From Dimorphilus gyrociliatus (Eukaryota > Animalia > Annelida), in contig CAJFCJ010000030.1 in NCBI GenBank assembly GCA_904063045.1, positions 186,001-250,000 on the forward strand: a DNA stretch of 64,000 nucleotides, written 5' to 3'. This document shows, piece after piece, positions 1 to 64,000 of this stretch (position 1 is the stretch's first letter; every line of letters starts with the position of its first letter). The notes beneath the pieces are model-generated. The model worked only from the letters and a program-made list of their open reading frames with translations, was not told where the DNA came from and ran no database searches. The position numbers and the translations under genes were made by a program.

Positions 1-1012
1 TTATACAATGCACAATGTTTGCTTCAAATTGATAATTTACACTTTAATTAAGTTGATCTTTAAAAGAGTAGCATAAACAAAGTAGGAGAAAAGTTTTTAT
101 TTATCCGGCTAAAATTCTAAGAAAGTAAAATATTGTTGAATAAGAAAAAATGACACACAGGGAAATATTGCTATTTTGAATTCATGAAAAAGGAGAGTAT
201 AAAACTAACCTTGTGGGCCTACCTTTCAACTATTCATTGGCCAATACTGTACCTATTGTCTGTTCAGTAAAGTGTATGTGTGTGAAATTGGCATATGGAG
301 GATTGTAGATATGTAGATACTGAATATTTTTTTCCTGAATTCATTTTTAATTGGTAATTAACGAGGAAATTAATGATTTGTTTAATAAAACGAGAAAAAT
401 CAAATTATTGCAATCGTTGAAATAAAACTAAAAGGATATTTCGTTACTAACCTCACAAATTTTTTAAAAAATTCTTTAAGTAAGTAAACAGTTTGCAAAA
501 ATAATTAAGAATCATCAGCTTATTTTTTTTAAATAAATGCTTTTTTTCTGCAAAAAGTCAATTGGTAAAACGTTCTACCCGACATTCTATTGATTGATTT
601 CAGAAATAGTAATAACGGCAGATGCTCGCTAAACACATGTCTATTTAGGCCTAATAGTTTGCACTATAACTGTTCAAAAGATTGTATACTCTGGAATTTA
701 TATACATTTATACATGTACATTTATACATATACTGTAGATACATATATATATATATATATATATACAAGTGAAGTTCATAAGAATTTCACGTGAAGATAC
801 ATCTGTATATATTCTAAATATATTACAGAAAGATAGTATGTATATTAATTTGATATTATATTATTATTTTCAATAGTCTGCAATATAATGTATAGGCTAT
901 TTCTATCTTATTAATATTTCTAACCTAATTAAAAAAGGGTTGAAAAAAATAACACTAGTAATTTATAATTGTTTAAAAAGTAACAAGGAAATCTTGTTGG
1001 AAGAAATGGAAT

Positions 1013-1417
1013 ATGACGAGTATGGAGACTGATCACACGAATTCATCATCCGATGAAGATATCTTCATTAAAACTGCTCGCTTCGGAGAAAAACGTGAAA
1101 GATTTGAAAGGAATCCGTCAATAGTTGATAACTTGTTAATTGATATTTATGAAAGGTATCTAAACTATTTTATATCTATCTGTAAAGATTCGTATTTCAG
1201 AATTAATCATATTGACATCACGTAATTATATAGTTGAAAGAGCGAAAATATCAGAATTCAACACATGTTTTTGATATGAGCTTGAGCTTACATATGTTGT
1301 TTACGTAACGATAGTCTTCTTTTTTTTTATCTAATTTTTAAGTAGACTTCCAAAAAAGAGGTTTTACTTTTTAAAAGTTCTACCACATGTTTGTTTTTGT
1401 TTCTACCTGTTCTCTCC

Positions 1418-1456
<39 letters not shown>

Positions 1457-4400
1457 TCTGTCTTACACATATACAGTCTTCACGTTACTTCTTTTTCGTT
1501 TCACCTCTTCCTTCATCTATTTCTAGTATTTCTACTTTACTATCCTCAGCAGATTACTTTCATTCATATAATGGCTTAAAAGAGAAAAAATAGAAAATTA
1601 GCTTGATATCTATTTCTCATTTCATTCTTTAATTATTTAAAAATTCTAGTTTAGGGCAAAAACATTTGATTACGAATTTCATTTTCTTTCGATATATCTA
1701 GAATGATTGGGAAACATTACCTATTAACGGAATAAATTGATATATTTCCATAGAAAATATTAATACATAGTCCATCTATTACCGATTGTATACAGTATAT
1801 CAAAATCACTGTAATAATTTTCATATTTATTGTCTATCGTATGTTTTTTTTTGGGAAATTTCTAATGCATTTCTCTTTATATCCTATAGATGGCATGGGA
1901 GTCGTACTGATAGCGTAGACAGCGATACTTTCACAGAATGTTCAAGCACAGATGCAACTTCATTAGGTGGCCATTATTTAGATGATCCTAGATTAACCGG
2001 AAAAGATAAAATATGTAGAATTCAGCTTTTAAATAAAGGTAAATGAATTAATGAAAGAGACCTATAGAAGTCAAGCGCATTCTTTTCAATATTATATACA
2101 TCAGATATTATTAATTTTGTAGAAACCCAACAACTACGCCAAATAATTGAAAATTTGAAAGAAGGAGTAAATACGACTTCCATTCGATTAATACGTCATC
2201 TAAAAGTTAGAGACAAATATAGGGCAAAAATTAAACGAAACTGTGACCTGGTTACAGCATGCTTACACGCAATCTCCCAAAAACGACGTAAGTACCTATA
2301 TCTAAATGGCTGTTTTCAACTTTACTGTAGAAACGATATAGGCCCAAATGTAATACGTTTCCCTTGATGATATTTAGTAGGACCGATAGAGGGCGTTGAC
2401 ACTTGTTTAGTGTGAGATAACAAAATCCACCCACGAATACGTTCATTCATGCCTAACTTACAGTGAAAAACAGTCTGTATAAATTATTATAAAGAGACGC
2501 TTGGCAAGCAGATCTGCTGGCGTCACTTCCGGTGTAGCAGACGACTTAATATAACGCTTCCCACTCACTCTTAGGAAATGTAAAAAAAAAATTCAAATCG
2601 AATTGCTGACTGAGCTCTTCAAGTTATGTTCGGTGTGACTTTACCGAATAGAAGAGAGAACAATTGGCTGGAAAAGATCGGAGATAGAAATGTTCAACTA
2701 AATGGTAAATATATAAAAATTAAAGAAGAGATCACATTCTACATTATTAGAATATAGAATATAGAATTCTTAACAAATATTAATAAAATGAATATTCTTT
2801 TGAGATATCCTCAAAAACAGCTTATCATATAATCTTGATAAGAAATACTTTATTCAAAGATATATCTAATATATAAAATATTTGTATTGATACTGGGCAG
2901 TAAAAAATTTAATGTGTAACTTATATAATAGGCCTATTTTCTTTTGGAAGCCAGAACAATATCTTTTTGTAATAAGTACGTCTTTTCTTTATAAGTTGGA
3001 GGAATGATTAAACTTGTTGTATACTTGATTGTTTTATATATATTAATTAATAATAGTAGAATGATATGAAGGTTTAATTTTAGCATCTTTTCCTCTCTGT
3101 CTCTCTCTCTCTCTCAATAATATACTGAGAAAGGAAAAGAGGTAGACAGAGAGAGAGAGTCACGAAGGAGGGGAGGGAGGGAGGAAGAGAGATGTAGTAG
3201 GAAAAGACAAAGATAAAAAAATTCTTATCTCTTTTTTCTTTTTTCTTTCCTCTTTTCTACTTTGTTTGACAAAAAGGCAAAGAAAGAGAAAAAGGAGAAT
3301 TCCCTGTGGGTATGTGATTATGTGTCTATGGAAATTAATTTATGGTAAATTAGTTAATGATGCATTTTGTTAAGAATTACTCTTCAATATAACTATTTAT
3401 ATATGAAAATTACGATTCTAGAAGAGAAAGATAAATAATGCCTATGACAGATTTATCCTTTTGTTTAGAAACGTATTTATCATTTTTCTTCGGCTTTGAA
3501 ATATTGCAAATAGATAAATCGTGATATATTACTTATGTGAAAAATAGAGATTTTATGGAACAATCTTATATTACCATGAGGAAAGAACGTCACAGAAAAA
3601 GAGTGGGAAAAAGAAATTTTTTATTCTAAAAATACATTGCAAGCAAGAGTTGACGTCATTGCGTGCTGTAAATCGATCGGTGTTAATTAAAGTAATGACT
3701 TGAAAAATATATAAAAAAAGCGAAAAAACATACAAAATATAAAAAAAAAAATTAGGAAAAGAAGAAAAAATAGATTATTTTTTTTTTAAAAAAAGTGCAA
3801 CAGAATAATGCTAACGGAAATTTTTGCTTACTCTGCAAAAAATTCATTACTTTATATACTATACTTGTTATTTTTTTTTTTTGTTGTTAGCTAAATTTAT
3901 ACACTTTTTACAGTTGATTTCCTTAAATAATTAATGATATATTGTATATCTAAACAAAGAAAAAGCAATTATAATAGAGTAATTGTAAATTTGTAAATTT
4001 ATATTAAAATATATACAGTATGTATATAATGAATTTATAAAACATTTTATAAAGAGGGATAAACGTACTTTTTATTCTTAATACTTCAATGACAATAACG
4101 ATTTTTGTCTCGTTTTCTAAATGTTATCTTTAATCATAATGTAAATTTAATACATTTAATAGTGTTTTTATTTAAAAAGTTTATTGGCCGCCAATAATTG
4201 ATAAATTTAAATTGTTTTTTTGGTTATTATTTATGTATTTTATGTAAAAGTAATAAGTTTTAATTGTATTTTCTTTTTAAATAGAGAACTTCAGGGATAT
4301 TTTAATATAGAATTATGGATATTCACATCGTGTACTTCAAATATTATTAATAATTAAAAAAAAGACATCTGATTATTTAAAACATCCCATTAATAAGACG

Positions 4401-7400
4401 TATTTGAAAGAGATTGATAGAATGGTATTGTGTGTATACGTTATAGGTCAATTCAGATGTTTTCTTCTTTTTCCTTTTTTTTTACTGTAAAGTTTTAATG
4501 GTTTTGATGGATCAATAGGAAATTCTATTTTCTTCCTTTAGTTTCCTTTTTTTTACTGACTGTTAACTCTTAATGGAAATAGAAGTTAGATGTTAACGTT
4601 AAATATCAACATGTAACGTTAATTTAAAGGTCATTGCTTATTCTTTGTACTTTACTGTCATCCCTTTAGATATACCCTATTTGTATGGTACTCATGCAGA
4701 AAATTAATTATCAAAAGTATTAACAGACTCCTTTCAATCTTCTGTAAAAAAAACCAACCCAATACTGTAAATTATTTACATAAACTGATCACTTAAATAA
4801 CCGAGTTTACGTACACATCTTTTGCTTGGCGAGGAAAATTTCAAAGCTATACGTCATTTCTCCCTCAGATTTATTAGTAGCTTTAAACTGTAATTGAAAA
4901 AAAAAACATAAAAGCATTTGAAATATTTACAAACCGCATTTTTACAAGAAAGAAAGGGCTAATAAAGTCAAGGAGATTGCTTGAAAATATTTAATAATCT
5001 CTTATCCGCCTCATTCACTGTCTAAATATACGAATGTTTAATACTGGTTAAAATTAGGTATTACTATTGATAAACGAGCTAAAGTTTGGCTCATTATTGA
5101 TTTAATTATAACACCGTTATAACTGTTTTTTACATCGCGATTTTTCTTAAAACAGGTATCGACACACAGCTAAAATTTACTTTAGAGCCTATACCAGGAA
5201 GCGATGACACATTTCCGCAGTGGCTCGATGCTATGCGTGGTGTATGTCGGTTACCCTGTGGAATACCAGCCGAGTTTCGGAAGAAGGTAACAAAACCTCT
5301 ATTTGCAAATAAAGGAAACATTTCTTTTATTCTGTAATTGTTGTTCCCATATACTAATACAATATATCTATATATAGCATATATATATATATACACTTGT
5401 ACGATTGTCAGGCTAGAACTAACAAACTAAACTAAAATTGAAATAGGAAATATTTCATATTTATTTTACAAAAGGAAAATTAAAAAGGATTTAAATTTTG
5501 AAATTGCTCGTTTATTGTTGAAAAACACTTATAACATAGTTACCATTACGTTTTATGCTGAACGAATTCTATTGTTGTTTTTTTTTGTCACAGGTTTGGC
5601 TAGCGCTGGCTGACAAGCACTTAGCAGAATTAAAATTGGATTGGGATAAGACAAAAAAATTTGCTTTTAATGAACGTTCAAATCCAGATGATAATAAATT
5701 AGGAGTACAAATTGTAAAGGTAATTTAATTTAATTCGTTTAAAAAATGAGGGAATGCAATTCTGATAATCAATAGTTTTATTTTCTCCGGTCAAAAATCC
5801 GCTGCTGTTAATAACTAGATTAGGTTTAGTTTGCTGTATGACTCATTCCGGCTGTCTTGATTGTCAATAGATGTCGATGACGTAAATAGGAAACTAGAGA
5901 CGGCCAAGAGACATTGATAAATCTATACTGTAGTTATGCCGAAAACAAGTTATAGAAACGGGTGATTTGATAGAGAAGAATAGAAAGGATAGCGTCTTTT
6001 AGATTAGTCTTATAAAATATGATTGAATTGATCAGAGAAGGATATTTTACCCATAAGAATGTATTAAAGTATCAAAGTTACTATAATACTCTTGCAGTAT
6101 ATTATAATAAGTAGCTAAGAGCTAAGAGTAAATCGATATAGAAACGCTTAAAAACGATTTGGTGTATATCACTAAAATGTACCTAGTCAATATCTAGTAC
6201 ATATGAATATATTGTTGCCAATGTAAAACTATATTATAGATTTAATATATTTTTCTCTTCTGTAAATCCGATACCAATAATATAAAATGTAACTTATGAC
6301 CCAGATTTTTGCGCTTTTTATTAACTTCTTTTTCCTCATTATTGATCATAAAGTATAAATATAGCTTAATATACACGTAGAATCTTTAATTAAAAATAGA
6401 TCATTTATCCTTGTCAAATGGAAAAATCTTTTATCTCTTCGATTTCCTCTACTTTTTCTTATGATATTTTAATAATAAGTGGTAATTATTGTATATATTC
6501 GCTTTATACAATTTATTTATTACCTAAGAAACTCTCTTAAGAAAAATTGATTCACTTCCAACTTGCAATGTTTTTACATTAAAGTTTTATAACTGTATAG
6601 AAGCCAGTGTTTTAAAATCCCTATTTTATTTTTTTATTAAAGGACTTACATAGAACCGGATGCAGTGGGTTCAGCGGTCAAGATAATGATCATGAAAGAG
6701 CAATGCTAAAGCGGGTGTTGTTGGCTTATGCAAGATGGAATAAAAGAGTTGGTTACTGCCAGGGGTTTAATGTTTTGGCTGCGTTGATTTTAGAAGTTGT
6801 TGAAAGGAAAGAGGATGATGCCCTTAAGGTTAGCACTTACATTACAAATTTATTGGTTTAATTGTTTCACGTTTAGAGTGCAGTGTCTCCATCTGTACCA
6901 AAACACGTTCATTACTAATTCATTTAGGGCTTCATTATAGTACCCCAATTAATACATTTTTTTTTCAGATAATGATATATGTCATTGATGCAGTCCTTCC
7001 GGAAAGCTATTTTGATAACAATCTGAGGGCCTTGTCAGTGGATATGGCCGTTTTTAGAGATTTAATCAGAATGCAACTACCTCAATTATCAAAACACTTG
7101 GATACTTTACAAGCAAGAGCACGAGACGAATCAGGAGGCACAGTTTATGAGCCTCCTTTGACCAATGTTTTTACAATGCAATGGTTTCTAACAATGTTTG
7201 CCACTTGTTTGCCAAAAGAGACAGCGCTAAGGGTTTGGGATTGTATTGTTTTATATGGAAGCGAGATACTTTTGAGAACAGGCACCGCCCTCTGGGGGAA
7301 ATTGCAAAAGTAAAATTTTTAAATAAGCATATTTATGAGTAATAGATATTAAATTATCCCTTTCATTTTAGTCGTATATTAGGAATTCAGAGCGCTGATG

Positions 7401-8528
7401 AATTCTACACTGCTATGGGCAGTATTACTACGGACACGTTGAATGGTTTAATAGTCGATGCTGATGATTTGGTTAAGGCAATATTTGATCAGGGTCCATT
7501 GCCTCTTCCTCAATTAGGAGAATTACGAGAGAAATATACTTTTAATATAACGCCATTTACAGCATTGGCGACTGGAAAGAAGAAAGGTAAAAATGCGAGA
7601 CATAGCGACGATGAGGAAATAGACGAAGAAGATATCGCTGAACAAATCGGCTGTTTTTCTGGTATGTTTCCAGTTTCGCATGGACAAGTTCTGGCTAAGC
7701 ATAGACCTTTAAATGATGCTCAAGCTGACGTCTCTAAGGCAAGTCCAGGAGCATTTGCAGTAGAGAAATTACCACAACATCAAGCTAACATTGTTATGGA
7801 GAGGACAACGCTGGACGTAACCTTACTTCAAAAACAATACAAGAAGTTCGCCGAGAGACAAAAACAAGCGAATGTTATTATGATGGAAGGTAGGAATTAA
7901 ATAACAAATTCTGACATAACTATATATTTATTATCATGATAATTTTATAGCTGCATCTGCAAGTCTTGCCTCCAAGGGCAGAACAAAAGCTCAGAAAGTA
8001 TTAAATGTTGAATCTCCTATTGCCATGAATCATTTGCTCATTGGTCATAAATCATCGGCCATTAGAAATAAGAATAAAGCAGTCGCTATAGCGCCAAAAA
8101 TTGCTGAATTTAAATCTACTCTGCCTCAGCCAAAAAGACGAAACTCATCTTCTACAAGTGAAAAAAGCAAAAATCCTAATAGTCCTACAAAGGTTGAAAT
8201 ATCAAGACAAAATTCGGCTGATCCAGAAGAATATGTTACAAAACTAACTTATGAAACTGCCAAAAAGTCTCATACTAGTGCAGATAATTCCAAATCTCAA
8301 AAAAGTAACTTTTCACCGTTTCAAAGTAAAATTAACAATCGGGTGGCTAAAAATGGCATTAAGTTAGGTTTATATTCCCCCGATTTTATGTACGTGATAG
8401 ATGATCATCACAAGGACGTTCAAAATGGTGATGGCGTTAAAAATATAACAAGGGCACAAATTAATGCCTGTCTGAATAGGCAATATCAAGCTGGCTTGAA
8501 AGGACAAAAATGTGCTAGTCCAATATAA
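1013..8528 (+). CDS. TBC1D30: TBC1 domain family member 30 (Rab-GAP), spliced
   Basis: Phase-consistent GT-AG exons: 1013-1155, 1890-2038, 2123-2287, 5156-5286, 5594-5719, 6643-6828, 6969-7309, 7372-7889, 7951-8528. The translation has IDTQLKFTLEP..FPQWLDAMRGVCRLPCGIPAEFRKKVWLALAD, the TBC R-finger (KDLHRT) and Q-finger (GYCQG), EPPLTNVFTMQWFLTMFATCLP, and C-terminal FSPF..KLGLYSP. All match TBC1D30 as I recall it. Confidence 0.93.
1420..1453. repeat. (CT)n microsatellite in a TBC1D30 intron
   Basis: CT dinucleotide run; it explains the SLSLSL stretch of spurious ORF 1391..1579. Confidence 0.95.
2519..2532 (+). promoter_or_regulatory. Candidate internal promoter element (CRE half-site plus ETS/GABP-type CACTTCCGG)
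   Basis: GGCGTCACTTCCGG lies in a locally GC-rich patch about 100 nt upstream of the alternative ATG exon at 2626. Confidence 0.45.
2626..2704 (+). CDS. TBC1D30: Alternative first coding exon of TBC1D30 (short isoform, MFGVTLPNRRENNWLEKIGDRNVQLN)
   Basis: ATG at 2626 is open to the donor G|GTAAAT at 2704. This is phase 1, the same phase as the exon ending at 2287, so it can splice in frame to exon 5156. Confidence 0.6.
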
Positions 8529-10000
8529 TGACGTCTAATTGATTTAGTATAAGTATATTACAGCTCCTATAAAACAGTTTATCTATATGTATACATTTGC
8601 TCCAGGATACATAAAACAAATTATATATGATTAATGTATCGTTGTTTAAGTTGAAACCTGTACAAACTTTTAAAAATGGGCTAAAAGAAATAAAGGAATA
8701 AAAATATAAATAATAAATAAAAGCCTATAAACGTTGTACAAGTAACAACCACTTAATATTTATGAAAATATGTTAAAGGTAATAAAAAAAAAACCAGTTT
8801 TAAATAAAAAATAATAAACATGTTTGAACCAAATTCCGTTCTATTTGGAAGAAAAAGTGCATATTTTAAAATAATAATAGCAAATCATCTCCTTATAAAA
8901 GAACATCTATTTTTATAATGAAAAATAAACTTTTAAGAGGATTATTTAATAATTACATTAGTTTATCTTTATAAAAAAGATACTTTGTTGCTTTTGAATT
9001 ATTAAATCAATGTAAGGAGTATTTTTTATTCAAAAGTTTTAAAGATTATTCAAATTTACTCTAAATACATTTTAAATGCATGACTAAACTAATAGATATT
9101 TTTTTTATTATCTCAAATCTGAATAAGCAAATTTTTTCTAGGTTTCTAATTTCTTAAAATTACAAAAATGGGGTCAAACTCGTGTATTTTATTGATAATT
9201 ACGGTTTGTTTAAATTGCCTTTTATATAGTTTGTATTAGTATGTTATAAATTTTAAATTTCCTCTAAGATTTAGAATGACTAAATAATGTTTTAAATGAT
9301 TTAAAACATGTAAATTCATTCACAAGTGTTAATCTAATAGATTTTAATATCATTAGTTCGTTTTTTATCAATTGGTACTAATATAATATTCATACTCTCA
9401 TAATTAATTATTTTTAAAAAATAACTGTATTATTTTTTCTGTTACGTAGAAATTTTTTTATAGATAAACTCTGATTATATTTAATTGGAAAATATTCATT
9501 TAAAGATAATATATACTATTCAATTCATCGTTACTTAAACAACACTGAATTATAGGTCTACAAGTAAATTAATTTAGTGGCCATAACTAATATGCAGCAG
9601 TTGGTAGTTTGGTATAACACAGTAACATATGCCGCTTTGTAAATACATTTTTACAAAATGCATATAGACGTATGTCGAATGTAAAAATACACGCTTAGTC
9701 TGCTGGAGTTCGCCAGAGGGGCAAGGACACTTTTGAAAACTTGTAAACATATTGCTCTATAGGTAGTTTTTTCTTTCATTTCTTACTATTATTGAATGTA
9801 AGTGTTATATAAATGTTTAAAGATATATAGAACCTTTTGGCAAATTTCACAATAAGTTGACAACACATGAATACTGTTATATATGGATATATGTCTTATT
9901 TTTCTCCATTTTAACATTTACAGACGGAGAAGATTTATACTATTTCAAAGTTTTTGAACACAATTTCTCAAAGAAGCAGGAAATACTCTTTCTTATTTTA

Positions 10001-10697
10001 ATGTTGCCATATTTGAGCTTACATAAAAGGCTACCTAAAGATACAGAAAAATTGAGAAACAACGATATTGCACAGTTAAAAAAGGATTATAGAAGATACA
10101 CACAGGACAAGAAGCATTCCCATACTATTCTTGTTGATGGTTTGTTTTCCATTACAGCATATTTAATAGTAATACTATAAAATACTCTTAAACATAGTTC
10201 CAACTCCGATTCAACCAATTAAGGAAACAAGAATACTCCAACCATCCTTCACAACATCACCTACAATTGAGTCAGTTTCTCAACATAATATGAGAGGTCG
10301 TTATGCAAAAAAATCACTAAGGGCTAGATCAACATCAGAACTATCTGATGCATTTAATTTTCATGAATCAGTAATAGAAAACAAGGCTAACCGTAGTTTT
10401 GATACAATGTCTACTACCGACGAGATGGAAAAGGAATTTTTTTCTAAAACTACTTTAGTCACTAAAAGAAATTCTCTGCCAATTTCTAATAATAATAAAC
10501 TGATTGAAAATCGAAAAGTAAAATCTTTGGATGACAATACTACTTCGCAAATAAATATTAGAGATCGCACAAGAAGAAGAAATTTTCAACCCTTCCCTCA
10601 GAAAAGTTTAAATGCTGATGTCTTAAGAAACGGTATTAAACTGGGTTTGTATAGATCAGACATACTAACATCAGCTACTAAAGGAATGAATCATTGA
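10001..10697 (+). CDS. 212-aa protein homologous to the TBC1D30 C-terminal tail, with no TBC domain; start codon uncertain
   Basis: Exons 10001-10139 and 10198-10697 join in frame across a 58-nt phase-1 GT-AG intron. DIAQLKKDYRRYTQDKKHSHTILVD aligns to TBC1D30 DVTLLQKQYKKFAERQKQANVIMME with the intron at the same position. The terminal FQPF..NGIKLGLY motif is shared. Confidence 0.7.
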
Positions 10698-10935
10698 ATT
10701 GATCGATATTTAAGTATAAACAGATTGGGGTAAGCGTTCACTATTGCATACTTCAAAAAGAAACCTACATCAGCTTAACAGACTTGAAATCAATAGAAAT
10801 ATATAAATAAAAGTAGATCTATTTGTGAAAAATTACCCCTATTGAAAACAAAATGAAGATATTGATAGAATAAGAGAAAATTTTCGTTTTGTCATTTTTC
10901 TAAATACCGGTTTATTCTTCCTTTTTGCTATGTAG

Positions 10936-10936
<1 letters not shown>

Positions 10937-10975
<39 letters not shown>
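10937..10975. repeat. (TA)n microsatellite
   Basis: Uninterrupted TA dinucleotide run. Confidence 0.95.
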
Positions 10976-10979
<4 letters not shown>

Positions 10980-11646
10980 AAAATATTTATACAGTATATA
11001 TAACTGATTTTTCGGGTGTTATTTATTACGTATTTTATATTTGATAATAAAAGAAAGCGCTTGTTTTATATAGTTAAAGATATAAATGTGAGATTTTTAT
11101 ACATTCTTTTCATTTCATATTTTTTAAATTATAATAAATACAATAATGTAAAAAAATGAGGATAAAGTTTTTCTGTTATTCGATAATATCACATGATATT
11201 TTCTATCCCAAATTTTTATAGAATTCGACACACTGCACCCGCAGATTTACAGTATTTTTTTTATAGATAACTCTAATAACTGACAATACAAAAAAGGGAT
11301 ATTATATTATAATATACATCATGTATACTAATATACTGTATATACTAATGTATGTATAGTATATAAATTATACTTGAGGTAAAAACAAAACACATTTTCT
11401 TTCTATTATTACTACTACTATTGTATTTATTGAATAAAAATAAAGAAGGGTATTAATTAAGAACTAAATATAGTGAAAAATAGTGTTCGTTTAAGAATAA
11501 TTACTTTCATTGTTAAGGTTAATTAGACAGTAAAGTGTGAAATTATTGTTAATAATAGAATAGGTGATAGAAAATAAGCTCTTTTTTGAGAGGGAATATT
11601 TAGGGAAATTACTTGATTTTCTTATAATCATATCAATTACTGATAG

Positions 11647-14380
11647 TTAGATTCTATCGACCAATTTATCTAAATCAATTATTTCTGGAGCGATTGCTTT
11701 TCTTTGTCTTATTTCCTTGCATAATTCGTCCATTTTTGATCCTTTTTCGAAGGGATCCGAGTCAATCATTTCCCAATGATCAAAAGAACATTGTTCAAAA
11801 GCCTGACCGTGTGTTGCGGATCTCAATGCTGTGTTAAAGCCTGCAAAAGTGTAAAAATTTCTATAATTTCTCTTATATTTTATTCAAGTCAGAAACGTAC
11901 CGAAACTTTGATTAACTGGCAAATATCCTTTTAGAATGTAGATGCCATTGTGTAGATTCTCATCGTAGATCGAGCCCTTCTTTTGACTGAAGAGACTGTA
12001 CACGGAATTTACAGATGTTTGTGGACAAGTGACTTGCACGGAATAAATTGGCTCAAAAATTCTTGGTTTTGCAACATACATTGCCCCAAGAAAAGCTCTT
12101 CTTGCTGCAGGTAGGATTTGTCCTCCTTTTCTGCATTGAGGATCGCAATGAACCAGAGCGTCTACTATGTTAAATCTGATTCCTCTTAATCTTTCCTCGG
12201 CAAGCAATCCCTGGGACGTTACCCATTGGAAAGCTGCCATGATCATATCTTTTATGCCGTCGAGTCCTTGAACAGCTTTTGTACAATCTACAAGAATGTT
12301 TGGTCCTGTGTTATCTGGTCCAAAACACCAGATTTTCTTGGCTTCGTCTCTCTTCCAGCCATGCTTTTCAGCCAACAATCTAACTCTCTCTTTGGGCTCC
12401 TGGATGGCTGTTATCTCTCCTTTTTCTATATCCAAGCAGAGTTCTTCTCCTAAAGGTTCAGCCGTAACAAATAATCTATTCAATTTGTTCGTTGATTTCG
12501 CCAAAGCAACCTTTGTGCTAGTGCCATCTACAGTCTCGCAATAGGTAACAATTGGTTTGGATTTCTTTATTGGTACCTTTGCGAACTCATTTTCCAAATC
12601 ATTAAGGCAAACTTCCAAATGTAATTCTCCCGCTGCTGCTATGATGTGTTCTCCTTCTTCTGATCTCACTTGAACCATTGGATCAGATTGATGTAGTCTT
12701 CTCAATCCTTCGATTAGAGCCGGTAAATCGGCGCAGTTTTGTACACTGACGGCGGAACGTACAACAGGACTTACAGAAAAATTGAGAAGTTTCATGTTGC
12801 ATGCGGTCTCAAAGGACGTTAAGCAAGCAGTCTTGGAAATGAATTTATCAATTCCATAAATGGCGCATACATTTCCACAACTGACTTTGCTAACAGATAA
12901 AATTCGTCCAACTTGCATTAAAGCTACTCTTACTGCACTTTTCACAGGCACTCTAGTTGCATTATCATCATTTGGTCCCATAATTCTGATCATTTGACCT
13001 GCATTTAGTGTTCCCGAAAATACACGACCAAAAGCAAAAAATCGCTTGCCATCAGAAGTTGGTATCATTTTTGTTACGTACATCATTAGATGACTATGAG
13101 GATCACAATTTCTCATGGCGCATGCTACTACATCATCAGAAGGTCCCTCGTATAATTTATCAGTTCTGTAGCGTTGGGCTACTATGGGTGACGGCAGATG
13201 TAAGGCAATCATTCTAACCATTGCCTCTCCGGCGTTCATCCATTTTTTCATGATGTATTTGCAGGCGTCTTTTGACGTCTCCAACTTTTTCCATGGTACA
13301 GCAACGTTCAATATACTTCCTAGTTTATCAACATCTTCTTGAGACTTTTCGAAAGCTCCGAGAAGCTTGAAAACAGGTTCAAGAGCGTACTTGTTGAATC
13401 CTCTAACAGTATCATTAGATCGTGAAGAAGTCCACTTTTTCGTTTTAAGATTAAGAAAGTTTTCATTCCACATTTTCTTCAATAATGATTTTGGATTGAC
13501 ACCCTCAACTTTCTTGGCGTAGAAATCAGCTAATTGAGGCAATGTGAAAGCCCATCCGTGTAAACCGCTTCCAAAGGCTACGTTACCCTTAACAGGATCG
13601 AGCTGATAAATTCATAGTTATATCATTTATTAGCTATAAAAAAAACAAACTAATAGTTTACTAACCAGCCATTTTTCTGATAAATCACTTGCGTAAGTTG
13701 ATACTATTGAATTAACCTCATCCAAAATCGATCGAAGATGAACATAAATACTTTCCGGGTCCATTTGTTTTTCCAAAACACATCTGTCCAATTTGTTCAT
13801 GATCAAAACAGGCGCTACGCTTTCGGCAAGCGCTTGTCTTAAAACCGTTTCCGTTTGCACGCATACCCCTGATACGCAGTCGACCACAACCAAGGCCCCG
13901 TCAGATACCCTCAGAGCAGCGGTTACTTCCGACGAAAAGTCGACGTGGCCTGGTGAGTCGATGAGATTTGTAAGGATCGTTGGCTCGCCACATTCCTTGG
14001 CAACCGATTCTTCCAATTCATACACAACAGATGCAGCCCTATAATATGTTTATCAGTAACTAACGAATATTTGCATAGGGACATAGGGCTTTTTACTTAC
14101 GTCGATTTTATTGTGATTCCCCTTAGCTGTTCGTCCTCTCTTGTATCAGTTTGGCATTTAGTGCCAGCCTTATCCTCAGACAACAAATTTCCTCTAGTTA
14201 AGAGAGAATCGGTTAAAGTTGTCTTTCCATGATCAACATGAGCAATAACTGCAAGATTACGAACGGCAGCTCGCCTCTCCATGAGCTTCTCAAGGTTTTC
14301 AGGGAGATACACAGACTATATAAAAGAAAATAAATACTGTACATAAGACAATAAATGAAAACGTTTATTTAATATACCAT
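11647..14380 (-). CDS. EEF2: Elongation factor 2-like translational GTPase (divergent eEF2 paralog, ~828 aa, no diphthamide His)
   Basis: Exons 14380-14378 (ATG only), 14315-14101, 14038-13666, 13602-11901, 11840-11647. Motifs: [101 protein letters not shown]. These are eEF2-type rather than EFL1-type. The ATG-only first exon and the intron after ITIKST match eEF2 gene structure as I recall it. Confidence 0.9.
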
Positions 14381-14595
14381 ATTCGTCGAAAGTAAACGCT
14401 AACTCCTCGGGTTAAATTAGAAGAACTTGGTTGTGGTAAAAGCGATATTGCCTCTACCACTTTTTTGTCATAGCACTGTACTAGAATAAAGTCTAAGGGA
14501 AACCTTACGCTTTATATACAAATACCATTGCACAACATTTAAATTAGGTCTATGAATTTACAAGGGATTGTGCAATCTAGCTATATATTTTCGTA

Positions 14596-14609
14596 CCGCC
14601 ATCTAGCGG
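14596..14609. promoter_or_regulatory. CTCF-like site (CCGCCATCTAGCGG) between divergent genes
   Basis: Close match to the invertebrate CTCF consensus CGCCAYCTAGYGG, in an otherwise very AT-rich interval between the eEF2-like ATG (14380) and the Shisa-like ATG (15332). Confidence 0.45.
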
Positions 14610-15331
14610 TAATTATTGATTCTTCTATCTCCAACAAAGATCGATAGTTAAACAAACACAATATTTTAGCTAATGAACATACCTGAATAAATTGATATAC
14701 AAAGTTATTAATAATTGCATGAAATAATATAAAAATCGTGAATAATTCAAAATCTTTAGCACTTTACAACAAGAAAACCGTCCCGAATTCAACAGTAATA
14801 ACTAAGGGAAGAACAGACTAAAATATATAAAGATAGAGAGTAATTGTTTATATTCTCATAACATTAAAACAGCGTCTTCCATATTTGTATTATTACAAAT
14901 TGATAAACCTGTATAAAAATAGGTCGTAGAAAAAATATAGAATATTATATGAACTACACGAACATATTTTACAATATAGTTTCTCTGTTAGCTTTTACTT
15001 TTCTTATTTATTTATGATAAAACTAACTAAACTATTAAATATCCTTGGATTTTATATAATTACTTTTATTCTAGAAAATGCTATTTATCTTCTTTAATAC
15101 TGTATTTTTATAACACAAGTTAATTAGAATTAATCAAAGATTGTTTTAATAGGTTTAGAGGATTTCTTTACTAATAGCCATTATTCATTTCTGCCTGCTT
15201 TTTCGCATAATTTCATGGAGTTTTGCTTATAGGCGTAATAGACAAACTACTTGGTGAAAGCTCTGATAGAGTGGTACAGAGTTCTCACTCACAGATAGGA
15301 ATAGGGATCGATGTGTAGTGATCAAAACAAA

Positions 15332-18300
15332 ATGTCGTCGATCTATAGAAACTGTCTAAGAATTGCCTTATTTACTCTTCTATTAATTGTTATTTTTGGT
15401 AAGTTGGTTATAATGTCAAGTATATTATTGTTATAGAATAAAAGTGACAAAGATAAAGTTAGTAATCAAGCATAGGCGGGTGGCGTTTCATTAGAATTAG
15501 CATATTCTGTTTGCCAACTTGGCCTATGAAATGTCAATGTACTAGCTTGCTATACAAACGTATATAAAATAGTTATTTTTCCTGGCTGGATTAGAAAAAT
15601 ATAGCGAATGTTCGAGATCAAGATTCTCAAGTTTCAGTAGGACGAGATATTCAGGCTCCAGATCATCCAGTACAGGGTATAGAAATTCAAGATTCGGTAA
15701 TAAAAGGTATGGAACAAGGTATATGACAAGATATGGAAATTCAAGATTCACTAGAACAAGATATGGGATAAGGAATTCAAATTCTAGGAGTATTGGAAAT
15801 TGGGACCATGGTACAAGATATAGTAATATTACTGCTATAGCTCGAGACAGAAAGAGCATGCGTTGTATTTGATATTGTTAATTTTCTTTTCAATTGATTG
15901 TCTTGACTAATGTTCGATCTATATCTGTGAAATCCTTGCTTTATTTGCAAAAGACATTGTTCAAATTACTTACTTCATGTATTATTATTTAATATTTTCA
16001 GATTTAGCTGATGGTCGAAGAGGGGGTGGAGCAAGATTCGGATCACGATTTAGATCTCGATACAGTTCTACAAGAATTAGACAGCGATATGGTACAAGAG
16101 TTCGAGTTAGACATGGATACAGTAGATTCGGAGTCGGAGGATCGAATTTTCAATCTGCTATGACGGCAGGTTTGATTTTTGGATTAATGAGCAATTATCA
16201 AAGAAGAAGATATTATAGAAGGAGCAGAAGTAAGTTATTTTTTCCATGGTTACACTTTTCCGAATTATAATATAAATGATAATAATTCTATATGGAATTT
16301 AATGTTTTTAAATATTCTGAATATGAATGCTTCTAATTGATTTCTAAAAAACGCAGATCCTACTGTGTGTCGAGGTCAACCTAGTATAAGACCTACGAAT
16401 TCAACGAAAATACAGTATTTTATTTGTCCTGAGGAAAATATGCCCGATAGTTTGAGATATTGTTGTGGAGCCTCTCTTTCTGAACATTGCTGCGATGATT
16501 CAAGGTAATATGGTTTGTTTAAAAAATTTTATTTTATCTAATAACATAGTTTTTTGAAACTAGTGGTTCAAGCGGTTCTAAAGCAGGTATGATGATTGGA
16601 ATTATTGGTGCAATTGCCTGTGGATTATGTATAATATCAACTGTAATATTCGTCTGCAAGAAAAAAGCTGCTCAACCAGGAGCTATTATTCTTAAGCCAA
16701 GTATGAAAAGATTCTATTCATTAATTTTAAATTAGTAATTGAATAGATTATAATATTATTTTTTTTAAATTTCAATTATTTAGGTCATTCTAAGGGTGAT
16801 AAATCAAATACCGAAGCCGCAGTAATTTATCAATGTAGGAAAATATAATGTAAATTGCAGTCAAATGAAACAGGAACATAAATTTCTTTAGTGTTTAATA
16901 CTAATTACTGAATGTCCAGAGCTAAATTTTATTTTATGTAAACAGTTTTTCACTATGATAAACTGATTCCAAGTGGACAAAGCGTAAAATCAGAAATGTC
17001 TATCTCACTTGAAATCGGAACTTAGCAATTATGAAAGGGAAGACTAAACTTAAACACATTGTTCAACAGCTGTAAAAAAATTGAAAATGAATTTTTAAGA
17101 AGAGGAGGAGTATAGTGTATTGTCTTCTATTTGCAATCTATCTATACTAATTAATAGAGCGATTAGGAGACAATTTATTCCTATTCCAAAATCATAATTA
17201 AATAATTAATTGTTAACAATTTTCTTTTATAAGGGCGACGTGATTATTTTTACAGCTATAACATTAGCTTTTAATATATGACTCAAAGTTGATAGAAAGT
17301 AAGATATTGAAAAGCTTAGTTATTGGAGAGAGGGGCGCAATAAGAAAGATTTTACTTATCTCAAAAACTAAGATAAAAGATTGGACTCTATTAAATGCTG
17401 CTTATGCTAATAAGCAAATATTTAAAAAATATATCCCCTATCTTTATTAAACAGTCATGGACGATTTTTAATTCAAAAAAATTTAACTCTTAGAGACTAT
17501 TACTAGCATTAAAAATTTGAATATTTAAATATTTTTTGACAACGGTATTCCTTTCTTCATTTGATTAGCACTTGTTATTTATTTAATATCATCATTTAAT
17601 GCTTTATAATTTTTTCCAAATTCTAAACATTCTCTTCCCTGAAAATTCTTTTTAATGATTTCTGTTTTTAATTCTTTTACTTTTTATCAGCTGCATTATT
17701 TATTTCAACAATTTCAACGCTAAGTTCTCTTTTTTTAAATAGCTACTGAAACTCAGCCTACAGTTCCTAATTATCCCGCTCCCACAAGCTATCAAGAACA
17801 AGCACCAATGGGTAATTAATTTGTTTTCATTCTATTCTTTGTTATTCTCGGCAAGGTACTCAAATAATACTAGCTTCAATAAGATTATAAAGGAGATAGC
17901 TCTTATCAGAGCTTACAATACTTCTCTTTTATATATATAAAGTATTTCTCTTCGGATTACAATTGAGATATATTGAAATGTGTTCTTATATTATTCGAGT
18001 TATAATTGATAACCATTAATACGACACTGATTCATACTTTATGTTACATTTATAAAAGGTTATCAATCGTACGTAGGACAAAATCCGTATCCTCCACCAG
18101 GTAATTTCTTTGGCTTTGTTTTTAAAGACTGAATGCCTCTATAAGTAACTGGAAAAATGCATGCATTACCAAACAATTGTGGTATATATCTGAATGACTA
18201 TTTTAGTGTTCAGTCAACAAACTATAGCTTGATAAATAGTGGAGATAATCAAAATATTTATCTAGCTGCTTTTTAGACATTTGAATATTATTTTGAAATA

Positions 18301-18780
18301 TAGTCATAATCAGCATGAATAGTTGTTTATTCTAAATGTTTCCTTTGGTATTCATGTGAATATAATATCAACCAAATCATATATATATACAGTATATAAA
18401 TACAGTTTATATTATTTCTAAAAAGATCCTAAAGACGTTCCAGCATACCCAGCAGCACAGTATCCTCCAATGCCACAAGCGCACCCGGTCGCAATGCCTC
18501 CGCCAGGTAGGAAATTTTTAGAATATATACGTAAAAATGGATAATTGTTTTTATTGTTAATTTCTATTCAGCGCCATATCCTACTGCACCTAACCCTGAC
18601 GCACCTCCATATCCTGGAGCAGGGATGCCAACTATGCCGCCATACCCTGGTACGTATATAGATTTATATGAAATGTATATAAATGTATATTGTATTTTAC
18701 ACAATGATATAAGTTAAAACATAATGTGTTTTATTTTGAATTTTTTAGTATCAAATCAGCCTCCTCCGTATTCACAGTAG
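15332..18780 (+). CDS. Shisa-like/CX-domain type I membrane protein with Pro-rich PY tail
   Basis: Exons 15332-15398 (signal peptide), 16002-16229 (RG/RY-rich), 16357-16504 (C..F.CP..YCCG..HCC), 16564-16700 (TM MMIGIIGAIACGLCIISTVIFVC then KKK), 16784-16834, 17743-17811, 18077-18100, 18426-18506, 18572-18649, 18749-18780 (ends QPPPYSQ*). All junctions are in phase. Confidence 0.82.
15595..15810 (+). CDS. Candidate cassette or alternative terminal exon, Arg/Ser/Tyr/Gly-rich, resembling exon 16002-16229
   Basis: Acceptor TTAG at 15594 and donor G|GTACAA at 15810 give a symmetric phase-1, 216-nt open exon (EKYSECSRSRFSS..KRYGTRYMTRYGNSRF..GNWDH). Without the donor, reading continues to TGA at 15870-15872. 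Confidence 0.5.
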
Positions 18781-19188
18781 CTATATGACATTTGAAGAAA
18801 AAACTTATAATATGTCTTTGTGAAATATCCAAAGTAACCTGCGGATTCACTTACTCTATGTATAATAAAGGTTTATTAAATGACGTTTTATGCCATACCA
18901 TAGAATTACATATTATCCTCTGACTTAATCACCTAGAAGGTATAACTTTTTCATAATTCTGTTCTACGATCTTCAGTTTTCTGATCTATCTGATAACTAT
19001 GTTATTATCTTGTAAATGCTATGTCAACAATCTTTATGTTTTATTTTACAAATTATTTTCCATTTAAATAAAGATATCATATATGAAATATACTCAGTTA
19101 ATATTATTGGCCTAGATAAGAACAATCTTGCTCACACTTTTCCCCGAAAGTACACGATCTTATTTGTGCAAACCTGCAAGAAACAATC

Positions 19189-22100
19189 ATGTTTTCTCGT
19201 TCTGTAAAAGATAGAAATATCTATGAAATAAGGACTAAGAATCATGGAATATTTCTAACAAAAATTGAGAATGTCGATGAACAATATCAACGTTCTAATA
19301 CCGGCGACTGGTGCTTGAAAGTTTCTAAAAACGGAATCGAATGGTTCACAGTACGAACTGTTTTCGATCGTGTGCTAGAACGATGCTATGTAGAGAGTTG
19401 TGGATTCAGTTGTCCCAGAGCCCATTCATCTATCGAACTGACTCTGTGGAAAATAGATGAAAATGATGAAGTATTTTGCTTAAAATATCTTAAAAAACAG
19501 TTATTAGATTGTCTGGAACAATCAGACACAGACGACTATTTTTCCTCTGCTGTACAGTCATTAACTTCAGATAGTGGGGAACTTGTAGACGTTTTAAGAG
19601 ATGCTCTTTGGTAATTATAGATTTAATTTGAAGCTTTAGTAATTTTTCTGTAATTTATATTTAGGGAACAATATGAACGCGGAAATGGTATGGTAAAGAT
19701 TAAAATAAGTGACAAAGAGATATTTTCCCAAGTTTCATGTGATTATTGTACCAATGTATACAACGCTATCATTTGTAAACTAGACTTCAGCCATAAATGC
19801 TATAAAACTTACTTACTTTTAAGTTTAAATGCTAAAGATTGGTATTCCATAAATAGAACAGAGCAATTTCAAGATGGCAGCCAAATTTCTATTCTTTGGA
19901 GATATATATCTACAATTAATTGTTCTATTACAGATCTGAAACGAGTTGTTGAGGAATGTATCTATAATTTTTTTCAAAGGGAGCAAGAGATGTTAACCGA
20001 GAAATCAAAAAAAAGCCTAGAACATAGTCTTATTACTGATGGCTCTCCAATTTTAATAGAGGGCCCAATTTATAAGCCAAAATGTCAATCTGCCCTAATT
20101 TTAGATGATACTGAAAACAACTTAAATTATACAACAGGGAATTCTTCGATAGATTCACAACAAAACAAGAATGAAGCTCTTAATAACAAATCTCAAATTT
20201 CAACAGAAGCTGTTGTTGGTGCTGTAAATCACTCCACAACCCTCACTACAAGTGATTCTGCAACCGATTCAAGTCAAAAGAAGAAAAGGGCAAGAAATAG
20301 AAAGCCTAAATCTGGAGCTACAAACAAAAAAATTGAACGAAAATTAAGCAGTGTTAAAATAGATCAAAAGCCAATGATAACGATTGACAAAAGAAATTAT
20401 TATATTAATCTTTCCTGCGAAGAATGTTTAAAGCTAGTTGATAGAGATGGTTTAAAATTTTTCAACTTTGATGAAGAAATGAAGCATAACTGCAAGAAGA
20501 ATATTCTGATAGCTTCTACAGAAAATTTTCCAAATGCTTGGTATAAAATAAGCTACAAAGGACCTTCTATTTATATCAAAAACTGTCCATTAGCGTTGTT
20601 ATGTCAAAAGAAAAACTGTAATAAAGCTCATTCTACGATTGAGCATATCTTTAACTTGGCCGAAATAAAGGCAAATGATTTAAAATCTTCATTCCCTATC
20701 ATTCCAAAGTCTTTGAGAAAAAAGTTGCAAACTGATAAAGTAGCTGTTGTTAAAGATTCACAAACGTTATCTGCCAGTAACATAATTTCAAGTTTGAAGC
20801 TTATTTGTGAAAAATGTTGGATAAACGAAAAGTGTATTTGTGAACCTAAAAATAGGTATATATATATTTTAATATTCAATTTTAAAAGGCCTATTAAAAT
20901 AATTTTTATATATATTTTATTTTTCAAAAAGAGCTAAAAACTGTGTTGAAAAAATGAAAAATAGCGCAAACTTATCTACAATCGCCATTATGCTCCCTAA
21001 TAAGATAATTATTAGAAATCCAAATTTTAGTGATTTAACCCAAAAAGCCAATTCTCCTGAAGAAATGGAATGTTGGAAATGGATGAGAGAAAAGAGAATT
21101 AATAATTTGAATACTTTGATAAAAATAGAAGAACAACGAAAATTAAACCCCAATCAGAGAATTGATAATATTATAAAGGCTTTGAATGATCAAACAATGT
21201 CAAATTGTTTACCAGTTAATAATTATAGTTTTGAAACTCATAATTTCAAGGATATCAAGTCTTTATCATGTAATTACTGTAACAAAATTTGTACATCAGA
21301 GAAGCAAATGTTAGCACATGAACAAAGTTCATTGCATATTACTCAAAAATTAATTCAAGGTAGGTATCTACCTAACAATAGAGTTTTTCTTATTAATGTT
21401 TATAATACTATATACTATATGTATTGAAAATATCAGACAACGTAATTTGGAAATTTAGGAAATGTCCAAATCTTTCTGCTACGAATTATCAACTATGTCA
21501 AAAGTAAGGTTTTAAAATTATTCACTGATATTTCTTTTCTTACTCTTATTATTCTTCTTATGAAAACTAGACATAAAGAAGGAAAATGCAAATATTCCAA
21601 ATCGTTAGAAAAGCAAAACTTTTGCGCAGATGCTCATTCGATAGAGGAAATGACAGAGTGGTATGACAGAAAACAGTACGCCTCAAATATGAAAAAAATT
21701 AAAAAAGAAAAGGAGCTATTAAAGCATATTAAAGATTTTAATGAGAAAATTAAGAATGATAAAAGCCTATTGAAAAGAAATATAAGTGGAGTATCTTATC
21801 AGTTGTCTCCTGATTGCCCTAAAACTTCTATAAGTTTAACTAATTCAACTAGTTTTGAGTGGAAAATTTTTCTAAAGGTTAAAATTAATTAATTGCAAAT
21901 ATAAAATATTAATAATAAGGAAGACTTTATCATTAACAGTGCGAACAAAAGCTTAAAGCCATTCATCTTATTTATCCTGAATATCTATTTAACTTTCATA
22001 TTCTCTCCAAAGACAGTCAGAAAGTTTATTATTGCCTTGAAGATGACCTAGAATATACGTCATGTAAGTTAGATTTTGTAATATTGTATTAATACGTACT

Positions 22101-25100
22101 AATATTATATACATTACAGTAAACCAAAGCTATAGTATTAATATTTGCTTTGATTGTATTAAAAATGGATCATTCTATCAATCTCTGATTGTTGAATTGG
22201 AAAATTTAGATAATTTCTTAGAAATTCCATTCTATGTTGATGTTGGAGAAAATGACGCATTAATGAATGTATATTGTATAATGAAATTTATTAGAATTTT
22301 TAATATTGATTTTATCTTCTTTATTCTCTTATAGCTTGAATTTGAAAGATCAAAATATGATTGTCGCGTTTGGTCAAATATGAATTATACCATTATTCCA
22401 TACGAAAATTTTGTTACAGAATTGAATGGGACTACAAATGATAAATTAACAAATGAATTAATGAAGAAGTATAGTAAAAAGAGTTTAAACAAAGTAATTA
22501 TTCAAGAAGAATACGAAAGAGAAGTCAATTATGTAAAATACTATCAAAAATTATTATATTTGGAGGAATATTATTGTCAAAAGTTATTAGACGTATTGTA
22601 AGTAACTAGCAATAGATAAAGTATACTATTAAGAGTAATACTCTATATGTTATTGTTATTACAGCATCCACGGAAAAACAAAAGCAGTTATAACAAACTT
22701 TATTCAAACTGAATTGCATGGTATAAAGTATTCAAGTGATGATACTCTCTTCGCAAAAATCCCTATCAGTAATCTGGTACCCGATACCAAATCTGGAAAT
22801 ATATTGGCAAGAAATTGCTCTTACATTCTAAGTATAAAAATTCTTTATAAAGTTTAATTGGACGCCTATTGAAACAGTATTCTCACTCCCTTTCCCCTAT
22901 GCTTTTCATAGTTAAGGTAATCACAAATGAAGATGATGAAACACCGGTAGTCTATGAAACATTGATTGTTAGAGATTCAAATTTTGGTCTATGTCTCGAC
23001 GATCTCGATTATTTATACGTTCATCTGTCTCGTACAGTGGTCAATTTAATTGGATTGAAGCCGTCTATGGAACTTGAGATAGAAGTAATTTCTATATAAT
23101 GTTTTGGATTATTATTAGTTATTTTCATTGAATTATCTATTTTCTTTTCAGTGTAAAATAGTCTTGAATCCATATAAATTCTGTCATTGGCATTATGCAC
23201 TTAATGAACTGGATAAAAGAAATCTTATTCATCTTACTTCTCCGGAAGATACAGCTCTTAATATGATTCAAAAGATTTATCATTTAACTGAATGGTAAAT
23301 ATTATTGGTAAAAGAAATTTTAATATATTCAATCAATATTCTGCCATTTTGTAGTAAAACTGAAATAGAAACCAATCTTCAACAACGGAAGGTTGTGTCG
23401 GCAATCATTAATCAAAGTCTGCTTGGTTCTAAACCAATTGTTGTATATGGTCCTTTTGGTTGTGGAAAAACAGAAATTTTGGCTACATCAGTCAAAGCCA
23501 TAAAAATAAACAATTCACTTTCTAGAATTCTGATATGTACCCACGTCAATATCGCCGCTGATCTCTATATATTAAAATACTTTCACAAGTATAAATCTCT
23601 TAACATAAAAAGAATCTATAATTCGGATAGGAGATTGGATACTGTTGATGAAATGGTTTTACCCTTTTGTTTTCGTAAAGATAATGAATTCTATATTCCA
23701 TCAGCCAAAGAAATAGAGAACACGGACGTTATCGTTACAACTATCGATCAATGCATTGAATTATACAAGATGAAAGCATACGGATTATTTAGTCATATAT
23801 TAATTGACGAAGCTGGCCAAATTTTAGAATATGAAATGTGGCAAGCATTTCTATTGGCAAATAATAAAACAAAGATAGTTATGGCAGGAGATTATTTGCA
23901 AATGACACTACCAGTTTATTCCGACAATTCCAATTTGAAAATTTCACTATTAGAGAGATTAACTAAGTAACAAATTTCTTTTATATTCATTTAATGAATA
24001 ATGAATTAATTATTCTATTAAACTTAGATATTATATTAGTAAATCGAAAGAGAACTTTGAAATTGTTGAATCGAATTGCATATTTCTGAAGCAAAACTAT
24101 AGAAGTAGACCACAAATTTTAGAATTTCTATCAAAAGCCTTCTATCAAAGATCAGATAGTATTGTATCATGTGGAAACTTTCCAGATAATGGTCCAAGTT
24201 CTATATAGAAAAGAGTATAAATGAAAAATATATATACTTCTCTTTCTTTCAACAGATAATAAATGCCTATACTTTCATAATAATGAAAATAGTAAAGAAT
24301 CATCGTCAAACTACTCTTATATCAATCTTGGAGAAATTCAACAAACTGAATACGTTATTAAGGAATTAATGAGATTGGAAAATGTTAAGCAAGCAAATAT
24401 TACTGTTATTTCGTATTATACTGATCAGGTAATGAAAGTTGACAATTCTTTGAATACTTTATAATGAGTATCTTCAAATAGGTTAAACAAATTCGATGTT
24501 GTCTAAGAAAGGCTGGTTTATATAATGTTAAGGTATTATCGAGTAACTCTGTACAAGGTCAGTTATAGTATTTTATTAATCAATCATAATAAACTTTTAG
24601 TAATACAAATATAAACTATTGAAAATAGGTCAAGAATACGATATAGTCATTATAAATACAGTCAGAACTGAATATCTTGATAATCAGGAAACAGTTAATT
24701 CGTTCGGATTTTTCAATGATAAATCTCTAATTAATACTATTATGTCAAGAGCCAGACACAAGATAATAGTAATAGGTTGAATTTGCAATTTTTAATAGAC
24801 TCTTCTATTGTAATTAAATTGAAATTTTTGTTTGAAAATATAATTCAGGTAATGGCAATTCGTTATGCAACTATGGAAAATGTACTTCAATATGGATAGA
24901 TTACATTAAAGAATGCTCTAAATTAGGCACATTTTATCCTATTGATTATGATCTAAATTCGATGTTTAATTCTGCCATTAATTCGAAAGAATATGAAGAT
25001 ATAGATAGTGAATGTGATAACATTCTCAAGAGATTAGCCGAAATGAAAGTGGATATGAATTATGAAGATTATGAATTCAAACAATTGGAAGAATTATTAC

Positions 25101-28100
25101 GTTATTCGGATTTCAATTTACCTAAAAAAGTTTATAATATTTTTCCTGAGACGGCAACGGAAAGTGTTGCTAGATTCGATAGACCTAATACTGTTACGAT
25201 TTTAGAGAAAAAACTATGTCGTATAGCTTTTAACAGTATACCCTGTGCTCAACCGTTGAGGCCGGAAGAAGCTGAAATAGTTATTTCAGCATTTCAATTA
25301 GATATAACTGGATTAAACTGTAACGAAGATAATGAATTATATAATTTCCGAAATTTTTCAGATCGGAGATTTTCATTCCAAGACGATTTAACAGTTGTTG
25401 GATTTTATGAGTTAGCTGGAAAAAAATGGCCTTTAGTATTACATATTGTAAAAAGAATGCGAAATTTTACAGGTGATGCAATATTGTGTAGAGCAAATAT
25501 TCTACAAAGAGGACAATTCATACCTCTTAATAGCGCTATCCCTAGGTTAATTTGCTGTAATTGCGAGAAAGATAACAATGGATTTCAGATACCCATTTTT
25601 AGTTCTTACAAATCAATTAAAGAGAATAAGAGTGTTGATGTTCATAGTTCGAAGAATCTTCTTTTCATCATTAGATGTTTGGTTTGGTCACGGAAACACC
25701 ATTATTCTTTGGGTATTTGCATTGGTTACATAGACATTAAAAGCGATCTATCTTCTACGATCAAGGCATTAAATTTTAAGACTAATCAACCACATCGAGT
25801 AAAAGAACTTTTCTTTAAGAGTGGCGAATTTAAAGCTATTGCGTCTACAGGAGAAACTGGTAGAATAGATTTAACTTCTCACTTTGCCTTTACAATAGAT
25901 TCTGAAAATACAAGGATGGCTGATGACGCTTTTACCTTTGAGAAATTCAGTTCGCAACACTATAGAATTGGAGTTCATATTGCTGATGTATCAAGGTTTA
26001 TTCCTAAAGATTCTGTTGTTGATAGAGATATCAAGAAAAGATGTATAAGCTATTATGCAACTATTGGTATTACTCATCATATGTTTCCTACACAAATTGG
26101 CGATTTTTTTTCTTTGAATCCTCATTGTGAAAGATACACTTTAACTGTATTTTATGAATATGATAATGGCCAATGGATTAAAAGTGATCCTATTAAGACT
26201 ATAATCAAATCAAAACGGAAATTTTCTTATAAAACTGCACAAGATATTATTATTAATAATAACAATCATAATATTTCTCTTGACCTAAGAAGGATGTATG
26301 AACTTGTACAACAATTACGTAAATTACGATTGGGTATTTCATTTTTTTCAAATACTCTTAACTTTGATTCGCCAGAAAATGAAGCACAGAGCTTAGTAGA
26401 AGAATTAGCTATACAAACGAATCATCGTATTGCAGAATATTTATATTCTCGTTATGATAATATTCTTATTAGGACACAATATCCTGCTGAATTAAAATTA
26501 GAAGCTTGGAAAATTGAATATTACGAACACAACCTAAAGAATTTTGAATTATCATCGAATCATGTAGGTTCAACAGCAGAAAATAAATTTAATCCGGAAA
26601 GCGTTAATAAAAATCCGGTGGAAATATCTAAATCAAAATGGCTTAAAATAATTGATCTTTTGGAGCAAAGTGAGATAAGAGAAGCAAAACGAATGTTAAC
26701 CGATACGAACAATTTTCCAAAGCATGGTTTGTCTTTAGCTGCTCTTCGAGACTCTTTGAATAAGTCAGCATATGATGTATGCTCTTCAAACTTTAAAGTC
26801 GGACATTTTGGTTTAAAATTGGATATTTATACACACTTTACAAGCCCAATAAGACGATACATTGATATTGTAGTTCAAAGACTTGTCACGAGAGCTTTAG
26901 AGGGTGAAAATTCTAATATATATAGTATAAGGGAGTTATTAGAAATATGCCATGAATCAAACGTGAAGATTAATGCGTCTAATAGATACAAAAGTAATCT
27001 TGCCATGTTTGGTTTAACCTTTCTATTGAAGGAGAGAAGTGCATTATTCGAAGTCGTAATACATAGCTTTAGTATAGGATCGGTTGACGTTAAATTTTTG
27101 AAGTTAGGAAGCCTTTTGAATTCGACATGTCGAACTATTAGAAGCGGTTATTTGGGACTTAATAAAACTCCTGAACTTACAGATGATGATTTATTGAAGC
27201 TTAGTTGGAAGCAAAAGATATATGATAATAAAATTTCGAAATGCCAGAATACAAATAACAAAGTTATACAATTGGATAATAAGTCTAATGTAACTAAAAT
27301 CCCAAATAGAATATGGCAAGAAATATTGACTTTTATAAAAGATGATAAAGGAGAAAAAATTGTTAGTTTATTATCAAATATGAAGGATTTAACAAAGAGA
27401 ACTCATGAAATAGAAATTCCTTATGCAACTTCTTCTCTGAATCTCGATTTAAATAGTACAGTTTACGAGTATGAAAAAACTCAATCAATTGTCGATCGTG
27501 AGTTTGTTCAGTTTGAATTATCGATATCAAAAGGAGATATACTTAAGTTACAAGTGGGATGGGCTATTGAAAATAATCTTCTTATACCGAAACCACAATA
27601 TCTAAAGTTGTCATCCAATCATGGAATTTGTATTCAACATTCTTCAGATGCAATCAATAGCTTTACCAATTTTACACCATCAAAAGCTTCATCTCTTAGA
27701 TACTCTACGATATCGCAATACAAAGAGTTATGGAAACCGATTTTAGAGTTGAATGCAGTGTACAATTCACTGAAAAATAGTGAAGGATATATTTTAAGAA
27801 ATGTAGAAATAACCTGGATGAAACTATTAAAAAATACCTTTGGCTATTTCAAATTCAATGAAAAATTGAACACGGAACTTAAACTAAAACTTGACGATGA
27901 TGACTATGTTTGTATAAGATACTATAATATTTATAAAGAAGAAAACGATAAATGGTTAGATAATTTAGATATCGAACCTTTAAAAACCGTCTTAAATAAC
28001 TTGTACAATAAACAAGACACGTTTCAGGAACTCTCAAATTTCTCTGTAAGTAAAATAAAAGAGATACATTCAAATTACAATGCAAACTGGAACGATATTG

Positions 28101-29859
28101 TTTGGATTGGTCATGGAATTATAAAAACTACTGATGATGGTTTCGAAATTGATTTAAATGAAGCGTCTAGAAAGTTACACCCAGAATTGTTGGGAGAAAC
28201 ACAATATTTAGCCACCTTAGAAATAATTCATAAGTCTTTGGCAGATAGATATCGCATTAAAGCTATACAAAGTTTAAATTGTGATGAATCGTCATTAGTT
28301 AATGATATAATTTTGGCTAAAAACAGTCCATCATCATCAAAAACTGTAACTTTTGATAGAGTTACCTCTGTACCTGGATTATTCTGTCTGAATACAAATC
28401 AAACTAGAGCTGTTAGCTCTGCATTATCTCAAGAATTTACTCTTATACAAGGACCGCCAGGAACTGGTAAAACTTTAACATGCTCCCATTTAATCAAGAA
28501 TTTTTTGGATAGAAATAAACCCGGCGAGGTTCTAATGTTTTGTGGACCATCAAACAAATCTGTTAACGTTATTATGGATTATTTGGTGAAAATTAGTGGA
28601 ATTAATTTCCTAAGAGTTATGGGTCAGACTGCTGAGATTCTCGATTTTCCGTTACCGAAACGTAAAGGTAATATAGCCGACCAATCGGAAAATCTTAAAT
28701 ATGATCCGAAAATGAAAAAGTATATTTTACATCAAATTGTACACGAAGATGTAAAAGTTCAACAGATATATAAGGAAATTTACGAATGTACCAATATTTT
28801 AGAGATGATGGAGAAAACTGAAACTTACTTACAAATATTTAAAGAAAAGAAAATTGAAAGAATAAAGAAATCTAGAATTATTTTAACAACTTGCACGAAT
28901 TCTTATACGAAGGTTTTGAGAAAAGCTTTTGATAATGGAGAATTAAAACTCAAACAATTGATAATTGATGAAGCAGCTATGTGTACTGAAGCTGAAACGC
29001 TTATACCAATGGCTACCTATAAACCTGAACAGATTGTGTTAGTTGGAGATCAGCAACAATTGGAACCTATTGTGACTTGTATGACCACTGTACAATTGGG
29101 ATCAAAACAATCATTGTTTAGTCGATATGCAAAACTAGATCCAAAAATCATGGTTATGTTAACCGATCAGTATCGAATGCATTCAGAGATTGCTCAATTT
29201 CCTTCAAAATATTTTTATAACAGTAAACTTAAACCAGTTTCAGAATGGCAGACAACACCTTTAAATGACATGTATACAGGAGCAGTTTTCTATCATATTA
29301 TTGGTAAAGAAAAGTCAACATATGTTAGTACAATACAATCAGCGGAAATGTTTAAAAGTAATGTGGAGGAAGCGAAATTTGCTTTAAAAGCTATTGAAAA
29401 ATTAAGATTGAGAGGTATAAAACCAGAGAATATCGTTGTACTGGCGCCATATAGAGCTCAAATATTTGAATTATTCGCTTTAATGGAAAAGCAGTCTTAT
29501 TACAAACAAAAATTATATCTTGGAGTATCTGTTCAATCCATAGTTTCTTCTCAGGGCAGTGAATGGGATTACGTTATTTTAACTTGCGTCCGATCGATAG
29601 ATGAAAACTGCAACCCGCCGAAAACATTGGGTTTTATAGGACATCCAAATCATATTAATGTTGCTATTACAAGAGCAAAGAAAGGTTTAATGATAATAGG
29701 TAATATCTGAAATCGTTAGTTATTATTAAATTTATTATTACTAATATGTTATTATTACTATTTACAGGAAACGAAAATGTATTATGTAAGTATCTTTGTT
29801 GGGAACATCTATTGGAACATTACAAAGCTAAACAATGCATAGTTAATGTTAATATGTGA
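19189..29859 (+). CDS. HELZ2: HELZ2-like protein: zinc fingers, UPF1-like SF1 helicase, RNB (RNase II) domain, second SF1 helicase; 5' end uncertain
   Basis: C3H 'C..AHS.EE..EW' fingers near 19380, 20600 and 21600. U1-type C2H2 finger CNYCNK..QMLAHEQSSLH near 21270. Helicase 1 has GPFGCGKT and DEAGQ; RNB has TID..DDA, GVHIADVS and HFTSPIRRY; helicase 2 has QGPPGTGKT, DEAA, GDQQQL, QYRMH, SQGSEWD and NVAITRA. Multi-exon, ending in exon 29768-29859. Confidence 0.88.
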
Positions 29860-32678
29860 ACGAAAATTTCTAATGTTCATGGCGAATCATTAATATGGAG
29901 GTATTTAAATGTCTTTATTATTAGTTATTTATATGTTGAACACGTTAGTGTGCTTTATTTGAAAAATACAAATGTATTTTTATTTTAATTACGCATAGTT
30001 TACCAGTTGATATATTAAAGAATTCTATACTGTCTCCAACTAATATTTGATTTAAATTAATTGATAAATCTATTAAATAATAACGGAAATTAGTTAGTTA
30101 ATTAAAAAAAAAGTATTTTAATCAAATAATTAATTATAAAATATTGGAATTATATTTAAAAGAAGTACTTTAAAACAAGATACACTCACCTATTTATGGC
30201 GGATTATATACACTATATACTGTGTATACATGCAAGCACGTACACTCTTTTTTCGGCATCTGTTTTTTCAATTATTTCAGCTCTACATCACATACAATAA
30301 AATAGATCAAATGATTGAATATATGTAAAATATTTACTTTGTAATTATTGCAAAATTGCAATTCTTTCACAAAAATCAGATGAATATCTGAAACTAATAA
30401 GCAACATATGCTAGTGTATAAAGCTTTTACTAAATTGATCGAGTATATATAGCTTTTACTTTTTTCAACTATGAGCTGTTATTCAAAGGATAAATAATTT
30501 TAATATTAGTGGATATTAGTATTACTTTTATTACTATTTTCTTCAATCAAAGGTGATATAACTATTATATAAATGTTATATTAGATATAGAAGACTTTAT
30601 TAAGGGGTGATAAGAGTATTAGAGTTGAGAAAATTTACTCAATAAGCGTTACTAGTTTGCAAACTATATATAAAAGTCATAAAAGTTATAGAGAAATTAC
30701 GTATTTCTTGGTATAGGAATAATATTTAATCACTTTCTAATTTCCTTTATAAGATTAAATACAATAATTTCTTTTATCAAATGAAAATTAGATGAAATAA
30801 TTACTATTTCAACGAAATGGGAATTAGTCTATAAAACAAGCGCCATCTTTTACAGTTTGCAAACTAGATTTCCGACTGTTCTATAGATTCTTTAACAATA
30901 GGAAAAAAATCCAATATATTTTATTAACGATCACTTAATTAAATAAAGAGTAACAGTGAAAGAATAGAAAAAAATCTTTATTGAACATACAATATTTAAC
31001 TAATTTACAACATGTAAAGGAAAGTCATTCTTGTATCTAATACGAAAATAAACAATAAAAACCGATGATTAATAGCTAAACTTTTGGCATAAGGGAAACC
31101 GGAAGAGTCCATGTTCAATCTGGTTTATATAGAATAAAATAGTGTATACGGAATAAAACGGTATATATTTATAAACAGCACGTAGGAAATCTTTTAATTA
31201 GTGAATGACAAAAAAAAGATGAAATATATATATTTTATCTTGTATCTTTTAAAAGATATTTGACAATTTTGGTGTTATTTTATTATTATATTCCATATTT
31301 TACAGTTCATTTTTATTAATATATTTTTTTTTATATAAAAAACAATTGAAACGCAAAAAAAGAAACAAAAAATAATTAATGATGATATTATCTATAGTTC
31401 TACGAACCTTTTATGTTTATAAATTATTATAGACTACAATAATTTATAACGCATATCGAACGTCGATAATTTCAAAAGAATCCTCAATAAATTGTCTTGG
31501 GCAATAGCTTCATTATCTTTTTTCCTTCTTTAATAATATAAATACATATACGCGTTTATATTCATATCTATAAGTTTAAAACATAATATCAGAAAAAGCG
31601 TACATTCAGTTAGTTATTCAGTTGTAAAAAGACTTAGTTTTGTTTTTAGGGAAAAACTTGTGCCTACTTGATCGTACTAGTGTTAGGTTTAAATTAGATG
31701 GTACGTAAGGGAATTTAGAAAAACTTTTCCTTTTATAAAAAGAGTCACATGAGAAGTTTTACTATGAAAAAAGCCTTTAAATGACATTACTTTTAAAAGA
31801 CAACCATTACTTATTAGTAAAAAAAAACTATCGTGAAAAATCAATTATATAGTACATCTAAAGACGTTTTGGATGTTTATTGTATACTTATAAATAAATA
31901 TAAGACAAAAGAAAAGAGAATTAGATTATCCCTTTACCAACTATTGATTGAATAACAATTAATCTATAGAAAACAATAGATGAATACCTGTACATAATTG
32001 ATATTTATCATAAATTAATATACAAAACCTCAAGTGTATTTTAAATAAATATTATTTTAGCAAGGTTATATAAAGATATTTAAAATTCTTCTATTCCTTT
32101 CAACAAGCTTACTAATCTAATTTTCACTTCTCTTAACGTTTATTTAAGTAATAACGAATATTTCAACATCTAACATGATGTCATGAAAATAAAAAGCATT
32201 TCATTTAAAATTTCTTAAAAGGTGCTAAGAGGTTTAAAAATGTTACACAAATTACTCTTTAAAAGAAGGTTACGAGATAGATAGAAGGAGGAAAAGAGAA
32301 AGAGATAGACAGACAGACAGACAAAAAAAAGTAACAGAATACAATGAATATATCTATATACAAATAAATATAATAAAAGAGATAAAGCCTACATTTTGTA
32401 TAGTTAATTCTACGAAATAAACAGGCATTCGCAACTGTGGATTATTTATTCTAGTTCCTCTTTTTTTTTAGCTTGATAATTAGTTTCATTTTGCCTTGTT
32501 ATAAGCATATTTTCTTGAAAGATGTCCAATTATCAATTATAAACCGGCTTTATAGTTTTAATATGAAATAATTTAGGAAATATTTTGGCTACAAATCAAA
32601 AAGTATCTTTTTTTTATATGATAAATTAATTAAATTACTTAATTTTTGCATGTCTTCTCTATTCATATATAGAATTCG

Positions 32679-34132
32679 ATGTTTCCGTGGCTGACAAAAG
32701 GAAAAAGGTAAGAGACTCAATACAAGCATTAAATTGACTATTGTATGGTGCTTTTTTAAATTATAACTCTAGTAGGATGCTGCTGATAGCTCCAATTATT
32801 TTCCTGACCATATATTTCCTTTCATTAAGAAGTGGGGTGTACGAAATGTTAAGACAGATGGAAAGACCTACTTTTTCATTGGGAAAAATAGGCATATTTA
32901 CCCTACTAGAAAATAATAAAGTACCTGAAAACAATTGGAGTATTCTGCGAATAAAGGATAATATTGAAATATGGGCATTATCAGCCATTGTGCAAGACAG
33001 CGAAACGTCTCATACTATTGGATATAAACATCCAGCATTAGTGATATTCTTTGTTGCAAACACTAGATATCTTGATAAGAAAGCTAACTTAATTTGTGAC
33101 ATTATTGCATTTAACGGATCGATAAAATCTAGGCGAGCAAAAGTAAATACTCTCAAAAAATCTTACAGATATAAAGAAACAGGCCTGCAAGATTATTTCA
33201 TTACTTGTCCATTGTACAAGGATGACACTAAATTAAGAAAAGTCGGCTTGAGATGGCGCAAAGCATCAATTCAGTTAGATGTCTTATATCCTTATTCAAA
33301 ACCGAGCAATTTAACAATTTGCGTTCCGATTTTATATGGATATTTCGAGAAGAATATGCTTATTGAATGGTTTGAATATTATAAATGGTTGGGTGTCGAA
33401 AGCATTCACGTTTATCCGTGGAGAGTATCTAAGACAGTAATGGATGTTCTAAGGTTTTTTGAAAACAAAGGAATGGTGGTAGTGAAAAGCATAAAGAATC
33501 CAGTTGAAATTAATTATAAATGGAAAGAGAGTATGCTATTCACTAATAAAAAGCCAATGATGATTAAAGCAATTATGCCTCCAATTTTGAATGAATGCTT
33601 CTTAATGAATTCAAAACGATCCCGTTATGTATTGTCTATAGATTTTGATGAAGTGCTTATGGTTAGACAAAAAGAACGTCTCTTCACCCTGATAGAACGT
33701 TATCAGAAGCAAAAAAATTGTCATTCTCAACTGACATTTGGACAGTATTTTTTTGAAGTAAGCTGTAACAAGACAAAAAACCATCCATCATTCTTATTCT
33801 CTCACGTGTTCAGACAAAAAGACAAATATTTCCGATATGTAGCTCCAAAATCAATAATAGACCCTCGATTTTGTGAATATTACGGAAATCACTTTTGTTC
33901 TCGAAAAATTCCAGCATATATAAATAAAAAAAAAGAAATATTTTCAAAATGCCTGATTAATAGGAGAGATGGCTTTATAGCTCATTTTAGAAAGAAGAGC
34001 ACATGCTTTCGTAGGACTGTAAATGAATATACAGAAGAGAAATCACTTGAAAAGTTGAAAAGAGATTTAGAACCAATTTTTAAAAGTGCAAAACAGAACT
34101 TTGCTAAGTTTCTACAAAAGATAACAATATAA
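32679..34132 (+). CDS. Glycosyltransferase family 92 (DUF23) type II membrane protein
   Basis: A short first exon 32679-32707 splices in phase to 32773-34132, giving a basic N-tail, a TM anchor (LLIAPIIFLTIYFLSL), ICVPILYG..LIEWFEYY..LGV, a DXD-like IDFDE and PKSIIDP, all typical of GT92. Confidence 0.82.
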
Positions 34133-34415
34133 TTATAAATGAATAAAGTTCTAGAAATATCTAGTTTATACATATATATTCAACAACAGCTAATTATTTA
34201 TTATATGATGAATCTCCTAAATCACTTTGCTTTTTGATGTATAGACTAATTTTGCTTCCGATTGGATTATATTCAATTGTCTCTAGAAGAAAGGCAGAGA
34301 TACTGCATTGAATATGTAAATATATAGAAATGTTTTCTAATGAGAAATGAACTTGATAACCAATCTTAAAATCCGTTAGAAGGACATAAGCTGTGGGATA
34401 TAAAGAAATTTTGGT

Positions 34416-34523
34416 GTCCAAGTCGAATTTTCACTGAGTTATTAATTGACGAGAACTACATGTACGGGGAAACTTAAACCCAGAAGTGCAATTAATTTGT
34501 ATGACGTCATCGTAATAGAACAT
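34416..34523 (-). pseudogene. Decayed duplicate of a sushi (CCP) exon of the neighbouring gene
   Basis: Near-identical direct copy of 37821-37930, with a few substitutions and a 2-nt indel that creates an in-frame TGA. Flanking sequence (about 34230-34580) reads as further degraded CCP-like residues. Confidence 0.85.
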
Positions 34524-36976
34524 GGTAGCTTTTCGTAAATGTTATATTGATAGGATTTTTTAACAAAGGGCAGATTATAGATATACATATATATATGTCT
34601 TTACATAGATAAAGAAATAAACTTTTATTTCATAAATTTATCATTTCCTCTTCCTAACAGTCTTAAAAATTCAATAGAAAGTAAGAGCTGTTAAGTTTTT
34701 CAAATCGATATCTTTTGTTTTTTTCACTGTTGCTGTCTATTATTCTATCGTACTTATTCTCTTCTTCTTCTTCTTCTTCTTCATTCTGCCTACTTAATTT
34801 TTCTCTCTTTCACTCTCTCTCTCTGTCTCTCTGTCTCTATCTCTCTATGTGTATCTATCTATACAGATATTTTTTCTCTTTGGTAGATTACCTACTTTAA
34901 GACTGGTAAATGATTGTAAAATCAATCAGAGTCTTTTTCCAAGAAAACCTTTACCTATAAAATAATTAAATTTTCGCAATTACACCACTTGTGAGTGTTT
35001 ATGATAAAATTGGAATGATTAGAGTATAAAAGACATTTTAATCAAGTAAGATAGATTAAACGGTAGCTGGTACTTTGTTTAAACAATTTGTTAAGTTTAG
35101 TATTTTAATGTTTAAACATGTTAATTACTAATGCTATCCTGGATTGACATCTGTACCTGGAATGTCTTTGATCCGTAAGAGGATAAATATCTGGGGTAAT
35201 ATTTTATTAATAAAAGAAAATTATAAATTGCATGTAAAACGAAGTAGATTTGACTGTTGAAGTCATCAAGTGAAATTAAATTCAGCATAATCAAGGTACA
35301 GAATTATCTACTGCAAAATTTGAAAAGACTGCAAAAAATAAACTTTAGTTTAGTAAACTTTTTGTTTTCTATTATATACAATGTTAAATGTACTGAATCT
35401 TTTAGTACACCATTTATTATTATTACTATTATGATATAGAACTATTTTTTATTACTTATTTATATCCAGCTTCAAGTCTTGTTATAGGATTCTTATGTAC
35501 ATATAGACATTTTTGTCAATTTCTATTACTAAATTCAATATTAAATAGTTCCCTCAGCGAGACTAGAATAAAAGTTACTAAATTTAGGTCATTATTTTAT
35601 TTGCAAGCGGAGAGATAAAAATCAACTGAGGCAATTCTCTTGTTTCTCTTTATGTTATGTAAAAAATAGATTCCATAATTATTTTGAATAGCCTTTTGTT
35701 GCAGTTATTATATTATGATCACGTGATATTAATGAATAACTAACAAGCCATAGAATAAATAACAAGATGAAGCTTCATAATCTATAGAAGTAATTGCAAA
35801 GTTCGAAAACAACGAATATATCTTTATACAACAAATCTAACATAAAAAACACCTAATTTTCAAATTTTTAGAACGAACGGAGAATAGTGAACCGGAAACG
35901 GAATTAAAACAATAGACTATAATTAGATTTGTTCATTTTTAGAACAAAATACTTATTATAAATAATAATGAAGAATGTTTAAATGTGAAATAATATAATT
36001 AAAAATAAACTGGTAAGTGAACTTGATGAAATTATAAATATTTATAGTCCCTCTACACAAGAAATTTTTATTTATATGTTTTCTTCAATTGCACAATTCT
36101 CTTTTCAATGAAAATTCAATGACGTTAAAAAAAGAAATCAATAATAAATAATAGAAATTATACCTTATATGATATACTTATTCCATTATCATTGTCATCA
36201 GGTAAAGCTTTATCTTTATAGACTTTTTAAAGTTTCTCAATCGATTGTTTATTAAATTTTTTTCTATTAATTGTTTGTCTTTTTTTTTTAAAAAAAAAAT
36301 TATAATAGAATATTTTATTACAAAAACATACAGACGTTATTATTTTCCTATGATATAGAAACTTAAAACTAAGCTTTAGAGTGTCTAGTTTATATAGCCT
36401 TAATAAATCAATGAAATTATATATCAAATATCCTATTCAAAATGGTATAATTCATAATCTTTTTTTATCCTCTTCTTTTTTAAACAGAATGTTTCTCCCT
36501 CAACTGTCCCGTTATTAAATAGCCTTTGAATATTAAAAGTCCTTTTATGTCTAGATTCTATTCGCCATGATGCATATAATACTGCATAGCCGTTATTAGT
36601 AATGCATGTTCTAAGATTTTACAAAAGAAACAGTTTTTCTTGTTGTTTGTTTGTAATATAAAGAGCTACATGTCTAAAGTTAAATATACTTGAAAAAAGG
36701 AAATACACTATTCATGGATAAAACAAGTCGTCGATCGTTAAATCTATTATCTTTTCAGTCTTGAATGATTGCTCTTTAACGCATTTAAAAAGATACTCAA
36801 TCGTAACGATATTATCGGAATTCTCTGATTCGTTATATTTATTTAAATGTCCATCTCGACTATTGAAAATGAATGATCAAAAGACTTTTCCATATAGGAA
36901 ACGTTGTCAACTTGATAAAAGAAAATCGTTTTTCCTGAGTGATATTGACGATAATTTGGGCATTTTTAGATGTAAA

Positions 36977-39900
36977 CTATCTAAAAGATAAACTTTCATT
37001 AATCATTCCTATTCTCTGGTGTGATTAGGGAGATAAATAAAAAAGGGAGTTTGATCAACAGATCTCTTTCTAGTACATTATATAAATTTTATTTAGAAAG
37101 AGACAAATGAAATAGAAACAAATTTCAAATGTTGCTTTTCCTAAAGAAAGTTAAAAAGAACAGTTTTAATCGCAGCCAGCTTGAATTTATTCATGCAAAG
37201 ATTATAGATATGATTTATGTATGTATATGTAACAATAATATAAATTTTATAGAGTTTATTTCACTTCATTACCAGAATAGTCATTAAATCAATTATTATT
37301 AAAAGAAATAACAAACTGAGATTTGCTATTAAACATAATACTCCGTAGGTTACAGCATTTTCTGCTTCATTCCCTTTATGATAAGTTTCTTCTGTACTTT
37401 TATCGATTATTGCTGTTTTATAATGATTTTTTACTCTCGTTTTTAATATTTAGATATATTCTTTAATGATATGATACTTATAAGTTTTGAAAATTATATC
37501 ATTTCTACTAAATTTACCTTTACACTCTAAGTTCATTTTTGGTTGCCATTCTCCTTTCTCGGTGCAGAAAAGTGTCGATTCGTTAATTGCCGATTGAAAA
37601 GAAAATCCAGGATCGCACTGCACTTTGATATATTCACCATAGTTTTTTCCAGTCGAATTGACATTGATATTATTCCATATAGGTAAAATTGGACAGGTAA
37701 CAACTGTACGTAAAAACAAAAGCTATAGACTCTTTATAGATATAATGGTCAGTTTGCTTATTGGCTGATTTCTGCAAACGCTAGAAGGACGTTAGACCTG
37801 TGCAATTGTAGAAAACGGGAGTCCAAGTCGAATTTTCATTACAAGCTATTAATTGACGAGAACTACTTGTACTGGGAAACTTAAACCCAGAAGTGCAATT
37901 AATTTGTATGACGTCACCGTAATAGAACATTTTAGTTTCTCTATAAACGTTTAACAGAGTATTTTCATCCAAAATTGGAATTTTGCAGTTCACCTCTAAT
38001 TGGAACAAAAAAAAAGTTTATTAGACAGTTATTTCATATAGATTATATGTCATATTTTATTGCTAACTTTCACACTTGACATCTTTATAGTTTAGTTTAC
38101 CAGTTTTCATACATTTAAGTTGTAATATATCAGTTGAAGAATGAGAAAATTTATAGCCTTTATTACAAGATAATGACACAATTGATCCGTAATAAGTAAG
38201 ATTTGTTGAATATTTAGCATTTTCAACAATAGGGAAATTATCACATTTTACTTCTGTTTAGATACTTAAAGCTTTATCCTATACTGTATATCATTAGGAG
38301 TTTTACTTACTCTCACAAGCAGGATATTCACCTTTCCACTCAAGTTCATTTGAACAAATTAAGTAATTAGCAGTTATAGATCTATAGCCATCGTTACATG
38401 TGTAATTAACGATCGAACCTTGATTAGCGTTATCGAACAATTTAACGGTATTTTTATAATCGGGAGGATGTGTACAACGTTGCACTATTGAAGAAATAAA
38501 TAATTAAATTATTATTCTAATAAAGTAGAAATTATTCTTTAGATTTTATTAAGTATTTACTTGTACAAGCTGTGGGAATGCCATCCCAATTACCCGTTTC
38601 AAGACATTTTACAGTTGTAGACGTAAATCCAGTCAAAAATTTATAACCATTGCGACACACGTACTCAATTTGGTAATTTAAAAAGTATTGTGGTTGAGGA
38701 AATTTAATTATAGCATTTGTCACATTTGAAGGGTCTTGACACATTATAACTGTTGAAAAGTAATAAAAGAAGGTATTAGAAAGGAAAATGTGTTGAAAAA
38801 AAATACTTTGGCAATCTGATAGGGTATCATTCCACTTTTTAGTCGCTAAGCATTTAATAAAAATAGAGAGACGACCATCTTTAAATTTATATCCTTCTCT
38901 ACAACTAGCCTTGATAACATTCCCATAGGCAGTATTTTCTTTACTTAGTCTCATTTCCTTAAATTTAGGAATATGGGGACATTGTTTTTCTATAAGATTA
39001 TATAAATAAATATGTGTTTAGTATTTAAATTTAATTGACTGCCTTGGCAGGAGAATTTCAAGGTTGACCATCCATTTTCATTGCAGTTAATTGTCTTTTC
39101 ATTGGTTAAATCTGGATACTCATGGCCTTCTATACATTTATAGATTGCTTTGGTTTTTAGCTGCAGTAGTTTTGTATTAGGAAAAAATGGATATATTCCA
39201 CAGTCTGTAACGTAGATTTAAAAAGTTAATCAAATCAATTACAGTCTTTTGATGGGAAAAATGTACCAGAAAGAGGACACCAAGATGATAAACTCCATTT
39301 CCCTAGCGAAGTACACTTGACCTTATATAAATTCAAACCATCTGGGCACTGTTTTTCTATTACGTCGTTAACTCTATACTCCTTAGAACCATGTTGACAT
39401 CGAACCTCTAAGGTTTTTTTGATAAAAAAAATCAATAGTTTTAAAAAGTATTTGGACTTTTTCCTTTGAAATCTACTTCTATACTTGTACATTACAAATT
39501 ATTGAAATTGTAATATATATCATTCTAACCTATACAATCTTGTAGCCTAGAGCTCCAACGACCGTTGCTGAGGCATTCTAATGTTCTAAATCTGCTACCA
39601 TCAGGAAGAACTTTGTCAGGAGGACATGTGATAGTAATTACAGAGCCAACTTTGTACTTGTCCGCAAGATTTTCTCCCATTGATCGTTCGAGATTAGTAC
39701 AAGTTGCTAGAGAAGTAAAGAAAATAGAATATTATAAGAAAACAGGTAAAATATAATACTAATTTTTTAAAAGCTGGCATGTATATAAAAATTAATAGTT
39801 AATGTACGCTGTAAATAACACCCATTGGCTATTTTTACTTGTAGTACCGTCTTTTGGTACTGCATCTATAGGCCTAGCTGTTTTCGCAAGTTCGTCGATT

Positions 39901-41932
39901 GTTGTTGATTTAGATCCCCATAAATCGTTTCTAAATTGTTGCGTATATGAATTATGATAGTTTCTCCTTTAAAAAAATTGTAAACTCAACTGATTGGTAA
40001 ATTTTGAAAGAGATTCCGTGCTTGTTTCTATTTCATAGCTTTGTTTAAAAGGTTTATTGCTTTTATCTGCTTTTGATTGGAATGCTTGTTTCGGAGTTGT
40101 AATCGACGCCGAAATGCCCGTTGACGCTTGGACAATGGTCGATATTAGACGAGTCGATTTAGAAGATGATATTGAAGATGAAAAGGTCGATTGAGTCAAT
40201 GTAGAAGTTATACTGTTATCAATCGATGTTGTAATCGATTGTGAAATAGTTTCATTAAAGATACTATTTTTGTTTGTTGACTCTGTGATTTCATTTGGAA
40301 TAGTCGATGTCTCACTTGAATAATTTTCTTGAGTTCCTAAAGCAACTTGGGTTGTAACTATCGGTTTAGTAGCTGTCTTTGTCAATTTTGTTTTTTCCCA
40401 TAATTGACTAGTTTCCGCTGTATTGATCAGCATAGTTGTTGTACTTTTAGAAATTACGTTTGTACGTGAATCTGTTAAAAACAAGGTTTTATATAAATAT
40501 TAATAAGGCGTTGTTAATGAAATTTAAATGAAAATTTTACTACCTACCGTTAACGCACAACACGTAATTTTTTGTTGAACAATTAACAATCATTAACTCA
40601 TCAGAACCGATTACACAATCGATACCGTTAGAAGATGCCTTTGGTTGACTTGATTTCCATTTCCAATTGTTATCAATTAGACTGTTTTATGGAATATTTA
40701 AATATTCTAATTCATTCTCAGACTTGTTAGCAGAAAAATAAAAGAAGGAAATGAAGGTTACCTATCATCTGAATCAAATCTTACGTCATTATTCTTCATA
40801 TGCATTCCCAAGAAAAAAGATTCAGTCTTTAATTCCAACGCAAATCTATATATAAATTTATATATATACTGTATATATATATATATAATAGAATGTTAGG
40901 AAACGATTTATCTTTATACTTAAGTTTAGGATCAATTGTACATATGTGCTTGTAGGTATTTTCCCAAACTTGTCCATCCATTTCCATCAGGTTATACCCT
41001 AAATTGGTGCAGATGTCCTTGGATTCGCTTTTACGAAACGCATCGTTAATTATGCAAAACTCGTAGTTGTTGTAGTTAACTTTATAGGTGCAAGCTGACA
41101 GGTAATAATGGAAGTGTATGTTGTTTTTTTCAACTTGGTAAATTAAAATGCATAGACTATGAAGTTGATAATTAAATGGACAAGAAACACAGTTACATAT
41201 ATTTAAAAGTCGAAGGATGACAGACATAGAAGTTCAAGTTGAAAGCTTAGAAAAAATATATTTTATTAGACCTAGTTTAACCGATATAGAATTTAAACTT
41301 TATTAAATATTCTTACTAGAGTTAAGCACTTGAGAACAGAGTATGAAAACTTTGTCCTTTTTGGAGCAATCTTTCGCTTTCCATTTAAATGGTTCTTTTA
41401 AATCAATCATTGCGCAATCTCCTTTATCGTTTTCTTGCTTGGTCCATCCAACTGCGTCTGCTAAATCAGGATTTAAAACAGTACAATCGGGCCATATCCA
41501 ATTACCACTTCCTTTAGGAATTTGCATAAGAGGTAAACGAATCTTTCTATGTGCAAACAATCAGAGAAATTGTAGAAAGAAATATATTAAATTTAATCAA
41601 CTTGAGGAGTAAAGCAACACAACATGGTTAACTTACTTATATTTCACTTTTGTGGATTTTTCAGGGTGTAAAAGTTTAGAAGTAACTAATTGTTGATAAG
41701 ATGTTAGATTATTAGGAAATGTTAAAGCAAACGTTGCATGAGCATCTTTGACGCTTGAACAAAATCCCGCTGAATCCGTCATGGGGATAGATTTCTTTGC
41801 CACACAGTAGAGTCTGCCGTTAATAATAGTCGGGTTAGACAAATTGCATTCCAAGGAGTTCGTTGTCTCCAAACGATGAATACTTAAAACAATAACGGTA
41901 AGGAAAGTTAGAGCAGGAATAAAATAATTCAT
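36977..41932 (-). CDS. Type I membrane protein: signal peptide, 2 C-type lectin-like domains, Ser/Thr mucin stalk, ~9 CCP/sushi modules, TM, short tail
   Basis: Signal MNYFIPALTFLTVIVLS. CTL cysteine and WIW patterns in exons ~41932-41300 and ~41100-40545. Thr/Ser-rich exon ~40470-39975. Nine one-exon CCP modules (C..P..C..G(Y/F)..C...G.W....C) between ~39700 and ~37520. TM exon 37412-37273; last exon 37015-36977 is less certain. Confidence 0.82.
40861..40887. mobile_element. Putative Tc1/mariner excision footprint (TA)n-CTG-(TA)n; representative of 17 dispersed copies
   Basis: TATATATA-CTG-TATATATATATATATA in an intron. TAC(A/T)GTA is the established footprint of elements with CAG..CTG ends that insert at TA. 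No intact element was seen. Confidence 0.5.
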
Positions 41933-42402
41933 AATTTTCCAAGTATAGACCTAAAGGGGCAGACTCCACTTGGATGATTAAACGTTCCGAAAGATCAGAA
42001 GAACCTAATCGATTTGGTTTTGCTTACTCGACTAATGCATTGAATGTACAATTCATCGGAAGCGGGGTTTACATTCCTAAAAAGTGTAATGGATCTTGAA
42101 TCGACGTTTATTCATATTGTTTTAAAAATCTATAATCTTTTATGCTATTTAAAAAAAAGGAACTTGTGTGATAATTTTCTTTCTTTATCAAATTCAGCAA
42201 GTAAATGAGCAGGAAATAAAAGAATAATACTTGGAGGATTTATCAGTTTTTTGGGTAAAACTTAGAAATAACATCAACGGCATGAAAATCAAAAAGCCTA
42301 CTCACTATCCATTTTGAATTAATTTTACTAATCTTTATTTTTCAGAAATAAACAGATGGAAGGAAGAAAGCAAAGGCAGATAAATAGATTGATTGATAAA
42401 TG

Positions 42403-42446
<44 letters not shown>
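42403..42446. repeat. (GATA)n microsatellite followed by a (GA)n run
   Basis: Tandem GATA units; they explain the YLSI repeats in spurious ORF 42335..42577. Confidence 0.95.
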
Positions 42447-44416
42447 TATAGATAGATATATTGATAGCTAATAAGAGAGAGAGAGAGAGAGAGAAAGGCA
42501 GAGAGAAGGAGAAACATGAAAAAAAACTCGGATATATATAAGAAGTAATTGTTCATTTCAAATATTCTTAAATTCATTAGATTATTTAAGTAACAATTAA
42601 TAAAAACTGGGAGATTCCTAAAATTTAAAGACAGAATAAGAATTATATTCAGTGTGGTCTTAGGCAGGCAAATGAATGATTTCTTTGATTTTTCTCTTTT
42701 CTAAAGCTATTCCTCCCCATCTTTTTCATATCTCTTTAAAGCAATAATCTACCTTTTCTTTCTCTTTTTTCATTATTTAATCTAAAGATATTACCAAATT
42801 TGTTTCATGATGCGAATGCAGGTGCATCTGCAATCTTATTTATGGGGCGTGTGAAAAAAAAGACTAACACTCAAGAGAATGGAAGTTATATAAATATAAA
42901 TATATTTATATTGTATGCAAAATATATTGCAGAAACGTGTTCGTACTGATTTTAAAAAGTGGCTTTTTTTGCTTAGAATAAGCGAAAGAAAAATTACAGA
43001 AGATGAGTAATGTAGATATTATTAATTTTTTTTTGCCGATTGTAACCTATAAAATTTCCTATTGTTTTAGCTTTCCATATATATATAAATGCTGTATATA
43101 CAGTATATATATAGACAGTATATATATAATATATATATAAATTATATTTATATATATATATATATATCTGTGTGTATGCCTTATAGGTAGTTCAAGAATA
43201 ATTGTAGAAAATGCTTACTTAGAATCTACATCAGAATAAATTATCATTATATAAAAACCAAACGACAGCGCACCTATCCTGTAAGTTAAAGCAATCTGCA
43301 TTAACAGTAAAAGCCGCCTATGAGCAGCAATATACTGCAAAACCCTACCGGCAAGAGAAACTCGTGTCAATAAGCGTCTCTCGACGCAGCGTCAGGTAAC
43401 GTTCGGACTGTCGATATTGACAACAAGTTGATTTAACAACGTCCAAATATCTTCAGATTTTAGTGAAGGTTATTATTAATTTTTATTCTTAAATAATTGA
43501 AATCGGTACAAAGAAGTTCTTAAGCAGAAAGAAATCTTGTTTCGGATAATTTTTGAGAAACTTCTATATATGCATGACTTAAATGAAAATTCTCTCAGAC
43601 AGAGTTTTCAGGAGGATTTTTATTTTCATTTCCAATAGGAACGTAAAGCAAGAAAAAGATTTCTTTTTGCAGGTGTCGAAAATCGATGCTAATCTTTGCT
43701 GACGCTGACGTTTTAGATCTTATTTCGTCCTTTTTGAAAGGAAAGACGCCCTTTTCACGTAAGGCGTCTTGTAAAATTACTGGTCTTATATAAAATTGCC
43801 TTTACCGAATTACAGTGTCGCCTTTCATGTTATTCTTTTTTTCCTGATTCTCTTTTGCCATCTTCCTGTCTTCTTTTACACTTTAATAGACAATTAAGCA
43901 GGTGTTTTAGTGATCTATATGCTAATTTTAAACTGTGAAGAAGAAGAAAAAGTATTTGCAACAATGTTTACATATGCTACGAAAGAGCTAAGGTTTCAAT
44001 TATTAGAGGTATATAACGAATAAAAACGTGATTATTACTTCTGTCAGCAAAGAGAAATGACTATTATTTGCCAATAATATATTTTATACCAAATAAAATT
44101 ATAGACAATATGTTGTATATGGCAGAAATATAATGTAAATAGGATATAGAAGGTAAAATATAGATTAAATTCACATTAAAAGTTTGTCTATTGTATATTT
44201 AAAAAATATATATATATATTGTAATAACACAAATCATTATTTTTCTTTATAATAATAACGATCTTTTTTTCCAATGATACTAACTTTGATATAACTTCCT
44301 GTATCTTATCCAATGAAGACTAATTACTTTTTGATTTTTCTCATTTTTTCTTCTTAACAGACATAATATGCAATGCGGAAGAAATAGATTTAGGTGAAAA
44401 CTAAATAAAAAAAAGT

Positions 44417-53990
<9,574 letters not shown>

Positions 53991-54543
53991 GCAAGGATGG
54001 AGTTTTAGAGAAAATGGGGCGCCGTTATATTGCCAAAATACTTCATTAGGACACTCTCAAATTACCAAATTCTTTTCTCTTTTTATTGACTATAGTTATC
54101 TTTGTCCATCTTTACTTTACTTTTCCAAACTATATATTTTTATCTCTGGTCTTTGTCTAGTAAGTGTAAGTTTGTTTTTGTCTATAATTTCAAACGAAAA
54201 TTATGAAAATGAAGAAAAAAATATGTACGTTTACGTTACGTAACAGTATTTTATATATATATGTATTCATATATATTGCCTAAAGGGCTGAAATCTGCAT
54301 GGTTTTACAAAAATATATTGTTTTTCGTCATTTTTAAAACGTCTGATGTTAAGCATATATAATATAACGTATATTATAAACTAATAATATTGAAGGTATC
54401 TTTTTGCAACATACTGAATGTCTCGTTTTTTCTCATCTCAAAGAAATTTAACAATTATCTTACTTATATGACTTGCAAAGTTAACGTATTTAATTATTTA
54501 GTAAATATTAATAAATTACCAAATATATAAATTTATACAGTAT

Positions 54544-54574
<31 letters not shown>

Positions 54575-55448
54575 AATTTATATGTACTGTATATATGCTC
54601 TTATAATTGTATACAATATCTTCTTTATAGATGACTTATAGAGGTAATTTTTCTATCTGTTATTAATGTTTCATAGCTCTTTAACTTATTTTTCCTTATT
54701 ATTTCCATATTTTATTTGAACGAATTCGATCAAACGTATTAAGCGTATACTTAAATGAAAAACAGGAAGGGTACTCAACCATATACTAGTAGAACACTCA
54801 GTCAAGCTTTAAGCTTGAGAAAACAAGGTAATATGTCACTAATGACAGCCATAACGCATACGTTACAGATTTCATACTGGTAAAGGATTTATACAGGTTG
54901 TCAAATCGGAATAATCAGCCTAAGCATTTTCTAAAAGTAGAGGAATAAACCATAGAAAAGAGTCTAATAAATTGCATAATATATACAGTATAGTATATAC
55001 AGTCATTTTCTTCTTCAAAATAGAACGTTTACATAAGCAAAAAATGTAATATTTTTATCACTGGATCTAAATAAGCTATGTAATCTGGTGTTAGATATCA
55101 AAGAAAGCGAAATTAAAGTCGTAGAGGTTGTCTTTCTAATATTTATGTGTTGAAATAACATTTGTTAATGTATTTTTACCGAAAAGTTTTTATAGTTTCT
55201 CACAGTAAATTTAATTGGTTTTTACATTCTTAAAAAAACAAAATTCTTTAAGAGTATTCCTCTCTGATTAGAATACAGTTTAATCTCCAAAACAAAAAAA
55301 AAACAGAGTAAAAAAAACCTCAACAAACGAGTAAATTCGATAGGCTTGTAAACAAATACATATTGCCTATCACTTGGAGTAGTAGCTGGTTGATTGGAAA
55401 ATGCTATCACGCTATTTATTTAGTTTGGAAGTGTTCAGTGTTGATAGT

Positions 55449-55479
<31 letters not shown>

Positions 55480-57198
55480 CTTTACATTATATAAATTTAT
55501 TTCTTCAACATAATCTCATTTAAATATTTTCTTACATGATCAAAAAGATAGAGGAATAAAAAAGAACGTCATTTATTTCCTTTCTTCTTTTTTTTGTCTT
55601 TTCCTATTAATTAGACTTTTCTGAATATTGTATTCTTTTTATTTTTCTGATATCTTTAAAGAAGAGTATTTTAGAGGGATAAAGAAGAATAGAAATTTCA
55701 ACAAAGCATTCGAAGGAAATAATCTAATTATTTACATTTAAAAATACATAATATATATTTAATTATGTAGAAATGTCTTTTTTAAAATATATATACTGTA
55801 TATATGGAGTATATAATGAATTTTTTTCGGTTTTTCATGGATCAAAATCAACTTTTCTTTCTTTTCTTTGAAGTTTACTGCTCTTTAAACATATAAGAAT
55901 TAATATATATATAGCATCTAGAGATTTATATACGTTTTACTTTTTCGATTTTCTCTACTAAAGATAGTCTATTTAGCATTATTTTTATTTTTGTTATTAA
56001 AGTAGCTGTTTTAGTTTTTTTCTGTAATTGATACAATAATTAATTATTTGTTTCAAGTAAGAATTGAAAATCTGGCAAAAACTAGAACATGATACTTGGA
56101 TGTCATGTAAAATATATGTATGCTGTGTATACTACATACTATTTATAAAGTTATACATATAAATGTATATATATATACTGTACATTTTGAAAAACAAGCT
56201 TTTTATGTAAAATTTATAATTTTTAATGACATATCTTTCTTCTTTATCAATAACATGTTTAGTTTGTAATGTACGTTTAAATATACATGTATCATATACT
56301 TTATGTACAGTACAAGCATGTAAATATAAACCTATATACGAATAATTATACAACATATTCTAATTATAGCATTGTTGTCTTGAATATAAAAAAATGGAAT
56401 ATAACGAAGTGCGAATCCTTTTTATAGAGAAAAATTACAAGGTGACATTTAAATACATGGACATTATATATTCTTTTGTATCTTTTGTTTATCAAAGCTA
56501 CCTTTACATTGTAAGGATATAAGGCAGTGAATCTTATTACCTAGGCAACCGAGTACTTATATATGAAGTTCTATTGATGTATAAATTTCTCTAGTAAGTC
56601 TAATTCTTCTGCTTATATCATTACTATATAGTACTGAAGGTCTGATGTATTTACATGTATTTTTACGAATGATTTAACTGCAGTGTGTTTTAATACATCA
56701 TTAACGTATATCACAATATAGCTATTCAATTATAACATATCACTCCTGTACTCCTTAGAAAAAGTGTATATTTTTACAATAAAGTATATTCTTCTTGTAA
56801 TATACTAATATGTATATATATGTATGAGTATGGTGAACTCTTTAGCATTTTCTAAATAAAGTTCTTACTAAAAGTCATTTTATATTTCATTATTACTTGA
56901 TTTAAATTAAAAATATTTTCTACTATTTATCATTCCAAGTTATCTAGCCAAATCTACAACCATATAGCAAATATTTTCATATTGTTTCATTCTCATCCTT
57001 TTATTTACCGAGTTTCTTATGTCTTTTTAATTTGCTTCACTTTTTATTAATTTTCTATTTCATTGTACTTGAATATTTGTGGGTGGTTATATAGTATACA
57101 TACACCCAAAAAGATTTTTCTTTCGTGGTAAGGTATCTGAGTCAAAGTAAAAGCATTCAATCATATTTTCAGTTCTAGGAATTCCTTTAAAGGCTTTG

Positions 57199-57312
57199 TT
57201 AAAGACACTCTAATTCAGGCGGGAAACCAGGTGGTGGTCTGATCGTGGTATTATCTCTCGTAACCCTGCTTACTCTTCCTCTGACATATACATCAATGAA
57301 CCATCTATACAT
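57199..57312 (-). CDS. Candidate 37-aa small ORF or terminal exon (MYRWFIDVYVRGRVSRVTRDNTTIRPPPGFPPELECL)
   Basis: Isolated GC-richer island in a long AT-rich interval, with an ATG in AAAATG context. I recognise no homolog and could not link upstream exons. Confidence 0.25.
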   Translation of the reverse strand: MYRWFIDVYVRGRVSRVTRDNTTIRPPPGFPPELECL

Positions 57313-59189
57313 TTTCTCTATGTCTTCTTATATTCATTCACAGTTCTGAATATTTTATGATAGAAGAAATGTCAAATCAAACTTATAGTGAATTTTCAAT
57401 TTAAACCAAATCTTCTGATATTCCAATGGGGAAGAAATATATCTTCCCTCTGTCAGGGCATTAAATAGTGGTTTTCTTTCAATTCGATGTAAAATTAAAT
57501 TTAACTCTCCATATCCTCTTTATTCATGTGTACATTTCCTCCTAAGTCATTAAAATATGCAGTTTATTTTTAATTTTTAAAATATTTAGAAAGACTACAC
57601 TATGAATGCAATTTGTTTGAAAAATTATATATAGAAAACGCTTCCTATACATGTTAGATATGCAGTATAAGTATACAAAATTTGTATTTGATCTATAAAT
57701 GCTGTCTATGTAAAACAATTAAACCTAATATTATCCAGGTATTTTTTCTTTTAAGTATTAGATTTAAAATGAAAGAAACGTCTATTGATAGATTTTCAGC
57801 GCTTCACTTTTCTATAGGTATGAATCATTAAAACTCTTTTTTTTCTTCAACTTTAATAATATTAAATAACCCTCACTTGTATATAAATATATATAGATAT
57901 ATATAATGTACAATGTATACAATGTATAGTTTCAACTACTCTACAAGGATAGCTTTATATTTACACCTTTTTGAAAATTAAAAAAGTAAAAAGGAATACC
58001 TTTAATTACTTGTATCAATCAATGATATTAGGATAATTAAGCGAGAGTTTTTAAAGAAATAGAAAAGAACTTTATAATTATAAAGCTTGATTACATAACA
58101 ACCTCTGTTAACATATATTTTTCAGCTGTATAATGTATATTTTACAATTTATATATACTAAAATATATACATATACTAATATAGATCTATCGTTTCATAA
58201 TGAATATATATTCGATTTCACCCAATTACTTCTGTGCCTCGGAGATTATCATGATTGTGGCATAATACTGTAAACACAAATTATCATACGTTAAATTTCT
58301 TATCAAATCATTATTATAATTTCATTTCTGCGTAAGGGATGAGAAAATTTCGAGATTAATTCGACAAAAGCAATAATACAGTATTTCATTTATGATAAAT
58401 TCTCAAAAACTCGAAACTTTATTTATAGTTTCCATACTTTCTTTCGTTCTCTCTTATCTCCCAAGAGTCATCACTTTAAGTTGCAATACTAGTCAATAAA
58501 TAACTCATAAATATCTTTACTTCTGATAGGCTTATTTTTCTTTTTTTATTATAAAATATTAACACAAAAATCATCTATGAGACAAAAACTAATCCCAATT
58601 CTTTTACAAGAAAGATATATTCTATATCTGTGAATATTTCTGTGCAACTGTTCTTTCACCTATAAGCAATAATAATCACTTTTTCTATTCCTTTAAAATC
58701 TAGTATAGATGTAAATCGAATGAGCAATAGATATCTCTACTTGATAGTTTTCGCTAATCTTATTAGAAATTGATTGTTAGCACTAATTATATATAAGACA
58801 TAAGAGGGTCTAAAAAGATTATAAGCATAATATATTAAAAATACAATCTGACGTTGTTTATAAATTTTTACAAGCTGTAATACAAATATTGTAGCTGAAG
58901 TAGGTTTAACATACTTTTTAGTTTATTTATTTTTATAGCATAACATTTGAATATATAGATGTATATAGAAAACGTGTATACGAAGGAAACTTAATGAATT
59001 CATATACACCCCTTAGTCTAACAGAGAAAGAGAAAGAGAAAGAAAGGAAAAAAGACAAAATACTAGGAAGCTTTCATAAATGTCAGTTATCTTTTATGTA
59101 ATCTATCATCTGAGTAATTATATATTTAGTTCGAAAAAATATAAAAGAAAAGTAAAAGTATATATTTGTGCTATATTTATATATATTAG

Positions 59190-59218
59190 TATATATACTG
59201 TATATATATACTGTATAT
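59190..59218. mobile_element. Two adjacent putative Tc1/mariner footprints in one TA tract
   Basis: TATATATA-CTG-TATATATATA-CTG-TATA. Confidence 0.45.
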
Positions 59219-62200
59219 TAAAATAATAAGCAGGTCACACCTTCTTTTGTCAGTAATATTCAAGTATTGTATATCATAATACTAAATGTTCCTGTGTAAA
59301 AGTTTCGAAAATGGTTTATAGCCCATATGCTAACACAAATAGAAAATTTTAATATCTTAGAAAGAGAAGCCTACTGTTTAAGTATGTATATTGTATATAC
59401 AGTATAAATATATATATATATATACTGCATATATGCATATATAGTATAGGATAGGTGTATATATGTATAGTATGCAAATATTTTTATTTGTATATTTTGT
59501 CATTTTCTGTCACATTAAATTGCTCATTCAACAATGTTTCTCTTATTAAATTTACTAGTTAGTTTCATAAAATAACCACTCGAATATAGCGCATTTATTG
59601 ATATTTATATAGAATAGATTATTGTCTATTCAGCTATTTTTTTTATGCAACATTTATACATGCTTGCAGAAATACAAAATATATATATATATATATATTG
59701 TACTTTAACATTAAGTACCTAACATCTTCTGCATATGCAATCTGACTATTTAGTCTATTGAGCTTCTGTCTTAGAATTAAAAAAAAGAATATTAATCTAG
59801 ATTATTGATAAAAACTGGTCCTATCAATAGTTAATTCATTGAAGATCTTAATTTCCATTGATATTTCCTTTCAAAAGAAAAGATTGACATTGTTTACTAA
59901 ATAGCATATAAGAAAATAGATAATTTTTTCAAATAGCGCTCTTGTACAACGTTATAACTGTAAGAATATTTTATCAAGTCAAGCACGAAATAACAAGCTA
60001 AATAACTTATATGCATATATTTTAAAGGTTTTTTTAGTAAATATAACAAGAATGAAAAATTCCAAAAAAAGCTACCAGCTATGAATAATGCCAATATTAT
60101 ATATTAATTAATTTCAATAACATTTTAAACATTAGTCTTAGTCCTATTGAACCTTTAGTTAAACTTTTTTTTATTGTAAACTCATTAGTAATCTATAACG
60201 TATAAATCATATCTTATATCTATTTTAATAAATGCTTTTATATGTTAGACATATAGATTTATTATAAAAAATAAGATTTTTCATGTATTTTACTCTAAAT
60301 TAAATTACCTGTTTTCTATTTGGTATATAGAGTTAGAAATTTTTAGGTATGAAATATTCAATACAGATGGCGTATGAGTTTTAGAAAGGAAGGCATATTA
60401 TAGCAACAATATATGAATATATAGTAGATATCTATAATAGCAATTCCCTTTCAAGAAGAGAAGAGATAAAATTATTTCTGTATAATTATCACGAGAGACT
60501 ATTTTTATAGAAAGACACTTTCGTTAGAAAGTTCTTTTACTTCTTAATTAGGTTATACAACATTTTTCTGGCTATTCTAAATCCCAATTCTGGTTTGCTT
60601 TCTGACATTTAATCCCTGTAGTGAACTCGACTCTCTCACTCACCACACCCCTTTATCACTTTTTAAAATATTGCGATTTTATACAAAGACACATATAGAT
60701 TCTTCTTCCCTGAGCTTTATAATTTATAAAGATGTTATTAAACAATATTAAGGTAATAATTTGTATAAATAGATGAATTGATTAAATAAAACATGCTTAA
60801 TGTCAGGAAGAAATATGCGAACTGTTTAAGTTAAGATATTTTACAAGTATATTTCTAATCGAAACCTAAATTGACATCAATATTGCGTAGGTGTTAAACC
60901 GATAGGTGCTTGTTTGAAATTGAATCAAAAGTTTTGGCCTACGAATTTTTCAGTATAAAATTAAAAAGATAGTCCAATACATTTAGATTATTTAATTAAT
61001 TAACTATAAACTTTTCCATTAAGAGTTCATATTGATTTGCAAAACTAGTTGTGTCTATTTTGCTTACAGATAATCCATTAACGTAAAAGTTAATGTATCT
61101 TAAAGAAATTTTTTATATTCCTTTGGTAGGAGTGTCTAATATATAAGTATACTCTTTCTATATGTACTAGGTACAGATATTAATAAAGTGAAAAATACAA
61201 TTTCCAGAGTGTTTTCCTATCGGGCAAGATCTAACTACGTATTGTATTTATCCTATCTATCTAATTTTTTTTCCATCTTCGATTAAACAGTTTTCTTACT
61301 CATTTTTATGAATACGTGGGAAGTCATACTAAATTCAATAATTTTCGATAATTAATGCAGTAGGTAACTTAAAAAAAGAAGAATTTATTATATTTTTCCA
61401 AGCTTATGTTATAAAATATATTGCTCTCTTCTCCAGTCAAGGTGCGTTTAGAATTTTCAATTATACAATAATACTGATAATTGATTGATATTTTTTTCTC
61501 TCTTTTATAAGACTTATTCTTGTAATCAAGTAAATTTATTAAAGCATTCTTGATGATAAGTATAAAATATATTTGACATTAATCCAAGACAATTAAACAA
61601 ATTAACCTTTAAAAGAGAACCATAGTTGATAAACCTGAATTAAACAAATAAATTGTGGCCGTTTTCTATATAGCCTTTATTTTATATTTGCTTATATTAT
61701 ATTATCTAAATTTTCTACATTGAGAAAAGGAATCACTTATAGCGCCATCTCTATAAAGGCAGATAGGATTGATTAATAAAATGAAATAATTAAAATTGTG
61801 TCATAAAACTATAAGAATTCATTCATTAGCCATTTACGCCAATGAATTCTACGCAAAAGTGGTAACCAAAGATTTTATCGATTGAGTACTGTGTTTGAAC
61901 TTAGACAGCAATTATTTATATTTAAAAGCTTCATATCATTTAAACACTTCAAAGCTCTCTTTAAGAATGTTATAAAATCTTTGTATTTGTGGCTACATGT
62001 TACATATGAGTGTTAATATTTTACTTTTTATTAGCAGATAGGAAAACAAAGTTACCTAATAAAACTGAAAATACCTTAAGACATAACTATTCTTTTTAAA
62101 AGAGGATCATTTCAAGTTCAAGCTCTTAAGTTATTTTTAAATCTGACTATAGTTTTTGTAATATAACAAAAACATATATTTCACTTAGATAAAGCCCAAC

Positions 62201-62913
62201 ATAGTTATTTACTATAATATTAAAATCTTTTCCTCTGTTTTCAAAATATAATTTATTTATTGTTCCGTTGGTTGGCAAAACAAACAGGTTTGTTCCACAT
62301 CAGGGATAGAATAGCCTGCTCAAGAGAAATTTATTAGTAACTCGTCAATAATTTTGTGTCGGCATACTAATTTTCTTTATTCCTTTATATATAAATGTTT
62401 GCATTTTTAGTATAAACTGTGAAATGGGTATTACTATAAATGTATATATACTTGCAGTATATCTGCCTAGCTTAATTATGCGTTTAAGAATTAAAACAGT
62501 ACTGGCTCAAAATATTAATCAAAATTTTTAATTCAAATGTTCTATTCAAAATAGGATACTTAAACAAGTAATTATATGAAAGTTCAATAGCAGATTGTCA
62601 AATTAGCAAAACGAGCATCGAATATGGAAGGGTGGAATTGTCTTGATGTATATTCTAAACGATACTAGTATAGGTGCCAATATAGTTTAAGCATGTAAGG
62701 AATATTATGCCATTGTACTAAATAAAAATCAGCAAACAAAAATTATTTATTACTGTATAACTTGAAAATTCACAGTTTATTTAATTACATTTCTTTTATA
62801 TTAGTATTTAAAACTCTTTTTATTTTAAAAGTTCAGTGTAGAAACAAAAAAAAAGTCAAACACATTGCACTTATTGATACTTTAGTTAAAAAATATTTCA
62901 GTTTTCTAACTAT

Positions 62914-63384
62914 TTAAAATAATGCATAGAGAATTCCAGAGAGTAGGAACAAAATCTGCAAGGCTGGCTTTATCATTGTTGATGAATTGCATTTATCAGC
63001 TTCACAAATACAAACTGAACTTGAAACAGAAAAAATAGAAACATCTTTACAACCAGTATGAGTTTTAAGTGGTGTACATGTTCTTGTGACTGTCTCTAGA
63101 GCTGTTTAAAGAAATTATTTAGTAATACTGACTAAAACTATACCTATTCTACTTACATCCAACTTTCTGAGTACTCTTTGAGCAATAGTTTCCAGTACAT
63201 GTACCAGCTTTCGAAGGATTATCTTTACAGTCGGAATTCGTTACACTTGTACAACTGTAGCAAGTTAAGGCTGAAAAAAGGAGAAAAGTGTTAAATTTTA
63301 AAATTTTAAACAATTTTATTACGAACCCGAAGTAATCGACATAAGAGAAAGGCTTAACAGTCCAAGGAAAAGTAAGTATTTCAT
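62914..63384 (-). CDS. Ly6/uPAR (three-finger, quiver/sleepless-like) GPI-type protein, 119 aa
   Basis: Exons 63384-63327 (signal MKYLLFLGLLSLSLMSITS), 63270-63157 (ALTCYSCTSVTNSDC..C..NYC.K) and 63101-62914 (VTRTC..GC..CICEADKCN, then hydrophobic tail LQILFLLSGILYALF*). All junctions are phase 1. Confidence 0.9.
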
Positions 63385-64000
63385 AATTTTTGTTAGAATT
63401 TTCAAACTGCTTAAAACGCAACTGCAAATGAACTTATAATGAAGTTTGAATTTTCTTTCAAGCTTTTATAGCTTTCCATGATGACAACTGTTGCTATAGT
63501 GTTTTTCATAAAATTGCAAATGAGCTTTCACAATGATACGAATGACTATTTGCTAAGAAGTTAGATTATTATAATTCTATAATTATATTAAGATTTCCAC
63601 TCTCTAAAAGTGTACTTAAAAAAAATAAGAAACTAAAACACCAAATAAGAAAACGAGAAAAAGAGTTATTTTTGGTAAAAGGTTCAGGATGAAGCTTTTA
63701 TTAACCATTTAAGAAGTAAAAGTTCAAAATCGTAATAAATGATTCAAAAATATCACTTCTTTATCATTTATAGTTTTTTGTAACATTTTAAAATTGGTTC
63801 TTCTCTTCTTTTCTTTTTTTTACATATAGCATCTTCGTTTCACCTGCAAACCGTTTCAGAGGACACACAAATACAATTCATATGTACTTATTGAAAAATA
63901 TTTACCTATAGATATAATCAATCAAATTTGCTACTTGAATATTTAAATAATTAATTAACGAGAAACCCTAATTAAATATATATTTCTAATATAATCTGTT

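Follow-up and report, generated by a model that had tools for sequence, protein, structure and literature searches.

An intact, transcribed eEF2 paralog lacking the diphthamide histidine in the annelid Dimorphilus gyrociliatus

Results

A five-exon eEF2 paralog

The window analysed here, a stretch of 64,000 nucleotides of the D. gyrociliatus genome, contains a paralog of translation elongation factor eEF2. The gene model built from the window has five exons and 2487 nt of coding sequence on the minus strand (828 amino acids plus the stop; Table 1), and is 100% identical to the NCBI protein DgyrCDS14124 (P0001). Its four introns (62, 62, 63 and 60 nt) all have GT..AG borders. The first exon consists of the ATG only, as in the canonical eEF2 gene of the same genome, and three of the four introns share their position and phase with that gene, while the canonical eEF2 gene of Ptychodera has an intron that corresponds to the fourth. 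As these are ancestral eEF2 introns, their positions do not separate the paralog from canonical genes.

Table 1. Coordinates of the eEF2 paralog and its features in the window
Feature	Position	Strand	Evidence
Mature transcript, approximate span	11448..14414	minus	X7 contig
Entire CDS (DgyrCDS14124)	11647..14380	minus	model; identical to P0001; junctions seen in X7 contig
Exon 1, ATG alone	14378..14380	minus	model; X7 junction 14315/14378
Exon 2: N-terminus, P-loop AHVDHGKT (14220-14243), switch I up to ITIKST	14101..14315	minus	model; Pfam GTP_EFTU
Exon 3: remaining G-domain core, DSPGH (13945-13959), NKLD (13786-13797)	13666..14038	minus	model; Pfam
Exon 4: G'' insert, domains II/III/IV, start of domain V	11901..13602	minus	Pfam GTP_EFTU_D2, EFG_III, EFG_IV, EFG_C
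Exon 5: end of domain V, C-terminal helix, TAA stop (11647-11649)	11647..11840	minus	model; Pfam
TTG = Leu, equivalent of yeast His583, second tip loop (SPNKHN to STNKLN)	12481..12483	minus	alignment
Domain IV tip loop, equivalent of the diphthamide loop	12109..12162	minus	translation, alignment
TGC = Cys687, diphthamide His position	12133..12135	minus	alignment; confirmed by X7 and X8 contigs
AAA = Lys689, Gly717-equivalent position	12127..12129	minus	alignment; X7 contig identical here

The gene is transcribed and correctly spliced. Spliced contigs were seen in three studies, and one of them is 100% identical to the paralog. This contig (X7, from a public run; 2720 nt) lacks exactly the four predicted introns; it begins at 14414 and extends 52 nt beyond 11500, giving a 5' UTR of at least 34 nt and a 3' UTR of ~200 nt, the 3' end being placed from the contig size. 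It has a depth of ~3025, a measure that cannot be used to rank genes by expression. Because the spliced contig is identical throughout, neither the residues nor the gene model are assembly artefacts. A preliminary description of the locus, made from the letters of the DNA, had given the coordinates, length, motifs and eEF2-like introns of this gene and had read the diphthamide His as Cys and Gly717 as Lys. The model, its identity with DgyrCDS14124 and the shared intron positions all agree with that description, and at the site independent contigs have the codons TGC and AAA instead of CAC and GGA, which would have betrayed an assembly error.

The paralog belongs to eEF2

In eEF2, a G domain with its G'' insert and domains II, III, IV and V span ~830-860 aa, and no further domain precedes or interrupts them. 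The paralog, at 828 aa, has this five-domain architecture, as shown by Pfam matches to GTP_EFTU, GTP_EFTU_D2, EFG_III, EFG_IV and EFG_C. Its G1-G5 GTP-binding and catalytic motifs are intact and GSGLHGW is present, although its P-loop reads GKT where that of canonical eEF2 reads GKS. A sequence search of the PDB (phmmer) scored eEF2 at 860-910 bits, Snu114 at 536 and EFL1 at 375. In a tree with EFL1 and Snu114 as outgroups, the paralogs, that of D. gyrociliatus included, fell inside metazoan eEF2 (95 SH-aLRT), the position that the preliminary description had anticipated. An AF2 model (pLDDT 84.4) matched eEF2 chains from end to end, and its best fold matches were ribosome-bound eEF2 (TM-score up to 0.86).

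We see virtually no chance that the gene is instead the D. gyrociliatus ortholog of EFL1 (Ria1) or EFTUD2 (Snu114). EFL1/Ria1 has an EFL1-specific domain and a large insert (~1100 aa), with one ortholog per genome. The paralog does match the Pfam EFL1 domain (PF25118) weakly, but at 27.7 bits this lies below the cut-off of 30.9, and a separate EFL1-type gene on contig C1 of the genome assembly (G000) scores 35.7. EFTUD2 is likewise encoded elsewhere, on contig C19, where its N-terminal domain (PF16004) is present upstream of the GTPase gene; Pfam did not find this domain in the paralog. The separate genes, the position in the tree and PDB scores more than 300 bits better for eEF2 together rule out both identities.

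The same genome also holds a canonical eEF2 with the HRGGGQ loop, on contig C20, and homologs of the DPH genes: DPH1/2 (two PF01866 loci), DPH3/4 (two zf-CSL loci), DPH5 and DPH6 (PF01902). With canonical eEF2, EFL1, EFTUD2 and DPH homologs all present, the paralog is an additional copy that does not replace the canonical one. The two eEF2s of D. gyrociliatus share only 49% identity, whereas canonical eEF2s across phyla are 76-81% identical.

The domain IV tip

The tip loop of the canonical D. gyrociliatus eEF2 is DVTLHADAIHRGGGQIIP. At the tip of domain IV, where canonical eEF2 has H-A-D-A-I-H-R-G-G-G-Q, proteins of the type described here have H-x-D-P-x-C-R-K-G-G-Q. The loop of the paralog thus departs from the pattern that marks eEF2, H-x-D-x-I-H-R-G-G-G-Q with a modifiable His: Cys takes the place of His, and Lys that of the Gly two residues on. 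The Cys stands at the position of the diphthamide histidine, H699 in yeast and H715 in human, which all canonical copies have, and since this histidine is missing, the paralog cannot receive diphthamide. The Ala preceding the site is replaced by Pro.

Diphthamide, H583, H694 and D696 touch the codon-anticodon helix (PMC8674143). The paralog retains the equivalents of yeast H694 and D696, but the equivalents of the diphthamide His and of His583 are replaced, the latter by Leu in dinophilids. The change at the Gly717 position has a precedent in the G717R mutation, which blocks diphthamide synthesis and confers toxin resistance while translation still works, and whose authors proposed that the positive charge mimics diphthamide (PMC2816718).

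A conserved lineage in annelids

The H-x-D-P-x-C-R-K-G-G-Q tip also occurs in Capitella teleta, in one further transcriptome and in six metagenome contigs (carriers, with the D. gyrociliatus protein included: P0001, L009/P0002, P0005, P0041 and L026-L031). We define this CRKGGQ-type lineage by the tip motif, a GKT P-loop and monophyly, and all three were found. Support for the clade was 100/99 in the careful tree, 100 with the metagenome members added, and still 99 after removal of domain IV. The tip motif is near-invariant among the members, with overall identity of just 54-68%. Its presence in further annelids makes the variant a naturally occurring form of an essential translation factor that lacks diphthamide.

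The new members, on metagenome contigs, were found solely by searching for the tip motif as a degenerate DNA pattern. In a word search with domain IV of the D. gyrociliatus paralog, every match that followed P0002 was a canonical eEF2; a profile built from five paralogs retrieved nothing above the canonical background except those five; and an all-against-all representative search gave many eEF2-like proteins, with the CRKGGQ tip in none beyond P0002. Comparison of the window with the Capitella and Ptychodera loci revealed no microsynteny. Adjacency of PDXK and the paralog is common only to Capitella and the metagenome contig L030, and a search of G000 for PF08543 found no such gene.

Two named genomes annotate the CRKGGQ-type gene as merely an unnamed CDS or a 'hypothetical protein', and a literature search covering EF2 paralogs and diphthamide, eEF2-like proteins, Dimorphilus EF2 and the relevant accessions returned no description of the protein. 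The paralog is therefore a member of an animal lineage without earlier description in the literature searched. The preliminary description, whose predictions held wherever sequence could test them, including those of a canonical HRGGGQ eEF2 and DPH genes in the genome and of a low dN/dS, had not seen this conserved lineage, neither in Capitella and other hosts nor as the hemichordate look-alike described below.

Selection and divergence

Compared with its ortholog from a related worm (L009), the paralog has a dN of 0.137 and a dS >1, with a dN/dS of 0.06-0.12, and 24 of the 30 listed differences between the paralog and a wild variant are synonymous. Divergence from the canonical copy is strong, as might be expected of a decaying or unconstrained duplicate, or of an assembly or annotation artefact. 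Yet the frame is intact, the introns are exact, and Capitella and no fewer than seven further sequences keep the same tip motif. The identical spliced contig, the low dN/dS and the conserved clade rule out decay or artefact, to which we assign a negligible probability. Thus, the gene is an intact, transcribed and selectively maintained member of the eEF2 family without the modifiable His.

The extent of change is large. Of the 404 sites at which 27 canonical animal eEF2s do not vary, the D. gyrociliatus paralog has lost 120. All domains are affected, and the change exceeds what toxin escape alone would need. The dinophilid branch in the tree is very long, with a stem of ~2.2 substitutions per site.

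Enteropneust look-alikes

Two enteropneusts, Ptychodera flava (P0004) and Glandiceps talaboti (P0024), have an 'elongation factor 2-like' protein encoded by a second eEF2 gene beside the canonical one. These proteins resemble the annelid paralogs in having Cys at the His position, in a shortened tip loop (HPEC-HAGSQ), and share GKT, DAxVH and KLN with the dinophilid protein. In contrast to the annelid proteins, they lack the Lys, share 73-74% identity with the canonical eEF2 of the same species, and have changes confined to domains IV and V: canonical-invariant sites are kept at 125/129 in the G domain, 59/61 in II and 56/57 in III, but at only 57/78 in IV.

On full-length data the enteropneust proteins group with the annelid clade at 95/97, a grouping that vanishes in a tree without the domain IV columns. 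AU tests reject neither separate hemichordate origins (p 0.112) nor an annelid-only origin (p 0.144). The link between the annelid and enteropneust proteins comes solely from domain IV and may be convergent; common descent is unproven. Because the AU tests are non-rejecting and the grouping is lost without domain IV, we do not claim a duplication of bilaterian age.

Discussion

What might an eEF2 without diphthamide do beside a canonical copy that presumably carries it? The reading we favour, with moderate confidence and from sequence comparison, is a diphthamide-independent, ribosome-dependent GTPase of the translocase type, insensitive to diphthamide-directed toxins. The retained five-domain fold, GTPase motifs and H694/D696 equivalents suggest that it would bind the GTPase centre of the 80S ribosome and insert a remodelled tip at the decoding site. 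The positive charge that normally comes from diphthamide is probably supplied by Lys at the Gly717 position, and toxins that ADP-ribosylate diphthamide would, by construction, have no effect on the protein. Against this reading speak the very long dinophilid branch, the loss of 120 invariant sites, the replacement of His583 in dinophilids and the missing Lys of the enteropneust proteins.

A second reading, tentative and appreciably less probable, is that the paralog is a neofunctionalised ribosome-associated GTPase that is no longer a general translocase, its Cys tip being adapted to some partner that is not the codon-anticodon helix. Possible roles would include holding dormant ribosomes, ribosome quality control or recycling, and translation of a special class of mRNA. 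EFL1/Ria1 and EFTUD2/Snu114 offer a precedent, as eEF2-derived GTPases that kept the fold and lost the translocase job, but unlike the paralog they are pan-eukaryotic and longer, with extra domains or inserts. The low identity to the canonical copy and the very long dinophilid stem are consistent with such a change of function, as is the replacement of two of the four residues that contact the codon-anticodon helix. Conservation of the Cys suggests a gained role over simple loss, and in the enteropneusts the change at invariant sites lies nearly all in domains IV and V, as expected if only the A-site probe had changed its job. eEF2 and SERBP1 are known components of dormant 80S ribosomes, and structures of dormant-80S eEF2 are among the best fold matches of the paralog. 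Against this, the paralog keeps its G domain and those surfaces of domains III and V that canonical ribosome cycling requires, the Lys at Gly717 matches a mutation compatible with working translation, and neither a partner nor a distinct domain was found.

In a bolder proposal, which we hold to be improbable, the Cys would be a gained functional group and more than a loss of His, perhaps redox-sensitive or carrying another modification, and the paralogs a second, toxin-immune and diphthamide-independent translocation system that either predates the protostome-deuterostome split, with later losses in most phyla, or was invented twice, in annelids and in enteropneusts, each time by changing His to Cys. 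It is very unlikely that the paralog acts as a decoy or sink that binds eEF2-directed ADP-ribosyltransferases without being inactivated, sparing the canonical factor; the sole basis for this idea is the missing target residue in an otherwise eEF2-shaped protein, whereas the toxin-contact loop is so heavily altered that toxin binding should weaken, the strongly conserved GTPase machinery would be unnecessary, and no data tie these worms to such toxins.

How does the translocase-type GTPase that we favour compare with known forms of EF2? It is like canonical eEF2 (yeast Eft1/2, human EEF2) in its five domains, length class, G1-G5 motifs, ATG-only exon and intron positions, and superposition of its predicted fold on ribosome-bound eEF2 gives a TM-score of ~0.85. 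The Gly717Arg eEF2 of CHO cells, which still supports translation, also has a basic residue at Gly717, no diphthamide and hence no target for diphtheria toxin, exotoxin A and cholix (PMC2816718). By sequence, Lys689 and Cys687 make the paralog a candidate for this toxin-resistant class, and resistance itself would be expected from the same study. However, the CHO mutants still have the His, with a single residue changed in their sole eEF2 gene, whereas in the paralog the His itself is replaced, and the change is ancient and fixed in a second gene, beside an unmodified canonical copy. The EF-2 of parabasalids and some archaea, and the archaeal EF-2 paralogs (Narrowe et al. 2018, PMC6143161), are likewise natural and unmodifiable, with a diverged loop. 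Those cases involve either loss of the dph genes or archaeal paralogs, whereas the annelid paralog originated in Metazoa and is characterised by its conserved Cys. It does not belong with the diphthamide-less EF-2 of dph-lacking lineages, since G000 keeps the dph genes as well as a canonical eEF2.

Diphthamide is usually called universal on eukaryotic eEF2, and why cells spend at least seven genes on it is a long-standing question. The paralog is a natural, conserved animal eEF2 without diphthamide, in a cell that also has a normal copy, and its Lys at the G717 position and invariant Cys look like built-in compensation. The pair of paralog and canonical eEF2 offers a ready comparison for the part that diphthamide plays in maintaining the reading frame, and bears on whether two different translocases can serve ribosomes. 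It also raises the question of whether sediment-dwelling invertebrates may be intrinsically insensitive to eEF2-directed bacterial toxins.

Gene model and tip loop

The eEF2-type paralog stands out in the window, which is C30:186001-250000 of a 77.9 Mb assembly, by its composition (41% G+C in the gene vs 28% over the window). Its four GT..AG introns are of 62, 62, 63 and 60 nt, and the spliced product of 828 aa is identical to the NCBI protein DgyrCDS14124. It contains the Pfam domains GTP_EFTU, GTP_EFTU_D2, EFG_III, EFG_IV and EFG_C, and its match to the EFL1 domain fell under the cut-off for that domain. The GTPase motifs are intact (P-loop AHVDHGKT, switch II DSPGH, NKLD and GSGLHGW), and the SPNKHN to STNKLN change was confirmed. 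The preliminary description had Cys in place of the diphthamide His and Lys in place of the Gly two residues further on. This was exact, because the translated paralog loop differs in this way from that of the canonical Dimorphilus eEF2, DVTLHADAIHRGGGQIIP.

Positions of the paralog exons and tip residues, and of pyridoxal-kinase-type genes at related loci (window positions unless a contig is named)
Feature	Position	Orientation	Basis
Exon 1	14380-14378	minus	gene model
Exon 2	14315-14101	minus	gene model
Exon 3	14038-13666	minus	gene model
Exon 4	13602-11901	minus	gene model
Exon 5	11840-11647	minus	gene model
Tip loop	12109-12162	minus	translation
Cys687, codon TGC, diphthamide-His position	12133-12135	minus	translation and alignment
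Lys689, codon AAA, Gly two residues past the diphthamide site	12127-12129	minus	translation and alignment
Pyridoxal-kinase-type gene (Phos_pyr_kin/PfkB), Capitella	L012 1308-3736	same as paralog	
Pyridoxal-kinase-type gene (Phos_pyr_kin/PfkB), metagenome contig	L030 800-3342	same as paralog	

Elsewhere in the window, a large gene at 19690-29710 (+) has ORFs with an RNB exoribonuclease between UPF1-like SF1 helicase domains (AAA_11/AAA_12), a HELZ2-like architecture. Plus-strand ORFs of 157-415 aa at 7415-7900, 8025-8528, 19690-20937 and 20954-21427 had no Pfam match.

Transcription and selection

Contigs from four public sequencing runs were aligned to 11500-14500. One run (X7) gave a single 2720-nt contig with 100% identity to the paralog, which omits exactly 11840-11899, 13603-13665, 14038-14099 and 14316-14377, the four modelled introns. 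The gene model and the Cys and Lys codons are therefore confirmed in processed RNA, which disposes of an assembly error at either codon. Spliced paralog contigs were also present in two metatranscriptomes from other studies (X1 and X2); that from X1 is a variant, ~96% identical to the paralog, with 24 of the 30 coding differences listed being synonymous. Contig depth figures are unsuited to ranking expression. In a genomic contig from another worm (L009, Logan SRR23372228), the gene is interrupted by introns at the same four positions, and its product is 78% identical to the paralog. Comparison of the two gave a dN of 0.137, dS >1 and dN/dS of 0.06-0.12, and thus the gene is under purifying selection.

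Origin and classification

Against PDB sequences, the paralog scored 860-910 bits with eEF2 chains, 536 with Snu114 and 375 with EFL1. Its AlphaFold2 model (pLDDT 84.4) matched structures of eEF2 on the ribosome, the highest TM-score being 0.86. In a tree that used EFL1 and Snu114 sequences as outgroups, the paralogs fell within metazoan eEF2 (95 SH-aLRT), as had been proposed for the Dimorphilus protein, with an amoebozoan eEF2 outside this group. Three introns are common to the paralog and the canonical Dimorphilus gene, namely that after an ATG-only first exon, a phase-2 intron after ITIKST and a phase-1 intron in ESFG|F; the fourth lies where the canonical eEF2 gene of Ptychodera also has one. 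The paralog is a DNA-level duplicate retaining ancestral eEF2 introns, and not a retrocopy. The Acipenser ruthenus 'Elongation factor 2' (P0003, 828 aa) was rejected as a relative: its score is inflated because the domain II-IV region is internally duplicated in the deposited model, apparently through faulty annotation.

When the large exon of the paralog was searched against all six frames of the entire assembly, it matched a canonical eEF2 on C20 (843 aa when spliced, HADAIHRGGGQ, 48.9% identity to the paralog), an EFTUD2/Snu114 gene on C19 with a PF16004 N-terminus directly upstream, and, on C1, a gene of EFL1 type whose PF25118 match is over the cut-off. The assembly also holds two PF01866 loci (DPH1/DPH2), two zf-CSL loci (DPH3/DPH4), dph5 and PF01902 (DPH6). 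Therefore, the paralog adds to the normal eEF2-plus-diphthamide system and does not replace it. In parabasalids and some Archaea, by contrast, the dph genes have been lost (PMC6143161). There are two loci for dph5 (diphthine synthase): a multi-exon one on a large contig (L018, C2:1545186-1546386) and, on a small contig (L017, C203:10643-11389; 277.6 bits), an unbroken frame of 266 aa, which might be a retrocopy or might stem from contamination.

The CRKGGQ lineage

Capitella teleta CAPTEDRAFT_217885, also of 828 aa, has the tip HTDPACRKGGQ, and a transcript (P0041, Logan SRR28002506) has HRDPSCRKGGQ. A degenerate DNA pattern of the tip motif matched six metagenome contigs (L026-L031) drawn from four assemblies; they contain introns, and have the tip H[ST]DPACRKGGQ and other marks of the paralog, such as GKT and K[LH]NR[IL][FY][MV]TA. 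One of these, the 1.5-kb L028 (JAAUXW010209526.1), carries three near-identical tip-loop (Cys-Arg-Lys) exons ~220 bp apart on its minus strand (423-457, 643-677 and 869-903), which may be exons in tandem, perhaps used in a mutually exclusive way, or may result from misassembly.

A careful ML analysis of 33 sequences recovered the CRKGGQ proteins as one clade (100/99) with a very long dinophilid stem branch (~2.2 substitutions per site), and paired the canonical Dimorphilus eEF2 with another annelid's canonical eEF2 (100/99). Adding the metagenome sequences brought the clade to eight members (support 100), which fall into at least five sub-lineages, and the clade was still recovered (99) without any domain IV columns. 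Pairwise identity across these proteins is only 54-68%, yet the tip motif is nearly invariant, which argues for selection on the new tip itself. In both Capitella and L030 the gene immediately upstream of the paralog is a pyridoxal-kinase gene; no neighbours were common to the Dimorphilus window and either locus, and PF08543 had no match across the Dimorphilus assembly. The named hosts are Capitellidae and Dinophilidae, and the matches listed suggest that other annelid proteomes lack the paralog.

Hemichordate look-alikes

An 837-aa 'eEF2-like' protein is encoded in both of the enteropneusts Ptychodera flava and Glandiceps talaboti, in each case on the same chromosome as a canonical eEF2 (20 Mb apart in Ptychodera). 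The loop of these look-alikes, HPEC-HAGSQ, is two residues shorter and again has Cys; GKT, DAxVH and KLN are also common to these and the dinophilid protein. The look-alikes kept most canonical-invariant sites in domains G (125/129), II (59/61) and III (56/57), but only 57/78 in domain IV. Between the two species the paralogs (84.6%) are just as similar as the canonical eEF2s (85.6%). In the full-length tree the look-alikes joined the annelid clade (95/97). The case for common descent is weak, given that AU tests left separate origins unrejected (p 0.112 and 0.144) and that the grouping was lost when domain IV columns were removed. The resemblance could go back to a very ancient duplication followed by many losses, or a Cys-tipped eEF2 could have been invented convergently.

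Possible function

Canonical eEF2 contacts the mRNA codon solely via diphthamide 699, assisted by His583 and Asp696, while His694 contacts the anticodon ribose and the trimethylammonio charge of diphthamide aids decoding-centre unlocking (PMC8674143). The Dimorphilus paralog retains the equivalents of His694 and Asp696, and has Cys at the diphthamide position and Leu at that of His583; the latter His is retained in the Capitella paralog and P0041. Gly717Arg blocks diphthamide formation and leaves eEF2 unresponsive to ADP-ribosylating toxins, and its authors suggested that the extra positive charge imitates diphthamide (PMC2816718). The CRKGGQ lineage has Lys at exactly this position.

Every functional statement made here about the paralog is an inference from sequence. 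We think it reasonably probable that it would still be a ribosome-dependent translocase-type GTPase, with a tip that works without diphthamide and is intrinsically not ADP-ribosylatable at that site. The main rival, that it kept ribosome binding and changed its job, for example to act on dormant or defective ribosomes, is favoured by the degree of divergence and by the focus of the hemichordate change on domain IV, and seems to us possible but rather unlikely. Readings as a decoy, pseudogene, artefact or EFL1/Snu114 are very unlikely or refuted.

Other eEF2-like proteins also vary at this loop. A Drosophila nasuta 'eEF2-like isoform X2' (P0382, 1178 aa), which has an additional PAP-associated domain, keeps the His and has Ser at the Gly717 position (HADAVHRSGSQ), and may represent a further diverged eEF2 copy in animals. 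In many eEF2-length proteins from public assemblies (P0261, P0266, P0278, P0279, P0292, P0294, P0337, P0338, P0349 and others), the diphthamide column is occupied not by His but by R, Q, K or A, and diphthamide-less relatives may be commoner among eukaryotes than the literature implies.

Diphthamide-less EF-2 relatives were already known from Archaea and parabasalids, as was G717R from mutant cell lines. The literature searched, including Narrowe 2018 and Atkinson 2015, describes no eEF2 paralog of animals in which the diphthamide His is missing, and the proteins reported here were deposited as an unnamed CDS, 'hypothetical protein' or 'elongation factor 2-like'.
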